In this document: positions 1 through 64,000 of the stretch, piece by piece | Numbering within the stretch: the stretch's first letter is position 1 | Layout: the number at the start of each line of letters is the position of its first letter | Assembly (NCBI GenBank): GCA_039586795.1 | Contig: JBDHJS010000005.1 | Coordinates: forward strand, 67,096 to 131,095 | Length of the DNA stretch: 64,000 nucleotides | DNA from: Gemmatimonadota bacterium | Lineage (GTDB): Bacteria; Gemmatimonadota; Gemmatimonadetes; Palauibacterales; KS3-K002 | Reading direction: 5' to 3' | Notes under the pieces: model-generated | The model's input: the letters and a program-made list of their open reading frames with translations, nothing else | Told to the model about the DNA's origin: nothing | The model's database searches: none | Translations under genes and position numbers: made by a program

Positions 1-707
1 GCCGGATCGGCGGCGAGTTGCAGGTCAGCTACGGATTGATTACGCGGCGCGAGAAAGGGCTGCGTCGGAGTCGCGTGCAGAACATCCAGATCGAGGAGCC
101 AATTCTGCGGCGTTGGCTCAAGCTGGCGACGCTCAAGGTGCAGACGGCCGGCTATGGGCCAGAGGTGAAAGGCGACGAACGGATGGAGGTGCTGGCGCCG
201 ATCACGAGACGGCAGGAGATCTCCGATTATGTGAAGGAAGTCTTTCCGAATCTCGATTGGGAGACTATAGAATGGCGGCCATCGCACCCGCGCGCCAAGC
301 GCCGAATGTTCCTGCGTCGAGCGCTCGTCGTTCTGTTGGTTACGGTCGTGATGTCGATCATGAACCTGCACTGGCTGGCGCTGCTGCTCGCGCTCATCCC
401 GGCCTGGTGGCTCGCCGTCGCCCATTACCGCCACCTGGGCCACGCGCGTGACGGCGACTACATGCTGACCCGTGAAGGGCTATGGACGCAGCGCACGTTC
501 ATAGTTCCGGTTCGCAAGATCCAGGCGCTTCATTTCAAACAGACGCCTTTCCAGCGGCGCCTGGCGATCGGCACGCTGACCGCCGAGACGGCGGGCAACC
601 CGATGGAGTGGCACGCGCCCCGGTCGATTGATCTGGGAGTCGAGTATGGGCGTGGGTTGCAGGAGGAGTTGGCGGGTGAGGTGACGGCGACGGGGTTGGT
701 GTTTTAG
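1..707 (+). CDS. Membrane protein with bacterial PH domains (YdbT-like), 5' truncated by window edge
   Basis: Two bPH_2-like repeats (GLITRREKGLRRSRVQNIQIEEPILRRWLKLATLKVQTAG; GLWTQRTFIVPVRKIQALHFKQTPFQRRLAIGTLTAETAG) separated by TM helices; stop TAG 705-707. Confidence 0.75.
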   Translation, partial: RIGGELQVSYGLITRREKGLRRSRVQNIQIEEPILRRWLKLATLKVQTAGYGPEVKGDERMEVLAPITRRQEISDYVKEVFPNLDWETIEWRPSHPRAKRRMFLRRALVVLLVTVVMSIMNLHWLALLLALIPAWWLAVAHYRHLGHARDGDYMLTREGLWTQRTFIVPVRKIQALHFKQTPFQRRLAIGTLTAETAGNPMEWHAPRSIDLGVEYGRGLQEELAGEVTATGLVF

Positions 708-712
708 TGAGC

Positions 713-786
713 GGTGGTTGGTGGGTGGCGATGTGTGCCCTCGCAGCTGCGCAGTTACTACCTACCACCTACCACCTACCACCTAC
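713..786. repeat. Heptamer tandem repeat (CCTACCA)x3.7 with an upstream complementary G-rich arm, between convergent genes
   Basis: CCTACCA at 761, 768, 775 plus CCTAC at 782; GGTGGTTGGTGG (713-724) pairs with CCACCTACCACC with one mismatch. Confidence 0.7.
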
Positions 787-1454
787 TGCTCCTGCACATC
801 CGGATGCCGAATCAACTTCCCCTCCACCTGATAGACCACGTCCTCTCCGATGTTGGTGGCGAGGTCTGCGATACGCTCGATGTTGCGGCCGATCAAGATG
901 AGGGAGAGACCGGTCCCGATGCGGGCCGGTGACTCCATCATCATGGTGATGGCGGAGCGTAGGTGGGACTCTTCCAGCTGGTCGACCCGGTCGTCCCGCG
1001 CGGTGACGACGCGGGCCTTGTCGGGGTCGTGCTGAACGAAGGCATCCAGGACGTCGCGTAGCATGCCCTGAGCGATTGTCGCCGCTTCCGACAACTCGAT
1101 GGGCAGCGCCCAATCGGAGTCTTTCTTGATCAAGCGCTCCGCCGTTTGCGCGATATTGACCGAATGGTCGCCGATGCGCTCGAGGTCGTTGTTGATCTTC
1201 AGAACCGTGATGAGTCTTCGCAGGTCGCTGGCCATTGGCTGTTGAGTGGCCAGTAACTCAACGCACTGCTCCTCGATCTCCACCTCGGTAGCGTCTATCT
1301 CTCGGTCACCGACGATCACGGCTTCCGCCTTGGAAGCATCCCGATCGCTCAGCGCCTTGAGGGCCGTCTCCATGAGGCCTTCCACCATGCGCGACATGGC
1401 GACGAGTCGGGCGGTCAAATCATCTAGCTGCTGCTCGAAATGCGTGCGACGCAT
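783..1454 (-). CDS. phoU: Phosphate signalling protein PhoU
   Basis: LLATQQPMASDLR, DLERIGDHSVNIA, NIERIADLATNIGE motifs; directly downstream of pstB; start taken at ATG 1454 (MRRTHFEQQL). Confidence 0.95.
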   Translation of the reverse strand: MRRTHFEQQLDDLTARLVAMSRMVEGLMETALKALSDRDASKAEAVIVGDREIDATEVEIEEQCVELLATQQPMASDLRRLITVLKINNDLERIGDHSVNIAQTAERLIKKDSDWALPIELSEAATIAQGMLRDVLDAFVQHDPDKARVVTARDDRVDQLEESHLRSAITMMMESPARIGTGLSLILIGRNIERIADLATNIGEDVVYQVEGKLIRHPDVQEQ

Positions 1455-1464
1455 CGCTCTGCTC

Positions 1465-2379
1465 CTAGCCGAACCGGCCCGTGATGTAGGCCTCGGTGCG
1501 CTCGTCATCCGGACCGGTGAATATCTTGTGCGTGTCTCCGTACTCTATCAGTCGGCCGAGATTCATGAACGCCGTGTAGTCGGCCACGCGTGCTGCTTGC
1601 TGCATGTTATGGGTGACTATGATGATGGTGTAGTTCTGCTTGAGCTCCTGCATGAGCTCTTCGATGCGACCCGTGGCGATCGGATCTAACGCGCTGGCCG
1701 GCTCGTCCATCAGGATCACGTCCGGCTCCACAGCCAGGGCGCGGGCGATGCAAAGGCGTTGCTGCTGGCCGCCCGACAGGCCGTAGGCATTGTCTTTCAG
1801 CCGATCCTTCACCTCGTCCCAGAGCGCCGCCCCACGCAGCGCTTCTTCGACGCGGTCGGCCAGATTGCCTTTGTAGCGGTTGATTCGTAGCCCGAACGCG
1901 ACGTTGTCGAAGATGGACTTGGGGAACGGGTTCGGCTTCTGGAAGACCATTCCAATGCGTCGGCGAACCTCCACCGGGTCTACTTCTGCGGCATAGAGAT
2001 CTTCGCCGTCGAACAAGACCTGCCCCTCGTTCCAGGCGATGGGGATCACGTCGTTCATCCGATTGAACGCGCGGAGCAGCGTGCTCTTTCCGCTGCCCGA
2101 CGGTCCGATGAGGGCCGTGATTCTCTCGCGCGGCACCGTGAGAGATATCCCGTGAATCGTCTTCGCCTGGGCGTAATAGATGTTCAGATCACGCGTCTCG
2201 ATCACGGGTTCGGCGTGAACCATGATGTTTCGCGGGTCCCCTACCAATTGCTCTTCCGACAGGATCGGCCCCGTCGATCCGAGATCCAGCTGTTGGATCG
2301 CGATCGGCTGTTTGTCGCCTTCGGGGCTCTCGGTGTCTTTCATGTCTCTGGTCTCGGCAGCGCTATCCGCCTGGCTCAT
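1465..2379 (-). CDS. pstB: Phosphate ABC transporter ATP-binding protein
   Basis: Walker [41 protein letters not shown]-terminal [10 protein letters not shown]. Confidence 0.97.
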
Positions 2380-3269
2380 ACTTCCTTCCGCAGTCTGTTC
2401 CTGAGGATGATCGCCGCAGCGTTCATGGACAGCAAGGCGACCAACAACACTATGATGCCGGCGGCGGCAAGTTCATGAAATCCGGCCTGCGGCCGCGCCG
2501 CCCAGTTGAAGATCTGGATCGGTAGAACCGTGAACTCATCCAGCGGCGTGTTGGGCGTAAAGGCGATGAAGGTGAGCGCACCAATCATGATCAGCGGCGC
2601 CGTTTCACCTATCGCTCGTGACAGGGCGAGGATCATGCCGGTCAGGATTCCAGGGAACGCGATGGGCAGTACCAGGTGTTGCAGCGCCTGCCACTTGGTC
2701 GCGCCAACGCCGAAGCCGGCTTCGCGAATCGACGGAGGCACGGCGCGGATCGCCTCCTGCGACGAGATGATAACGATCGGGAGAATCAACAACGCCAGGG
2801 TGGCTGCGCCGGCCAACACGCTTCGACCCATCGACATCGCCCGCACGAAGACGGCGAGCCCCAGCACGCCGTAGACGATCGAAGGGACGCCGGCCAGGTT
2901 GGCGATATTAGTTTCGATGACCCGGGTCAGCCAGTTGCGCGGCGCGTACTCCTCCAGGTAGATCGCCGTGCCGACGCCTAACGGAAAGGAGAACAACCCG
3001 GTAAACGCCACCACCCACATTGTACCGAACAGGGCCGATCTTATGCCCGCGCGCTCCGGGAAGCGTGACGGGTAGTTGCCCAGAAACTCGAGGGACAGCC
3101 GACCCATGCCCTGGCGCATGATATCAACCAACAGGATGGCCAACAGTACGACGCCAACCGAAGTAGCCGCGAAGCACGACCAAAGGAAGATCTGGCCGCG
3201 CAACCTGCGCTTGTTCGGCTGCGGGTCGAAATGAGCCGAGCTCGCGACCGCTTCGCTCGTCGCCATCAC
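2376..3269 (-). CDS. pstA: Phosphate ABC transporter permease
   Basis: [30 protein letters not shown] motifs; operon position. Confidence 0.95.
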
Positions 3270-4213
3270 TCGTAGACCTCTCGGAAGCGTTTCAGAACGA
3301 AGCGGCTCAAGATATTGAGCGACAACGTAATCAAGAACAACAACAGCCCAACCGCGAAGATCGTCCTGTACTCGATGCTGCCAAACGGCGTATCACCCAG
3401 ACTGACCTGGACGATATAGGCGGTCATCGTCTGGATACTCTCCAGCGGGTTGAGCGTCAGCTTCGGAGTGGCTCCCGCCGCCAGCGTCACCGCCATGGTC
3501 TCACCAATCGCCCTGGAGATTGCCAGTATGAAGGACGCGATAATGCCAGAGAGCGCCGCCGGCACGACGACGCGAGTCACCGTTTCGAACTTCGTGGCGC
3601 CAAGCCCGAGGGAAGCCTCGCGCAGTGCGCGAGGAACCGAACGCAGCGCGTCCTCCGAGAGAGAGGCGACCATCGGGACGATCATGATTCCGACCACGAC
3701 CGCCGCGCTCGCCGCGTTGAAGACACTGGTGTCGGGAAAGACCTTGCGAATGAGTGGCGTGATGAACGTCAGCGCGAAGTAGCCGTAGACGACCGTGGGG
3801 ATTCCCGCCAATACCTCGAGTATCGGCTTGAGGATCTTGCGGGCTCGCTCAGGCGCGTACTCAGCAAGAAAGATGGCGCTCGCCAGGCCAACCGGGAGCG
3901 CGATGAACGACGCACCCACCGCTACTAGGAAAGACCCGGCCACCAGGGGCAGCACACCAAAATGCTGCGGCCTGAAAAGGGGCGTCCACTTCGTATCGGT
4001 GAGAAATTCCCAGGGTGAGACCTCGATGAAGAATCCGAAGGACTCCCACGCCAGCACGATGACGATCCCGGCCGTAGTGAGGATCGACACCAGTCCACAC
4101 GCCAGTAAAGCGCCGCGAACACCGCGCTCGCGCCACGCCCGACCTCTCGACATCGCCAGCGTGTGACGCCCGGTGCCGGACGATATCGCTGCCTCGTTCA
4201 CTGCCTGTGACAA
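3266..4213 (-). CDS. pstC: Phosphate ABC transporter permease
   Basis: [24 protein letters not shown] motifs; operon position. Confidence 0.95.
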
Positions 4214-4220
4214 ACTCTGT

Positions 4221-5150
4221 TTACCCTATCTCTCTCAGCGCTGATTCGCGTTGCTCCGCCGGCACTGGAACGTAGCCCACGTCGAGAGCGAGTTCCTCGA
4301 CTCTGGACAGGTAGTATCGCATGAAGGTGACGACCTCCTGCCGCTGAAGCCGGTTGCGATCGACGTACAGAAACAGCGGTCGTGTCAGAGGTCGGTATTC
4401 GCCGCTAGCGATCGTTTCGTGCGTTGGCGCCACGCCTCCGCTGCCAGCGTCAACAGCCACGAGCTTCAATAGATCCGGGCTCTCCACGTAGTAAGCGTGT
4501 CCGAAGTAGCCCAGTGCACCCCGATCGCCCGACACCCCATGCACCAAGACGTTGTCGTCTTCGCTGGCCGCGAAGTCGGCACGGCTCGCATCTTCTTCGC
4601 CAACGATCGCCTGGGTGAAGTAGTCGAACGAACCGGAGTCGATCCCGGGACCATAGAGCGAGATCTCCAATTCCGGCCACTCCGGTCGCACATCGCTCCA
4701 TCTATTCACGGAGCTGCCAGGCTCCCAGATGCGGCGCAACTCGCTGACCGTCAGGCAAGAGACGAACTCGTTCTCCGGGTTCACCACCACCGACAGACCG
4801 TCCAACGCGATCTGGAGCTCCAGTGGATCCACACCGTTGCTTCGACAGCGTTCTAGTTCGCTCGCCTTGATCTTTCGTGACGCATCGGCGATTTCCGACT
4901 CACCGGCGCAGAACTTCTTAAAGCCGCCGCCCGTCCCCGACACACCAACCGCCACGCGGATCCGTTGGTGCTCAGACTGGAACTGCTCGACGACCGCTTC
5001 CGTTATGGGGTATACCGTGCTGGATCCATCAATATGGATCGAGCCCTCTGCCCCTCCGGCACCTTCACCGGCGCAACCGGCGGCCGCCGCCACAAGCAAC
5101 GGCAAGGCCAGGATCTGCGCTGATCGTACCAATCCTACCCGCCTTGTCAT
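4221..5150 (-). CDS. pstS: Phosphate ABC transporter substrate-binding lipoprotein
   Basis: Lipobox [46 protein letters not shown]. Confidence 0.93.
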
Positions 5151-5211
5151 ACAGTTTCTCCAGTCCTCTTACCCTGGTCGTGACAAGCTACGCGATTCGA
5201 TTCAAGGGCAA

Positions 5212-5238
5212 GTAACCAGTGTGTAACAGTCTTGTATC
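5212..5238 (-). promoter_or_regulatory. Pho-box-like direct repeats upstream of pstS
   Basis: Minus strand reads GATAC-N6-GTTAC-N6-GTTAC (11-bp period; + strand GTAAC 5212, GTAAC 5223, GTATC 5234), 62-88 bp upstream of pstS. Confidence 0.6.
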
Positions 5239-5462
5239 GCCGCGATGCCCGATCATATGGCCAGAATCCGGGCCTTTCAAGAAATGCCCGCCGTTGAACC
5301 TGGCTCTAGAATCCCTCGTTCTTCAAGCATGGGACTGCCGATCGGGCCCCGGCCGAGCCGGTGCCCGGAGATTGTTGATCCGGACGCGCGGGCGACGCAG
5401 TTTGTTACCTTGGCACCGGCAGGTCGACGGCTTTGACGGGGCCCTACAAAATGAGGTGTGCG

Positions 5463-5915
5463 GTGGCCAATCTGAAGCGGATACTAGTGGAGATCCACAG
5501 GAGATCGCTGTGGCAAGCCTTTGTCGCCTACGTCATAGTGTCAATCGTGGTGTTCGAGGTGAGCGTTGCCATCGCCGATCGACGAGATCTTCCAGAATGG
5601 TTCACTCTATTCTCCATCGTTCTGCTGGTCATCGGGCTTCCCGTGGTCCTGCTAACCGCCGCGCTTCAGGAAGGTATCCCCCAGATGGGGAGATCCGACC
5701 CGACGCTCAGGGTAGACGAAAACAATCCAGAGTCGCCGCACCAGGCTAGACCGGAGGGCTTTCGACGCATCTTCACGTGGCGAAACGCCATACTGGGGGG
5801 CGTCGCTGCGTTCACATTGTGGGCCCTCGTCGCCGCCGGTTGGCTTGCCTTAGCCGGCGAGTTGGTTGACGGAATGAGCGCGTCGCCCGAGTCGGCGGTC
5901 GAGGGTGAGCCGTAA
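5463..5915 (+). CDS. Small 3-TM membrane protein
   Basis: GTG start after GAGGTG RBS; EIHRRSLWQ...LPEWF...IGLPVVL...FTWRNAILGGV resembles the N-terminal membrane anchor usually fused to TolB-like/TPR proteins. Confidence 0.65.
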   Translation: MANLKRILVEIHRRSLWQAFVAYVIVSIVVFEVSVAIADRRDLPEWFTLFSIVLLVIGLPVVLLTAALQEGIPQMGRSDPTLRVDENNPESPHQARPEGFRRIFTWRNAILGGVAAFTLWALVAAGWLALAGELVDGMSASPESAVEGEP

Positions 5916-5926
5916 TTCCTTCATCG

Positions 5927-8227
5927 ATGCTTCTTCCTCTGGCCCTCTTGTTTGTCCAGAGCATCGTTTCGATTGACGATGCGCCGCCGCCGATTGAGGG
6001 CTATCTCGACCTCGAGCACATCACTACCGTCGAGGTGTCGACCGACGGTCGCTCAGTCGCCTTCATCGTGCAGGCCGTAAGCGGCGACAGTTACACAAGC
6101 ACGCTACACACCTGGGAGCGCCGCACCGGCGTCCAAGCTCTCGCCGCCACCTTCACCGACGTTCGCTCGCCAGGATGGTCACCGGATGGCGAGTGGCTCG
6201 TGTTCATAGCGAAGAACCCGGCGGCGCCGTCCAGCGATGCGCCCGATCAGCTTTGGGCTCTTCCCCGCTTCACCGACGAGCCGCTACATCTGAGCGAGAT
6301 CTCCAGCCGCATAATCGAGTTCGGCTGGACGCCCGATGGGTCCTTGCTGGTCCTGACGGAAGAGGAGCCAGGTGATCTCCGAAGTTTCTGGCGCCTTCGG
6401 ATCAGACAGGGCGAAGCCGAGCGCATCTGGGAAGGCGACCCGGGAATCCGCGACATGGCGGTGAGCCCGGATGGCCGGATGATCGCGTTCAGCAGTAACG
6501 GAAGCGCCACGCCCGAGAACTTCCTGAACTACGATATCTGGTTGCTCGATATTGAAGGGGCGAGAGCGCGCCGGCTCACATCGCGAGCCGGGCCGGAGGT
6601 GGAGCCGGTCTGGACGCCGGACGGCGAAGGGGTCGTCTTCCGCGCCCCACAGAGCACGCAGTCGATCCATTCGCAGATCGAGCTCTTCCGCGTCTCCGTT
6701 GCAGGCGGCGCTCCTCAGATGCTGACCGCCGCCTTCGACCGGTCGGTCGTCCAACATCTCTGGCCGTCCTCGGGTGACCTCCTGTTCACTGCCGCCATCG
6801 GCATGTACACCCACGTATTCGAGCTACAGATGAGCGGTGCCATCGAACAGGTGTTGGGCGGAGCATACAACTTCGGGCCGTTCGACGCGCGCGGTGTGGG
6901 CACGACGATCTATGCGGTGCGAGAATCGGCGACGGAAGCGCCGGAGCTTTGGCGCGCCGGTATCGAAGAATCGGAACGACTCACCACATTGAACGCGGCT
7001 GTCGACTCGTGGCGCGCTGGCCGACAGTCCGTCATCCAGTGGACGGCACCGGATGGCCTGGCGATCGAAGGACTGCTGATCCTTCCCGTCGAATTCACCG
7101 AAGGCGACCGCTATCCGCTGCTTGTCAATCCCGGTCGTGGACAGGGAACGCGGGTTCGCAACGTTCTGGCGAACCTTGAAGCGTACCAACCGTTGGCGGC
7201 ACAAGGCTATGCGGTGCTCGCGGCCAACGTGAGAGGGAGCATCGGCTATGGGGAAGCCGTCTTAACCGCCAGTCGCAACGACCTGGCCGGCGGCGAGCTC
7301 GCCGATCTCATAGCTGGCGTGGATTACGTGATCGACCTCGGTATCGCCGATTCAACGCGTTTGGCGGTCTTCGGTAGCGAATACAGCGGCTACACGTCAA
7401 CTCGGGCAATCACCGAGACGAGACGCTTCAACGCCGCGGCGGCGTCTTTCACCGCGAGAGACCCACAGGCGACCGGCTATGAGTTCTCCGATCTCGCGGT
7501 CACACTCTCGACTACGGCTGGACTCGATGGATTTGGCTACGAAGACTCGCCATTGCAGCGCGCCGGCGCCGTCCAGACGCCGCTCCTTATAATAGACGCC
7601 GCCGATGAGTCGAGTGTGCTGGCCGACCGCGCTCGGCAGCTGTACCGATCGCTGACCGATCTCGGGCGCGTCGCGGTCAACGTCGGCATTGACGACATAG
7701 GGCGCGCTGGTCGGGGCGCGCAGCTCGACGCCGAGATCTTCTTTCGCCAGCTGCGCTGGTTCGACCGCTACCTGAAGTTCGGCGGTGCCGACTTCTACGA
7801 GTTCTACAGAATCGGCGAGTGGGTCAGCGGGCCGAACGATTGGCAGATGCGGGTGCGCCGCCTTGATGCCGGCACGGCCTACTCAGGGATCGTTCCACCG
7901 GACGGGCGTTACCTGGAGCTCGCTCTCGACTTCCGCCCCGACCCTGATGCCCGGCGCCCTGGCGGACTGGATCTCGATCCGACGGCGGCCGTCAGCCTGG
8001 TCGATCCCGACGGGGGGCAGGTGCGGCCGGCCGGAATGGTGGTCCATTTGCCGGGCGGCGAGATCCTGATCGACGACAGTGCAACAGCCGTGCGGGTGCC
8101 ATCTCCAGAGGCTACCAGCGCAGTGAGCCTGCGGCTCGCCTTCGTGGCGTCGAACGCGGCGGCGGCGTATCACCTGAGGATCGCCGGTTTCGCGCCCGTC
8201 CGGGTTTGGGGTTCGGACGAGCGGTGA
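5927..8227 (+). CDS. Secreted S9 (prolyl oligopeptidase/acylaminoacyl peptidase) family-like protein, catalytic residues degenerate, with extra C-terminal domain
   Basis: Signal peptide, PD40-like propeller repeats (WSPDG, WTPDG, VSPDG), DGLAIEGLL, NVRGSIGYG; nucleophile elbow reads GSEYSG. Confidence 0.8.
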   Translation: MLLPLALLFVQSIVSIDDAPPPIEGYLDLEHITTVEVSTDGRSVAFIVQAVSGDSYTSTLHTWERRTGVQALAATFTDVRSPGWSPDGEWLVFIAKNPAAPSSDAPDQLWALPRFTDEPLHLSEISSRIIEFGWTPDGSLLVLTEEEPGDLRSFWRLRIRQGEAERIWEGDPGIRDMAVSPDGRMIAFSSNGSATPENFLNYDIWLLDIEGARARRLTSRAGPEVEPVWTPDGEGVVFRAPQSTQSIHSQIELFRVSVAGGAPQMLTAAFDRSVVQHLWPSSGDLLFTAAIGMYTHVFELQMSGAIEQVLGGAYNFGPFDARGVGTTIYAVRESATEAPELWRAGIEESERLTTLNAAVDSWRAGRQSVIQWTAPDGLAIEGLLILPVEFTEGDRYPLLVNPGRGQGTRVRNVLANLEAYQPLAAQGYAVLAANVRGSIGYGEAVLTASRNDLAGGELADLIAGVDYVIDLGIADSTRLAVFGSEYSGYTSTRAITETRRFNAAAASFTARDPQATGYEFSDLAVTLSTTAGLDGFGYEDSPLQRAGAVQTPLLIIDAADESSVLADRARQLYRSLTDLGRVAVNVGIDDIGRAGRGAQLDAEIFFRQLRWFDRYLKFGGADFYEFYRIGEWVSGPNDWQMRVRRLDAGTAYSGIVPPDGRYLELALDFRPDPDARRPGGLDLDPTAAVSLVDPDGGQVRPAGMVVHLPGGEILIDDSATAVRVPSPEATSAVSLRLAFVASNAAAAYHLRIAGFAPVRVWGSDER

Positions 8228-8344
8228 CCCCGGACTTCCCGACACAAAGCCCGATTAGCGTCCCCCTCTGGACAGTGGACGGGTCGGCGGCCCAGTTTGG
8301 GGCCCGGCCATTCCGCTTGCGGTGAACCGACAACGAGGTCACGA

Positions 8345-9901
8345 ATGGGACTGAAACTGAGTCGTCGACGCGTATACTACTTCATCGGAGTCTTGGTGCT
8401 GCTGGCTGCCCTGGCCGCGTCGGGCAACTTCCCCGTGCGGGACGGTCACTACGGTTTCTGGTCGGTGCTACCACCTGCCGTGGCCATCATCCTCGCCTTC
8501 GCCACCCGGGAAGTGATCAGCTCCCTGTTCATCGGGATCGCGCTGGGCGGCGTAATCAGCGGAAAGCTGAACATCGTGCAGGAGTACCTGATCCCGTCGA
8601 TCGGCAGCGAGAGCTACGCGTTGATCTTGCTCGTCTATCTCTGGTCGCTCGGCGGCCTGATCGGTTTGTGGACGCGTACCGGCGGTGCCCTGCGCTTCGC
8701 GGAATGGGCGGGCGCCTTGATGGTGGTCGGGCCGCGATCCGCCAAGTTCTTCGCCTGGCTGATGGGAATCATCTTTCACCAGGGCGGGACGATCAGCACG
8801 GTGCTTACCGGAACCACGGTTCGCCCCGTCACCGACAAGTACAATGTCTCGCATGAAGAGGTGTCCTACATAGTCGACTCGACCGCGTCTCCCGCGGCTA
8901 CGCTGATCCCGTTTAACGTCTGGCCCATCTACGTGGGCGGTTTGGTGGTTGGAACCGTTCCCTTCCTCAGCACGACCTCGGAAGCGGTCGGCTACTTTTT
9001 CAAAGCGTTGCCATTCAACTTTTACGCCTGGTTCGCTGTCTTGTTCACACTGCTCTTCTCGTTGGAGAAGATGCCCTTCATGCCCGGCAAGCTGTGGGGG
9101 AACGTGCCACTGGTTGTCGGTCGCAAGATGTCCAACGCGATTCAGCGGTCCCGAGAGACGGGCGAGCTCGACCGGCCAGGCTCACAGCCGCTGACGTCGG
9201 AAGAGCTGACCGTGGTCAAGGTGGCGGAGGGCTACAAGACCGGGCTGATCGACTTCTTTGGCCCGATGGGTACGCTGCTCGGCGTCGCTATCCTTCCCTA
9301 CCTCTACACGTTCTTCATCCTGGGATCGGAACAGCCAACTTTGCTCATCGCCGAAGCGTTCATGTTGGCCGTGCTGGCGGGCATTGCCATCGCTCTTTGG
9401 AAGGGGATGTCGCTGAAGAACGTAATCGGCGCGGTGGTGGACGGCTGTAAGGGTGTGACTATCGGCGCTATCGTGCTCGCGCTTGCCGTGACGCTCAAGA
9501 GCGTCGCCGACTCCGTCGGCACGGCGGCCTACCTCATCGATGTCAGCGGCGGATTCCTGACCCCGCTCATCGTACCGGCGCTCTTCCTTCTGCTCTGCAT
9601 GGTGATCGCGTTCTCTACCGGCACATCGTGGGGCACTTACGCCGTCGTCTTCCCCGTGGCGATGCCCCTGGCCTACTCCGTCAGCCAGGACCCGCTGTTC
9701 ATGCTGATCTGTTTCGGCGCCGTGACCGGCGGTAGCGTGTTCGGTGATCAGTGCTCGCCGATCTCCGACACGACGATCCTATCATCGCTGGCGACCGGGG
9801 CCGACTTGATGGACCACGTCTATACGCAGATCCCGCTGGCCCTCACCGCCGCCGGGCTGGGCGCCGTACTGTATACGCTTCTGGCGGCCTTCGCGATCTG
9901 A
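8345..9901 (+). CDS. NhaC-family Na+/H+ antiporter-like transporter
   Basis: SYIVDSTASP, FSTGTSWGT, GSVFGDQCSPISDTTILSS, DHVYTQIP motifs; many TM helices; ATG 8345 after GAGGT. Confidence 0.88.
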   Translation: MGLKLSRRRVYYFIGVLVLLAALAASGNFPVRDGHYGFWSVLPPAVAIILAFATREVISSLFIGIALGGVISGKLNIVQEYLIPSIGSESYALILLVYLWSLGGLIGLWTRTGGALRFAEWAGALMVVGPRSAKFFAWLMGIIFHQGGTISTVLTGTTVRPVTDKYNVSHEEVSYIVDSTASPAATLIPFNVWPIYVGGLVVGTVPFLSTTSEAVGYFFKALPFNFYAWFAVLFTLLFSLEKMPFMPGKLWGNVPLVVGRKMSNAIQRSRETGELDRPGSQPLTSEELTVVKVAEGYKTGLIDFFGPMGTLLGVAILPYLYTFFILGSEQPTLLIAEAFMLAVLAGIAIALWKGMSLKNVIGAVVDGCKGVTIGAIVLALAVTLKSVADSVGTAAYLIDVSGGFLTPLIVPALFLLLCMVIAFSTGTSWGTYAVVFPVAMPLAYSVSQDPLFMLICFGAVTGGSVFGDQCSPISDTTILSSLATGADLMDHVYTQIPLALTAAGLGAVLYTLLAAFAI

Positions 9902-9994
9902 CCGGAACCGTCGCGTAGCGGACAGTGTAGAGGGAACTGGCGCAGGGACCGCTGCGCCGCCGTCTCTCCTCCGTCGGTGTCCCGGAGCAACGTG

Positions 9995-10816
9995 ATGCTA
10001 CCGGACGTCGCCCACAGGTCACAATCCCAGCTGGTCGCGGAAGTCCTTCTAAACAAAGGAGTTCTGACGCGTATCCAGCTCCAGCAGGCGGCTGCCGACG
10101 CGAAATCGGCGCGCCGCAGCCTCGGCCATTCGCTGGTCTCGCTGGGGCTGATCTCGGAGGCCGCGCTTCTGAAGTTGCTGTCAGCCGTCTACAAGGTCCG
10201 CTCGGCCGATGTGTCCCGGATAAGCCGGATTCCGCCTAGCGTGCTGGAGGCATTGAGCGCCAGCGAGGCAAAGCACAACCTGGCGTTGCCGCTCCGCAGG
10301 AACGGCGGGACGCTGACTGTGGCCGTCGCTAATCCCGCGGATCTGGCGCTGCTGGAAAGGCTCCGCGAGGCGAGCGGCCTGGAGATCGAGCCCGTCGTGG
10401 CGCCGGACTTCGCACTGTTCGACGCGATCAAGAAGTACTACAAACCAGAGAAAACGCCGGGGCCTGCTACCGAGGCAAAGCCCGCACCAGCCGAGGCAAA
10501 GCCAGGACCAGCCGAAGCGAAGCCTGCCACGGCACCGCCAGCCGCTCAGCCCGCGCAAGACGCCCCCGCGGATAATACGGCGCCGGCGCCGCGTTCGAGA
10601 TCGGGCCTGGACAGTTTTCGAGGAATGGACCTGAGCAGCGTGTTCGCGGGCAAGGGACTGTTCCTGGCGGGAGTCGCGATGATCGTACTGGGAGCGATCG
10701 TCATGACTCTTTCATACGAGCCCACCGGCCAGGACACATCTTACTTCATCACCACGGCCCTTCTGTTCGTCGGCATCGCAGCGATCATGCGCGGCTTCTT
10801 TACGCTGGACGACTAG
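9995..10816 (+). CDS. GspE/PilB N-terminal (MshEN/T2SSE_N-like) domain protein with Pro/Ala linker and two C-terminal TM helices, no ATPase
   Basis: VLLNKGVLT..QL / SLGHSLVSLGLISE, ALPLRRNGGTLTVAVANPAD; start uncertain (9977 or 9995). Confidence 0.75.
   Translation: MLPDVAHRSQSQLVAEVLLNKGVLTRIQLQQAAADAKSARRSLGHSLVSLGLISEAALLKLLSAVYKVRSADVSRISRIPPSVLEALSASEAKHNLALPLRRNGGTLTVAVANPADLALLERLREASGLEIEPVVAPDFALFDAIKKYYKPEKTPGPATEAKPAPAEAKPGPAEAKPATAPPAAQPAQDAPADNTAPAPRSRSGLDSFRGMDLSSVFAGKGLFLAGVAMIVLGAIVMTLSYEPTGQDTSYFITTALLFVGIAAIMRGFFTLDD
10470..10534 (+). repeat. In-frame 21-nt imperfect tandem repeat x3 (EAKPAPA/EAKPGPA/EAKPATA)
   Basis: ccgaggcaaagcccgcaccag / ccgaggcaaagccaggaccag / ccgaagcgaagcctgccacgg. 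Confidence 0.8.
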
Positions 10817-12606
10817 CCACCGCCTTCTATTCCGCGTTTTATGGCGAGCTGTTCTTCTGTAGGTTCGGGAAGTGGGCTCAAGCTGAAAGTGTAGCGCGTT
10901 CTCGTCCGCACATTTGTCTCCGACACGATCTCCTCTCCAGCACGACGGTAGACGACCGTAAGCGGTGCGCCGACCGACCGCTCGTATTCCCGCACGAAGT
11001 CAGCACCCCACTCCTCGTCCAGTACGTCGACCGTACCGACGGCGAGCAGTTCATCACCAGGAACGAGCCCGGCGTGCGCCGCGGAGCTGCCCGGCACTAC
11101 CTGGCGCACGATGATGCGATCCTCGCGGTCGGCCCGCACCTGCACGCCAAAGAACGGCTCGACGATCGTATCCTGCCGGAACCGCATACCGGCCAACTCG
11201 AGGGTCTCGCTAAACGGCAGCGGCTCTCGGCCGTCCACGTAGTTGTCGTAGAACTCCCGCGCCGCGTCCGCGCCGATGAACTCGCCTATGTAATCGAGTA
11301 CGTGATCTGTTGTGAAACCGCGGCCCTGCAGATAGCTCTCTCGATAGAGCCGCCTCATCACATCGTCCAGGCTGCTGTTGTTGCCCGTGGCATGACGGAT
11401 CCGAATGTCCAGCAGGAGCCCCAGGAGCCCGCCCTTGGGGTAATAGATGTACTGGTCCACGAACGTCGGCTCGATCCACGTGTTCAGGCTCGCATCTTCG
11501 ACAGCTTCGTGGACCGGCTGAGTCTCGAGGTTCTGAATCGCTTCCCGCATCGCCGCCCAGAACAGATCCGGGAACCACAAGCCCGACCTGACGAGGGTTA
11601 CATACCCATAGTAGTCGGTGATCCCCTCCGACACCCAAAGCAACGGTGTTGGCTGCTCCCGATCGTACTCATAGGGCCACAGCCCCGCCGGACGCATCCG
11701 CTTCACGTTCCACGCGTGGTAGTACTCATGAGCCAGCAACGGATAGACGTTTCCTCGGAAGCTGAAGCGTGGCTGCTGAAAGACGACTGCGGGCATCAGG
11801 TCGAGGTGTGAGTCCGTGTGTTCGAGCCCGGCCAGGAACAAGAACCCTTCATTATCGAGGTAGATCAACGTGGTGTAGCGGTCATACGGCGGTACGCCGT
11901 CGAACATGTCGTGTATGGTGCCCGCGATCTTCTCCAGCGCCTCCATCGCCATCTCCGGCGCCGGGCTGCGCATGTACCGCGCGGGATAGACGGCCAGACG
12001 CGACCATACGCCGTCGACGTGCACACTATCGATGAAGAAGCTGCCGATGAACGTGGGGTTGTCGACCAGCTCATGGTAATCCTGTGCGCGGAACACGAAT
12101 GGGTCGCTCGTGCCGCCCAACTCGGTCGCCACCTTCCAACCCTCTGGCAGTTCGAGGCGGACCTCGGAACTGAAGTCGAATCCCGCCGGCGTTTCCGGAT
12201 AGACGAAGAGATTGGTGCCGTTGAAGAAGCCGAAGTCGTGCCTCAGGAGGCTCATGTCGAGGGCGACGGTCTCTGCGGGATACTCGAAACTGATCGTTAC
12301 TTCCGATGTCCCCGCCGAAATGATGCGCCATGTGTCTTTGTCGACCTTGTCCCACCGCAATGGACGGCCGTCGGCTGACGCTTCGAAGTAACGAACGTGA
12401 CGAGCGTAATCCTCGATCTTGTAGTGGCCAGGCGTCCAGGCCGGCAACGATACGAGCGTAGTATCGCCCTGAGCCGGAACAATTGCCTCCACGCTGTAAA
12501 CTTTGACCGTGGGGTCCTCGACGCGGACGCGATAGCGCACGTCCTGGCTCCACGCGGCCGACGTAACGACGGGAATCGACAGGAAAGCCACAACCCACTT
12601 CTTCAA
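10813..12606 (-). CDS. M61 family (glycyl) aminopeptidase with PDZ domain
   Basis: LPAWTPGHY, GLEH, LAHEYYHAWN (HExxH), LWVSEGITDYY, YYPKG, C-terminal PDZ; TTG start at 12606 after AGGAGG. Confidence 0.92.
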   Translation of the reverse strand: MKKWVVAFLSIPVVTSAAWSQDVRYRVRVEDPTVKVYSVEAIVPAQGDTTLVSLPAWTPGHYKIEDYARHVRYFEASADGRPLRWDKVDKDTWRIISAGTSEVTISFEYPAETVALDMSLLRHDFGFFNGTNLFVYPETPAGFDFSSEVRLELPEGWKVATELGGTSDPFVFRAQDYHELVDNPTFIGSFFIDSVHVDGVWSRLAVYPARYMRSPAPEMAMEALEKIAGTIHDMFDGVPPYDRYTTLIYLDNEGFLFLAGLEHTDSHLDLMPAVVFQQPRFSFRGNVYPLLAHEYYHAWNVKRMRPAGLWPYEYDREQPTPLLWVSEGITDYYGYVTLVRSGLWFPDLFWAAMREAIQNLETQPVHEAVEDASLNTWIEPTFVDQYIYYPKGGLLGLLLDIRIRHATGNNSSLDDVMRRLYRESYLQGRGFTTDHVLDYIGEFIGADAAREFYDNYVDGREPLPFSETLELAGMRFRQDTIVEPFFGVQVRADREDRIIVRQVVPGSSAAHAGLVPGDELLAVGTVDVLDEEWGADFVREYERSVGAPLTVVYRRAGEEIVSETNVRTRTRYTFSLSPLPEPTEEQLAIKRGIEGGG

Positions 12607-12728
12607 CGGCGTCTCCTCCTGGTGTGAGGACCTACAGTCGTTTGCCCCGAGGGAGCGCCGCATCATATTCTTCACTGGCGATCGACGCCAGCATACCCAT
12701 CCTCAAAAAGCCCTGACCGGAGGAACCG

Positions 12729-13580
12729 ATGTTCAGACTCCTCGCCATTGCCGCGTCGGCGGCATTCTGCGCGCTCGCCCTTGGCGGATCCACGTACGCT
12801 CAACAACCCGACTACGAAACGACGCGACTCGCCGAGGGCGTATACCAGTTCAGGTATCAGTCGCACAACGCGATGTTCGTTGCGACAGGTGAGGGCGTCA
12901 TCGCCTTCGATCCGATCTCTGTTGAAGCCGCCAGAATCTACAGGGAAGAGATCGGCCGCGTGACCTCGGAGCCGATCGTGGCCATCGTTTACAGTCACCA
13001 CCACGCCGACCACATCACGGGCGCGGCCGAACTAGCGGCCAACGTTCCGATCTACGCTCACCAGCTGTGCTACGAGAACCTGCTGGTGGAACAGAGTCCC
13101 GACATTCCACTTCCCAACCGCACGTTCTCAGGCGAGATGATGCTGCGGATCGGCGGAAAGGCGATACGGCTGATCTACCTCGGTCGGAACCACAGCGATA
13201 ACTCCATCGTCGCCCATCTGCCGGAACAAGGTATCATCTTCGCCGTAGACTTCGTGTCCAATGGTCGGGTCGGCTACCGCGACCTGCCCGGTTTCTTCCT
13301 CCCGGACTTGTGGGAGTCGCTGGAGCGGATGCAGCAGCTCGAGTACGATCTGGCGATCTTTGGACACGGCGAGCCGGGTACGAAGAGCGACGTCTACGAG
13401 CAGATCAACTACTGGACCGACCTACGGGAAGCCGTCGAATCGATGCTTCGGGCCGGGCTGTCGGAGGACGAGGCGGTTGACGCGATCGAGCTCCCGGCCT
13501 ACTCCGATTGGAGCGGCTACGACGACTGGTTCAAAATGAACGCCCGGACCGTCTTCCAGTACTACGCCGGAATCGAATAG
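12729..13580 (+). CDS. Secreted metallo-beta-lactamase-fold hydrolase
   Basis: Signal peptide; YSHHHADH, NHSD, FAVDF, FGHG. Confidence 0.88.
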   Translation: MFRLLAIAASAAFCALALGGSTYAQQPDYETTRLAEGVYQFRYQSHNAMFVATGEGVIAFDPISVEAARIYREEIGRVTSEPIVAIVYSHHHADHITGAAELAANVPIYAHQLCYENLLVEQSPDIPLPNRTFSGEMMLRIGGKAIRLIYLGRNHSDNSIVAHLPEQGIIFAVDFVSNGRVGYRDLPGFFLPDLWESLERMQQLEYDLAIFGHGEPGTKSDVYEQINYWTDLREAVESMLRAGLSEDEAVDAIELPAYSDWSGYDDWFKMNARTVFQYYAGIE

Positions 13581-13584
13581 ACAG

Positions 13585-14655
13585 ATGGCTCACGTCAGCC
13601 TCCGCGGGCTGAGCAAGCAATTCGACGAGACGCTAGCCGTCGACGATCTCGACCTGGAGGTCGCCGACGGCGAGTTCGTCGTGCTGGTCGGCCCATCGGG
13701 CTCCGGCAAGACAACGGCGCTGCGCCTCTTAGCGGGACTCGAGCGACCGACAGGTGGCACGATTCACATCGGCGATCGCGACGTTACAGACGTTCCGCCA
13801 AAGGAACGTGATATCGCTATGGTGTTTCAGAACTACGCGCTCTATCCCCACATGAGCGTGTACGCCAACATGGCGTTCGGCCTGCAGGTCCGACGATTCA
13901 AGAAGGACGAAATCGATTCCCGCGTCCGCGAGGCGGCCGACATCCTCGGGATTGGGGATCTGCTGGGCAGAAAACCCGGCCAGTTGTCCGGGGGTCAGCG
14001 ACAGCGGACCGCTTTGGGCCGTACCATCGTACGCCACCCGCAGGTCTTTTTGTTCGACGAGCCGCTTTCGAACCTGGACGCCGGACTGCGCGTCGAGATG
14101 CGTGCCGAGCTCTCCCAGCTGCATCGGCGATTGAACGCGACGATCCTCTACGTTACGCACGATCAAATCGAAGCGATGACGATGGGCCAACGCATCGCGA
14201 TCATGAACGAGGGCCGCCTTCAACAGTGCGCCGAGCCCCTCGAAGTCTACCGCAAACCCGCCAACCGATTTGTCGCCAGCTTCATCGGATCGCCGGCAAT
14301 CAACTTCTTCGACGGCACGCTCGAGAGCGCCGACGGCGGCTGGCGGTTCACGGCAAGCTCTTTCCAACTCCAACTTCCTTTGAACGGCGAACCGCCCGTC
14401 GGGGCGGTTACGCTGGGAGCGCGGCCGGAGGACTTGAAGCTCGGTGACCGGGGGACGTTCGACGCCATCGTACGTGTAGTCGAGCCAGTCGGCAGCGAAA
14501 TGTACGTGCACCTCGACTGCCCCGACGGCGCCCGGGCGGTGGCCCGCGTACCGGCAGACCAGACGGTGTCGGTGGATGAGCAGGTGGGCGTCGAGATTCC
14601 AGCGGTCAGCGTGCATCTCTTCCGACAGGACTCAGGCGAGCGGATCGGCCCATGA
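13585..14655 (+). CDS. Sugar ABC transporter ATP-binding protein (MalK/UgpC type)
   Basis: GPSGSGKTT, MVFQNYALYPHM, LSGGQRQR, FDEPLSNLDA, C-terminal TOBE region. Confidence 0.95.
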   Translation: MAHVSLRGLSKQFDETLAVDDLDLEVADGEFVVLVGPSGSGKTTALRLLAGLERPTGGTIHIGDRDVTDVPPKERDIAMVFQNYALYPHMSVYANMAFGLQVRRFKKDEIDSRVREAADILGIGDLLGRKPGQLSGGQRQRTALGRTIVRHPQVFLFDEPLSNLDAGLRVEMRAELSQLHRRLNATILYVTHDQIEAMTMGQRIAIMNEGRLQQCAEPLEVYRKPANRFVASFIGSPAINFFDGTLESADGGWRFTASSFQLQLPLNGEPPVGAVTLGARPEDLKLGDRGTFDAIVRVVEPVGSEMYVHLDCPDGARAVARVPADQTVSVDEQVGVEIPAVSVHLFRQDSGERIGP

Positions 14656-15968
14656 GCTTGGGTCAACGTTCAGGACTTTCGGCCACGCTGCTAAGCGTGG
14701 TTTGCATCGGCGTGATGGCGTGCGGCTGCGAATCGAATCGGGGCGACCGAACGGTGCTGCGGGTGATGGCTTGGGCGGGCCCAGACGAGCGGGCGATCGA
14801 GCAGCGCGTCATCGATCGGTTTCTGGTCGATCACCCGGACATCGAGATCGAGTTCGAGTCGATCTCGGCCAACTATCGAGAACGGTTGCTCACCTCGATC
14901 GTCGCGGGGACGCCGCCCGACGTAGCGCTCCTGGATAACGGCTCGTTTGGCGCAGCGCCGTTCATCTCCCGGGACTTGCTGGTCAACGTCGCGCCTTACC
15001 TGGATCGCATCGGTGTCGACACCTCCGCCTACTACGGAGAGGTGCTGTCGATCTTTCGCCGACCCGGCGGCCTGTACGCTTTCCCTAAGGACTTCAACCC
15101 CATCGTCTTCTACTTGAACGTGGATTTGTTCGAGGAAGCCGGTGTCCCCCTGCCCGACACGACCTGGACCTGGGACGATTTCCTCGACATCGCTGTGAAG
15201 CTCACACGTGACGTGGACGGCGACGGGAGGAACGACACCTTCGGCACGCGGGTGCCACGCAATTTTTTCCTCTGGCAGCCCTGGGTATGGGCGGCAGGCG
15301 GCGATGTTCTGAGCCCGGATGGCCTTAGGGCCAGCGGCTATCTCGATAGTCCCGAGACCGAGGCGGCGATTCAATTCCTTGCCGATCTGATCACCGTGCA
15401 CGACGTCGTGCCCAGCGTCGATGTGCAACGTCAGTTGACGGGGCTGGAGCGCAACTTCTTTCTCACCGGTCGCATCGGCATGGTGACCAGCGGCCACTGG
15501 TGGCTTCCCAGAATCCGTCCGTACATCGACGACGGGCGGGTCAGGGTCGCGGTGTTACCCCCACCCCGTTACGAGGACCGCGAGCCGGTGACGGTGATCT
15601 ACGCGGCGGGCTGGGCCGTGCCGCACAACACGCGGCACAAGAAGCTGGCGATCGAGTTGGCAGCGCACCTGTCATCGGTAGAGGCGCAGCGGATGCGTGC
15701 CGAGTACGGCCTCGCCATTCCGTCTATTCGGCAGGCGCACGAAGAGTTTGCCGCAGCCGATACTTACGGCCTGGAGGAAGCCTTCCTGTTCGCGGCGCGC
15801 AACGGCCGTATGTCCTGGGGCTCCTCGGTGGAGGACTGGGCGCACGTCGAGGTTCAGATGCCCGACATCTTCGACCGGGTAATCTTCGAGGGTGAGCCAC
15901 TGCACGATGTGACGATCGAGATCGCTCGCCGCATCGATGAGATACTGGCGACGCCGGGAACACGCTGA
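14652..15968 (+). CDS. Sugar ABC transporter substrate-binding lipoprotein
   Basis: Cys lipobox (MACGC), AGTPPDV, FYLNVDLFEEAGVPLP, WTWDDF; operon context. Confidence 0.9.
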   Translation: MSLGQRSGLSATLLSVVCIGVMACGCESNRGDRTVLRVMAWAGPDERAIEQRVIDRFLVDHPDIEIEFESISANYRERLLTSIVAGTPPDVALLDNGSFGAAPFISRDLLVNVAPYLDRIGVDTSAYYGEVLSIFRRPGGLYAFPKDFNPIVFYLNVDLFEEAGVPLPDTTWTWDDFLDIAVKLTRDVDGDGRNDTFGTRVPRNFFLWQPWVWAAGGDVLSPDGLRASGYLDSPETEAAIQFLADLITVHDVVPSVDVQRQLTGLERNFFLTGRIGMVTSGHWWLPRIRPYIDDGRVRVAVLPPPRYEDREPVTVIYAAGWAVPHNTRHKKLAIELAAHLSSVEAQRMRAEYGLAIPSIRQAHEEFAAADTYGLEEAFLFAARNGRMSWGSSVEDWAHVEVQMPDIFDRVIFEGEPLHDVTIEIARRIDEILATPGTR

Positions 15969-15972
15969 CACG

Positions 15973-18159
15973 ATGAAACGGCTGCGCGCGTCCCTCCTGC
16001 TACTCGTCGCTCTCCCCGCCCTGGCCTTCGCCGTGGCTGGCATCGCGGTGGTAGTCAGCAGTCGAGCTTCGCTTCAGCCCGTGCTGGATCGGCACGCCGC
16101 GACCCGTGCCGCTGAGTATTTTCGGTACTACAGATCGAGCCGCCTGGCGGAGATGCCCGAGTCACTCGACCGACTCGAGGCTGGGGCCGCGGAACTGGAT
16201 GTCGAGCGCTACACCATCTACGACGATGCGGGCCGCGTTACCGAAACGTACCCACTCAACGCGCCACCGCTGCCGCTCGCCATCGATACGGAACAGAGCG
16301 CGCCGATGCTGGATGCCGCCCGGCGTGGCCACGCCGTTCTGGACCTGATGGCCATCGACGGCCAGCCCGTATGGCTCGCTTACTTGCCCGGAAACGAGCA
16401 GATCGCCGTCGTGCTGCGAGACGTTAGCCCGGAGCTGGCGGAGAGATTCGCAGAGCGCACCGGCTATGATCTGGCGCTTTACCTGGACGCTTCCCTCGTG
16501 CAGGCGAGCGGTGGAAGCTTTGTCGAGGCGCTCCCTGCGACGCTGACCGACTCGCTCGCAAGCTTCGATCGCGCGCTTGCCGTGGAGCTTGCCCGTGCAC
16601 CGATTGCCGTGGCGCCGATTAAGGACTTCGACGATTGGGATGCGACGGGTGCAGTCGTCGTTCGAGCGGGCGAAGGTGCGCCGCTGCCGCCCCCGCCGTC
16701 GCTTCCAAACGCGCCCATCGCTCCAATGTCTGCGCTGGTACTCGCCGCGGCGGCGACCCTTCTCATCGTCTGGCGGGTCACTCGCACTTCAAGTACGGAA
16801 CGCCGCGCGCAGAACCTTCGTCGCGGCTTTGCCATCGCCTTGGCCCCCCCGGCGCTGGCGGCCTTCTGGTTGGTCCAAGCGGATGCTGAGATGTCGGCTC
16901 GGGCCACCGACGCGATGATCGAGGTCAGCTACCGCTGCATCACCCTTATGACCATCGAGGAACCTGACAGCATACCCGCGAACGTCGCCGCCGCATTCCT
17001 GGGAACCGATCTGGTGGTCACCGACGGGCCGACGGTCCTCGAGGCCAGCCGACCGGAACTCGCCACAGCAGACTACTCGGGTCTCGAACCTGGTATCGGA
17101 CGCGCGAACGTCGCCGGGCGTCGAATGGCCTACGCGAAAACAGAGGGCGGCGGAGCCTGGCCCATCCTGTTGACGACGCCGCTGGAGGATGCTCGCAAGA
17201 CCACCCTCTTCTGGCTTGCCGGGCTCTACGGACTGCTCGCCGTCGGCGTGCTGATCTACGCCAGCCTCGCCTTCGCGGCGGAGAACGCGATCGAGCTCAG
17301 AGAAGCGAAGACGGCCTGGCGATTCGTGTCGCCATCGATGATTCTGCTGTTGCTGTTCTCCGCGGCGCCGCTGCTCTTCGCCTTCTACTTGAGCTTCCAC
17401 CGCTGGAACCTGTTGGAGCCGGCGAAGCCGTTCGTCGGCCTGGATCACTACATCGATCTGGCGCGGGACGGACTGTTTTGGAACGCGGCGAAGAACACGG
17501 CGATCTATTCTCTCTATGTACCGGCGACGATGGTCTTTGCGCTGGCGGTCGCCATCCTGCTTAACCGAAAGATCAAGGGCGTGGCGCTGCTGCGCGCTGT
17601 CTTCTTCTTGCCGTACATCACGAGCTTCGTTGCGATCTCGATCGTCTGGCAATGGATGTACGATCCGGATTTCGGGTTGTTCAACTGGTCGCTGGGCCTC
17701 GTCGGCCTGGGGCCGTTCCCGTGGCTCAACAGTCCGTCGACGGCGCTGCTGGCGCTGATCATCATGGCCGTGTGGATCCACATCGGTTTCCAGATGATCA
17801 TCTTCCTGGCGGGGCTACAAGCGATACCCGGCGAGTTCTATGAAGCGGCGATGATCGACGGCGCGGGCCCCTGGCGCCGTTTCTGGCGGATCACGCTGCC
17901 GCTCTTGAAGCCGACTACGTTCTTCGTGCTGGTCACTTCGATCATCGGGTCGTTTCAAGTATTCACGTTCGTCTACGTGATGACGGAAGGTGGGCCATTG
18001 CATGCGACCGATGTCATCGTCTACCACATCTACCAGAACGCCTGGCAGTTCCTGCGCATGGGCTACGCATCGGCGATGAGCTGGGTGCTGTTCGCGGTGA
18101 TCTTCGTGATCACCCTACTGCAGTTCAGGTTCCTGGGCAGAAGAACGGCACCTAGCTGA
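15973..18159 (+). CDS. Sugar ABC permease (MalF-type core) with about 440-aa N-terminal membrane/periplasmic extension
   Basis: Core from about 17290: FFLPYITS, FLAGLQAIP, EAAMIDGAGPWRRFWRITLP, MGYASA; single uninterrupted ORF. Confidence 0.88.
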   Translation: MKRLRASLLLLVALPALAFAVAGIAVVVSSRASLQPVLDRHAATRAAEYFRYYRSSRLAEMPESLDRLEAGAAELDVERYTIYDDAGRVTETYPLNAPPLPLAIDTEQSAPMLDAARRGHAVLDLMAIDGQPVWLAYLPGNEQIAVVLRDVSPELAERFAERTGYDLALYLDASLVQASGGSFVEALPATLTDSLASFDRALAVELARAPIAVAPIKDFDDWDATGAVVVRAGEGAPLPPPPSLPNAPIAPMSALVLAAAATLLIVWRVTRTSSTERRAQNLRRGFAIALAPPALAAFWLVQADAEMSARATDAMIEVSYRCITLMTIEEPDSIPANVAAAFLGTDLVVTDGPTVLEASRPELATADYSGLEPGIGRANVAGRRMAYAKTEGGGAWPILLTTPLEDARKTTLFWLAGLYGLLAVGVLIYASLAFAAENAIELREAKTAWRFVSPSMILLLLFSAAPLLFAFYLSFHRWNLLEPAKPFVGLDHYIDLARDGLFWNAAKNTAIYSLYVPATMVFALAVAILLNRKIKGVALLRAVFFLPYITSFVAISIVWQWMYDPDFGLFNWSLGLVGLGPFPWLNSPSTALLALIIMAVWIHIGFQMIIFLAGLQAIPGEFYEAAMIDGAGPWRRFWRITLPLLKPTTFFVLVTSIIGSFQVFTFVYVMTEGGPLHATDVIVYHIYQNAWQFLRMGYASAMSWVLFAVIFVITLLQFRFLGRRTAPS

Positions 18160-19007
18160 TGAGCGAGCGGGCAGCAGCAACGGTCGCACGGCGTCGCGCC
18201 GTGAACGTCACCACCTACGGGTTGGCGATTGCGCTGGGCATCTCGATGCTGGTGCCATTCCTCTGGATGGTCTCCACGTCGCTGATGGACGAGTTCGAGG
18301 TTTTTCGCTTCCCACCCCAGCTGGTGCCCGGCGATCCGACTTGGAGCAACTACCCGCACGCGCTCACCGCCGCGCCGTTCGCCCGTTTCTTTCTCAATTC
18401 GGCGGTGATGTCGCTGTTCATGGTGACCGGCCATCTGTTCACCGCGGCGACGGCGGGCTACGCATTCGCGCGCCTCCGCTTCCCGGGCCGCGACAAAGTG
18501 TTCATCCTCTTCCTCGCGAACTTGATGGTGCCGGTCATCGTCTTATTGATCCCGCGTTTCTTACTGATCAACGCGATAGGGTGGGTGGACACGTACATGG
18601 GCCTCATCATCACCGAACTGGTCAGCGTGTGGGGAATCTTCCTGATGAGGCAGTACTTCCTGTCGATCCCACGGGACCTGGAGGACGCTGCTCGCATCGA
18701 TGGAGCGAACGAATGGCAGGTGTTTTGGAACGTCGCGCTGCCGCTGGCCAAGCCGGCGCTGGCGACCGTCGCCCTGTTTTCGTTCGTCGAGACATGGAAG
18801 AGCTTTCTGTGGCCGCTCATCGTCACTCGCTCGATGGCGATGCGGCCGGTAGAGGTGGGTATCGCCGCCTTCCATGGCCTGTACTACAGCAACTGGCCCT
18901 ACCAGATGGCCGCCGCCGTGGTGGCGGTGGTTCCCATCCTCCTGCTCTTCCTGTTCACGCAACGCTACTTCGTTCGCGGGATCCAACTCGCCGGGCTCAA
19001 GGGCTAG
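18159..19007 (+). CDS. Sugar ABC permease (MalG type)
   Basis: AGYAFARLRFPGR, IPRDLEDAARIDGA, SFLWPLIV, QRYFVRGI. Confidence 0.95.
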   Translation: MSERAAATVARRRAVNVTTYGLAIALGISMLVPFLWMVSTSLMDEFEVFRFPPQLVPGDPTWSNYPHALTAAPFARFFLNSAVMSLFMVTGHLFTAATAGYAFARLRFPGRDKVFILFLANLMVPVIVLLIPRFLLINAIGWVDTYMGLIITELVSVWGIFLMRQYFLSIPRDLEDAARIDGANEWQVFWNVALPLAKPALATVALFSFVETWKSFLWPLIVTRSMAMRPVEVGIAAFHGLYYSNWPYQMAAAVVAVVPILLLFLFTQRYFVRGIQLAGLKG

Positions 19008-19108
19008 TCCCGGGCGGCAAGCCGACAGGCTCAGACTGTTCCGCACGGCTCGCGCTGGCTAGTATTTGGCCGACCGATGCCACTTAGTAGAGCTGAGAAG
19101 AGCGCTGA

Positions 19109-20218
19109 ATGGCGAATTCGTTGACCATCGTTCAAGTCATGGGTCGTCTTGGGATTGGCGGCGTGGAATCACACGTGACTCGCTTGTCCGCCGGGCTGGT
19201 GGACCGCGGGCACACGGTGCTGCTCGTCGTGCAAGATCCGGACGATCATGGCGACGACGCGAGAGCGTTGGGCATCGACCTGGTGACCGCGGCGCTCAAC
19301 CGCGAGGGTCTGGTGCGCGCCATCGAAACGCTGCGCCCGCTGGACGTCCACATCGTTCACGCCCACAACTATCGACCAGCCCGCTTCGGAGCGCCGCTCG
19401 CCTATGGCCTGAACGTGCCTTACCTCATGTCGGTGCACGGCCCCCGGGCGATGTGGAAGCGTGCGTTGTTCGTCGATTGGAGCGATAGGGTCCTCACCGC
19501 CAGTGAAGCGGATAGAGACAACATTCGTGGGGCATTTGGGGTGCGGGGTAAACGGATCGAGGTCGGCTTCTACGGCGTCGACACCGAGCGTTATCGACCG
19601 GGACTCGGTTCCTCAGCGCTTCGAGACGAGTGGGGCGTGCCGGTGGATGTGCCGTTGGTTCTGAACGTCAGCCGGTTCACGCATCGCAAAGCGCGTCCCG
19701 CCCTCATGCTGATCGAAGCGCTGCCAGAGATACGAAAAGCGGTACCCGGCACGCTAGCCGTCTTCGTAGGCGCCGGCGAGAGGTTGGAGCGGATAGTAGC
19801 GGCGGCGGAACGCCTGAACGCCAGTTTGGGCGAGCGCGTTGCGATCGTCGCCGGCCCGCGCACCGACATCCCGGCAGTGATGAACGCTGCGGATGTCGTG
19901 GTCGCGACGGCCACAACGGCCAGCGAGTCTTTGGCAACGTCGTCTCCGACAATAGCGTTCGGGCGCACCGGTTACTTCGGCATCGTCACACCGGACAGTT
20001 ACGAGGCCGCCCGAGCCGTGTGCTTTGCCGATCACGGCCGCCTTCCCAAGACCACCACCTCGGGATTTGCGGCTGATGTGATAAGGCTGTTGTCCGATCT
20101 GCCGGCGGCGCGCCAGGCGGCCGGCGCGGTCCGCCAGATCATCGCAGCCAAGTACACCGTGGACCACATGATCGATCACATCGAGGGCGTTTATCGCAGC
20201 GTGATCGGGGCGGCCTGA
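19109..20218 (+). CDS. GT4-family glycosyltransferase
   Basis: IGGVESHV, IVHAHN, YGVDTERYRP, GPRTDIPAVMNAAD. Confidence 0.85.
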   Translation: MANSLTIVQVMGRLGIGGVESHVTRLSAGLVDRGHTVLLVVQDPDDHGDDARALGIDLVTAALNREGLVRAIETLRPLDVHIVHAHNYRPARFGAPLAYGLNVPYLMSVHGPRAMWKRALFVDWSDRVLTASEADRDNIRGAFGVRGKRIEVGFYGVDTERYRPGLGSSALRDEWGVPVDVPLVLNVSRFTHRKARPALMLIEALPEIRKAVPGTLAVFVGAGERLERIVAAAERLNASLGERVAIVAGPRTDIPAVMNAADVVVATATTASESLATSSPTIAFGRTGYFGIVTPDSYEAARAVCFADHGRLPKTTTSGFAADVIRLLSDLPAARQAAGAVRQIIAAKYTVDHMIDHIEGVYRSVIGAA

Positions 20219-21333
20219 TGCGCCTGCTGGCTGTCAACTCGACCCGCATCTGGGGCGGCGCCGAGGTCTTCTTCCAGATATTGTGCACGGCGATGGCCGA
20301 CCGAGGCCACGAAGTGACGCTCGTCTGTCACCCCGACAGCGAGTTACGTCGCCGCATCATCGGAGACGATCGCATCCGTATCGCGCCGCTAGCGATTCGC
20401 GCCGAGCTCAACTATTTCCGCTCGCTACAGCTCGCCACGATCCTGCACGATGTTCGGCCGGACGTGCTACTGGCTCACCGACCAAAGGACGTCAAGATCA
20501 GTTCCGTGGCGCGCTGGCTGGCCAAAGGCATGCCGATCGTGCACCTCAAGTTGTACGGTGAGCCGCTGAAGAGCCGGTTCGACTTTCGGTTCTTCTGGAA
20601 GCGTGAGGTGGACGCGATGGTGGCGGCGTCGCACGAGACGTTCCATCGATTGCGCGAGGATGCGCCCTGGCTGGGCGATATGCCCGTGGAAGTGATTCAC
20701 AACGCAGTCGATACGAACAGGTTTAGGCCGTTGCCAGAGCTACGCGAACGCGCGCGAGCCCAGCTCGGCAACTCCCACGATGTCCTCGTTGTCAGCTACC
20801 ATGGTCGACTGGCTCCGCCCAAGCGGGTCGACCTGGCGGTACGGGCGATCGCCGCCGCAGCGCGGCAAGCGCGAGTCCGCGGGCTGATCATCGGCGACGG
20901 ACCGGAAGGTCGCGCGCTCCGCGAGCTTGCTATCGAGCTGGAGGCGCCTGTCACGTTCGTTGGCTTTCGCGATGACGTGCCCGACCTGCTCGCCGGCTGT
21001 GACGTGGAGATCACGATGTCGGAGATCGAAGGAAGCACACCGATGTCGGTTCTTGAGGCGATGGCGTGCGGGCTACCCGTCATTGCCAGCGACGCAACAT
21101 CTCACCCGGAAGCGGTGGAGGAGGGTTGTGGGGCGCTGGTCGAACCGGGCACTCCCGAGGGTGCGGCGAAAGCGATTCTGGCCCTGGCGGACGATCCGGC
21201 GAAGCGCAGAGCGAAGGGTGAGGCGGCGCGAGCCCGCGCCGTGGAGCAGTTCGGCATCGATAAGATGATCGACCGTTACGAGGCGTTCATTCGGCAGGTG
21301 ATCGGGCGAGGGCAGGCGCAGTCGCGCTCCTGA
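20218..21333 (+). CDS. GT4-family glycosyltransferase
   Basis: WGGAE, IHNAVD, GRLAPPKR, GFRDDV, VLEAMACGLPVIAS. Confidence 0.9.
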   Translation: MRLLAVNSTRIWGGAEVFFQILCTAMADRGHEVTLVCHPDSELRRRIIGDDRIRIAPLAIRAELNYFRSLQLATILHDVRPDVLLAHRPKDVKISSVARWLAKGMPIVHLKLYGEPLKSRFDFRFFWKREVDAMVAASHETFHRLREDAPWLGDMPVEVIHNAVDTNRFRPLPELRERARAQLGNSHDVLVVSYHGRLAPPKRVDLAVRAIAAAARQARVRGLIIGDGPEGRALRELAIELEAPVTFVGFRDDVPDLLAGCDVEITMSEIEGSTPMSVLEAMACGLPVIASDATSHPEAVEEGCGALVEPGTPEGAAKAILALADDPAKRRAKGEAARARAVEQFGIDKMIDRYEAFIRQVIGRGQAQSRS

Positions 21334-22398
21334 TCATACCTTTGCTTTCACGTAGTGCGAGATCGCGCGGTCCAACTTCTCGCAGACCATCTCCACGGTT
21401 ACCCGCCCCATTCCATCCGGACGATAGTTCATGTTGATCGGGTAGTCTTCGTCGGGATGCTTCGCGTACCCGTCGACGACTAGATCCTCATAGAGCCGGT
21501 ACGGTCCCGACCGCTTCGGGTTGGTGTAGCCGTAAAGCCCGACGACGGGCGTTTCGAGGGCCCGGGAGATGTGCAGGGGGCCGGTGTCCGGGCTGACCAA
21601 CAAGTCGCTGCCGTCGATCAGGTAGATCAGCCGGCGCAGGTTGTCGCCCAGCATGCTGATCGGTTTCACCCGTGCCTGCTCCATCACCTCACGCGCCGCC
21701 GCTCGTTCGCCGGCTGACGGGCCGCCGATGATCACGGATTGGAATCCGAAGTCGCCTTCGATGATCTCGAGCAATCTGGCGTAACGTTCCGCCGGCCAGT
21801 CCTTCCGCGGCTTGCTGGTTCCCAAAACGACGGAGCAGACCGGCCGATCGATCTTCTCGAAGAACTGTCGCTGTGCTTCCCGCTCTTCTTCGGTGATGGC
21901 GATCCCCCACTCCGGCGTGGCGTGTGGTACACCAAGATGATCGAGGAACTCGAAGTATTGGTCCTGCACATGCTGGTTCTCGTGCGGCGGGATGCGATGT
22001 GTGGTGAAGAGCCAATTCAGATCGCGGGCGCGCCGGCGATCAAACCCGAGCTTGACCTTCGAGCGGGTGAACCATGTGAGAAGACCCGCCTTGAAGTATA
22101 CCTGCAGATCGATCACCAGGTCGTAACGGTGCTTTCTCAACTCGCGCCGCGTCTCCGTCAGGCTCGAGGCGATGCCCAGGCCGCGTTTGCGCCCGAAGAT
22201 GATGAAATCGTCGATTGTCGGGTGATTGTGAACAAGACGGTGCGGCACGCGCTGAATCACCCACGTGAGCCTGGCGCCGGGCACCGCACGACGGAGCGCG
22301 TTGGCCACGGGAAGCACATGAACGGCGTCGCCGATGGCGCTCAACATGACGATCGCCACCCGCGGGTTGTCCTTCTTGAGAGTCTCAGCGGGCATCAA
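21334..22398 (-). CDS. GT9-family LPS heptosyltransferase
   Basis: LSAIGDAVHVLP, YDLVIDLQ, KDWPAERY, SPDTGPLHIS. Confidence 0.92.
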   Translation of the reverse strand: MMPAETLKKDNPRVAIVMLSAIGDAVHVLPVANALRRAVPGARLTWVIQRVPHRLVHNHPTIDDFIIFGRKRGLGIASSLTETRRELRKHRYDLVIDLQVYFKAGLLTWFTRSKVKLGFDRRRARDLNWLFTTHRIPPHENQHVQDQYFEFLDHLGVPHATPEWGIAITEEEREAQRQFFEKIDRPVCSVVLGTSKPRKDWPAERYARLLEIIEGDFGFQSVIIGGPSAGERAAAREVMEQARVKPISMLGDNLRRLIYLIDGSDLLVSPDTGPLHISRALETPVVGLYGYTNPKRSGPYRLYEDLVVDGYAKHPDEDYPINMNYRPDGMGRVTVEMVCEKLDRAISHYVKAKV

Positions 22399-22414
22399 CG
22401 GGACTTACGCATCC

Positions 22415-22798
22415 TCACTCTGGCGGCAGGCCGAGCCACTCCCGAGCCGTCTCCATATCACGAAAGACCTGCACGTGTTCTACATTCTGCTCGGTGAACA
22501 TCTGGTACATGCGCGCCGTACCGAAGACGGCATCTTCCGATGCGACTATCGCCAGTCTGTGCTCGCCGAGCCTGCTGGCATGTTCTTTGTCCATGACCGC
22601 GAAGTGCCGGACGCCTTCCGGCGTCACGTCGAGGCTCTCGATCCCGCGGACATCGGACAGCTGCTTCAGGTCGGGGCGAAAATCAGGATCCTTAACGAGC
22701 TGCTCCTTGTGTCGGATCATCTCCTCATCCGTGAGAACACCGGTGATCGTCGTGAACACGGCACCCAACTCCAAATCGATCCTGTAGGTTATCGGCAT
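22415..22798 (-). CDS. Hypothetical protein, STAS/SEC14-like fold possible
   Basis: MPITYRID, RLAIVA, FGTARMY, VFRDMETAREWL pattern; start 22798 or 22810. Confidence 0.65.
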   Translation of the reverse strand: MPITYRIDLELGAVFTTITGVLTDEEMIRHKEQLVKDPDFRPDLKQLSDVRGIESLDVTPEGVRHFAVMDKEHASRLGEHRLAIVASEDAVFGTARMYQMFTEQNVEHVQVFRDMETAREWLGLPPE

Positions 22799-22921
22799 GG
22801 CCCTGACCATCCTCCTTCAAATTCGCACTGGCCAAGCCGGGCGGCCGACCGACACACCGCCATGCTTGGGGCTATCGCTCGGCGACTATAACACTAAGTC
22901 ACTCTGTATCGCAAAATTCCC

Positions 22922-22949
22922 TTGCCCTTCCGCGCCAGCGGTGTAGCAT
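22922..22949 (+). promoter_or_regulatory. Candidate sigma70 promoter predicting a leaderless mRNA
   Basis: TTGCCC (22922) -16 nt- TAGCAT (22944-22949); ATG 6 nt later; no clear SD. Confidence 0.4.
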
Positions 22950-22955
22950 AAGGGC

Positions 22956-23510
22956 ATGCAAAAGGTCAAAGGCTCAGTTCTCAGATCACGGTTGGAGTTC
23001 GTCGAGGAGAAGTTCGGCGCGGACGCTCTGCAGAACGTGATGCAGAGTCTCAGCGCCGAGGATCAGCAGGCGCTGAACAACATGCTCCCGTCGAGCTGGC
23101 TACCGTTTGAGGTCGGCAGGAACCTTGACGACGAGATCGTGAAGGTCGTGGGTGGCGGCAAGATCGAGTTCTTCGAGCAGTTGGGCGTGGCGTCAGCGGA
23201 GAAGAACCTGACGACCGTCCACAGCGCGTTCCTCACACCGGACGACCCACACGGGTTCCTGAAGAAGGCGCCGCAGATCTACCGCCTATACTACCAGACT
23301 GGGCGGCGCGAGTACGAGAAGGTGGGCGAGAAGGAAGCCGTTCTCACGACCCACGAGGCGGAGACGTTCTCGAACCCCGACTGTTCGACGGTGATCGGCT
23401 GGTACAAGCGGGCGCTGGAGTATTGCGGCGCGGTGAACCCGCAGGTCGTCGAGGAAGAGTGCCGCGCCAGGGGCAGCGAGGTCTGTCGTTACCGGGTAAC
23501 CTGGGAGTAG
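22956..23510 (+). CDS. Stand-alone H-NOX/V4R-like ligand-binding protein (DUF2378/TIGR02265-like)
   Basis: VKGSVL...SSWLP N-terminus; C-terminal EEECRARGSEVCRYRVTW V4R-type Cys motif. Confidence 0.65.
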   Translation: MQKVKGSVLRSRLEFVEEKFGADALQNVMQSLSAEDQQALNNMLPSSWLPFEVGRNLDDEIVKVVGGGKIEFFEQLGVASAEKNLTTVHSAFLTPDDPHGFLKKAPQIYRLYYQTGRREYEKVGEKEAVLTTHEAETFSNPDCSTVIGWYKRALEYCGAVNPQVVEEECRARGSEVCRYRVTWE

Positions 23511-23517
23511 GCCTAGC

Positions 23518-24192
23518 TCAGTCGCGACGCTTCTGGTAGAGGGCGTTCACGGTCACGCGACGCCCTTTCTCGGATTGTGCGAACACGGTCTCGCTGGCCA
23601 CCATCGGGACTAGCCCATGCCCACGCATCTCGGCATCCAGGTCGTCGGCCTCCACCAGGAACATCGGACCGGCCGCGTGTCCCTCGTACACGTGGCGCTC
23701 ACCTTCGACGCAACGAAGTTCCTCAGCCAAGGACTCACAGCGCGGGCTGAAGTTCGCCACGAGTAGCTTTCCGTCGTGGACCAACACCCGTGCCGTCTCT
23801 TTCAGAGCCCTATCCCATTCTTCCGAGCTGGCAGCGCTGTGGTAGACACCCAGGGCAACGGTGAGCTGGAAGAACTCGGCGGGATAGTCGCCGAGGTCGT
23901 CCATCTTCCCAAGCCGAACGCGCCGTTCCGCCTCCTGAATACCCAGTAACTCGGCGAGACGCTCCCGCGTCTTCTGTACCATGGCCGCCGACGCATCCAG
24001 CGCATGGACGTCGAAACCACGCTCGGCCAGAACGACAGTGTTTCGACCACCGGCGCAACCAAGGTCAAGTACACGCGTCTTTCCCGGCTCGGCGAATTCA
24101 TCCAATAGATCGACAAGCCGCCGGTCCGCCTCGCGTTCGGCGAACGTCTCCACCTGGTCCGGGCGTTCCCAGAACAGCTGCGGATCACTCAT
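23518..24192 (-). CDS. Class I SAM-dependent methyltransferase
   Basis: RVLDLGCAGGRN, HALDAS, RVLVHDGKL. Confidence 0.88.
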   Translation of the reverse strand: MSDPQLFWERPDQVETFAEREADRRLVDLLDEFAEPGKTRVLDLGCAGGRNTVVLAERGFDVHALDASAAMVQKTRERLAELLGIQEAERRVRLGKMDDLGDYPAEFFQLTVALGVYHSAASSEEWDRALKETARVLVHDGKLLVANFSPRCESLAEELRCVEGERHVYEGHAAGPMFLVEADDLDAEMRGHGLVPMVASETVFAQSEKGRRVTVNALYQKRRD

Positions 24193-24925
24193 CGTCGTCG
24201 CCGCGTTCTCGGGTCAGCCGGGCCACATATCCCCCGTGGCCGTCCCGAAAGACGATCTCGCAGACCCAACCGGCCGCACGGGCGTGCTCGCAGAGGGTTT
24301 CCGAATCGGCATACAGCTCCCGAAAAGGCGGTCCCCGCTCGCCCTTGTACTCCAGCTCGATCCAGGCTTCGCCGGGATAAGTGTCCGGGTCTACAGTGAT
24401 CGCCACGGCCGCCTCCGTCGCGTCACCCACCAGGCGACCCGGTCCGGAGTCAAGCAAGACCTGTCCGTCGGTCCCGAGCAAGCCCGGCGCATCAGCCAGA
24501 AATCGATCGAGACCCTCCAGCGTTCCGAGTATGCCGATCCCGTTCATCATCATGAGAACGGTATCGAACTTCTCGCCGTCGATCTCGCCGACACCGGCGA
24601 GTCGCGCATCCTGAACTCCTCGTTCCCGCATGATCTCGATCGCTTCGGGAAGCACATCGATGGCGCAGACGTCGTGTCCGCGATTCTGCAGATACAGGGC
24701 GTGCACGCCGGTGCCGGCGCCGACGTCGAGGACACGCCCCCGGCAGAGCGCTAGCGCCGCCCGCTCGAACGGATAGAACTCCTCCGGCCTTCGGAAGAAG
24801 ACGCTGACCGGGAGCTCGTCGTGTTCGCCGAGGCTCGTGTGAATGATAAGGCAGGCTTCGCGGTCGCCAGCGAAGTAGTCCCGGATGGCGCGTGCGTGGG
24901 GCGCTCGCGGGTCGTCAGACTTCAT
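24185..24925 (-). CDS. Class I SAM-dependent methyltransferase
   Basis: GRVLDVGAGTGVHALYLQ, FDTVLMMMNGIG. Confidence 0.88.
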   Translation of the reverse strand: MKSDDPRAPHARAIRDYFAGDREACLIIHTSLGEHDELPVSVFFRRPEEFYPFERAALALCRGRVLDVGAGTGVHALYLQNRGHDVCAIDVLPEAIEIMRERGVQDARLAGVGEIDGEKFDTVLMMMNGIGILGTLEGLDRFLADAPGLLGTDGQVLLDSGPGRLVGDATEAAVAITVDPDTYPGEAWIELEYKGERGPPFRELYADSETLCEHARAAGWVCEIVFRDGHGGYVARLTRERGDDDE

Positions 24926-24931
24926 CGCCGG

Positions 24932-25888
24932 CTATTCGCCGCTCAACCTCCAGGCGACGGCTCTATATAGAAGAGGGATCATCACCTCGTGGTGGCCGGC
25001 GATGTGGATTCCGCGACCGCCGCTCTGCACCGGACGGCCGATGACGTTCACCTCGGGTCGGTAGTGGCGGATCATGTCCAGATTGACCGCAGTGAAGTCG
25101 TTGACCTCGTTCTTGAGGTTGCGTGCGAGGGTCAGCGCTTTGAGAAAGACCTCGGGCAAGATGACGGCCGAGCCGACGTTCATGATCGTACCGCCATCGT
25201 TCAAACCCTTGAGGGACTCGACGAGTATTCTGAAGTCGGTGTACGACGTTTCACCCAGGGCGGCGCCTCGACATGATGGGTGCTGGTGAATGATCTCGGC
25301 GCCCACCGCCACGTGGACCGTCACCGGTACGTCCGCCTCGTAAGCGGCAACCAACAAGCTGAGATCGGCGTGGGCGGCGCCGTGATCGCGAAGCGAACGT
25401 GCCAACGCCTCGCCCATCCCCAGACCGTCGTCCTGGCCGCGCTGGAACGCGTCGTTCATCTCCTGGCCCGTCTCATCGACCATACCGAACGTTGCATTAG
25501 CGAGGTTCTCCGCCACGTCTTCCGACGTCTGGCCGAAACGAGCGATCTCGTAGTCGTGGATGGCGGTCGCACCATTCATCGCCAGGTGAGTGATGACCCG
25601 GCGCTGCAGCAGATCGATCAAAAGCGGCGAGCAGCCGGTCTTCACGACGTGTCCGCCCAGCATGACGACCACCGCCCGGCCATTGCGGTGCGACGTGGCC
25701 ACAGCATCGGCGACGGCTCGCAGGTCTTGCGCGGCCAGCACGTCGGGGAGATTGCTGAGTGGATCCTGCGTGAACCCGTCCCAGTCGGGAACAGCGGCGA
25801 ACTGTTCGATCGAGACCTTGTTCTTGCGGCGTGCGAACGGGATGGTTCGCGCTTTCGTCAGATCAGCGCAGTTGTACTTGGATGCCAT
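24932..25888 (-). CDS. Conserved protein with deoxyhypusine-synthase-like fold (GSU2086-like)
   Basis: MLGGHVVKTG, AMNGATAIHDYE, TSEDV, NVGSAVILPEVFLKALT, GHHEVMIP. Confidence 0.7.
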   Translation of the reverse strand: MASKYNCADLTKARTIPFARRKNKVSIEQFAAVPDWDGFTQDPLSNLPDVLAAQDLRAVADAVATSHRNGRAVVVMLGGHVVKTGCSPLLIDLLQRRVITHLAMNGATAIHDYEIARFGQTSEDVAENLANATFGMVDETGQEMNDAFQRGQDDGLGMGEALARSLRDHGAAHADLSLLVAAYEADVPVTVHVAVGAEIIHQHPSCRGAALGETSYTDFRILVESLKGLNDGGTIMNVGSAVILPEVFLKALTLARNLKNEVNDFTAVNLDMIRHYRPEVNVIGRPVQSGGRGIHIAGHHEVMIPLLYRAVAWRLSGE

Positions 25889-25903
25889 GCCCTCTAGCGC
25901 TGG

Positions 25904-26251
25904 TTATCGGTTTCGGAGATAGGCGACGATGCCGACGCCGACGATCCCGACCAAAACGAGTATGGCCGGGATGGCTGATAAACCTCCCGCCTCGGGCTGG
26001 CTCCGTGCGATGTAGAATGAGAAGATCCCAATCGCGAGCAGCAGCGCGATCCCGGACGCCACGGCGACGGCGGTGCCCGCCCCGCCGCTGGCCTTCTGAC
26101 TCCCGGCGATCCTCAACGCCTGCCTGATCTCGCCGGGCTTCATCGGGTACTGGCTCTGGAAGTCGTCGATAACATCCGCCAGCTTCTTACTCAGCTCGCG
26201 GACTCGTGGCGAGTCGCTCTGGGGCGGCGGTACTCCCGGAACGTACGTCAT
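25904..26251 (-). CDS. Hypothetical protein with two C-terminal TM helices
   Basis: ATG after GAGG RBS; two hydrophobic segments. Confidence 0.7.
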   Translation of the reverse strand: MTYVPGVPPPQSDSPRVRELSKKLADVIDDFQSQYPMKPGEIRQALRIAGSQKASGGAGTAVAVASGIALLLAIGIFSFYIARSQPEAGGLSAIPAILVLVGIVGVGIVAYLRNR

Positions 26252-26399
26252 GTCTGGCTACCTCGGTTGTCCGTCTGTCGTTTGCAGTGCCCGCTGCAAG
26301 TCCGAGCCTGAAAGATGGGACAAGGCCGGGGTGCTGCGCCAGCTTTGCGAATTCGACGCGTATATTGGGCTTTGGTCAGAACGCAAGCAGGAACCGCCG

Positions 26400-27341
26400 T
26401 CATGCTTTGATCGCGCTCCGAATCCGGGTGATTGCCCGAGGGCCAACTCGGCAGCAACCGCCGATACCACTAACGCCCAACCTGGTCCACTCCGCGGCCG
26501 CTATCTCCCAGTCAATGGGGCCCGGGGGCGCCGACCACGTCTTGCTTACCGCATCATATAGCTCCCCCGAATTGGGATAGACGATGAGCGGCTTCGTCGT
26601 AGCCTGCCGTGCCCCTGCGATCAGGTCGGATACTATCTCTGGCGCCACGCAATTGATGCCAAACGCAGCAACCCGCGGCTCGGCATCGCACGCGCGGGCG
26701 ACATCGAACAGCGGGCTGCCATCGCTGATATGAGTGCCGTTGCGACAACTGAAGCTCAGCCACGCCCAGCGCTCAGGCGTCTCGCGAAGAAGCTTGAGCA
26801 ACACCTCCGCTTCACGATGCGAGGGGATCGTTTCGCAGGCCAACAAATCTGCCTCACTCTCGGCGAGGACTTGCCATCGCGCGCGATGGAACTCGTACAG
26901 TTCGTCCTTACCGATATCGTAGTCGCCGGTGTACTCAGACCCGTCGGCCAGAAACGCGCCGTACGGCCCAACGCTTGCCGCGACTAGCGGTCGCAGACGG
27001 CCTTCTCGATTGGCCGGTTCGCTCCAGAACGCGTTGCGCGCATCGACAGCCAGATCGACGGAGCGACGGATGACCTCGAGTGCTTCGATCTCACTCAGAC
27101 CACGCTTCATCAAACCCGGCAGACTCGCTTGGTATGTCGCTGTAGCGATGCAGTCGGAGCCGGCGGCTAGGAAGTCCAGGTTCACCTGCTTGATGTCCGC
27201 CGGCGCTTCCAAGAGGACCTTTGCCGACCACAACTCGTCGTTCAGGTCGTGACCTCGCGACTCGAGGGTCGTGGCGAGGCCTCCATCGAGTACCAGGACG
27301 CCCTGGCGTTCGAAGAATGGGGCGAGCGGATTATCGGTCAT
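26400..27341 (-). CDS. mmuM: Homocysteine S-methyltransferase
   Basis: VLDGGLAT, ATYQAS, ASVGPYGAFLADGSEYTG, ACETIP, GINC, YPNSGE, IGGCCR. Confidence 0.93.
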   Translation of the reverse strand: MTDNPLAPFFERQGVLVLDGGLATTLESRGHDLNDELWSAKVLLEAPADIKQVNLDFLAAGSDCIATATYQASLPGLMKRGLSEIEALEVIRRSVDLAVDARNAFWSEPANREGRLRPLVAASVGPYGAFLADGSEYTGDYDIGKDELYEFHRARWQVLAESEADLLACETIPSHREAEVLLKLLRETPERWAWLSFSCRNGTHISDGSPLFDVARACDAEPRVAAFGINCVAPEIVSDLIAGARQATTKPLIVYPNSGELYDAVSKTWSAPPGPIDWEIAAAEWTRLGVSGIGGCCRVGPRAITRIRSAIKA

Positions 27342-27450
27342 GCTTCGCGTCGTCCGGAGCGTAGTCAAAAGGTGAACGAGCAAGATGCACTAAGGCCGGG
27401 GTCCCGCGCCAGCGCCTGCGGCTCCCCGGCCTTATCGAACTATCACTGAT

Positions 27451-28926
27451 TTACTGTACGCGCTGAATCAGCTGCTGCAAGCTGTTTGACAGCGGATTCG
27501 CCGCTCCGCTCTGGTTGGCGAGCACAGCGACCGTGTAATCGGCATCGACATAGATCGCCAGGTCGCCGTTGATACCGGGGAAGCCGCCACTGTGTCCTAC
27601 GACCAAGCCCTTGGGCCCCTGTTCGATACCAAAGCCATAGCCGTAGCCGGCGTCGGACTTGCTCGTCCACATCACATCGAGCAGCTCCGCGCCGACCAGT
27701 TCGCCCTTCACCAGCGCACGCGCGTAGCGGTACAGGTCGCCAACCGTAGAGTAGCCACCGCCGGCGGGCCCGCCTTTGGCGACGTGCAGCAGGTTGTTGT
27801 TGCGCCAGCCGTACTCGCTCTCCGGATCGGGGAGATAGCCGATGGCCAGGTTGGGGACCGGCTCGTCGATCTCGAAACTGCCAGAGTCATTCATGCCGGC
27901 GGGCTCGTAGATGTTCGCGCGGATATAGTCGAAGTAGCCCTCACCGGTGGCGCCTTCGATCACCACTCCGGCGAGCAGCATCCCCAGGTTGCTGTAGCGG
28001 AAGCGCTCGCCGGGCTCGAACTCCAGCTCCTGACCTTGCGCCAACTCCTTGAACGAATCGATCTCCCGCCACTTGAGCCGCGAGCTGTCCCAGAACTCGT
28101 CCGTGAAGTAGTCGCCGATCCCGGACGTATGACTCAGCAGATGATGGATCGTCACCTTGTCGGTGATCTCTCGGGGCAGCCACGACTCGTCGACGTATTT
28201 GCTGATCGGATCGTCGTAGGAGACGACGCCCTTCTCCACCAACTGCGCGATGGCCGTCGAGGTGAACATCTTGTTCATCGACCCGAGGTTGAACTTGGTG
28301 TCGATGTTGTTCGGCACGTGAAAGCGCTTGCTCGCCTCGCCGCAGGCCTGAGCCAGCAACACTTCATCGCCCCTAGCGACGAGGGCCGTGCCCGAAAAAG
28401 CTCCGTTCCCACACACCCGCCGAATGATCCCGACGCCCATGTCGATCGCTTCCGCCTGCGTGAGCGCCGACTCCTCGACGTTGGACGGCGTACGCGCGTT
28501 ATTGATCCCGATTCCCGTGACCCGCCGTTCCGGCGTGTCGTCGAACTCGAGGGTGAAGGCGCGCCAGGCGCCGAAGTTTCGGTCCTTGAGGATGACCACC
28601 GTCTCGCCCGACCGCTCGGGTACGTAGGTTCGCACGCTGTGGAAGTCGACGCCGCCCCACATGCGGAACGTGTTGCCGAAAGCGCCCAAGTGAGCCTCCA
28701 TCGGCATCTCGGCGAAGCGGCCGGTGCACTCCTCCTCGATGAAGCGACGGACCTCATCGGGGTCGCCGGAGTTGAAGGTTTCGATAAGCGAGCGGATTCG
28801 CTCGCCTTCGACCCCGCCGGGCATCACCGACTCGTCGTGGTAGCTGATCTCGCCGGGCTGCTGGGCGGGTGCGGTAGCAACGATGAACAGCCCTGCGATG
28901 ACCGCAGGGATGACCTGGAATCGCAT
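27451..28926 (-). CDS. Secreted serine hydrolase, beta-lactamase/PBP fold
   Basis: Signal peptide; FNLGSMNK (SxxK), LLSHTSG, YSN, GHSGG; ATG 28926 after GGAGGA. Confidence 0.92.
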   Translation of the reverse strand: MRFQVIPAVIAGLFIVATAPAQQPGEISYHDESVMPGGVEGERIRSLIETFNSGDPDEVRRFIEEECTGRFAEMPMEAHLGAFGNTFRMWGGVDFHSVRTYVPERSGETVVILKDRNFGAWRAFTLEFDDTPERRVTGIGINNARTPSNVEESALTQAEAIDMGVGIIRRVCGNGAFSGTALVARGDEVLLAQACGEASKRFHVPNNIDTKFNLGSMNKMFTSTAIAQLVEKGVVSYDDPISKYVDESWLPREITDKVTIHHLLSHTSGIGDYFTDEFWDSSRLKWREIDSFKELAQGQELEFEPGERFRYSNLGMLLAGVVIEGATGEGYFDYIRANIYEPAGMNDSGSFEIDEPVPNLAIGYLPDPESEYGWRNNNLLHVAKGGPAGGGYSTVGDLYRYARALVKGELVGAELLDVMWTSKSDAGYGYGFGIEQGPKGLVVGHSGGFPGINGDLAIYVDADYTVAVLANQSGAANPLSNSLQQLIQRVQ

Positions 28927-29107
28927 GGGTACTCCTCCTGGCTGGACCTCGCTGTCCATGGGTCTCGGACGTGAACTAACCCTTGGACGCGCCGGGACGC
29001 CACAGGGTTGGGCTGACTTTCCGCGGCTGTCCGAAGCGCGTCAGGAACAGTACTATTCGGCGGTTTCGATGGAAAACTCAATCCCACGCCAACCGGGAGT
29101 AACGCCC

Positions 29108-29551
29108 ATGAATCCCCGGACAGTCACGCTCATGCTCGCGTTCGCCATTGTGGCCTGCCAGGCGCCGCCGCCCGACCGGGAGACGCTGCACAGCCAGCTG
29201 CCGGAACGCCCTTACAGCGCAGCGGTTCGCGTCGGCGACACCTACTATCTGGCCGGCAAGATCGGCGTCACCGACGAGACCCGTGAGATGGCCGAGGGCC
29301 GCACGGTTGCGGAGGTTCGGAACATCATGGAGGCATACGCCGTTTTGCTCGGAGAGCTGGGCCTCGAATTCGGAGACATTGTGCAGGCCAATGTTTATCT
29401 GGCCGACATCAACGACTACGGCGTAATGAATCAGGCCTACGGCGAGTACTTCACGGCAGACCCTCCGGCGCGGACGACGGTGGCGGTTGCCGCGCTGCCG
29501 GGCGATGCGAGGGTGGAGATCGCGTTCACCGCGGTGAAGGCGACGCGCTGA
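29108..29551 (+). CDS. RidA-family protein with lipoprotein signal
   Basis: AIVAC lipobox; PYSAAV, VYLADINDY, PPARTTVAVAALP, VEIA. Confidence 0.88.
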   Translation: MNPRTVTLMLAFAIVACQAPPPDRETLHSQLPERPYSAAVRVGDTYYLAGKIGVTDETREMAEGRTVAEVRNIMEAYAVLLGELGLEFGDIVQANVYLADINDYGVMNQAYGEYFTADPPARTTVAVAALPGDARVEIAFTAVKATR

Positions 29552-29559
29552 CGACGCGA

Positions 29560-30429
29560 ATGAACAGGCTGAACTCCCGCAGCTTTCAGCTCGCCGCGGT
29601 GGCGGCTATGGCGATCACACCAACATCGGGGTCGGCGCAGGAGCCGGAGGTGCCGCCGATCCCGATGGACGTGCCGGTGTTGCTGGTCGGCGACCCGCGC
29701 ATCAACGGCCTGAGCCTGGAACCCTATGAAGGCGTGTGGGCCGTCGGGACCGTCGGCAAGGATCGGCAACTCAGGTTGGGCGAACGGATCGAGGCGACAA
29801 ACCTCTCGCAGCAGAAGCTGGAGCGGGTCGAGCTGGACGGTCGCGAGGTGTGGCGCCGCACGATCATCCAGAAGGTCGCCGAATCGGGCGCGGAGCTGAT
29901 CACCGCCTTCATGTACATGGAGCTGGTGAGCCTGCGGCCGATACGAGCGATGGCGAGTCAACCGAGCGGCACCCGGATCGGCTACGAGTACGACTGGGAT
30001 GATCACGTTATCCGGCCGTTCGGCGCCGCCGATGACACACCGCCGATCATGTCGATGGACCTGGAGATGCTGGAGGCGGCGGCCCACGAGTCGTGGATGG
30101 CGGCCTTGCCTTATCGGGACGGCTTCAGCGCGAAGATCCCGGTGATGATGGCCAGCGCGGAAGCGAAGTACTGGGCGGTGCCGCGGGTCGTCGGAACCGA
30201 GGAGGTAGACCTGGGCGACGGCATCGACCACGAGGCCTGGGTGGTGGAGCTCGACTGGTGGGGCATAGGTGGCGACACCAGCTACTTCCCCGGTGGCGGT
30301 CGCAATGACTCGGGCGGCACTGGTGGTAGATACTGGATCCTCAAAGACCCACCGCCCGGCGTCGGTCGCGTCTTCCGAGTTCGCACCGAGATCGATGAGA
30401 ACACGGATGTCGTCGTGCAGCTGCAGTAA
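29560..30429 (+). CDS. Hypothetical exported protein
   Basis: Signal peptide ending GSAQ; GC3-rich codons; in series with neighbours. Confidence 0.7.
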   Translation: MNRLNSRSFQLAAVAAMAITPTSGSAQEPEVPPIPMDVPVLLVGDPRINGLSLEPYEGVWAVGTVGKDRQLRLGERIEATNLSQQKLERVELDGREVWRRTIIQKVAESGAELITAFMYMELVSLRPIRAMASQPSGTRIGYEYDWDDHVIRPFGAADDTPPIMSMDLEMLEAAAHESWMAALPYRDGFSAKIPVMMASAEAKYWAVPRVVGTEEVDLGDGIDHEAWVVELDWWGIGGDTSYFPGGGRNDSGGTGGRYWILKDPPPGVGRVFRVRTEIDENTDVVVQLQ

Positions 30430-30470
30430 CAACCTGAGATTCAAGTCACCCCAACATGGAGAATATAGAT

Positions 30471-31742
30471 ATGAACCGGCTAGTTCCCGTAGTGCTCGGA
30501 CTGTGTCTTGCCGTCGCGTTGGCGATTCCCGCCGCTGCCTGGGCGCAGGACGATGTTACAACCGAGAAGCCCATCATCGAGATGTACCGTGAGAGCCCCG
30601 ATGCCATCCCGCTGGATCCCAGAGACCCGAGCCGCAATCTCACGGCGCTATTCCGAGATTGCTCGGAGGTGCAAGGTCGCGAACCGGGGCCAATCAACAT
30701 TCAGCGGGCGATCGGCGGCCTGGCGTATCAAGGCATTCCCACGTTCTTCCGCGCACCCGTGGCACTGTGTCCGCAGGACCTCGTCGCCGGCGAGGTCGAT
30801 GTGGCTATCATGGGCGCTTCGCAGGACATGTCGACGGGACAAAGGGGAACGGCGTACGGGCCACAAGCGGTTCGCACGGGTGAGGTCGTCGGAGCCTGGG
30901 GTGATCTCGTGCATCCGGCGCATCCCGCAGTGGGCGAGATCGACTTCTTGCATGTCCTGAACGTCGTCGACTATGGCGATGCTCCGGTGGACATCCTTTC
31001 CACTGAGCGGTCGATTCTGCCGGTGCACCAGATGGTCAAGGAGATCGCCGAGACCGGCGCCATCCCGGTAATCGTCGGCGGCGATCACTCGCTGATGTAT
31101 CCCGACGTCGTCGCGATCACCGACGTCTACGGTAAGGGAAACGTCGGGGTCATCCACTTCGATGCCCACTTCGATGGCATCCCGCTCCTCTTCGGTCACT
31201 ACCTGTCCCACGGCGCACCGGTGCGCCGGCTGATCGACGAGGGCCATGTCAACGGCAGGAACTTCGTTCAGATCGGACTCAATTCGCAGAAGCCCGGCGC
31301 CGCGGACATCGAGTGGATGCGCGAGAACCAGGTACGCTACCACTTCCTGGCCCAGATCGACCGTGACGGGTGGCCGGCGGTGATGGAGCAGGCGTTGGCC
31401 GAGGCGCTGGACGGCCCGGAAATGATCTTCATCTCCGTCGACACTGATGTCCTCGACCCTGCATGGGCCCCCGGCATGGGGACGCCCGAGCCTGGTGGTA
31501 TGACCCCCCGTGAGCTGTTCCCAATCCTCCGGGCGCTGGGAATACAGAACAAGGTCGTCGGCATCGAGCTGGTCGAGGTTAATCCCCTAACCGACCCGAC
31601 CTATCGCACGAAACAGGTCGCGGTCCGCATCCTCCGCGAGCTGCTCACCGGCGTCGCGATGCGTGAGCTGGGGATCACCGATCCGATGTATCTGGATCCG
31701 TTGTGGACGGACCATGATGTGCCAGTGGGGGGTGGGCGGTAG
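30471..31742 (+). CDS. Secreted agmatinase/ureohydrolase-family enzyme
   Basis: Signal peptide (AWA-Q); GGDHS, HFDAHFD, SHG, SVDTDVLDP, PGMGTPEPGG, ELVEVNP. Confidence 0.9.
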   Translation: MNRLVPVVLGLCLAVALAIPAAAWAQDDVTTEKPIIEMYRESPDAIPLDPRDPSRNLTALFRDCSEVQGREPGPINIQRAIGGLAYQGIPTFFRAPVALCPQDLVAGEVDVAIMGASQDMSTGQRGTAYGPQAVRTGEVVGAWGDLVHPAHPAVGEIDFLHVLNVVDYGDAPVDILSTERSILPVHQMVKEIAETGAIPVIVGGDHSLMYPDVVAITDVYGKGNVGVIHFDAHFDGIPLLFGHYLSHGAPVRRLIDEGHVNGRNFVQIGLNSQKPGAADIEWMRENQVRYHFLAQIDRDGWPAVMEQALAEALDGPEMIFISVDTDVLDPAWAPGMGTPEPGGMTPRELFPILRALGIQNKVVGIELVEVNPLTDPTYRTKQVAVRILRELLTGVAMRELGITDPMYLDPLWTDHDVPVGGGR

Positions 31743-31748
31743 TTAGTG

Positions 31749-31837
31749 GAGTAGACAAGTAGGCCAGTAGACGAGAGGTTCACGCTTCACTCGAATGGTC
31801 TCCGTGCCTACTCGTCTACTGGCCTACTCGTATACTC
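31749..31837. repeat. 27-bp inverted repeat built from octamer units, between convergent genes (possible terminator)
   Basis: gagtagacaagtaggccagtagacgag (31749-31775) vs ctcgtctactggcctactcgtatactc (31811-31837), 25/27 paired. Confidence 0.8.
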
Positions 31838-31847
31838 GTTTGTTCGT

Positions 31848-32939
31848 CTATTCGCTCCCATCAATAGGTATGAACACCCTCTGCCCCACCTCCAACCGCC
31901 TCGGGCGCACCCCTGGGTTAGCCGAACGAATCGCCGACAAATCCGATCCGTAGGCCTTCGCAAGCTTGGCCAGCGTATCGCCGCGTCGAACGGTGTGCTC
32001 GATGGCGCGGAGTCGTTCGTCGGCGGGGATCCGGGCGTAGTTGACGGCGAAGCTGGATCCGGTTCGCGCGGGTAAGCGGACGTAGTAGCTGTCGCCGGGG
32101 GGCGTCACACCGCGGATGAGTTGCGGGTTCAGCGCTTCGACCTCGGCGAGCTCGACGCCGGCGGCTTCGGCGATGACGCTCAGGCTGGTGGCGTCCGGCA
32201 CGCGGCCGACATCGTAACTCAGTATCGGGGCCGTTCTGACGTGGAAACCGTATTTGTCCGGCTGCTTCGCGATCAGCGCCGCGGCGATGAACTTGGGAAC
32301 GTAGTCCCGTGTCTCCTGGGCGAAGTAGCCGCGACGCACCAGCGTCCAGAAGTCGCGGCTGCCCGTGCGACGGATGGCGCGCCATACCCGGCGGCTGCCA
32401 CCGTTGTACGCGGCGGCGGCCAGGTACCAGTCGCCGAACTCTTCGTAGAGATCTTTCAGGTACGCGGCGGCCGCTCGTGTCGCCAGGATAGGGTCGCGTC
32501 GATCGTCGACCCATTCATCTATGCGCAGGCCGTAGCGGCGACCGGTGCTCTCGAGAAACTGCCAGAGGCCGACCGCATGCGCCCGGCTGTACGCGTTGGG
32601 GTCGTAGCCGCTCTCGATCATGGAGAGGTAGACGAGATCCTGCGGCAGACCGTGCTCGCGCATGATGGCGCGCATCGCTGGCTCGTAGCGGCCGGCCCTC
32701 GTGAGGTGCATCTGGAAGCTTCCTCGTCCGCGCCGTTGGTAGTAGACCAGCCAGCGGTCGACGGCGGCGTTGAATTCGATGGGGATATCCCAGGCTGGCC
32801 TGCTGTCAGCAGGCAGCGTACTGCCGCCGATTATGGCGCCCGGCACGGAGTCCGGAGTCAAATTTGCAGGTCCGTTCGTTGTGGCTAATATCAACGCCGC
32901 CAAGCAGCGCACTGCAATCATCGGATCCTCCCGATCCAA
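31848..32939 (-). CDS. MltD-like lytic transglycosylase with LysM domain
   Basis: MIESGYDP, AVGLWQF, AAYNGG, ETRDYVPK, C-terminal LysM HTVRRGDTL; start uncertain (32939 or 32921). Confidence 0.9.
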   Translation of the reverse strand: MDREDPMIAVRCLAALILATTNGPANLTPDSVPGAIIGGSTLPADSRPAWDIPIEFNAAVDRWLVYYQRRGRGSFQMHLTRAGRYEPAMRAIMREHGLPQDLVYLSMIESGYDPNAYSRAHAVGLWQFLESTGRRYGLRIDEWVDDRRDPILATRAAAAYLKDLYEEFGDWYLAAAAYNGGSRRVWRAIRRTGSRDFWTLVRRGYFAQETRDYVPKFIAAALIAKQPDKYGFHVRTAPILSYDVGRVPDATSLSVIAEAAGVELAEVEALNPQLIRGVTPPGDSYYVRLPARTGSSFAVNYARIPADERLRAIEHTVRRGDTLAKLAKAYGSDLSAIRSANPGVRPRRLEVGQRVFIPIDGSE

Positions 32940-32987
32940 CAGGCGCTACCCGGTGGGGCAAGCCGCATACCCGCCGGCTTTGTCCGT

Positions 32988-33016
32988 CGTAATACGTTGT
33001 AATTACAGAGGTTACG
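32988..33016. promoter_or_regulatory. AT-rich imperfect palindrome in divergent promoter region
   Basis: CGTAA-tacgt-TGTAATTACA-gagg-TTACG. Confidence 0.4.
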
Positions 33017-33170
33017 TTGATCGGCTAAGGTGACACGGAGCCCTGGCGGAGCCGGCCGGTTCGGTCAAAGCGACGGGGCCGGACGTTCTGACCTGCCTGG
33101 GGAAACTTCGCTAACAGATGGGCGTTTCATCTAGCTAGCAGGACAATCCGAGTGGAAAGAGCCGAGCGAG

Positions 33171-33698
33171 ATGGGAAGACGACATTTGCGAAAGGCGACC
33201 ACGGCATGGGTCGCGCTTGCCATGCTGACAGCTGCACCAGCCGCTGGCCAGGAGGCCCACGGAGATTCAAACGACGATCACTTCCACGCCAATCACGTGG
33301 CCGTGATGGCAGGCGGTATGACCCCGCTCGCCGAGACCAGCGAGACCTCGTTCGCGCTGGGGGCCGATATCGAACGGCGCTTCAATCCGACCTGGGGTTT
33401 CGGCATTGGAATCGATTTCACGTTCGGGGACCATAAGCGGGCGGCGGTCGTTGGCACCGGCGTGACCTATCGCCCGATACCCGACCTGAAGCTCGGCACC
33501 GGTCCCGGCTTCGAGGTGGTGGAGACGGACACCAGCTCGGGTGGGACGAAAAAGAAGCTCTACTTCATCTGGGGGTTTATTTTCGGCTACGACTTCCACG
33601 TCGGATCGCTATCCATTGGCCCCCTCGTCTTCCTCGACTTCGTGGGCGAAACGAAGACCAACATCACGTACGGCATCTCGGTGGGAACGGGGTTCTGA
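33171..33698 (+). CDS. Small outer-membrane beta-barrel-like protein with His/Asp-rich N-terminus
   Basis: Signal peptide, AHGDSNDDHFHANH, alternating beta strands, terminal Phe. Confidence 0.7.
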   Translation: MGRRHLRKATTAWVALAMLTAAPAAGQEAHGDSNDDHFHANHVAVMAGGMTPLAETSETSFALGADIERRFNPTWGFGIGIDFTFGDHKRAAVVGTGVTYRPIPDLKLGTGPGFEVVETDTSSGGTKKKLYFIWGFIFGYDFHVGSLSIGPLVFLDFVGETKTNITYGISVGTGF

Positions 33699-33701
33699 GA
33701 T

Positions 33702-33734
33702 CGGTGGAGGCGGTAGACGGTGGACGGTGGACGG
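33702..33734 (+). repeat. Heptamer repeat CGGT(G/A)GA x4, intergenic
   Basis: Units at 33702, 33711, 33718, 33725. Confidence 0.65.
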
Positions 33735-33762
33735 CGCGGGAGATGCCTGTCAGTATGCACTC

Positions 33763-34581
33763 ATGCGTGATCGGTTGAGACAATTCTGGGGGCGGGCCCC
33801 TGTGCTCGGCTCCCTCGCCGTAGGCGGGTCGCTGTTCCTGCTGGCTGCCGCCGTCCTCCCGGGACCCAAGGAACGCGTCGTCATCGATGCGCGCACGGTT
33901 CGGGCGGTGCTCGAGCAGCGCGCGAACGTGCTGGGGCGAGAGTTGTCGCCTGAGGAACGCGAAGCGGCGATCCAGGCGCACGTGGACGAGGAACTGCTGC
34001 TCCGCGAGGCCTACCGGCGCGGATTTCACCTCACCAACGGTACCGTCCGGCGTCGACTATTGGGGAAGATGCGGCTGGGGATGAACACCGAAATCCCGCA
34101 GCCGACGTTCGCTCAGCTCAGCGCCTACTTCAACGCGAACAGCGAACTGTATCAGGTCCCGGAGGCGATCACCTTCGCCCACGTCTTCTACGAGCGTGGA
34201 CGATCCGAGCCGATCGATGAGTCCGCGCTGTTAGAGGCGCTGGGGGCCGGCGTCGACTTCTCGACCCTGGGCGATCGATTCTGGCTGGGCCCGGTCCTCG
34301 CGCAAATCACCGAGGAGCGATTGGCCGGCACCCTCGGCAACGAGTTCGCCGAAGCGGTCTTCGGCCTCACGCCGGGCGCCTGGACCGGGCCGTTCGAGTC
34401 GAGTCGCGGCACCCATTACGTCTACATCGTCGAGCGCTACCCACCGACCCTTCCGGAGCTGGAGACCGTGGAGGAATTCGTGCGCCTCCACTGGCTGGAC
34501 GAGCGGCGACGCGAGATCACGGAGCGCAAGCTGGAGCGCATGATGACCCGCTACCGCATCGAGGTGGAGGGTCGCGAGTGA
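33763..34581 (+). CDS. PpiC-type peptidyl-prolyl isomerase-like protein
   Basis: DEELLLREAYRRG, TFAHVFY, FAEAVFGL, WTGPFESSRGTHYV. Confidence 0.82.
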   Translation: MRDRLRQFWGRAPVLGSLAVGGSLFLLAAAVLPGPKERVVIDARTVRAVLEQRANVLGRELSPEEREAAIQAHVDEELLLREAYRRGFHLTNGTVRRRLLGKMRLGMNTEIPQPTFAQLSAYFNANSELYQVPEAITFAHVFYERGRSEPIDESALLEALGAGVDFSTLGDRFWLGPVLAQITEERLAGTLGNEFAEAVFGLTPGAWTGPFESSRGTHYVYIVERYPPTLPELETVEEFVRLHWLDERRREITERKLERMMTRYRIEVEGRE

Positions 34582-35399
34582 GCGCGCTGCGATCGCAGCC
34601 TGCCGCCGGGCTCGCACTCCTATCGGTGCTGCTCTTCGTTGCCTACGCCAGCTTCTCGCCCGGGGAGTGGGGAACGATTCGAGTCACGCGGGAGACGGCG
34701 GACGCGATAGTCGCGAACCAGGAGGAACTGATCGGCCGACCGCTTTCGGCGGATGAGCGAGAGCAGGCGATCGACATCTTCATCGAGGAAGAAGTGTTGA
34801 TCCGCGAGGCATTCCGCCAGGGGCTCGACGTGGGTGACCGGCGAGTACGCCAGGCGTTGACCGCGGCGTCGCAGTATGCGCTCATCGACCCCAGCCTCGG
34901 TCCACCCGACCCGACACCGGAGCAGATCGCGGAGTACTTCGAGGCGAACCGGGAAGACTATCGCCTGCAGGAAGCGATCACCGTGGAGTATGTCTACTTC
35001 CTCACCGGGTCCCTCACACCCGAGCAGGAAGTGAAGGTGTTCGCCGAGCTGCGGGCCGGCCAGAACCCGGCTTCGGTTGGCGGTGGTCTGGGCCAGACTC
35101 AGACGGTGCGTGCCGTGACGCGCACAAGTCTCTCCACTTCGACGGGTCGGCAGTTCGCCGCCGCCGTGTTCGACCAGGAGCTGAGCGTCTGGGAAGGTCC
35201 GCTCCGGACATCACAGGGCGTCTACTACAATAGGATACACGAGCGCCGACCTTCGCGGATGCGGAGCCTGGAGGAAGTCGAGCACCTAGTACGGCAGGAT
35301 CTGGTCGCCGCGTACTACAGCGCCAGCCTGGACGCGGCACTGACCGGAATCAGGAAGCGCTACAACATCGAGGTCCAGGATCCGGGAGGCGCGCCGTGA
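34578..35399 (+). CDS. PpiC-type peptidyl-prolyl isomerase-like protein (paralog)
   Basis: EEEVLIREAFRQGLD, FAAAVFD, WEGPLRTSQG. Confidence 0.8.
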   Translation: MSALRSQPAAGLALLSVLLFVAYASFSPGEWGTIRVTRETADAIVANQEELIGRPLSADEREQAIDIFIEEEVLIREAFRQGLDVGDRRVRQALTAASQYALIDPSLGPPDPTPEQIAEYFEANREDYRLQEAITVEYVYFLTGSLTPEQEVKVFAELRAGQNPASVGGGLGQTQTVRAVTRTSLSTSTGRQFAAAVFDQELSVWEGPLRTSQGVYYNRIHERRPSRMRSLEEVEHLVRQDLVAAYYSASLDAALTGIRKRYNIEVQDPGGAP

Positions 35400-37609
35400 G
35401 AGTTTGGCTTCGCGCGGGTCCCGTCCTCGCCCTCACGGCAGCGCTCCTGGTCGCCGTCGGCGTTCTGCTCGCCGACACGATGTACGTTCCCCGGGTGGAG
35501 CTACGGGAAGAGGAGCGCGGACTCTACGTGCTGGACGCAGAAATGTCCCCCATGCTCGTGGGCACCGCGCGCCCTCCCATCGCTCCCGCCAGCTGCATCC
35601 CCGACCCCGAACCCGAGATAAACGAACGCGGGGCCGCGTTCCTCGTCCGCTATGTCCTCGACTGTCGGGAGCGGCCGCTGGGAGCTGGGGATGAGATCGA
35701 GCTACCGTGGAATCTGGACGGCATCCAGCTCACCGTCCGCTTTGTCGACGGGGAGGAGCGGCGCGGGTTGTTCGGTCGCGAGGCAGCCGGCGGCATCGTT
35801 ATCCGCTTCGACCTGATCCTGCCGCGTCGTGACGATCCAGCGCAGTTGACGCTCACTCACTTCAGTCTCGGGCTACGTCATTTCCTGACCGGTTGGGCAC
35901 ATCTGCTGCTGGTCATCGGCCTTGGCCTATTGTTGCCATTCAAGCGCCTGGCGCCCGCGCTCGCCGGGCTGGCCGGCGGACACGCGCTCTCCTTGGTACT
36001 GGCAGAACTGAGCGTGATAGGACTACCCACCGGCCCAGCGGAAGCATCGGTCGCCGCCGCAGTTGTGATCTTCGCCGCCCTGGCACTCCGTGAACGTCAA
36101 AGTCTTGCGGCGTTGGTTTTCGCGGCGGCTCTCCTCGGTGTCATTCATGGGTTGGGAATTGCGACTCGACTTTCCGGTGAGGGGCTCGCCGGGGGAAGCC
36201 TGTTGGTTGCTCTGTTCTCGACCAACCTCGCCATCGACCTCGCGGGGTTCGCGCTTGGTTTGATCGTCTCGACGGTCGCCACATTCATCGGAGAGAACCT
36301 CCGCAACCAGGGCACCGTAATCGCTCGAATCGCCGGAGTCGTGGGCGCCTTTCTCATGTTCTTCACGCTGGCCGCCGCAATCAGACCGAGCGGTCAGCTC
36401 ACCGAAGCCGAAGACGCTTATCTCGCGGTGGGAAGCGCGGCGGCGACCAGCGGACCATCCGGAGTACCCACCCAGCTGACCTCCACCGGTCAGCTCGCCC
36501 GCCCCTTCATGAGCTATCTGATCGTGGAGCCGTTCCAGGTTAGGCTCGAGGTATTGACGGCAGTGCAATCACTGGACGCGTGGCTCGACCTGCCGTCTGA
36601 CGTGTCCGGCGTCATCCCCGCGGAAGCCGGCGGCGCACTGGGTCGGCAGGTCGCCGAGCTGCTCGGATCAGAAACGCACTTGCTCATCGACGGGACGCCA
36701 GCCACCGCAACCGAACGACGCGCCGACTTCGTCGTCGTGGGCACGACGGGGGTGCTCACCCGCGAGACCCCGGTACCGGAGACCGTCGCCGATGCGATCC
36801 TCGGCGTCACGTTGCTGTACGAGACCGAGGGGATACCAGAGAGCGTCAGCGTGGAGTGGGGGTTGTTCACGGATGACGAGCCGCTGCCGATCACGGCCAC
36901 CGATCCGGCGGCCACCCTGGAATCCGAACTGAGCATCGCCCAGCCAACCCACGAGTGGCGCAACACGCTGGGCGAATATTCCCTGCCCTCCGTGGAATCG
37001 ATCGCCACGGGCAAGCCGCGGCTTCCCGTCGCTTCGTTGCTCCTCGCGTTCATCGCTGCGGTAGTGATCTTCGCGACGCGCAAATCCGAGAAGCGATCGC
37101 GGGGACGACGACTGGCCCTCGCCTGCCTGGTCGTCGGCTACCTGCTCTATCCCTTCGCTCGTGTCTCCGCCGAGATCCCATTGGTCTCGCAAGCGCGACT
37201 GAGCAAGGACCAGGCGGCCGACGTATTGGAACGCCTGCTTACCAACGTCTACCGCTCCTTCGACATCCACTCCGAAGAAGCGATCTACGACCGACTCGCC
37301 CTCACCGTCACCGGCGACCAGCTGCTGGAGGTCTATCTGGAGAGTCGGCAGGCGCTGGAGCTGGAGAATCGCGGAGGGGCCCGGGTTCGAATAGAAGAAG
37401 TCGTGGTGCGTGAGGTTCGCTCGGTGCGGCGGACCTCCGAGTCAGGCTACGCGATCGATCTTGTCTGGACGGTGGGCGGCTCGGTGAACCATTTCGGCCA
37501 CCAGCACTTCCGGCAGAACTGGTACGACGCCGTGATCCGCGTCGTCCCGGTGGAAGGCGTGTGGAAGATCGAAAGCGTAGACGTAGCCGAGGAGAAACGA
37601 CTGCTATGA
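35396..37609 (+). CDS. HupE/UreJ-family membrane protein with long C-terminal extension
   Basis: LGLRHFLTGWAHLL, GHALSL, GVIHGLG motifs; C-terminal LLTNVYRSFD...VGGSVNHFGHQHFRQN. Confidence 0.78.
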   Translation: MRVWLRAGPVLALTAALLVAVGVLLADTMYVPRVELREEERGLYVLDAEMSPMLVGTARPPIAPASCIPDPEPEINERGAAFLVRYVLDCRERPLGAGDEIELPWNLDGIQLTVRFVDGEERRGLFGREAAGGIVIRFDLILPRRDDPAQLTLTHFSLGLRHFLTGWAHLLLVIGLGLLLPFKRLAPALAGLAGGHALSLVLAELSVIGLPTGPAEASVAAAVVIFAALALRERQSLAALVFAAALLGVIHGLGIATRLSGEGLAGGSLLVALFSTNLAIDLAGFALGLIVSTVATFIGENLRNQGTVIARIAGVVGAFLMFFTLAAAIRPSGQLTEAEDAYLAVGSAAATSGPSGVPTQLTSTGQLARPFMSYLIVEPFQVRLEVLTAVQSLDAWLDLPSDVSGVIPAEAGGALGRQVAELLGSETHLLIDGTPATATERRADFVVVGTTGVLTRETPVPETVADAILGVTLLYETEGIPESVSVEWGLFTDDEPLPITATDPAATLESELSIAQPTHEWRNTLGEYSLPSVESIATGKPRLPVASLLLAFIAAVVIFATRKSEKRSRGRRLALACLVVGYLLYPFARVSAEIPLVSQARLSKDQAADVLERLLTNVYRSFDIHSEEAIYDRLALTVTGDQLLEVYLESRQALELENRGGARVRIEEVVVREVRSVRRTSESGYAIDLVWTVGGSVNHFGHQHFRQNWYDAVIRVVPVEGVWKIESVDVAEEKRLL

Positions 37610-38184
37610 TCGGAAAGGAGGCAGCCCTGAAGCACCGGGTCGTTCTGGCCGGAACTCTGGCTATTCTGGCTTGCGCCTCCGGTGCCCGGGCGCAGATCAG
37701 CGCGCCCGCCATCAACCGGGATGTCGACTTTCACAACTCCATCGGCGCCGGCGCGAGCGTAGGGAGCCCCTACCAGAGAGATGCGTACTTCTGGGGTCTC
37801 ACCGTAGACTACAATCGCGTGATCCACCTTCCCTGGTCGGTGTCCGCCTCCATCGCTTTCGACCAGGAGCATGAGCAGCCAGAGGCGGGCCCCAAGGCGG
37901 TGGTCAATTCTTTCACTTTCGTATTGACGATCAGCTGGAGCGCCGCCCGCTGGGTCACGCTGACCACCGGTCTGGGCAAGGGGTTTCTGGATGATGACAA
38001 CGCCGCCAACACGCTGGAATTTACCAGCGGGGACTGGGGCACCGGGCTCGCGGTTGGCCTCAGCCTTCCGGACCTGCCGTTCACACCGCGCGACGCATTC
38101 ACGTTAAGTGCCGCCTGGGAGTGGAACATCACGAAGAGCGAGCCCATCGTCTCCACCGACCTCGGGTTCAGCTGGAGTTTTTAG
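37606..38184 (+). CDS. Outer-membrane beta-barrel-like hypothetical protein
   Basis: Signal peptide, amphipathic strands, ends LGFSWSF; ATGA overlap with upstream gene. Confidence 0.7.
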   Translation: MIGKEAALKHRVVLAGTLAILACASGARAQISAPAINRDVDFHNSIGAGASVGSPYQRDAYFWGLTVDYNRVIHLPWSVSASIAFDQEHEQPEAGPKAVVNSFTFVLTISWSAARWVTLTTGLGKGFLDDDNAANTLEFTSGDWGTGLAVGLSLPDLPFTPRDAFTLSAAWEWNITKSEPIVSTDLGFSWSF

Positions 38185-38388
38185 CGAGATCGGTCGAGCG
38201 AGAATCGGCGACGAACGGCTCATGTCACCGCCGACCAACTGATCGAGGTTGACCTGGAGGCCGGCAACCCGCTGAAGCCTGAGAATCGCGGGGGAGCCCT
38301 ACTCCGTATAGAAGTAATAGTGGGGCCGAGCGCGTCGATGTGTCCGAGAAGAAGCGGTTGCTCTAGCTTGGAATTCCGAGGTACCGGT

Positions 38389-38907
38389 ATGGCAGATCAA
38401 CAGCAGTGGGTCGAACGAGTCTTCGAGTTCGAGTTTCCCGTCGATCGCTATCGGGAGCTGATCGAACGACTGGAGCGAACACCGGCACGTCTCGATGAGC
38501 TAACGAACGCGCTAGCCGTTCGCACGCTGGTGACGCGGCATGAGGGTGCGTGGTCGATCCAAGAGAACGTGGGCCATCTCCTCGATCTCGAGTCGCTATT
38601 CATGGGGCGATTAGACGACTACGACGCGGGCGCCGAGGAACTGCGACCCGCCGATATGACCAACCGAGCGACGGAAGCGGCGGGCCACAACGACCGTGAG
38701 ATCCACGATCTGTTGAAGGAGTTCGCCGAACAGCGCGGCAAACTGGTCAAGCGACTGAAGAAGTTGTCGGCTGATGCGTTCGCACGCTCCGCCTATCATC
38801 GCCGCCTGGACGTTCAGATGCGACTGGTCGACATGTGCCACTTCCAGGCCGAGCACGACGACCACCACATCGCCAAGATAGAGGTGCTGCGCGAGATTCT
38901 GAGCTAG
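38389..38907 (+). CDS. DinB-family protein
   Basis: WSIQENVGHLLDLE, AEHDDHH. Confidence 0.88.
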   Translation: MADQQQWVERVFEFEFPVDRYRELIERLERTPARLDELTNALAVRTLVTRHEGAWSIQENVGHLLDLESLFMGRLDDYDAGAEELRPADMTNRATEAAGHNDREIHDLLKEFAEQRGKLVKRLKKLSADAFARSAYHRRLDVQMRLVDMCHFQAEHDDHHIAKIEVLREILS

Positions 38908-38912
38908 CCCAC

Positions 38913-40886
38913 CTACTCGATTACCCTATACGCCACCACCCGGTTGCTCACGAACGTGGGCAAGATCAGCAGATTACGCTCCTTGATGTACTCAAAGTCT
39001 GCGGCGTTGTCGTTTCCGATCGTATCCATAATTTCAACGATCTCGCCTTCCGGAGAGACGATGTAGACCTGCCCTTCCCAGTGTGACATCAGAAGGTCGC
39101 CGGAGTTTGCCGCGCGAAAACCGTCGATGATTCCGGCACCCAGGCTGATCACGTCTCGCATGCGTTTCGTTTCGAGATCGACCGCCCGAACCATTCCGTC
39201 CCCACTATTCCCGATCAGCAGCTCGCCGCCATGGATATAGAGCCCGTTAGACCAATACACATCGTAGTGGTCCAGCCAGATCTCGAACTTGCCGTCGTTG
39301 AACCGATAGATCCGACTGTCGCGCCGCGATGACGGCCTCGTATCGGAGATGTAAATACTCCCGTCTGCGTCGATGGATAGATCGTTCGGAAAATCGACGT
39401 CAGGAATCTCGTAACGATTCAAAACTTCTCCCGACTCGAGATCGATCTCGGTCAGCGTGCGCCGCTCCGTCGTGTACAGCTTGCCGTCGTGAATCCCCAT
39501 CCCCGTAGGCGCGTTCAATCCCGACACCCATTCGAGCTCCACGATCTCGCCATCGGCCGTCAGCTTCGAGATATAGCCGCTGGGCTCCGCCTTCTGGCCA
39601 AACTGGACATCGAAGTTCGAAACGTAGAGCAGATCGCGTTCGTCATCATAGATGACCGTTTCCGGCGTCAGGAAGACGGAGTCGGTCGCCCAGACCTGCT
39701 CGACGCGGTGATGCTCCTTGATCGGCTCCAACAATTCCCGGTCGGCCCGGGCCATGAAGCCCCAGCCACCGAAGTTCTCGGCGACCATCAGGAAGATCTC
39801 GTTCAGCCCCTTTTCCAGGGTGAGTCGCACTTCGTCGAACGGGCCAACGACGCCGAGGAACGACGGGTCGCGGTGGCGGTAGGCGCTGTTACCGTAGAAG
39901 ACCTTGTTGCCGTTGAAGAAGAGGTCGATCTCGTCGCTGTAGCCGAAGGAGAGGGTGATCTCCTGGCGCTGTTCGGCGCGGACGATCGTCCGGGCCAACA
40001 CGAGCTCCGGCGATTGGCCGGTGCGCTGACGGTAGCGGGCGATGTCGACGAGGCCGGTCGGCTCCGCCGTCACCTTCTCCCAGCCACCGAAGTAGATGGT
40101 GTAGAAGCGCGGATATACATCGCGCGGTCTCGGCGGCGCCGGGAACATGCGCGAGATTTCCCAATCGATGATCGTCCCCTCCGACGCCTCGATCACGGCG
40201 GGTGGGTCGAACGCCAGGTCATCGGTCAGCGTGTAGCGGAAGTTGGAAAAGCACGCGGTCTCGTCCGCTGGACCGAGCAGACCCAGCGATCCGCGGCTAA
40301 CGCCATGCTTCAGCTCGTGGATCTGCAACACTGGCTCCGCCGAATCACCGCTGAGCACGCGAGCCTGGCTGCCCTTCACCTCCAGCTTCAGCGTGAACCA
40401 CTCCCCTTCCGGGAACTCGGCGATCGCCGTGTAGCCCTCGCCGTTGTAGAGCTGCCAGCCCGCGATGCGGTTGAAGATGGGAGTGTACTGAACGGCATCG
40501 GGATAGAGGCCGCCGCGGTGCGGTCGGATGTAGACCCGCTCGTAGTTCTCCTGCGATTGCAGCCGGAAGACGATACCAGGATAGGAACGGGAGCCGTCGG
40601 TGAGGAGGTCGACCTCGATGATTCCATTCTCGAACTCGACGTCGCTCAATACCGCAGCGCCGGCCAAGCACTCGCGGCCGCCGCGTTCGGTGAGTTCGCC
40701 GGCGGCAACATTCCAGCGATCGGAGTCCAACGGCACGGCTTCCTGAGTCCAGGCCGTGCCTGCCACGAGCAGGAGCCCGAGCACCAGGACAATGATTGGG
40801 ATAATCAGATAGCCTGTTGGAGTTCTTTCACTGAATGCGAGGATGTTGGGGCGACGAGGATGACGGCGGCTAGCGCGAAGGCGCAT
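38913..40886 (-). CDS. Secreted protein: LamG/DUF1080-like beta-sandwich plus SMP-30/gluconolactonase-like beta-propeller
   Basis: FENGIIEVD, WFTLKLEVKG, PETVIYD, GLNAPTGM, FPNDLSIDADGSIYISDT; ATG 40886 after AGGAGG. Confidence 0.75.
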   Translation of the reverse strand: MRLRASRRHPRRPNILAFSERTPTGYLIIPIIVLVLGLLLVAGTAWTQEAVPLDSDRWNVAAGELTERGGRECLAGAAVLSDVEFENGIIEVDLLTDGSRSYPGIVFRLQSQENYERVYIRPHRGGLYPDAVQYTPIFNRIAGWQLYNGEGYTAIAEFPEGEWFTLKLEVKGSQARVLSGDSAEPVLQIHELKHGVSRGSLGLLGPADETACFSNFRYTLTDDLAFDPPAVIEASEGTIIDWEISRMFPAPPRPRDVYPRFYTIYFGGWEKVTAEPTGLVDIARYRQRTGQSPELVLARTIVRAEQRQEITLSFGYSDEIDLFFNGNKVFYGNSAYRHRDPSFLGVVGPFDEVRLTLEKGLNEIFLMVAENFGGWGFMARADRELLEPIKEHHRVEQVWATDSVFLTPETVIYDDERDLLYVSNFDVQFGQKAEPSGYISKLTADGEIVELEWVSGLNAPTGMGIHDGKLYTTERRTLTEIDLESGEVLNRYEIPDVDFPNDLSIDADGSIYISDTRPSSRRDSRIYRFNDGKFEIWLDHYDVYWSNGLYIHGGELLIGNSGDGMVRAVDLETKRMRDVISLGAGIIDGFRAANSGDLLMSHWEGQVYIVSPEGEIVEIMDTIGNDNAADFEYIKERNLLILPTFVSNRVVAYRVIE

Positions 40887-41074
40887 TGGTTTCCTCCTGA
40901 ACAGTCCCACCCGGACCACTCTACAGGCATCTACGGCGATACAGAGAGCAGGGTTTCGCACCGCTGAAGATGATGAGAATCCGTTGACGTAGCCATGCTA
41001 TGGTGGTCGCGGTCTGTGGGGCTGTTTGGGTGCGGCGCGTTGACTACCCGGCTTCGCCATCTCACGGCGAACGT

Positions 41075-41158
41075 ACCCCCGTGGCGGAATTGGTAGACGC
41101 GCCTGTCAGCCAAATAGGTGACCGAAAGGTCGTGTGGGTTCGAGTCCCACCGGGGGTA
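41075..41158 (+). tRNA. Atypical class II tRNA: tRNA-Leu body with GCC (Gly) anticodon and A33
   Basis: Acceptor ACCCCCG/CGGGGGT + A73; D arm GCGGAATTGGTAGACGC; anticodon stem CCTGT/ATAGG, loop CA-GCC-AA; variable arm GACC-GAAA-GGTC; T arm GTGGG-TTCGAGT-CCCAC. Confidence 0.9.
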
Positions 41159-41190
41159 CGCCACAAGAATCTTCGAAATCACCTGCGTTC

Positions 41191-41220
41191 TTGACTCGCC
41201 GCAAGTGATTAGAGTATCCT
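41191..41220 (+). promoter_or_regulatory. Candidate sigma70 promoter downstream of the tRNA
   Basis: TTGACT (41191-41196) -18 nt- TATCCT (41215-41220); -35 lies in the loop of inverted repeat AATCACCTGCG/CGCAAGTGATT (41177-41210). Confidence 0.5.
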
Positions 41221-41225
41221 TTCTG

Positions 41226-41293
41226 TGGCTGACAGGCAGTAAGTTTCGTCACGGAACGAGCCCGGAGGATGATCCCTCCGGGCTCAGTCTTTT
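41226..41293 (+). ncRNA. Candidate ~68-nt small RNA (or pre-tRNA 3' trailer) complementary to the tRNA anticodon arm
   Basis: TGGCTGACAGGC (41226-41237) is the reverse complement of 41101-41112; hairpin GTTTCG-TCA-CGGAAC; then terminator. Confidence 0.5.
41258..41293 (+). terminator. Intrinsic terminator
   Basis: Perfect 11-bp stem GAGCCCGGAGG/CCTCCGGGCTC, 6-nt loop, followed by AGTCTTTT. Confidence 0.75.
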
Positions 41294-41321
41294 GGGTGTC
41301 TTCCGCTTCAAACGCAAATTC

Positions 41322-42089
41322 TCAAAACCGATAGACGCCCGATAGCACCGCGTAGTGGAGCCACGCGAAGTTGTAGACCGACTCGACGTCCGCTCCGCCT
41401 TCCAGAGTGCGATATCCGCCCCTGACGCCCCAGTGGTCGTTGATGTCGTAGCCGAGCTTGAGGGCAACGTCGAACGCGCGACCGGGCCCGCCGGCCAGGC
41501 CGTCGAAATCGAACACGAAGTGCCACTTACGGGCGAACCGCCAATCGGCGGCCAGGTAGAGCAGCGGCACGAAGCCGACGTCGGTGTCCTTGCTGGTCGT
41601 GCTCCCCTGCGCCAGCTCGATCTTCGCGTCGCGGATCTTGGTCGTGAACCCGACCCACAGTTTCGTGCGCTCGCGGTCCATGAAGCGATAGCGATAGCCG
41701 AGGCGCCAGGAATTGAACTTGTAGGTCGCCTCGACGGGTTGGTCGGGCCGGTAGGTTGCGCCGGCGAAGTCAACCGGCTCAGTGAAGGTACCCGACTCGG
41801 TGTAAGACAGCGGCGCGGCGAGGCCGCGCAGGCTGTGGCGGTTGTTGATATTCCAGGTGACATAGAGGCGAACGGCAGGCCAGGGGCCATTCCCAACCAG
41901 GTCGACGAGCGAGAACCGGGTGCCCGCGTTGGTGTTCGGGATCTGCACGTCGTTTCGGCTCTGCCATACGGGTCCCGCCTCGAGCTCGATCACGAATCTC
42001 GACCCGTCCTGCGCGATTGCGGTTGGCACAACAGTGCAAACCAGCACCGCAGCGATCAGACAGGGCATCAGCTTGCTCACCTGTCGCAC
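41322..42089 (-). CDS. Outer-membrane beta-barrel-like hypothetical protein
   Basis: GTG 42089 after GGAGG, signal peptide (AIA-Q), amphipathic strands, ends VYRF. Confidence 0.78.
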   Translation of the reverse strand: MRQVSKLMPCLIAAVLVCTVVPTAIAQDGSRFVIELEAGPVWQSRNDVQIPNTNAGTRFSLVDLVGNGPWPAVRLYVTWNINNRHSLRGLAAPLSYTESGTFTEPVDFAGATYRPDQPVEATYKFNSWRLGYRYRFMDRERTKLWVGFTTKIRDAKIELAQGSTTSKDTDVGFVPLLYLAADWRFARKWHFVFDFDGLAGGPGRAFDVALKLGYDINDHWGVRGGYRTLEGGADVESVYNFAWLHYAVLSGVYRF

Positions 42090-42132
42090 TACTTGCCTCC
42101 TCGATGCAATACAGAAAACCGCCGTATGCGGC

Positions 42133-42648
42133 TCACCACCACCCCGTGCCCGGCTCACCCTTGAACGGCCCGACGATCTCCGGCGTGACCCAACCGCCGT
42201 AGAAGCCGCCCGGCTGTGGCCGCACCCGTACACCGTCGACTGTACACTCGAGCCGCGCCGGATAGAACGACAGGTAGCCGGCGATCCTCTCAAAGCCAGG
42301 ATAGGGCTCCGGGTAGCTCCAGGCGACGTCCTCGAGCAGTTCATTTCCGGCACGGAAGCTCCAGTACGCCGCTCGCCCCTTCCACTCGCACATGGACGAG
42401 CGCGGGGACGCCTCCAGATACTCCATCGCGACGGCGTCGGCGGGCATGTAGAACGTCGGCGGACTCGCGGTCTCGAGAACGCGGTAGGCCGAGCGCGTAT
42501 CAGCGATCGTGATACCGCCATGAACGACCTCGACACGGCGGGCGTCCAGCTCTACCCGCGGCGGTCGGGGGTAGTCCCAGACGGACTCCTGACCCTGGCT
42601 CGGTGGATCGGCGAAATCTGGGCGCTTGGCTCCCGTGTATCTCCACAT
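42133..42648 (-). CDS. DUF427-domain protein
   Basis: ESVWDYPRPP, RVLETASPPTFY, CEWKGRAAYW, AWSYPEP, QPGGFYGGWVT. Confidence 0.88.
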   Translation of the reverse strand: MWRYTGAKRPDFADPPSQGQESVWDYPRPPRVELDARRVEVVHGGITIADTRSAYRVLETASPPTFYMPADAVAMEYLEASPRSSMCEWKGRAAYWSFRAGNELLEDVAWSYPEPYPGFERIAGYLSFYPARLECTVDGVRVRPQPGGFYGGWVTPEIVGPFKGEPGTGWW

Positions 42649-42719
42649 AGCAAATCGTTCAGGTGTGACGTATGACTTGATTGAAGATGTCGAGATTCTA
42701 CGGGCCCGCCAGTATCCAC

Positions 42720-44114
42720 TCAGTGCGCGATCGGTACCGGCGAGCGGAGGCGCTGCGCTGCGCGGGAAGCTGCGCTCGGCACGAACCGCGCCCCCTTCTC
42801 GAACGTGCCGTTGCGGCGGAAGCGGATCCGGTAGCCCAGGTTGAGCGGCATCGCCCCGCGCAAGATCGACTGGAGTGGGAGGTACGAGAGCTCGCGGCGA
42901 AACCGTCGGGCCACGCGCTTGCGCGTGTAGAACTGCCTCGAGATCCAGGCGACGCCGAGGTCGAGGGTACGGCGGCTCATATTCATCGGCTCGTAGACGA
43001 CGTGAGCGAAGTCGTAGTGACTCCAGTCCTTGTCGAAGATTCGTCCCTCCGCATCCATCTCATCGAACAGTGGGGTTCCCGGGAACGGGGTGAGCCGCGT
43101 GGCCTGCAACGCGTCGATGTCCGACGCATCCAGGAAGTCGAGGGTCTGCTGGAAGACGTCGGGCGCATCGCCGTCGCTTCCGAACACGAAGCCAGCGAAA
43201 ACGGCGATCCCTGCATCGTGCATCTGTCGGACCTGGCGCACGTACTCCCGGGAGCGGTTGGGGCCCTTGCTCCAGTCGCTGAGGCTCTCCTGCGAAAGCG
43301 ACTCGAGTCCTACGAACAGCCCGCTGCAGCCGCTGCGTACGGCGAGGTCGAGGAGCTCGGGATCCTCGGTGATATGGATTCCGCACTGGCTGAACCAGCG
43401 CTTCTTGAGGGGGATCATCGCCTCGAACAGCTGCAACGCGTAGTCGCGGTCGCCGATGATGTTGTCGTCCATGAACACCACGTGGCGACCCAGACCGCGC
43501 AGCTCCTCGAGCACCGCCTCGACCGGCCGAGTACGGATCTGGTAGCGGTGAAAAGCGGCGATCGAGCAGAACTTGCAGCGGAACGGGCAGCCCCGGGTCG
43601 CCTGCAGCACGCTGGGTGTCAGGTATCTGCGCCGCTGCAGCAGATGACGCGGCGGCACCTTCAGGTCCGCCAGGTCGACGGGCGGACTGCGGTAGAACGA
43701 CTCCAGGCGACCGGCACTGAAGTCCGCGATCATGCGCGGCGCGTTGTACTCCGCTTCACCGATGCAGACGGCATCGCAGTGTTGGATGGCCTCCTCCGGC
43801 ATGAACGTAGGGTGGAAGCCGCCGAAGATCACCGTCTTCCCTCGCCCGCGGAATCGAGCGGCGAGCTCGTAGGCGCGGGGCGCGTTGTACGTCATGAACG
43901 AGATGCCGATCAGATCGGCGTCGGTGTCGAAATTGACGGGCTCGACGTTCTCGTCGATGATGCGCGTTTCGACCTCGGGCGGCATGGCGGCCGCCACCGC
44001 CAGGCTGGGGAGCATCGAGAAGCGGAACACACGGGGGCCTCGGGGAACGCCGCGCTTCTGGGCGCGCCAGATCGACGCGGTGGGGCTGATCAGATCGAGC
44101 TTGATGGTGTCCAT
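42720..44114 (-). CDS. B12-binding-domain radical SAM protein
   Basis: GGFHPT, IGEAE, TRGCPFRCKFC, FMDDNI, GLES, TPFPGTPL; ATG 44114 after GGAGG. Confidence 0.92.
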   Translation of the reverse strand: MDTIKLDLISPTASIWRAQKRGVPRGPRVFRFSMLPSLAVAAAMPPEVETRIIDENVEPVNFDTDADLIGISFMTYNAPRAYELAARFRGRGKTVIFGGFHPTFMPEEAIQHCDAVCIGEAEYNAPRMIADFSAGRLESFYRSPPVDLADLKVPPRHLLQRRRYLTPSVLQATRGCPFRCKFCSIAAFHRYQIRTRPVEAVLEELRGLGRHVVFMDDNIIGDRDYALQLFEAMIPLKKRWFSQCGIHITEDPELLDLAVRSGCSGLFVGLESLSQESLSDWSKGPNRSREYVRQVRQMHDAGIAVFAGFVFGSDGDAPDVFQQTLDFLDASDIDALQATRLTPFPGTPLFDEMDAEGRIFDKDWSHYDFAHVVYEPMNMSRRTLDLGVAWISRQFYTRKRVARRFRRELSYLPLQSILRGAMPLNLGYRIRFRRNGTFEKGARFVPSAASRAAQRLRSPVPIAH

Positions 44115-44322
44115 TTCCGACCTCCAGGTACAGCAGAGACAGCGTGGCACAGCTGCCCGAAGGTTCGGATGGGAGGGTCAAGTGTGAGTCAAGTGGAGGT
44201 GGGGCGGTTCAGGTTAGTCGAAGATGAGCATCGAACCTGTCGAAGCTCTTCGACGGAGACTATTATGCCCGACGGTTCACTCCACCGAGCCAGCTGACCA
44301 TCGACACACAGCGGAGCTTCCC

Positions 44323-46950
44323 ATGAGACCGTGGATTCTCGCGCTCATCATTTGCCTTTCCGCTCCCTGCGGCGTCGGCGCGCAGGGCGTACCGAAGTTT
44401 CGGATTCAGTACAGCCCGATCCAGCTGGAAGGCCCGGCACGGCCCGGGATCTACCTGGGCGGTGTGGGCCGGGAGGCGGCGTTCTTCGGGCAGGAGACCG
44501 GCTCGCTCGAAGCCTGGGCCTGGCCGGTGAAGCTGCTCCACGAGTTCGAGCTCTCCTTCAAGATCGACGACTATTCGGAGCCGATCCTCGGCGCCAGCGT
44601 GGCGCGGCGCGTCATCGTGCGGCCCGAGCTGATGACCGTGGTCTATTCCCACGCCACCTTTACCGTGAAGCAGCATCTGCTGGTACCGCTGAACGAGCCG
44701 GGCGTGATCGTGCTGCTGGACGTCGAGGCGGTGAAGCCGCTGGAGATCGTCGCTTCGTTCAAGGCGGACCTCGACCTCATGTGGCCAGCGGGCATCGGCG
44801 GCCAGTACGCCTTCTGGTGGAACGAGCGGAAGGCCTTCCTGCTCTCCGAGAGCCGGCGTGAGTATAACGGCTATATCGGATCACCTTTCGCCTACGAAGG
44901 ATCAACCCATCCTGCTCACGCCGCACCTGACGCGCCGTCGGTGTTCAAAGTCGCGGTGGACGCAGAGACGGCGGCATCCCAGTTCATCCCCATCGTGATC
45001 ACCGGCGGCATCATGCCCCGTGACACGTTAAATGCGCTTTACGAGCGGCTGCTATCGAACGCGGAAGGTTATTACCTAGAACGCGTAGAGCACGCGCGCC
45101 GTATCAGAGAAGAGTTCGCCTCGACAGAGACGCCGGATCCGTCCATCGATCTGGCGCTGGAATGGGCGAAGGTGAACCTGGACGAGTCCCTCGCCTGTAA
45201 CGCGGACCTGGGTTGCGGGATGGTGGCGGGCTACGGTCCCTCGGGCCGCGGCCGTCGGCCGGGCTTCGGATGGTTTTTCGGCGGTGACGCATCGATAAAC
45301 ATCCTCGGCATCCTTCCGTATGGCGGCTTCGAAGTCGCGCGCGCCGGTATCGATTTCCAGAGACGTTATCGTCGCGCCAGCGATGGAAAGATGCCCCACG
45401 AGGTCACCCAGTCGGCGATGCGGACACGTGAAGACTGGTTCGAGGATTTCCCCTATCCCTACTACCACGCCGACACGACGCCCTACTGGGTGGTCGCTCT
45501 GTGGCAGTATTTCCTGCAAACCGCCGACACGACTTTCGTTCAGCAAAATTGGCAGGCGGTCGTCGATGCTTACCGCTGGGGACTGAGCGCCGATACCGAC
45601 GGTGACATGATCGCCGACAATACGGGCGGCGGCCTGGGCGCGGTGGAGGTGGGCGCCATCGGCGCCGGACTGCACCAGGACATCTACTTGGCCGGGGTTT
45701 GGGTGGCGAGCCTGCGGGCGACCGCCGACCTGGCGGTAGCGATGGGCGATGCCGATCTGGCGCGGGAAGCCAGCGACGACTTCGACACGGCGCTCCGCAA
45801 CCTGGACCGCGAGTACTACGTGGAGGACGGCAACCTCTACGCGTTCGGCGTGCTGGAAGGCGGCCTAACGAACGCGGCGATCACCGTGTGGCCGGCCACC
45901 GCCCTGACGTTCGGGTTGCTCGACGCGGACCACGCCCAGGGTAACCTGGACGCACTGGCGTCGCACCAGCTGCTGTCCGATTGGGGCGCCCGCATGCTCT
46001 CCGCCGACAACGAGCTGTTCGATCCGATGCAGTACAACATGGGAACGGTGTGGGGATTCGTTACCGGCTTCGCCAGCATGGCGCTGTACAACTACAACCG
46101 GTCGCACGGCGGGTTTGCGGCGCTGTGGGCGAACACGCGCTCTACTTTCTACGACGCTCTGGGTCGCAACCCGGAGCTACAGTCGGGCGCTTATCGCCGC
46201 ACACTCGATACAACCGTACCGCACCAGTTCTTCGCCACCAGCATGATCCCGACGCCGCTGTTCCGCGGGCTGTTCGGTCTGGCGGCGGACGCGCCAGCGG
46301 GTCTGCTGCTCTTCGCGCCACGGTTGCCCGCCGATTGGGAGTCGGCGGCGGTGCGCAGCTATCCAGTGGGATCGCAGCGCGTCGATATTGAAGTCGATCG
46401 TTTGGAGCACGTGGTCGTGGGCGAAAGGGAAGACGCTTTGCGGGGCAGCGAGTTACAGGCACGCTTCAGGCTGCGCGAACGAACATCGGATCTTCGCGTG
46501 CGCTTTTCGCCGACGTTGCCGCCGGGCTCGCGGGTCGTGCGTGCAACGGTCAACGACCAGACGGTGGAGTTCGAGGAGTTGCGGACACCCTTCGCGACGA
46601 CAGTCGATTTCGATCTGAGCGTCGGCGAGTATGCTGCCTCGGCGGCCGTATTCTACGAGCCGGGCATCAGCGTTGCACCGCGACGTCCAAGGCCCGATGA
46701 AGGCTCCCGCTCGCAGGACGTGCGGATTATCAGCTACACATACGATGAGAGCAGTGAGGTGTACCGTTTGCGCGTCGAGGGGCGCGGTGGGCAAACTTAC
46801 GGCATCGATCTGATCAGTCCGTGGAGTGTCCCGAACGAAGTGACGGGCGGCGAGCTGAGCGAAGCCGGATCGGGTCGTTACATGCTCTACGTGAGGTTCG
46901 ACGGCGAGCCGAGCAGCTGGCAGCAGAAAGAAATTCGCTTCCGAAACTAG
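44323..46950 (+). CDS. Secreted six-hairpin glycosidase (amylo-alpha-1,6-glucosidase/GDE-like)
   Basis: Signal peptide; RPGFGWFFGGD, GKMPHE, YHADTTP, WGARML, YNMGTVW. Confidence 0.8.
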   Translation: MRPWILALIICLSAPCGVGAQGVPKFRIQYSPIQLEGPARPGIYLGGVGREAAFFGQETGSLEAWAWPVKLLHEFELSFKIDDYSEPILGASVARRVIVRPELMTVVYSHATFTVKQHLLVPLNEPGVIVLLDVEAVKPLEIVASFKADLDLMWPAGIGGQYAFWWNERKAFLLSESRREYNGYIGSPFAYEGSTHPAHAAPDAPSVFKVAVDAETAASQFIPIVITGGIMPRDTLNALYERLLSNAEGYYLERVEHARRIREEFASTETPDPSIDLALEWAKVNLDESLACNADLGCGMVAGYGPSGRGRRPGFGWFFGGDASINILGILPYGGFEVARAGIDFQRRYRRASDGKMPHEVTQSAMRTREDWFEDFPYPYYHADTTPYWVVALWQYFLQTADTTFVQQNWQAVVDAYRWGLSADTDGDMIADNTGGGLGAVEVGAIGAGLHQDIYLAGVWVASLRATADLAVAMGDADLAREASDDFDTALRNLDREYYVEDGNLYAFGVLEGGLTNAAITVWPATALTFGLLDADHAQGNLDALASHQLLSDWGARMLSADNELFDPMQYNMGTVWGFVTGFASMALYNYNRSHGGFAALWANTRSTFYDALGRNPELQSGAYRRTLDTTVPHQFFATSMIPTPLFRGLFGLAADAPAGLLLFAPRLPADWESAAVRSYPVGSQRVDIEVDRLEHVVVGEREDALRGSELQARFRLRERTSDLRVRFSPTLPPGSRVVRATVNDQTVEFEELRTPFATTVDFDLSVGEYAASAAVFYEPGISVAPRRPRPDEGSRSQDVRIISYTYDESSEVYRLRVEGRGGQTYGIDLISPWSVPNEVTGGELSEAGSGRYMLYVRFDGEPSSWQQKEIRFRN

Positions 46951-46966
46951 CAGAGAGGCTAACACG

Positions 46967-47485
46967 ATGTCCCACGAGCGACCCGACTTCGACAATTACT
47001 TCATGGGCCTCGCCATAGCGGTTCGCACGCGGGCCAACTGCCTGGGGAGCAAGGTGGGCGCGGTGATCGTTAAAGGGCACCGGGTGTTGGCCACCGGATA
47101 CAACGGCACGCCCTCCAAGATGAGGAACTGCCTGGACGGCGGCTGCGAGCGCTGCGCCAACCCGGAGCGCTACGAGTCGGGTCAGGGCTACGATGTCTGC
47201 ATCTGCGTTCACGCGGAACAGAACGCGCTACTGGCGGCGGCTCGCTTCGGAATCTCGGTCGAGGGCGGCACTGTCTACTCGACGATGCGGCCATGTTTCG
47301 GCTGCACGAAGGAACTGCTGCAGGCCGGCGTCGAGCGGGTCGTCTTCATCCACGATTGGCAGCATCCCGATCCGTACCATCAGACGCAGTACGAGCTGAT
47401 TCAGGCACGGTTTGCCGGCGGCATCAACCGGCTGAGCATGGAAGATCCGGACGCGGAATGGGCTCTGCCCAAGAAGAGGAAATAA
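46967..47485 (+). CDS. dCMP deaminase family (ComEB-like)
   Basis: VGAVIV, ATGYNGTP, CVHAEQNAL, PCFGC. Confidence 0.92.
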   Translation: MSHERPDFDNYFMGLAIAVRTRANCLGSKVGAVIVKGHRVLATGYNGTPSKMRNCLDGGCERCANPERYESGQGYDVCICVHAEQNALLAAARFGISVEGGTVYSTMRPCFGCTKELLQAGVERVVFIHDWQHPDPYHQTQYELIQARFAGGINRLSMEDPDAEWALPKKRK

Positions 47486-47498
47486 AAGAAAGGCTAGA

Positions 47499-49418
47499 CT
47501 AGCCCGGTCCGACGTGGAACGATGCGGAGATGAAGCCGCTGATCAGCGACCAGTTCTCCACCCGCCCGACCACCGTATCCCCATCCGTATTCAACTTCAG
47601 ATCGCTGGTACCGGTCATCGAGTAGCCGGCGCCAAGCTCCAGCGTCGCGCTGCGGCCCAGCCGAGCGACGATTCCGCCGAACACGCCGCCCCCGAATACG
47701 TTGGACGTCAACTCAGCACCGCCGTCGCCGCCTTCATCCAACGAAAGCCCGGTATAGCTACCGCGCCCACCTATGTAGGGACGGATGGACGAACGGGGCA
47801 TGAAGTCATAGGTGAGCCCGAGGAATATCTCGTGGTAGCGGCGCGTACCGCCGAAGCCTGCGAACTCGTCAAAGTAGATGAAGTCGAGGCCGAAGTTGAT
47901 CTTGAAGGGATCAAACAGGTATTCGATGGCGACCTGGCCACCCAGCCCGATCACGTTGTAGGAGCCGGAAGCGCCCGATCCCGGTAGGTCGAGGTCAAAG
48001 GATGCCTGGCCGACGATGAAGCCTGCGTTGACATACGGGCCGCTCCGCCAGCGATAGCCGCCGAACGGCTCGTACAGCTCCTCCTCCGACGCCCGCCCGG
48101 CATTCGCATCGCGTACTTCGCCGGACGGGTCGAGTCGCAGGTTGAGACTCAACGGCACCGCCTGCCCACCCCGCACCACCACGTTGACCCGGCTGGTACG
48201 ATCCGAGCCGCGGACGCCCCAAAGCACGTGACGACCGGCGGGTACGTCTTTCACCGTAAGCGTTCGCCCGGTGCTGCACGAACCGACCGGCCCGCGTGAG
48301 AGATCGTCCATGAAAACGGCGACGTCGTCCTGCAGACAGGTAACGACGATGTCACCGGGCAATTCTCTCAGCTCGGCATAGATGTCTTTCACCTGCTCGT
48401 GCTCGAGGATGAACTCCTGCTCGTACGGTTCGTAACCCTCGCGCTCGATGCGAACGGTGTGAGGACCCGTCTCGACTTCCTTGCCACGCCACGGTGTTGT
48501 GCCGACGCGTTCGCCGTCCAGGAGTACGACCGCCTCCAGCGCGCTGGAGCGTACCCAGATCTGACCTTCGCCGCGCGCCAGAATGATCTCGCGCTGCACG
48601 ATTCCTCGGGGGATGATTTCGACGTAGCCGCTGAACGGCCGGTGGCCCGGCGCGGTGATGGTTACCAAGTGGCGGCCGCCGCCCATGGTCGTGGTGGCAG
48701 GCGCCGGTACGTTGATCTCTCCGTCTATGTTGACCCAAGCCGGAGTGCCATCCTGAGTGCGAACATCGATGCGCAGCTCGCCCAACGCTTCGGGTCCCAG
48801 AGTGTCACTGCGGAACGCGCCATAGGAGACGGCGCCGGCGGCGGGCAACAGATCCTCTACTGGATCGAGAGAGGGCGGAGGTATCACCACGCTCCACGTG
48901 CCGAGGATCTCGCCGGGTGACAGCTCGGCGGCGCCCGTTGCCACCACGAGCTTGGCGCGGAACTCCGTGCCGCCGCGGACCGGGAGCACCGAGCCTTCGA
49001 AGATGCCACCGGCGGTCTGAAAGCGTCCAACTACATCGCTAGCACGGCAGAAGGGGGCGTCCTCGGTGTAACAGGCCTCGAGCTCTTCGAGTATGCGCTG
49101 ACGCGCCTGCTGGTCGATGACTCGCACGCGCTGCTCGGCGAGGGCCGTCGTGAAGCGGCGCTCGAGAAGGTCGCTGGCCTGGACACGGTAGCCGCGCTCG
49201 TCATGAAGGACGTGAAGGACGAGGAATGGCTCGTAGGATCCGATGTCTGGCACAGACGCGCGAATCTCCGTGACCAGCCGGGACATGTAGTCGTCCAGCT
49301 GCTCCCTCGATGTCCCTTGTGCATCGGCGCTGGGCGCAGAGAAAGCTCCGCCGATCCAGATCATCAGACCGGCACAAAGCCCTCTGGTCACCAGAACTCT
49401 ATCTCTTGTCTTTGCCAT
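47499..49418 (-). CDS. Exported PEGA-domain protein with C-terminal beta-barrel-like region
   Basis: Signal peptide; PEGA repeats (VLLDGERVGTTP...GPHTVRIEREGYEPY); amphipathic C-terminal strands. Confidence 0.78.
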   Translation of the reverse strand: MAKTRDRVLVTRGLCAGLMIWIGGAFSAPSADAQGTSREQLDDYMSRLVTEIRASVPDIGSYEPFLVLHVLHDERGYRVQASDLLERRFTTALAEQRVRVIDQQARQRILEELEACYTEDAPFCRASDVVGRFQTAGGIFEGSVLPVRGGTEFRAKLVVATGAAELSPGEILGTWSVVIPPPSLDPVEDLLPAAGAVSYGAFRSDTLGPEALGELRIDVRTQDGTPAWVNIDGEINVPAPATTTMGGGRHLVTITAPGHRPFSGYVEIIPRGIVQREIILARGEGQIWVRSSALEAVVLLDGERVGTTPWRGKEVETGPHTVRIEREGYEPYEQEFILEHEQVKDIYAELRELPGDIVVTCLQDDVAVFMDDLSRGPVGSCSTGRTLTVKDVPAGRHVLWGVRGSDRTSRVNVVVRGGQAVPLSLNLRLDPSGEVRDANAGRASEEELYEPFGGYRWRSGPYVNAGFIVGQASFDLDLPGSGASGSYNVIGLGGQVAIEYLFDPFKINFGLDFIYFDEFAGFGGTRRYHEIFLGLTYDFMPRSSIRPYIGGRGSYTGLSLDEGGDGGAELTSNVFGGGVFGGIVARLGRSATLELGAGYSMTGTSDLKLNTDGDTVVGRVENWSLISGFISASFHVGPG

Positions 49419-50727
49419 CGTTCTCGCGTAGCAGCTTCAGTGCAGCGACCGACAGGTCACGCCCCAGAAGATCCAGCGCCTCCAGTCGAGCGGCGTCACG
49501 CGTGGCTCCGAGCCCGCGAACGGGCTCGAGCTCGACCGACGCGCGACCCTCCGCACCCTTCAACGCGACCCGACCGCGTGCCGTGGCGACCTGTAAATCG
49601 CCCGACCGTTCGCCGACGGCGACTTCGCATCCGATCTCGATCGCCGTAACGCCCTTCCCCGCTTCGACCACCTGCACGCCCGCTTCACCAAGCGCCCGCT
49701 CCAGCGCCTCGACCACCGACTCGCACCCCGATCCGAGGCCCTCGATTGAGAGCTCGAGGGTGAGCGGCTGGCCAACCTCCAGGAGCACGGCGTCATCCAG
49801 AGCCCGACCGATAGCCGGCGCTAACCCGCTCGCCTCGTCGGGCAGCGCTTCCAAGTACCGTGCGATGTCGGGCCGCACCGTGACACGGACCTTGCTGCCC
49901 GGTTCAGGCTCCGCCAAGTCGCACACCGCTCGGCCGTTTGGATCAGTCTTGACCGATCGTTCTTGTCCGTCGAACAGACACTGCAGCGGCACCGCTACCG
50001 CCGGCTCGCCTTTGTACTTCACATCCGCCTCGATCGTCGCTCCGCTTCCGCCGTTCATGACGACCCAGGCTGCCAGCTCCAGCGGTTCGACGAGCTCCTC
50101 CGCAACGCCTGCCAAACGCTCGATGTGTTCCTGGCGCTGCAAGTTCCGAGACGAAGCTACGCGTTCAACGATGTCGATGTACATATTCATCGCGTCGCCC
50201 CATTGCCCCTGCTCTAGCGGCAACGAAATCGCCAGCGATGCGCCGTCGACCGCTTTCTGGGCTTCGACCGTCGTCCACTCGATGCGGTCCTTCTCCGCCT
50301 CGGCCTGTCGGCGCGGGTAAGCGTAGAGCGCACTCACATAGTAGGAGCGGCCCCATTCGACTTCGGTGACCTCGTAGTAGGAATCGGTGCGGCGGGCATC
50401 GACCAGGAAGAGATCGCTGTCGAAATATGAAGTGGCGCTACCGGCGCGGGTCGCTTCGCTCTGCGCGCTGTAGACGTGCGATGAGAATCGGGCGCCGACC
50501 CACGCAGCGACGTCCGTCATCGCCTCGGCGCGCGCGCACCGCAACGCTTCCTGGTACGACGGAAGATCGGAGCAGATACCGACGAAGTAGAGCGAGTCGC
50601 GCGCCGCGGGCGTCACTTCGACCCAGGCGGGCCGCTCCGGGGCGGAGCGCTCGATGATCGCGCTCGCCCCGCAGGCACCAAGACCAGGTATGAGCAGGAC
50701 CGCCAGGGCTAACGCCTGACGGTTCAC
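49399..50727 (-). CDS. LPP20-like lipoprotein
   Basis: Lipobox LGAC; ERPAWV, YFVG, ARAEAMTDVA; Ig-like KTDPNGRA segment. Confidence 0.7.
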   Translation of the reverse strand: MNRQALALAVLLIPGLGACGASAIIERSAPERPAWVEVTPAARDSLYFVGICSDLPSYQEALRCARAEAMTDVAAWVGARFSSHVYSAQSEATRAGSATSYFDSDLFLVDARRTDSYYEVTEVEWGRSYYVSALYAYPRRQAEAEKDRIEWTTVEAQKAVDGASLAISLPLEQGQWGDAMNMYIDIVERVASSRNLQRQEHIERLAGVAEELVEPLELAAWVVMNGGSGATIEADVKYKGEPAVAVPLQCLFDGQERSVKTDPNGRAVCDLAEPEPGSKVRVTVRPDIARYLEALPDEASGLAPAIGRALDDAVLLEVGQPLTLELSIEGLGSGCESVVEALERALGEAGVQVVEAGKGVTAIEIGCEVAVGERSGDLQVATARGRVALKGAEGRASVELEPVRGLGATRDAARLEALDLLGRDLSVAALKLLRENDGKDKR

Positions 50728-51353
50728 CCGTTCTTCTTGATCTGGTTCAGCCGGTTGATCGCCTCGTCGATGAACTCCTCGGCATCGACGTTGTTGTCTT
50801 CCCGAGCCCGGTTCTTCAGCTCCTCGAGCGCGCGAACCTGAGCCATGTTGTACTCCTGCTCCGGGACCTTGAGCAGCACGAAGGTGTTATAGCGGTACTC
50901 GACACCGTAGCCGGTCTTCACCGCCACCTTCTCGTAGTAGCGCTCCTCGGTCTCGGCGCCGGAGAGGCTGATCTCCTTGACGGCGAGCTCCTGGAAGTTA
51001 CGACCGTACTGCTGAATCTCGTCTTTGCCGCCCACATCGCTGGACTGGAGCAGCGAGCTCCAGATCCCCAACACCGCCTCGCCCATGTCCTGCATGGCTT
51101 CGGCTTTGGCCATACGGAATCCGAGGGCGTAGTCGGTATACCCTTCCTCACCGCCGGAGAAGAACTTGAAGCCATCGTCATCGTCCGGTGGGTCGAGTAT
51201 CCAGTCGGGTCGATCGCCGTCGCTGCGTTCGATGACGACCTGGGTGCCGACGGGCGCTTCGTCGAGTTCTTCGACGTTCTTGCCACCGCAGGCAAGCGGG
51301 GCGAGGAGAACGGCGAGAGCCAACAGTTTGAGGACGTTGCTGCGAAGCGTCAT
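50724..51353 (-). CDS. LPP20-like lipoprotein
   Basis: Lipobox PLAC; DRPDWI, AKAEAMQDM, ERYYEK; ATG 51353 after GGAGG. Confidence 0.72.
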   Translation of the reverse strand: MTLRSNVLKLLALAVLLAPLACGGKNVEELDEAPVGTQVVIERSDGDRPDWILDPPDDDDGFKFFSGGEEGYTDYALGFRMAKAEAMQDMGEAVLGIWSSLLQSSDVGGKDEIQQYGRNFQELAVKEISLSGAETEERYYEKVAVKTGYGVEYRYNTFVLLKVPEQEYNMAQVRALEELKNRAREDNNVDAEEFIDEAINRLNQIKKNG

Positions 51354-51561
51354 GATCACTACCTCCTGGCAGAATGGTACCAATGCTTTTCTTCCTGTGG
51401 CCAAACGGGGCCCGGTCAAGCGACTCGAGTGGCGTAAGATAACGCCAATCGCGGCTTTTCCGGGCCCCGTCCGGTCCGTGGTACCTGTCTTTTGTAACGC
51501 TCCTGCCTTACATACCCTACGAAGATAACTATGTTGCGGGTTCATTCCAAGCGCGAAGCCG

Positions 51562-52266
51562 TCAAATGCCGTGGAACAGGTCGGCCAATGGCGGCTTGTG
51601 ATCCTCCTGAAAGACCTCGAAGTACTGGTGATCGCCGCAAAGCGCGGCGGGATCGATGCTCTCGATAACCTTCTGATAGGACTTATAGCAGCCAAGAGCC
51701 TCGACCTGGGCCTGCCTGTCTTCATCGGTCAGCGGCATGGCGCAGTCGATCTCCTCGGGTCGGGACGGACGGAGGTTAACAGGCCGATCCGACTCGTCCA
51801 CTTCGCTCAGGGTATAGAACGCCAGGCGGCGCAGGTAGCTGTCGGGCGACTCGCGTAGTTCGCAGTACACGCGCTTCACGACGGCGTGCGTCACCAAGTG
51901 GTCATCGAACCCACTGACACCGTAGGCCGCATACGACACGACGAGCGGCGGACGAAGTTCGTCCAGTTGTCGAGTCACCGCCACCTCGATCTCCCGCGGG
52001 TCCATCTCTTTGAGCCCGGAGTCCGGCAGGTCGAGGACGGTCAGCGACGTCAGGTCCAGCACCTTCGCCATTTCCTCCATCTCGCGTACGCGGAGCTCGC
52101 CCATCTCTTCGACCGATAGCCCAAGGTCGTGGCGGACTTTAGTCGCACCACCGCGGGTCAGCGAGACTAGGTGCACCTCGTGACCCTGGGCGCGCTGCCT
52201 GACCATGGCCGGTGCCGGCCCAAACGACTCGTCGTCAGGATGGGCGAAGATGTACAGTACGCGCAT
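51562..52266 (-). CDS. PIG-L/LmbE-family deacetylase
   Basis: FAHPDDES, LTRGG, LPDSGL, GFDDH, YKSY; TAATG coupling to upstream gene. Confidence 0.9.
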   Translation of the reverse strand: MRVLYIFAHPDDESFGPAPAMVRQRAQGHEVHLVSLTRGGATKVRHDLGLSVEEMGELRVREMEEMAKVLDLTSLTVLDLPDSGLKEMDPREIEVAVTRQLDELRPPLVVSYAAYGVSGFDDHLVTHAVVKRVYCELRESPDSYLRRLAFYTLSEVDESDRPVNLRPSRPEEIDCAMPLTDEDRQAQVEALGCYKSYQKVIESIDPAALCGDHQYFEVFQEDHKPPLADLFHGI

Positions 52267-54893
52267 TAAGGCACCTTCCTTTCGGGAACGGCCAGGGCCA
52301 TCGCGGTCGACCAAGCCTGGTCTGTCGTTACGCCGACGCTGCGAAGCTCATCGCCGTGCAGCACTTCCGGCCACGCGCCCAGCGCAACCGACTTATAGAG
52401 TCGTACGATCTGCTCCCAGTGCCGCGTCGCCGCCTCCTTTCTCCCGGCTCTCGCTTCGGCCAGGCTGACCCAGCCGGTGAAGAGCGGCCAGACCGAACCG
52501 GCATGATAACCGTCGGATCGGTATTCTGAGTCAGAGCGCGGTACCAGCCTAACGCCCCACTCCGTGGAGAAGTTCGGGGTGGAGATTTCGTCGAGCCACG
52601 ACTCGCAGCGTTCCAGGTGCGCGGTGCCTAGCAGCAGCGGCACGGCGGTCATCACGGTCGTCGACGTGTTGAGAGAGCCATCGGCGCGACGACCGTGGGC
52701 GTAGCGTCCTATTATAGGATCGAAGAACGAGAGCTCGAGGCTCGCCCGGGCCGCCGCGGCTCGGTAGGCGAGTTCGTCGGCGACGTCATCGTAGCCGAGC
52801 GTTCGGGCCGCCACCTCGAGCTCGGCCAGCGCCGCGGTCCAGACGCCGGCCAGGTAGAACGAAACGTGGTTCTCTCCCAATCGCCCGAACTCCACCCACC
52901 CGTGCCCGACGCCGGTGTTCTCGATCAATCCGTCACCGTCGGTGTCGGTGTCCAGACAGAACTCGTAGGCCTTCATGATACGGGGCCACTCGCGCTCGAC
53001 CGTCTCGCGATCGCCCGTCGCCGCCAGGTAGCGGGCGGCGAGTAGGAGGTAGAGCGGCGTGGAGTCGGCGGCGTCGTAGTGGATGACCCCGCTGGTGGTG
53101 CACTCGTGGAGAATCTTGCCGGTGATGTCCTGGTGGCGGCCGAGGAATTGGAGGACCTCGCGAACGGTCTCGTGCTGACCCGCGTCCAGGCAGGCCAGAG
53201 CAGTCCAACAGGCGTCGCGGCCGAAGAACCAGGCGTAGCCGGGCCGGCCATCGCCGAATTCGTCGCGGCGCGACCGACCGTAGCCAGCCACGAGTGAAGT
53301 GCCGAGCCCGGGCACCTCGACCCGGTAAGTGGATACTCGCCATTTCGCCCACTCCACCGCATCCGCCAGATCCGGATGATCCTCGTGGATCGCTGGCCCG
53401 CGCTTCTGTTGCGCCTGGCGCATCGCGAGTCGGGAGGAAGCCCAGTCCGCAGGATCGACAGTCTCCGGGGGATCTTCATCCGCCGTGGCCCCGACGATCA
53501 GAATTCGGGTCGGTTCGGTCAGATTCAACTCAGCTTCCAGACGTACTCGGGATCGCTCGTCGTCCGATACGTCGATCACGCGCAGCGCTTCCGGAGCCGG
53601 ATCTATGCGACAGCCCAACCACTCGCCGGTCTCCGATTCCAGACCGACGGCCCCGCCCTCGTCGCGAACTGAAATGCGGCCGGCCGTCCCGGCTGGGTAC
53701 GGCCACATCAGTCGCAAGTCCGTCTCCATGCTCCAAGAAAGTCGAACGGGCCCACCGATGGGCCGCAGCTCGACGAGCGTCGCGGCCGTTTCCGGAGCGA
53801 CGGTCGTCCGCTCGTCGATTTCAGCGCCGTCGATAGTGAGTCGTCGAGTGATGACGCCGGGCTGAATCCGGAACTGCGTAGCGACATTGTTGCGCACTTG
53901 TTGCGTGTCGTCTGCCGATTCCGCTGAGCCATATGTCCAGCGGCTGACCGCGCGAAACGGATGCACCCAGATCTCTTCGTGTCCCGTTGCCTCGCGTCCG
54001 ACCAACAGACATCGCGACCCTGCCAACGTGTACTCGGACTCCGTCGCCTCGCGTTCCAGAACCAGGTCGCAACCGGGCTCGAAGGCGCCCGTGGCGTCGA
54101 GAGCGGGGGGCGGGGTAACCGATGGATTCGATTTGATGCCGGTAAGAACGGGCGCCCAAGCGCCGCCCATCAGCCGGGCGCGGTGTCCGTTGGCCATCAC
54201 CCGACGCAGAGCGTTCTCGATCACCCGCTCGAGGTGAGCTCGATACGCGGCCCGGCTCGCCGCGAAATAGACGTAGCCGCCAATACAGAGCGCCCAACCG
54301 TCGCCCACCATTTGCTCCCACGCCAGTCGGCGATCCGGGTTCATCGATATGAAGGATTTCTCAACGGCTATGGTCCGGCCCTTCACCGGCCAATTGGCAG
54401 CGGTATAGGCATAGCGCACGAATGGCTCGTCGCGTTCGGGCGCCCAGGTATAGGCCCCACTTCCCAAGTCCTCAAAGAGCGGGTGGCCACGAAAGCTCTG
54501 CAGACCACGCATGACTCGGGTTTCGCTGAAGCTTCCGGCATGCTCGTCAGCGGCGTCCTCCATCCACGCCGCCTCGACGATTTCGTCCGGCGGATTCGAT
54601 TCCCACCCGAGCCGCACCGGAAGCTCGGAGGCACCCAGCGTAGCGAGCAGGCCGCCGCCAGCCCAGACGTGGGCATCGATCGTCAGACGCGTCTCCTCGT
54701 CCAACTCCGGCAGCTTCGTCCAGTGGAACCACAGCGTCGACCTGCGCCCGAGTCTCGTGCTCGCCAATTGAGAGAGCGTTAGGGTCCGAACATCATAGGC
54801 CGCCTTCTGCTCGAGCCACGCCAGCGCGGCGGCGTTCTCTCGGGAGACATCGCCATCAGGTTGGACGAACAGAATCTTCGATCTTTGGGTCAT
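52266..54893 (-). CDS. Cytoplasmic six-hairpin glycosidase (GDE/amylo-alpha-1,6-glucosidase-like) with N-terminal accessory domain
   Basis: RPGYAWFFGRD, GKILHE, YDAADSTP, DTDGDGLIEN, YHAGSVWPLFTGW. Confidence 0.82.
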   Translation of the reverse strand: MTQRSKILFVQPDGDVSRENAAALAWLEQKAAYDVRTLTLSQLASTRLGRRSTLWFHWTKLPELDEETRLTIDAHVWAGGGLLATLGASELPVRLGWESNPPDEIVEAAWMEDAADEHAGSFSETRVMRGLQSFRGHPLFEDLGSGAYTWAPERDEPFVRYAYTAANWPVKGRTIAVEKSFISMNPDRRLAWEQMVGDGWALCIGGYVYFAASRAAYRAHLERVIENALRRVMANGHRARLMGGAWAPVLTGIKSNPSVTPPPALDATGAFEPGCDLVLEREATESEYTLAGSRCLLVGREATGHEEIWVHPFRAVSRWTYGSAESADDTQQVRNNVATQFRIQPGVITRRLTIDGAEIDERTTVAPETAATLVELRPIGGPVRLSWSMETDLRLMWPYPAGTAGRISVRDEGGAVGLESETGEWLGCRIDPAPEALRVIDVSDDERSRVRLEAELNLTEPTRILIVGATADEDPPETVDPADWASSRLAMRQAQQKRGPAIHEDHPDLADAVEWAKWRVSTYRVEVPGLGTSLVAGYGRSRRDEFGDGRPGYAWFFGRDACWTALACLDAGQHETVREVLQFLGRHQDITGKILHECTTSGVIHYDAADSTPLYLLLAARYLAATGDRETVEREWPRIMKAYEFCLDTDTDGDGLIENTGVGHGWVEFGRLGENHVSFYLAGVWTAALAELEVAARTLGYDDVADELAYRAAAARASLELSFFDPIIGRYAHGRRADGSLNTSTTVMTAVPLLLGTAHLERCESWLDEISTPNFSTEWGVRLVPRSDSEYRSDGYHAGSVWPLFTGWVSLAEARAGRKEAATRHWEQIVRLYKSVALGAWPEVLHGDELRSVGVTTDQAWSTAMALAVPERKVP

Positions 54894-54946
54894 ACCCCGG
54901 CGTCCGTGGAGTTTTGATCAAGATAGAGGGTTTGGGTATGCAAAGT

Positions 54947-54984
54947 GAAATCCCCGGAGCCGCTCTCTCAACGACTCCGGGGAT
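54947..54984 (-). terminator. Intrinsic terminator after the DUF411 gene
   Basis: ATCCCCGGAG...CTCCGGGGAT 10-bp stem, followed by TTCACTTT on the minus strand. Confidence 0.7.
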
Positions 54985-55008
54985 CTCGACCAGCCTGTAA
55001 ACGCCGGA

Positions 55009-55509
55009 TCAATAGCTGGCGTAGACCTTGGTGTTTCCTTCTCTGTCGAAGGTCAGCACGTCGTACGGAACTTTGTCGCCGTCTGGTGTCTCCATCCCCG
55101 GCGAGCCTACCGGCATCCCGGGCACCGCGAGACCGACAATCTCCGGCCTTTCCTCGAGCATGCGCAGGATGTCCGCAGCGGGAACATGGCCCTCGACGAC
55201 ATAGCCATCGATCACCGCCGTATGGCAGCCGGAAAACTCGTCACGCACACTGTTACTTCGCTTCGTGGCCTGGAGCTCGGCCTCGTCCACGTTCACCGCG
55301 TTGACTACAAAACCGTTGCTGCGCAGATGAACCATCCACGCTTCGCAGCAGCCTCAAGTAGGTGACTTGTAGACGGTGATCTCGGGGCCCGTGGCCTGGG
55401 CCAGCGCCGGCGGCGCCGTCTCCGTCTCAGAGCTGTTCCGCATCACGTAGTAGCCGGCACCGGCGCCCGCCACGAGCAAGGCAGCAACAGCGAAGGTCTT
55501 TGGGTTCAT
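55009..55509 (-). CDS. DUF411-family exported metal-binding protein with in-frame TGA (probable selenocysteine), 166 aa
   Basis: AAGGAG RBS, ATG 55509, signal/anchor, ITVYKSPT-TGA(55356-55354)-GCCEAW, then GCHTA, EGHVPA, GLAVPGMPVGSPGME. Confidence 0.85.
55317..55353 (-). promoter_or_regulatory. Bacterial SECIS-like hairpin
   Basis: 12 nt after TGA: GCGUGGAUG-GUU-CAUCUGCGC (9 bp, 2 G-U pairs) with GU in the apical loop. Confidence 0.6.
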
Positions 55510-55591
55510 CGCACGCTCCTTGTATCAGCTATCACTAGCGAGAATGGGCGAATCTCACCCGATCAGGCGTTCAGCGCAAGTCCAGAGCCCC

Positions 55592-55620
55592 TTGCCGAAG
55601 AAAACCCGAAAGTGTATCTT
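55592..55620 (+). promoter_or_regulatory. Candidate sigma70 promoter with overlapping CCGAA-N6-CCGAA direct repeat
   Basis: TTGCCG (55592) -17 nt- TATCTT (55615-55620); CCGAA at 55595 and 55606. Confidence 0.55.
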
Positions 55621-55677
55621 GGTCCTCCACTCGCCCGCTCACGGGCGACTCTCCTGGGCCCCAACCTGTGGAGGCGT

Positions 55678-56733
55678 ATGAGGGTAGCACCGATCCACGG
55701 CCGGGGGGTGTCCTACAATCCGGCCAACCGCTTCGAGGCGATCGCGGTCGTGCGCGACCGCTGGTACGATCCCGATGATCCAGCGCCGCGGACCGAGCTG
55801 TACCGCGATTCCAGCCGCTCGATCATCGTGCGGAACGACAGCCCGGATGTCGGCTTCGACGTCAGCATCAACCCGTACCGGGGCTGCGAACACGGCTGCG
55901 CCTACTGCTACGCGCGGCCGTACCACGAGTACTATGGGCTCTCGGCCGGGCTCGATTTCGAGACGAAGATCTTCGTCAAAGAGGACGCACCGGAGCTGCT
56001 CCGGGTAGAGCTGACGAAGCCGAGTTGGCGGCCGCAGACGCTGGCGCTGTGCGGTGTGACCGACCCCTACCAACCGGCGGAGCGCCGTCTGAAGATCACG
56101 CGTCGTTGTCTGGAAGTCCTGGCAGATTTTCGAAACCCGGTCGGTATCGTGACCAAGAATCACCTCGTCACGAGGGACATCGATGTGCTCAAGGAGCTGG
56201 CTCGGTTCAACGCGGTTGCCGTGACGTTATCGATCACCACGTTGGACGACCGGTTGCAGCGATTGATGGAGCCGAGGACATCCTCTCCCGTGCGACGGCT
56301 CGACGCTATTCAGCGACTATCGGACGAGGGGATACCGGTCAACGTCAACCTGGCACCGGTGATCCCGGGACTGACCGATCACGAGCTGCCGCGCATACTG
56401 CGGGCGGCCGCCGAAGCCGGCGCGCGAAGCGCCGGCTACCTGATGCTGCGCCTACCGCTGGGCGTGAAGGAGCTGTTCGCCGATTGGCTGCAGCAGCACT
56501 ATCCGGAACGCATGGACAAGGTACTGAACCGCGTCCGGTCGATGCGGAACGGTCGGCTGGACGACTCGCGATTCGGCAAACGGTTCCGTGGTGAGGGTCC
56601 GTTCGCCCGACAGATCGCTAATATGTTCAAGGTGACCTGCCGGCGGCTGGGACTGAACGAAGACCGCATCGAGCTCTCGACGGCCGCGTTCAGGAGGCCG
56701 CCAAAGGGCGTGCAGTTGAGGCTGTTCGACTAG
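55678..56733 (+). CDS. PA0069/Rv2578c-family radical SAM protein (spore photoproduct lyase-like, DNA-repair associated)
   Basis: NDSPDVGF, SINPYRGCEHGCAYCYARP, TDPYQPAER, LRLP, QLRLF; ATG 55678 after GGAGG. Confidence 0.92.
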   Translation: MRVAPIHGRGVSYNPANRFEAIAVVRDRWYDPDDPAPRTELYRDSSRSIIVRNDSPDVGFDVSINPYRGCEHGCAYCYARPYHEYYGLSAGLDFETKIFVKEDAPELLRVELTKPSWRPQTLALCGVTDPYQPAERRLKITRRCLEVLADFRNPVGIVTKNHLVTRDIDVLKELARFNAVAVTLSITTLDDRLQRLMEPRTSSPVRRLDAIQRLSDEGIPVNVNLAPVIPGLTDHELPRILRAAAEAGARSAGYLMLRLPLGVKELFADWLQQHYPERMDKVLNRVRSMRNGRLDDSRFGKRFRGEGPFARQIANMFKVTCRRLGLNEDRIELSTAAFRRPPKGVQLRLFD

Positions 56734-56747
56734 CGAGTCGGCTGCGC

Positions 56748-59033
56748 TCACAAGTCAATGAGGATTGGCGTCCAGATCTCCGACTCGCCTTTCACCGATC
56801 CGTCGACGGCAACCTTGAAGCGCTGATCCTCGATACCGATGTCGACGCGATGGCCGCGGAAGGGCAACTGGGAAAGTCGCAGCGACTCAAGCTCGAACGG
56901 AAACGGATCGACGATGAACGAGTCGCCGCCCGCCGGACGGAAGCCCGCCGCGTACTTCACGATCAGGTCGTTCACCCACGAGTGCTGGTAATCGTCGAAG
57001 CCGCGGTACAGCGATGGCTTTCCGGTATCGGGATTGTAGTGCTCGTAGCAGTTGGGACGGGTCGGGTCACCGCCGTGGAACATCATGCGGATGTATTTGC
57101 GGATGAACTGGACGGCACGCTCGCGCAGGCCCGGATCGTGATCGAGGGCGGTTCTGGCGAGGGCTTCAGCGATGTGCGAATTGGCCATCGGCCAGACGCG
57201 GCCATTCCATGGGCAGTTGTGGCGCTTCCCTTTCCATTCGGCGTCAGGACTGTAGTAGGGATCATCGACGCTGGTGGATGGCACGGGATAGACGGTCCAG
57301 AACTCAGACGGGTTTAGCAGATGCGCGCCGAGTCCGGCCGCCTGTTCCGGTCCTACGAGGTCGGTGAAGTACGGATAGAAACAGATCGCCGCCTTCACGC
57401 TCGTGCGCTGCATGGTACTCGGGTCGACATCGGAGAACATGCCGCTCCAGGAGTCCCACATCTGCTCGAGGATCGCCGCCCCCGTGCGATCGGCGGCCGC
57501 CGTCCAGCGGCCCGCATTCGATTCATCGCCCAGCCGCAGCGCGATCTCGGCCAGCGCGCGTTGTAGGCGATACGTGTAAACCGCGGCGTCGACGCCCTTC
57601 AACCGGATCTCGGCGCCCCACGACTCGCCGTCCGCCTCCGGGCTCACCGCCATATAGCGGCTCATGAACTCCTGACCGGTCTCGAAGTGATCGACGACAT
57701 CCGTCAGCCCGCTGCCGTCCCGGTCGCGCTCGCGGTCGAGCCAGTCCGCGTAGTCGGTCAGCGGATTGTAGACGGCGCGCAGAAAGCCGTCGTCGGGGTG
57801 CACCTCATCGATTGCCAGCACCGCGTCGCCCCAGTTTGCGAAGTAGAAATCGGTATGCGCCAGGTGGTTCACGTAAATGCGACCGTGTAGCGCGCCGCCC
57901 TCCTTCTGGTGGGCGAGGACATTGAGGATGGCGCCGCGGGCACGCGCCGGATCGGCCAGCCAGCGCAACTCACGGGCGTGGCACTGCGCGCTGTACGCGA
58001 TAGGGACGTGGAAGTAGCCGGTACCCTCGCAGCAGCCAGGATAGATGTGATTGCCGATCCCGCCTTCGTGACTACACAGCTGCAGGCCGTACCATCGATA
58101 GTACCAGTAGCGCTCGATGAAGGTATCGGAGCAGGCCAGCTGCGGCGCCGACCCGAAGAACTCGTTCCAGTGGGCGCGGCTGGCGCTGCCCGGATCGGAA
58201 CCGAGGGCCGGGCGTGAGAGAAGCTCCGGCTCGGGCGGCGGCACGTGTTCCTGAACATGGTGTGCAGCGGGGCTCATGTTCTGCGACTCGACGAGCTCCT
58301 CCGGTCGCACCCTGGCCCGAAGCCGCAACGTGACCGAGCCCCGGGGCGGAACGATCACTGGAGACGCGACGGCGGCGTAGAGCACGCCGCGGGGCCCGAC
58401 CCCGCCCACCTGTACCACCGTGGCCGGTCCGCGTCGCCACTTCTCAGGAAAAGGCGTGAACTCCCAGTCCGGGCCGGCCACCGTCCCCTCGGACAGGTAA
58501 GCACATCCCGCCAGGCTACCGCCCCGCGCCTCGAGCCTCACCCGGACGTTGATGCGATGCACATGCCGATCTTGAAGCATGCGGTCGAAGCTCACCGTGC
58601 CGGTGGATGCCTGCACGCTGGACATCTCGACACCCGTCGTCTCCTGGGCGGTCCAGGCCACGCCCAGCAGCCGGCGCTCCGACTGGCCCGTGTTCGAGAT
58701 GTTCCACTCGGACATGAAGTAGCCGCCGGGCAGGACCGAGCGGTGCTCGTCGGCGATCAGCTCATCGTCCAGCTCGTAGGTCGAGATGAGCTCCGCCGGC
58801 GTCCAGCGCCTGCCGATCTGTCGAGCGGCCAGCTGCCGGCCCGGTGGCTCACCGTCCTGGCTGAGCAGCGTGACGGTGAAGACGGGCGCCAGCTGGTAGT
58901 GGTAGATATCGGCCTCGTCCCAGAAGCCCGGTCGATCTAGCCAGCGCGGGAAGCGTGGTGCCCAGATGATGCCGTGGCCCGAGCCCAGGTAGAACTTGTC
59001 GGGTCGCTCGAGGAGCTGGAGCGGATCTGTCAT
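56748..59033 (-). CDS. MGH1/GH63-like six-hairpin glycoside hydrolase
   Basis: ETGQEFMSRY, LKGVDAAVY, EFWTVYPVPS, WNGRVWP, YEHYNP; start ATG 59033. Confidence 0.75.
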   Translation of the reverse strand: MTDPLQLLERPDKFYLGSGHGIIWAPRFPRWLDRPGFWDEADIYHYQLAPVFTVTLLSQDGEPPGRQLAARQIGRRWTPAELISTYELDDELIADEHRSVLPGGYFMSEWNISNTGQSERRLLGVAWTAQETTGVEMSSVQASTGTVSFDRMLQDRHVHRINVRVRLEARGGSLAGCAYLSEGTVAGPDWEFTPFPEKWRRGPATVVQVGGVGPRGVLYAAVASPVIVPPRGSVTLRLRARVRPEELVESQNMSPAAHHVQEHVPPPEPELLSRPALGSDPGSASRAHWNEFFGSAPQLACSDTFIERYWYYRWYGLQLCSHEGGIGNHIYPGCCEGTGYFHVPIAYSAQCHARELRWLADPARARGAILNVLAHQKEGGALHGRIYVNHLAHTDFYFANWGDAVLAIDEVHPDDGFLRAVYNPLTDYADWLDRERDRDGSGLTDVVDHFETGQEFMSRYMAVSPEADGESWGAEIRLKGVDAAVYTYRLQRALAEIALRLGDESNAGRWTAAADRTGAAILEQMWDSWSGMFSDVDPSTMQRTSVKAAICFYPYFTDLVGPEQAAGLGAHLLNPSEFWTVYPVPSTSVDDPYYSPDAEWKGKRHNCPWNGRVWPMANSHIAEALARTALDHDPGLRERAVQFIRKYIRMMFHGGDPTRPNCYEHYNPDTGKPSLYRGFDDYQHSWVNDLIVKYAAGFRPAGGDSFIVDPFPFELESLRLSQLPFRGHRVDIGIEDQRFKVAVDGSVKGESEIWTPILIDL

Positions 59034-59034
59034 G

Positions 59035-61746
59035 TCAGTAGACCGCCGCGCCGGTGAGGATGAGTCTGCCCATCTTCCAAAGCTCCCAGTGCAAGCCGGC
59101 ATCGGCCGTGTAGGCCCAGCGATCGCTCCACATGATCTCCGTGAGTCCACCCCCACCATCGCCGTCGCTGACGAACAGCTGAAGACCGAAGACGGCGCCA
59201 ACGAAGGGTCGCGCCTCGGGCAACTCAGCCCACGGAACCTGCATCTCGAACGTCCACCCCTCGTCGGTCGCCACCGAGGCTAGTTGACTGTCGGTGATGG
59301 GTCCGTGGAAGTCGCTGCCCAACCGCATGACAGGGAACGGCGGTTCGCCGTCGCCGACGATGTGAGCGTAAACCCACTGGTCGTCGACCTGCCAGCGCGA
59401 CGCGTCGGGCGCGTTGCCGCCGTAGCTGAGCGGGTGAGTGTCGTTGTTGAAATCGAAGACGAGGTTGATACGATCGCTGGTCCAGGCGGCGCCCGGGGTC
59501 AACGCATCATCGGTGAAGCGACCGGCGACGTATACATGGAGCGTATCCCAGGTTATCCGGATCGCGCCGCTGATATCGGCGTCACCTTCGTAACGGTCCG
59601 GCGACGTGAGCAGAAAGGCGTTCGAGTCGAGATTGATGCTCGAAACGTCATCCCATTCGTCCAGCACGCCGTCGACTTGAATGCTCGGCGAGCGTGATGG
59701 AGCTACAGCCGTGCCCGGTTCGATAGGCCGGCGCTCGCTCCGCATGGAACCCGCGGATCCGCCGTGAAGCGCGACGACACGTCGCTCGAAGCTTCCATCC
59801 AAACCGATCACGTAGGCGCGATGCTCGCCCGGCGACGCTATGATAGTGGCTTCGTAGACGCCCGACCGATCCCGCTCGTTCATCATCACGAGATCGGAGC
59901 CGAAGACGACGCCGAGTCGAAGTCCAGCGCCCTCCACGAAGCGGCCCATGCGATCGCGTACTCGTGCCTCGAGCGTGAGCTCCGTCTCGCCTTCGGCATC
60001 TATGCGAGGCGGCACTTCGATCCAGCCGCGCGGCTCGACATAGATGGGGATCTCGCGCTCCAGAATCTCAACACCGTGGCGGCCCGGCAGCTCGGCCCGC
60101 ACTCGTATCGTGTCGAGTCCGGGCGCCAGCGACTCATCGAGTACTGCGCTGTACTGCCCATCGGCCAACTCTTCCAGCAGAAGCTCGCCGCTCCCGATTG
60201 TCGCGGTGACCTTCGCACCTTCAGCGCCACGGTCACGAGCGATGCGCAACGTCAGATCGAACGGTGTCCCGAGCCCGGCGACCATTCGATCATCCGAAGT
60301 GATGGACCAGGCGTGACGGTTCTCGACCTGGACGGCGCGTGGGATGAACACGAGACCGGGCGCGCTGGCCAAGAGATCCACGCGGCGCGCGCCGATCTCA
60401 TCGTAGGCCAGGGGCGCAACAAAGTGTCCAGGCTGGCGTTGCTCGAAGTCGAATTCGACACCTGCTCCTTGGGTCGACAGTTCACCGTCCGCGATGAGCG
60501 GTCCACCGCCCCCGAAACGGGCCTCGCGCAGCTCGACGACCAAAGCGCCCGTTCCCGCCTCCTCCGCTCTCTGGTAGGTGACGATGCGCGGTGGCGCGAC
60601 GATGTCTCCCATGCCAACACGGTGGATCTCGGACGCAGCATCACCCACCATCACCGCGAGGCGCGGGGTCGCATCCGGCAGGCTCACCCATCCGCTCAGG
60701 TAGTCTCCTTCGAATAGAACTCCGCCATCAAAATCCGTATGCCGATACGTTCGCCGTGCCAGCGACACGGGTTCACCATCGGCAACCCGAGCGGCCCCCT
60801 TCATATCGCCATCGCTGACGACCGGTAGGTAGACCTCATCGTTGGCGCGACTCAAGAAGACCTTGTCGTAAAGCGGACGCGCGCCGCGTGCCGGACGCGA
60901 GCCTGCGATGCGTCCGTACTCGAGCTTCATCCAGTCGTCGCGGCGCACACGCTCCAGCATCCACCGATAGTAGACCAACTGCATCGCCCACGGGTAAGTC
61001 GCCTTGTTTTCAAGCTCCCGCTGGGCGTAGGTTGTCATCTCGTCATCATCGTAATGAGGCAGGAATGCGCCGGGACGTTCTGCAAGTAACGTCGGCATGT
61101 TGCGGCTCATCTCGTCGGAATTGAGGAATCCGTCGGGCATGCCGCTCATCGAGAACATGTCGTCGATGTTGTGGAGCACCTCGTGAATCATGATCTGGGA
61201 GATGCGGCCCGGGTCCCAGGCGAAGACGCCGATGGAGTTGAAGCCGGCGTCGCCGAGGAAGTGGCCGTCGGGCCCGACCGCACCGCCGCCGTAAGCGAGG
61301 GAGGCGCCGTCCGGGTTGGCGTTGTTCCAGGCGTAGAGCGCGATCACCTCATCGAACTCGTAGTCAAGCATGTCCAGCGCGACGAGCTCGGCTTCGATGT
61401 TCTCTCGCGAGAGGTAGTAGCGGCCGGGCGCGACCTCGGCGACTTCTGAAAGCGCCAGTTGGCGATCGATCTGAAGCAAGGAAATGCGGAAGTCGACGGC
61501 GTCGCCCGCCGCGGTCTGATAGAAGTCGACGAACTCGAGTACCTCTTCATGCACGCGCTCGATCTGTTCGCGGGTCAGCGCCTGCGAAAAGGAACGAGTG
61601 TAAAGCGCGATGAGGACATCGATCCGGCGCACCTTCGACGATTGACCGAGCAGCGGCACAGAAGCAATACCGATGGCCGCCGCGCACGCGAAGATCAGCA
61701 GCGCGCGCATCGAGCGGTGTGAGAATGACGACGGCAGAACGATCAT
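59035..61746 (-). CDS. Secreted multidomain protein: zincin-like HExxH domain, Ig-like repeats, C-terminal CBM9/DOMON-like domain
   Basis: Signal peptide; IMIHEVLH; IQVDGVLDEW...ITWDTLHVYVAGRFTDD...WTFEMQVPW; start 61746 or 61710. Confidence 0.72.
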   Translation of the reverse strand: MIVLPSSFSHRSMRALLIFACAAAIGIASVPLLGQSSKVRRIDVLIALYTRSFSQALTREQIERVHEEVLEFVDFYQTAAGDAVDFRISLLQIDRQLALSEVAEVAPGRYYLSRENIEAELVALDMLDYEFDEVIALYAWNNANPDGASLAYGGGAVGPDGHFLGDAGFNSIGVFAWDPGRISQIMIHEVLHNIDDMFSMSGMPDGFLNSDEMSRNMPTLLAERPGAFLPHYDDDEMTTYAQRELENKATYPWAMQLVYYRWMLERVRRDDWMKLEYGRIAGSRPARGARPLYDKVFLSRANDEVYLPVVSDGDMKGAARVADGEPVSLARRTYRHTDFDGGVLFEGDYLSGWVSLPDATPRLAVMVGDAASEIHRVGMGDIVAPPRIVTYQRAEEAGTGALVVELREARFGGGGPLIADGELSTQGAGVEFDFEQRQPGHFVAPLAYDEIGARRVDLLASAPGLVFIPRAVQVENRHAWSITSDDRMVAGLGTPFDLTLRIARDRGAEGAKVTATIGSGELLLEELADGQYSAVLDESLAPGLDTIRVRAELPGRHGVEILEREIPIYVEPRGWIEVPPRIDAEGETELTLEARVRDRMGRFVEGAGLRLGVVFGSDLVMMNERDRSGVYEATIIASPGEHRAYVIGLDGSFERRVVALHGGSAGSMRSERRPIEPGTAVAPSRSPSIQVDGVLDEWDDVSSINLDSNAFLLTSPDRYEGDADISGAIRITWDTLHVYVAGRFTDDALTPGAAWTSDRINLVFDFNNDTHPLSYGGNAPDASRWQVDDQWVYAHIVGDGEPPFPVMRLGSDFHGPITDSQLASVATDEGWTFEMQVPWAELPEARPFVGAVFGLQLFVSDGDGGGGLTEIMWSDRWAYTADAGLHWELWKMGRLILTGAAVY

Positions 61747-61816
61747 GGCACCGGTGTTGAGCCAGAGAACGGGGACTCGCTCCCCGCAGAGTCGAGACTA
61801 GACGCAGCTCAGAGCG

Positions 61817-63007
61817 ATGTCAACGATGAAGCCCACAGGACACAGATCTCCTTCCGATGTCGCCGTTCAGGCCTTCAGGCAGATCTTCTCAGAAAAGCCG
61901 GAATGGGTATCACGGGCGCCCGGCCGTGTGAACCTGATCGGCGGGCATGTCGACTATAACGACGGCCTGGTGCTGCCTGCCGCGCTCGAGCTGACGATGG
62001 GCGTCGCATTTCGTCCCCGTTCCGACGCCCGCGTTCGTATCCACTCGGTGGACTTCAAAGAGATAGTCGAATTCGATCTCGATGAACTAGCACCGGGTTC
62101 GGTTGACGGTTGGGCGGCTTACCCGGCCGGGGTGGCCTGGGCGATGGTGCAAGCGGGATACGAGTTGACCGGCATCGATGCGGCGGTAGCGGGCAACATC
62201 CCTCTGGGCGGTGGCCTCTCCTCATCCGCCGCGGTGGAGATCGCGTTCGCGCTGGCGTACCGACAGAGCGCCGAGTTCGATATCTCTGAGATCGAACTGG
62301 CAAAGCTCGGACAAGTCGCCGAGAACAAGTATGTCGGCGTGCGCTGCGGGATCATGGACCAGGTCGCCTCCGCCTGCGCTCAGGCCGGTCACGCGATCCA
62401 ACTGGATTGCCGGAACCTGGAGGTTGGACACGTCTCGTTGTCGCCCTCCCTTCGCATCGTGGTTCTGGACAGCGAGGTTAAACGGGAGCTGAGCGGGTCG
62501 GACTACAACCAGCGACGTCGCGAGTGCGAGGACGCGGTCGCCCGCTTGAAGTCGCTCGACTACGAGATCGATGCGCTGCGCGATATCTGGCCCGACCAGC
62601 TTTCAGGTATGCTGCGCCATGTACCGCCGCCGCTCGATCGACGAGTCCGCCACGTGGTGGGCGAGATCGAGCGCGTTCGGTTGGCGGTGGCGGCGTTGGA
62701 GCAAGACGAAACAGAACGCTTCGGCGAGCTGTTGTTCGCGTCGCACCGGTCGCTACGCAACGACTACGAGGTGAGTTGCGACGAGCTGGACAGTCTGGTG
62801 GAATTGGCGCGGCAGGCGCCAGGTTGCATCGGCGCGCGCCTGACCGGCGCCGGGTTCGGGGGCTGCACGGTGAACGTGGTGAGCGCCGCGCTGGCGGATG
62901 ATTTCGTCGAATATGTAGAGACAAGTTACGAGAAGCTCTACGGGGTGCGGCCGACGGCGTGGACGAGCGACCCGGCGGGTGGGGCGGCCGTGGACCCGAT
63001 CTGGTGA
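61817..63007 (+). CDS. galK: Galactokinase
   Basis: APGRVNLIGGHVDYNDG, PLGGGLSSSAA, CGIMDQ, SHRSLRNDYEVS, GARLTGAGFGGC. Confidence 0.95.
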   Translation: MSTMKPTGHRSPSDVAVQAFRQIFSEKPEWVSRAPGRVNLIGGHVDYNDGLVLPAALELTMGVAFRPRSDARVRIHSVDFKEIVEFDLDELAPGSVDGWAAYPAGVAWAMVQAGYELTGIDAAVAGNIPLGGGLSSSAAVEIAFALAYRQSAEFDISEIELAKLGQVAENKYVGVRCGIMDQVASACAQAGHAIQLDCRNLEVGHVSLSPSLRIVVLDSEVKRELSGSDYNQRRRECEDAVARLKSLDYEIDALRDIWPDQLSGMLRHVPPPLDRRVRHVVGEIERVRLAVAALEQDETERFGELLFASHRSLRNDYEVSCDELDSLVELARQAPGCIGARLTGAGFGGCTVNVVSAALADDFVEYVETSYEKLYGVRPTAWTSDPAGGAAVDPIW

Positions 63008-63106
63008 GTGCGCGGAACAATCGTCAAGCGCTAGACATTCATCTGGTGCAAATCAACGGTATACGACCCAACCGCTTCGCAACGAGCGGTCTAACTTGGA
63101 AGCCCT

Positions 63107-64000
63107 ATGTCCGATTTCTCTACCCGCTTTCGGCTGGCTGTCGACGCCGGGACCGCCGTCGTCGAGGCTCCGGGCACAGCTGACACCGTCCTGGCTTTCG
63201 CCCGCTCGGTCGCGGCCGGGCTCGCCGATGATCCGAAGTGGCTGCACTGCCGTTTCCTCTACGACAACGAGGGGAGTCGACTGTTCGAGAAGATCACGGA
63301 GCAGCCCGAGTATTATCCGACACGCACCGAGGCGGCGATTCTCGAAGCCCACGCGACGGAAATCCGCGACGCCACGGGTCCGGCGACGCTGGTGGAGTTG
63401 GGCTCCGGCTACTCCGTGAAGACGGAGTACTTGCTGGATGCGTACTCGCTAGGGCGGGACAACGTTCGGTACGTGCCGGTGGATGTCAGCATCAGCGCGC
63501 TCCGCGCGGCGAACCGCTCAATCTCGGACAGCTTCCCCGAGGTGGAATTCACCGGCATCGCCGGCACCTACCGGAGCGCTTTTCCAGTATTGCGTCAGCT
63601 ATCGCCGTCCGTCGTCGTGTTCCTGGGGAGCACGCTGGGCAACTTCAACCCGGCCGAAGCGACGGCGTTCTTCGGCGCGCTGTGCGGCCATATGCCGGCC
63701 TACGACTTTTTCCTCCTGGGCATCGACCTGGTGAAGGACGTCGCCGTTCTGGAAGCCGCGTACAACGATGCGGCGGGCGTCACCGCTCGGTTTACGAACA
63801 ACTATTTCGCCCGCATGAATCGCGAGCTGGGATCCGACCTTAGCCTGGATCAGATCGAGCATGTCGCGGCGTGGAATCCCGAACTGGAGCGGATGGAGAT
63901 TTTCGGGCACTTCCATACGACCCAGCAGATCTATATCGAACCGCTCGACGAAACGTACGAGATCGCGGCGGGCGAACGGATTCTGATCGAGATCAGCCGA
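63107..64000 (+). CDS. egtD: L-histidine N-alpha-methyltransferase (EgtD family), runs off window end; absent from ORF track
   Basis: Manual translation: FLYDNEGSRLFEKITEQPEYYPTRTE, LVELGSG, FLGSTLGNF, GIDLVKD, AAYNDAAGVTARF. Confidence 0.9.
   Translation, partial: MSDFSTRFRLAVDAGTAVVEAPGTADTVLAFARSVAAGLADDPKWLHCRFLYDNEGSRLFEKITEQPEYYPTRTEAAILEAHATEIRDATGPATLVELGSGYSVKTEYLLDAYSLGRDNVRYVPVDVSISALRAANRSISDSFPEVEFTGIAGTYRSAFPVLRQLSPSVVVFLGSTLGNFNPAEATAFFGALCGHMPAYDFFLLGIDLVKDVAVLEAAYNDAAGVTARFTNNYFARMNRELGSDLSLDQIEHVAAWNPELERMEIFGHFHTTQQIYIEPLDETYEIAAGERILIEISR

Follow-up and report, generated by a model that had tools for sequence, protein, structure and literature searches.

Our analysis of the window, a 64,000-nt stretch of a Gemmatimonadota genome, shows that a tRNA annotated as tRNA-Gly is a real gene with a Leu-type body, and that it lies in a compact cassette together with a short antisense unit complementary to its own anticodon arm. 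From these sequence relationships we propose that the cassette encodes an RNA-only toxin-antitoxin pair, in which a tRNA that would misincorporate leucine acts as the toxin and the antisense RNA as its antitoxin, and we place the probability of this reading at about 0.65. More tentatively, at somewhat short of even odds, the pair may be a protein-free addiction module wired to competence, with a code-breaking tRNA as toxin and an anti-anticodon RNA as antitoxin, so that curing by transformation would kill the cell.

The cassette is arranged on the forward strand in the order promoter P1, leader, Leu-type tRNA(GCC), promoter P2, antisense RNA of about 70 nt and terminator, and spans about 360 bp. 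In a genome of the same genus (G002, contig C64) both flanks have their match but the stretch between them is absent, and in the pairwise alignment position 40959 joins about 41320; since this genome has the flanks without the stretch, we consider the promoters, leader, tRNA, antisense and terminator to be one insertion of about 360 bp (40960..41319, edges approximate, +/- about 10 nt). No target duplication is visible at the divergence of this genome, and no mobility enzyme was found for the cassette. P1 (40971..41004), which we regard as a competence-type promoter, consists of the direct repeat ATGA-N7-TTGA followed after 11 nt by the -10-like box TATGGT. Downstream is a structured 5' leader (41011..41074), for which an alignment of 27 sequences gives a consensus hairpin and whose first bases are predicted to pair with the 3' trailer. 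The tRNA gene itself (41075..41158) is followed by this conserved trailer, CGCCA (41159..41163), which pairs with G-2 and the start of the leader. P2 (41191..41220), a sigma-70 type promoter of the form TTGACT-18-TATCCT and probably constitutive, would drive the antisense segment (41226..41255), the predicted antitoxin, which begins 68 nt after the tRNA end and is complementary to the anticodon arm and the D-arm helix. An intrinsic terminator-like hairpin (41258..41293), with an 11-bp stem followed by AGTCTTTT, closes the antisense RNA and is kept in relatives. A P2-type -35 box with a -10 box at 16-18 nt occurs in 63 of 78 family members, compared with 0 of 23 tRNA-Leu controls, and in those 63 the pair of boxes stands at a fixed distance.

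No ORF of at least 80 aa lies wholly inside the 360-bp insertion on the forward strand, and a peptide toxin is unlikely because conservation follows the RNA structure. When the leader and antisense were searched against Rfam, only RF00005 passed, the other matches being far below their gathering scores. The copies of the cassette occupy insertion sites unrelated to each other, and no protein neighbour is conserved across the 78 copies among their 126 flanking ORFs. The role as aminoacyl donor that an earlier note on this DNA had suggested is weakened by this result, and we reject the version in which the donor serves an adjacent enzyme, since no gene for a transfer partner is conserved beside the tRNA copies. 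In the host genome, a second copy (G000:C70:17908-17992) follows immediately after the gene for leucyl-tRNA synthetase and lacks one base in the 5' strand of its acceptor stem; this leuS neighbour seems incidental, as do a gltX found at one shared site and a single ArgRS-like ORF. Two assembled contigs, X18 and X19, cover parts of the cassette and show neither transcript ends nor strand. The former (41222-41438), the one contig from an RNA library, begins just after the -10 box of P2, but it may represent DNA rather than a transcript because it runs beyond the terminator.

ARAGORN calls a tRNA-Gly(gcc) at 41075-41159, and Rfam matches RF00005 to 41075-41158 with 48.3 bits, a complete cloverleaf and a long variable arm. 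The anticodon GCC (41109-41111) stands in the loop CAGCCAA (41107-41113), in which position 33 is A. The earlier note had described the intact cloverleaf with its long variable arm, A15:U48, A20a, A73 and this loop with A33, and had set the gene apart from tRNA-Gly with its U73 and G1-C72; all of this was borne out. A1-U72, A15, U48, G18G19, A20a and A73 are all there, 12 of the 12 Leu determinants listed are matched, and the Leu identity test found U8-A14, G18-U55, G19-C56 and U54-A58 besides the long variable arm. Bacterial LeuRS relies on A73, A15-U48, G18G19 and A20a and ignores the anticodon, according to PMC9976931 and PMC2377443. The tRNA-Gly determinants, in contrast, are matched at C35-C36 only, and membership in tRNA-Gly is rejected by A73, A1-U72 and a variable region of 15 nt, in place of the U73, G1-C72 and short loop given in PMC9976931. 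When the anticodon arm is masked, the four top-scoring ordinary host tRNAs are all tRNA-Leu. In the family, A73 is kept in 77/78 and U48 in 71/72 copies, neither being forced by the search pattern, while the D-arm and T-loop determinants of relatives were in part imposed by it. Two further pairs that the earlier note did not include, G-2:C74 and U-1:A73, extend the acceptor stem. The note had also overlooked the promoters, leader, antisense gene and terminator around the tRNA, which we regard as the decisive context.

The loop, which the earlier note had marked for checking against reads, is the same in contigs of independent runs, namely X3 (40935-41359; 2 listed differences, of which none is reported for the loop) and X5 (41081-41342; 0 differences), and for this reason an assembly error is rejected. 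The genome check that it had also proposed showed that the host has a normal tRNA-Gly(GCC) as well as ordinary tRNA-Leu genes with five anticodons (CAA, TAG, TAA, GAG, CAG), which rules out genome-wide recoding of Gly. On another contig of the same genome (C82), two tRNA-Ile(GAT) copies at 31559-31626 and 33599-33672 lie 2 kb apart, one of them intact and the other 5'-corrupted.

The family was defined by a search of 60 genomes, 30 from the same family and 30 from the sister family, and by a metagenome scan whose pattern combined the leader end with the acceptor stem and which yielded 30 further loci. Strong matches (E at most 1e-12) were found in 16 of the 30 same-family genomes, frequently with multiple matches in one genome, whereas the 30 genomes of the sister family gave no match of this strength. 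Neither search selects on the anticodon, and together they give 50 distinct records with the anticodons GCC (25), GCG (16), ACC (3), GGC (2), GCT (2), GTC (1) and GAC (1), that is, of the Gly, Arg, Ala, Ser, Asp and Val classes. A Leu anticodon occurs in 0/50; five matches that do have one are ordinary tRNA-Leu(CAA) genes, without leader or antisense, and lie outside the 50. The central claim of the earlier note, a Leu identity joined to an anticodon that is not for Leu, thus holds for the window and for the whole family, but the anticodon is not fixed as Gly. The GCC anticodon, which lacks the A35 of Leu anticodons, together with the absence of a Leu anticodon from all 50 copies, likewise rules out a tRNA-Leu isoacceptor. 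A random pseudogene is rejected by the compensatory changes, which affect all 5 pairs of the anticodon stem in 27 aligned copies, and by the covariation with the antisense described below; in this the earlier note, which had judged a divergence confined to the loop to be unlike random decay, was right.

The codons read by the family anticodons are among the most used in the host genome, where GGC ranks 4, GCC 5, GAC 7, GTC 8 and CGC 13. Among 37 distinct anticodon arms, G34 and a purine at 37 are each kept in 36. Positions 32-33 are the most variable of the loop (1.8 and 1.4 bits); U33 is kept in 23 of the 37 arms, and the window copy has A33, which would lower the efficiency of decoding and counts against our preferred reading. 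The GC-rich anticodons could also have been selected as pairing toeholds and not for decoding. The most serious rival, which we consider improbable, builds on these points: the toxin-antisense pair would be the same, but the tRNA would do harm without decoding, by titrating LeuRS, EF-Tu or processing enzymes or by stalling ribosomes, and its loop would mainly be a toehold for the antisense. The variability at 32-33 fits this proposal, as does the description in PMC5389517 of two allo-tRNA variants that killed cells with no codon suppressed. The retention of a 7-nt loop, a 5-bp stem, G34 and the purine at 37 speaks against it, and a pure decoy would have no need to avoid Leu anticodons as consistently as these 50 records do.

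When Leu-type tRNAs with S35-S36 anticodons were sought across GTDB, 104 loci were obtained, 54 of which have a downstream complement; these comprise 49 of the 51 loci labelled as Gemmatimonadota, two Planctomycetales, one contig labelled as Burkholderiales and two other bacteria. The cassette thus recurs at unrelated sites, mostly in Gemmatimonadota, and its distribution is patchy, since the strict pattern is present in 9 of the 401 genomes of a phylum sample. Viral contigs contain no match to the subfamily, and in the 400 nt downstream of the 7 viral loci found with the generic pattern no antisense match exceeds 6 nt, so we reject an origin from phages.

Other layouts were seen elsewhere. 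Three loci labelled as Saccharibacteria (L096, L176, L169) have a Leu-type tRNA(ACC) and, downstream, a direct copy of 12-15 nt of its own anticodon arm, which in the first two lies behind a two-way terminator-like hairpin; judged from this arrangement, their antisense RNA would come from the opposite strand in a convergent layout. Five loci labelled as Terriglobia or Acidobacteria (L077, L079, L137, L141, L162) combine a Leu-type tRNA with the Pro anticodon UGG and a complement of 9-12 nt to the anticodon loop; this complement shares the strand of the tRNA, lies 45-64 nt upstream of it and is possibly a leader-based lock. Six more (L073, L081, L083, L090, L093, L116), from unrelated taxa and one viral contig, show Leu-type D arms, GCC or ACC anticodons and imperfect acceptor stems, with no antisense.

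The decay of the cassette is one-sided. Subtracting 3 reverse-strand self-matches of the terminator from 54 pattern matches leaves 51 real antisense/terminator units among 55 loci; 35 of these units accompany a whole tRNA, and in the other 16 the tRNA is absent or truncated. The whole class includes a tRNA with a one-base acceptor deletion (L038), and two loci with partial tRNAs (L042, L060) escaped the pattern; in L042 the tRNA is 5'-truncated and the antisense intact. None of the 35 is an undamaged whole tRNA without an antisense. Only two whole tRNAs have no matching antisense, and both are damaged, one by C56U and a broken acceptor pair (L014) and the other by an insertion in the T loop (L017), and a further tRNA without antisense (L044) is truncated. 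The toxin would thus be lost before the antitoxin, the pattern that an addiction module predicts. In four loci (L051, L053, L058, L048) the tRNA was deleted by the joining of short sequences common to the leader, tRNA and antisense, and these deletions spare the promoter and terminator. In eight loci (L003, L017, L043, L044, L049, L064, L181, L207) a REP-like double hairpin of about 60-80 nt interrupts the T loop, always at one and the same position, and presumably inactivates the tRNA.

The upstream regions of the cassettes share the motif TTGA-N7-(T/A)TGA, followed after 11 nt by TA-N3-T, which was found in 46 of 47 aligned regions; P1 of the window copy scores 26.0 with a matrix built without that copy. 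In the host genome, a matrix built without its two copies gives 21 sites above 15 bits, as opposed to 1 in the reversed genome. These sites include recA-recX, dprA, UPF0102, recQ, a GspH-type pilin, an integrase, Uma2, ssb and topA, and the motif is also present at the comEA-like gene, comEC, comM and radC. The names comEA, comM and comF are labels that we assume for matches to Pfam HHH_3, Mg_chelatase and DZR_2, as yraN is for another Pfam match. In a test devised after the fact, the upstream-end scores are 8.6 for comEC, 8.9 for comM, 14.9 for radC and 1.9, a weak value, for comF. All eight competence genes considered in the host genome (comEA, comEC, comF, comM, radC, dprA, ssb and recA) are positive, whereas eight of nine repair/SOS genes (two uvrA, uvrB, uvrC, dinB, an imuB-like gene, ruvA and lexA2) score between -4 and -14, and lexA1 shows a distant match of 6.4. 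The motif is present in each of the 31 family genomes, whereas no reversed control contains it. When one site per genome is taken, the first in the list, it falls at recA (4/30 loci), dprA (3) or a comM-like, radC, uvrD-like or obg gene, so that relatives too carry it at recA, dprA, comM and radC. It also precedes genes of protein toxin-antitoxin systems (HigB/HTH, HicB, Gp49/HTH, PIN).

Genes with the competence motif are those reviewed in PMC12378983 for DNA uptake and processing, and because the motif is common to such genes and not to repair genes, we infer that P1 is a competence-type promoter. The link holds for this subfamily only, as no P1 motif was found in 33 more distant cassettes (best score 1.4). 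In a wider form, TTGA-N7-WTGA-N11-YA-N3-T, the motif appears to mark a competence-type regulon on host contigs C24, C49, C50, C77 and C96 and in 30 family genomes; it also stands ahead of integrase and four-helix-bundle (23S rRNA IVP) genes. Two LexA-type genes are present (host contigs C2 and C23; L238, L239) and the start of neither carries the motif; on this ground, and because eight of the nine repair/SOS genes are negative, control of P1 by LexA is rejected. Control by a WYL protein of the PafBC type is rejected as well, since a first-look search of the 97.8% complete host genome gave no WYL match. PafBC-type promoters, tGTCgg-N10-tA-N3-T as given in PMC8635444, resemble P1 in that the upstream element ends about 10 nt before a TA-N3-T box and in their presence at recA; P1 differs from them in its sequence, in the tandem repeat with a period of 11 bp and in having competence rather than repair targets. 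The fixed spacing, as in PafBC promoters, suggests that an activator acts at P1.

The presence of this promoter class in 31/31 family genomes is also what would be expected if the cassette served the host, mistranslation during competence arresting growth or diversifying proteins and the antisense setting the threshold. The tisB/istR-1 pair offers a precedent for a host-regulated toxin under antisense control (PMC8145889, PMC7708055). Against a host switch stands the patchy, multi-copy occurrence of the element, found in 16/30 genomes of the family, 0/30 of the sister family and 9/401 of the phylum sample, at unrelated insertion sites and often with its tRNA half decayed, and we give this explanation about one chance in ten.

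Nucleotides 41226-41237 are a perfect 12/12 complement of tRNA positions 41101-41112 in the anticodon arm, and the antisense also forms a 13-bp helix with 41079-41091, at the acceptor base and D arm. When co-folded with its own tRNA, the antisense forms a duplex of 27 bp and gains -13.8 kcal/mol; the gain is -5.5 kcal/mol for the second host copy on C70 and about 0 for the ordinary tRNA-Gly(GCC) of the host and for its five tRNA-Leu. Of the 47 subfamily copies with enough downstream sequence, 45 contain an exact complement of 8-16 nt, the exceptions being the damaged L014 and L017, whereas all 23 ordinary tRNA-Leu genes reach 4-7 nt, that is, an antisense in 0/23. For 35 distinct anticodon arms, the cognate duplex averages -24.6 kcal/mol and the non-cognate -12.1 kcal/mol, with the cognate antisense ranking first for 25 arms and among the top three for 32. 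None of 100,000 permutations matches the observed pairing sum, a significance that is overstated because the copies are related; among the copies with GCC only, the values are -24.8 and -14.2 kcal/mol. The duplex spans positions 34-36 in 78/78 records, which were chosen for having a complement. By these computed energies, the antisense would be specific for its cognate tRNA. Mismatches of the wobble type in the D-arm helix are biased towards G-U (25, of which 14 are at one position, against 5 A-C), which favors pairing at the RNA level; this bias is absent from the anticodon helix (12 G-U, 11 A-C).

This lack of bias, the 12-bp perfect inverted repeat and the patchy insertion would also fit a non-toxic relic of mobility or integration, the complement being an inverted repeat in DNA, such as an attachment or recombination site, and the tRNA a by-product. 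We regard such an origin as very improbable, given that the complement lies, in 63/78 copies, at the predicted start of a unit that has a promoter and a terminator of its own, that it changes with every arm, that the tRNA and leader helices covary, and that no recombinase is found among conserved neighbors.

In the 27 aligned copies, the leader hairpin, the leader-trailer helix, the 9-bp extended acceptor and the anticodon stem are paired at 96-100%. The leader helix has 8 pairs, of which 5 are changed on both sides, with 95.8% pairing, and the leader-trailer helix reaches 97.5%; the T stem has 5 bp in 27/27 copies (99.3% paired). The leader in the minimum-energy fold of the window copy differs from this consensus. 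CCA directly follows A73 in 0/50 copies and stands two bases further on in 21/50. We read these features as a closed precursor that would delay maturation of the tRNA. We consider a mature 9-bp acceptor ending in G-CCA unlikely, given how few copies have that CCA; a mature RNA of this form (41073-41163), charged with serine like an allo-tRNA, is a very improbable reading, for although the window copy has a complementarity of 9-10 bp, G-CCA and a long variable arm, its 9+5 = 14 bp would exceed the 12-bp branch of allo-tRNAs described in PMC5389517, and C2-G71, an anti-SerRS signal according to PMC9976931, is kept in 70/78.

The explanation that we favor, a mistranslating tRNA with an antisense antidote, has at its core the suggestion of the earlier note that Leu would be inserted at Gly codons, and it could operate as follows. 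The tRNA combines a body with Leu determinants and an anticodon that reads GGC, an abundant non-Leu codon, as seen in its sequence, and from the established rules of LeuRS the host enzyme should charge it whatever the anticodon. P1 would fire along with the competence genes, and the leader and trailer would fold the transcript into a closed, slow-maturing precursor. The RNA from P2, presumably made constantly and unstable, would pair through the anticodon loop and open the anticodon and D arms, inactivating the precursor or the tRNA; the covariation behind this step is observed, and the function is what we propose for it. Should the cassette be lost, for example when transformation replaces it with an empty allele, the antisense would decay, the stored tRNA would mature, and a proteome-wide substitution of Gly by Leu would stop or kill the cell. 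Diversification of the anticodon arms would keep several copies per genome mutually independent. We base the presumed toxicity on two precedents: a Ser-charged allo-tRNA with a Leu anticodon kills E. coli (PMC5389517), and a tRNA-ProX with A33 still mistranslates (PMC11415595).

These precedents are related systems without being the same. The allo-tRNAs with 8/4 or 9/3 geometry (Mukai et al. 2017) share the long variable arm and the mismatch between identity and anticodon, are lethal in E. coli and are found near toxin-antitoxin genes, as PMC5389517 reports. They have, however, Ser or Ala identity and an altered acceptor/T geometry, whereas the cassette tRNA is a canonical 7/5 molecule with Leu identity; its membership among them is rejected because the T stem has its full 5 bp in 27/27 copies and is not shortened. 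The term "antisense" is absent from the main text of PMC5389517. Streptomyces tRNA-ProX with ProRSx is likewise a natural mistranslating tRNA family with several anticodons and A33, but it has Pro identity, A34 and a co-encoded dedicated synthetase, and no antisense partner is described in what PMC11415595 covers of it. G34 in 36/37 arms and the lack of a conserved synthetase neighbor separate the cassette from that family.

By nomenclature, the cassette as read from its sequence would fall under type VIII, of which TADB 3.0 (PMC10767807) lists only creTA and SdsR-RyeA. As in that type, both partners are RNA and are encoded within 200 bp, on the same strand as is also the case for creTA, and the layout agrees, with two close RNA genes and no toxin ORF of at least 80 aa seen. 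The mechanisms differ, in that CreT sequesters host tRNAs and CreA acts on transcription through CRISPR-Cas in the published accounts, and that SdsR and RyeA overlap on opposite strands, whereas the cassette antisense is a separate gene on the same strand. Unlike both examples, the proposed toxin is itself a tRNA and its antitoxin is complementary to the anticodon arm. In hok/sok, a type I system, an antisense antitoxin likewise acts over a structured toxin transcript. The type I pair tisB/istR-1 is similar in its stress-regulated toxin promoter, structured inactive primary transcript and small antisense antitoxin (PMC8145889, PMC7708055); the cassette probably encodes no toxin protein, its target is a tRNA, and a competence-type promoter takes the place of LexA control. 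Within the open-access full-text literature that we searched, we found no tRNA with a dedicated anti-anticodon RNA, nor any RNA-only toxin-antitoxin pair that kills by mistranslation.

If the proposal is true, a tRNA gene is placed under the control of its own antisense RNA, and mistranslation becomes a killing mechanism of RNA-only toxin-antitoxin systems. It would provide a testable answer to why bacteria keep mismatched tRNAs, such as the allo-tRNAs and tRNA-ProX, that are lethal when expressed. The analysis also warns that the tRNA genes of such cassettes are mis-annotated as tRNA-Gly, tRNA-Arg or tRNA-Ala, and it brings to light a competence-type promoter motif in a phylum that has hardly been studied. 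The cassettes would, moreover, be a source of dozens of natural pairs, orthogonal to one another, for switching a tRNA on and off. For the organisms that carry it, the cassette would be a 360-bp RNA-only defence against chromosomal curing, one that ties a selfish element directly to natural transformation, and, with similar pairs in Planctomycetota, Saccharibacteria and Acidobacteriota, it would belong to a widespread class and account for many tRNA genes with a "wrong" anticodon.
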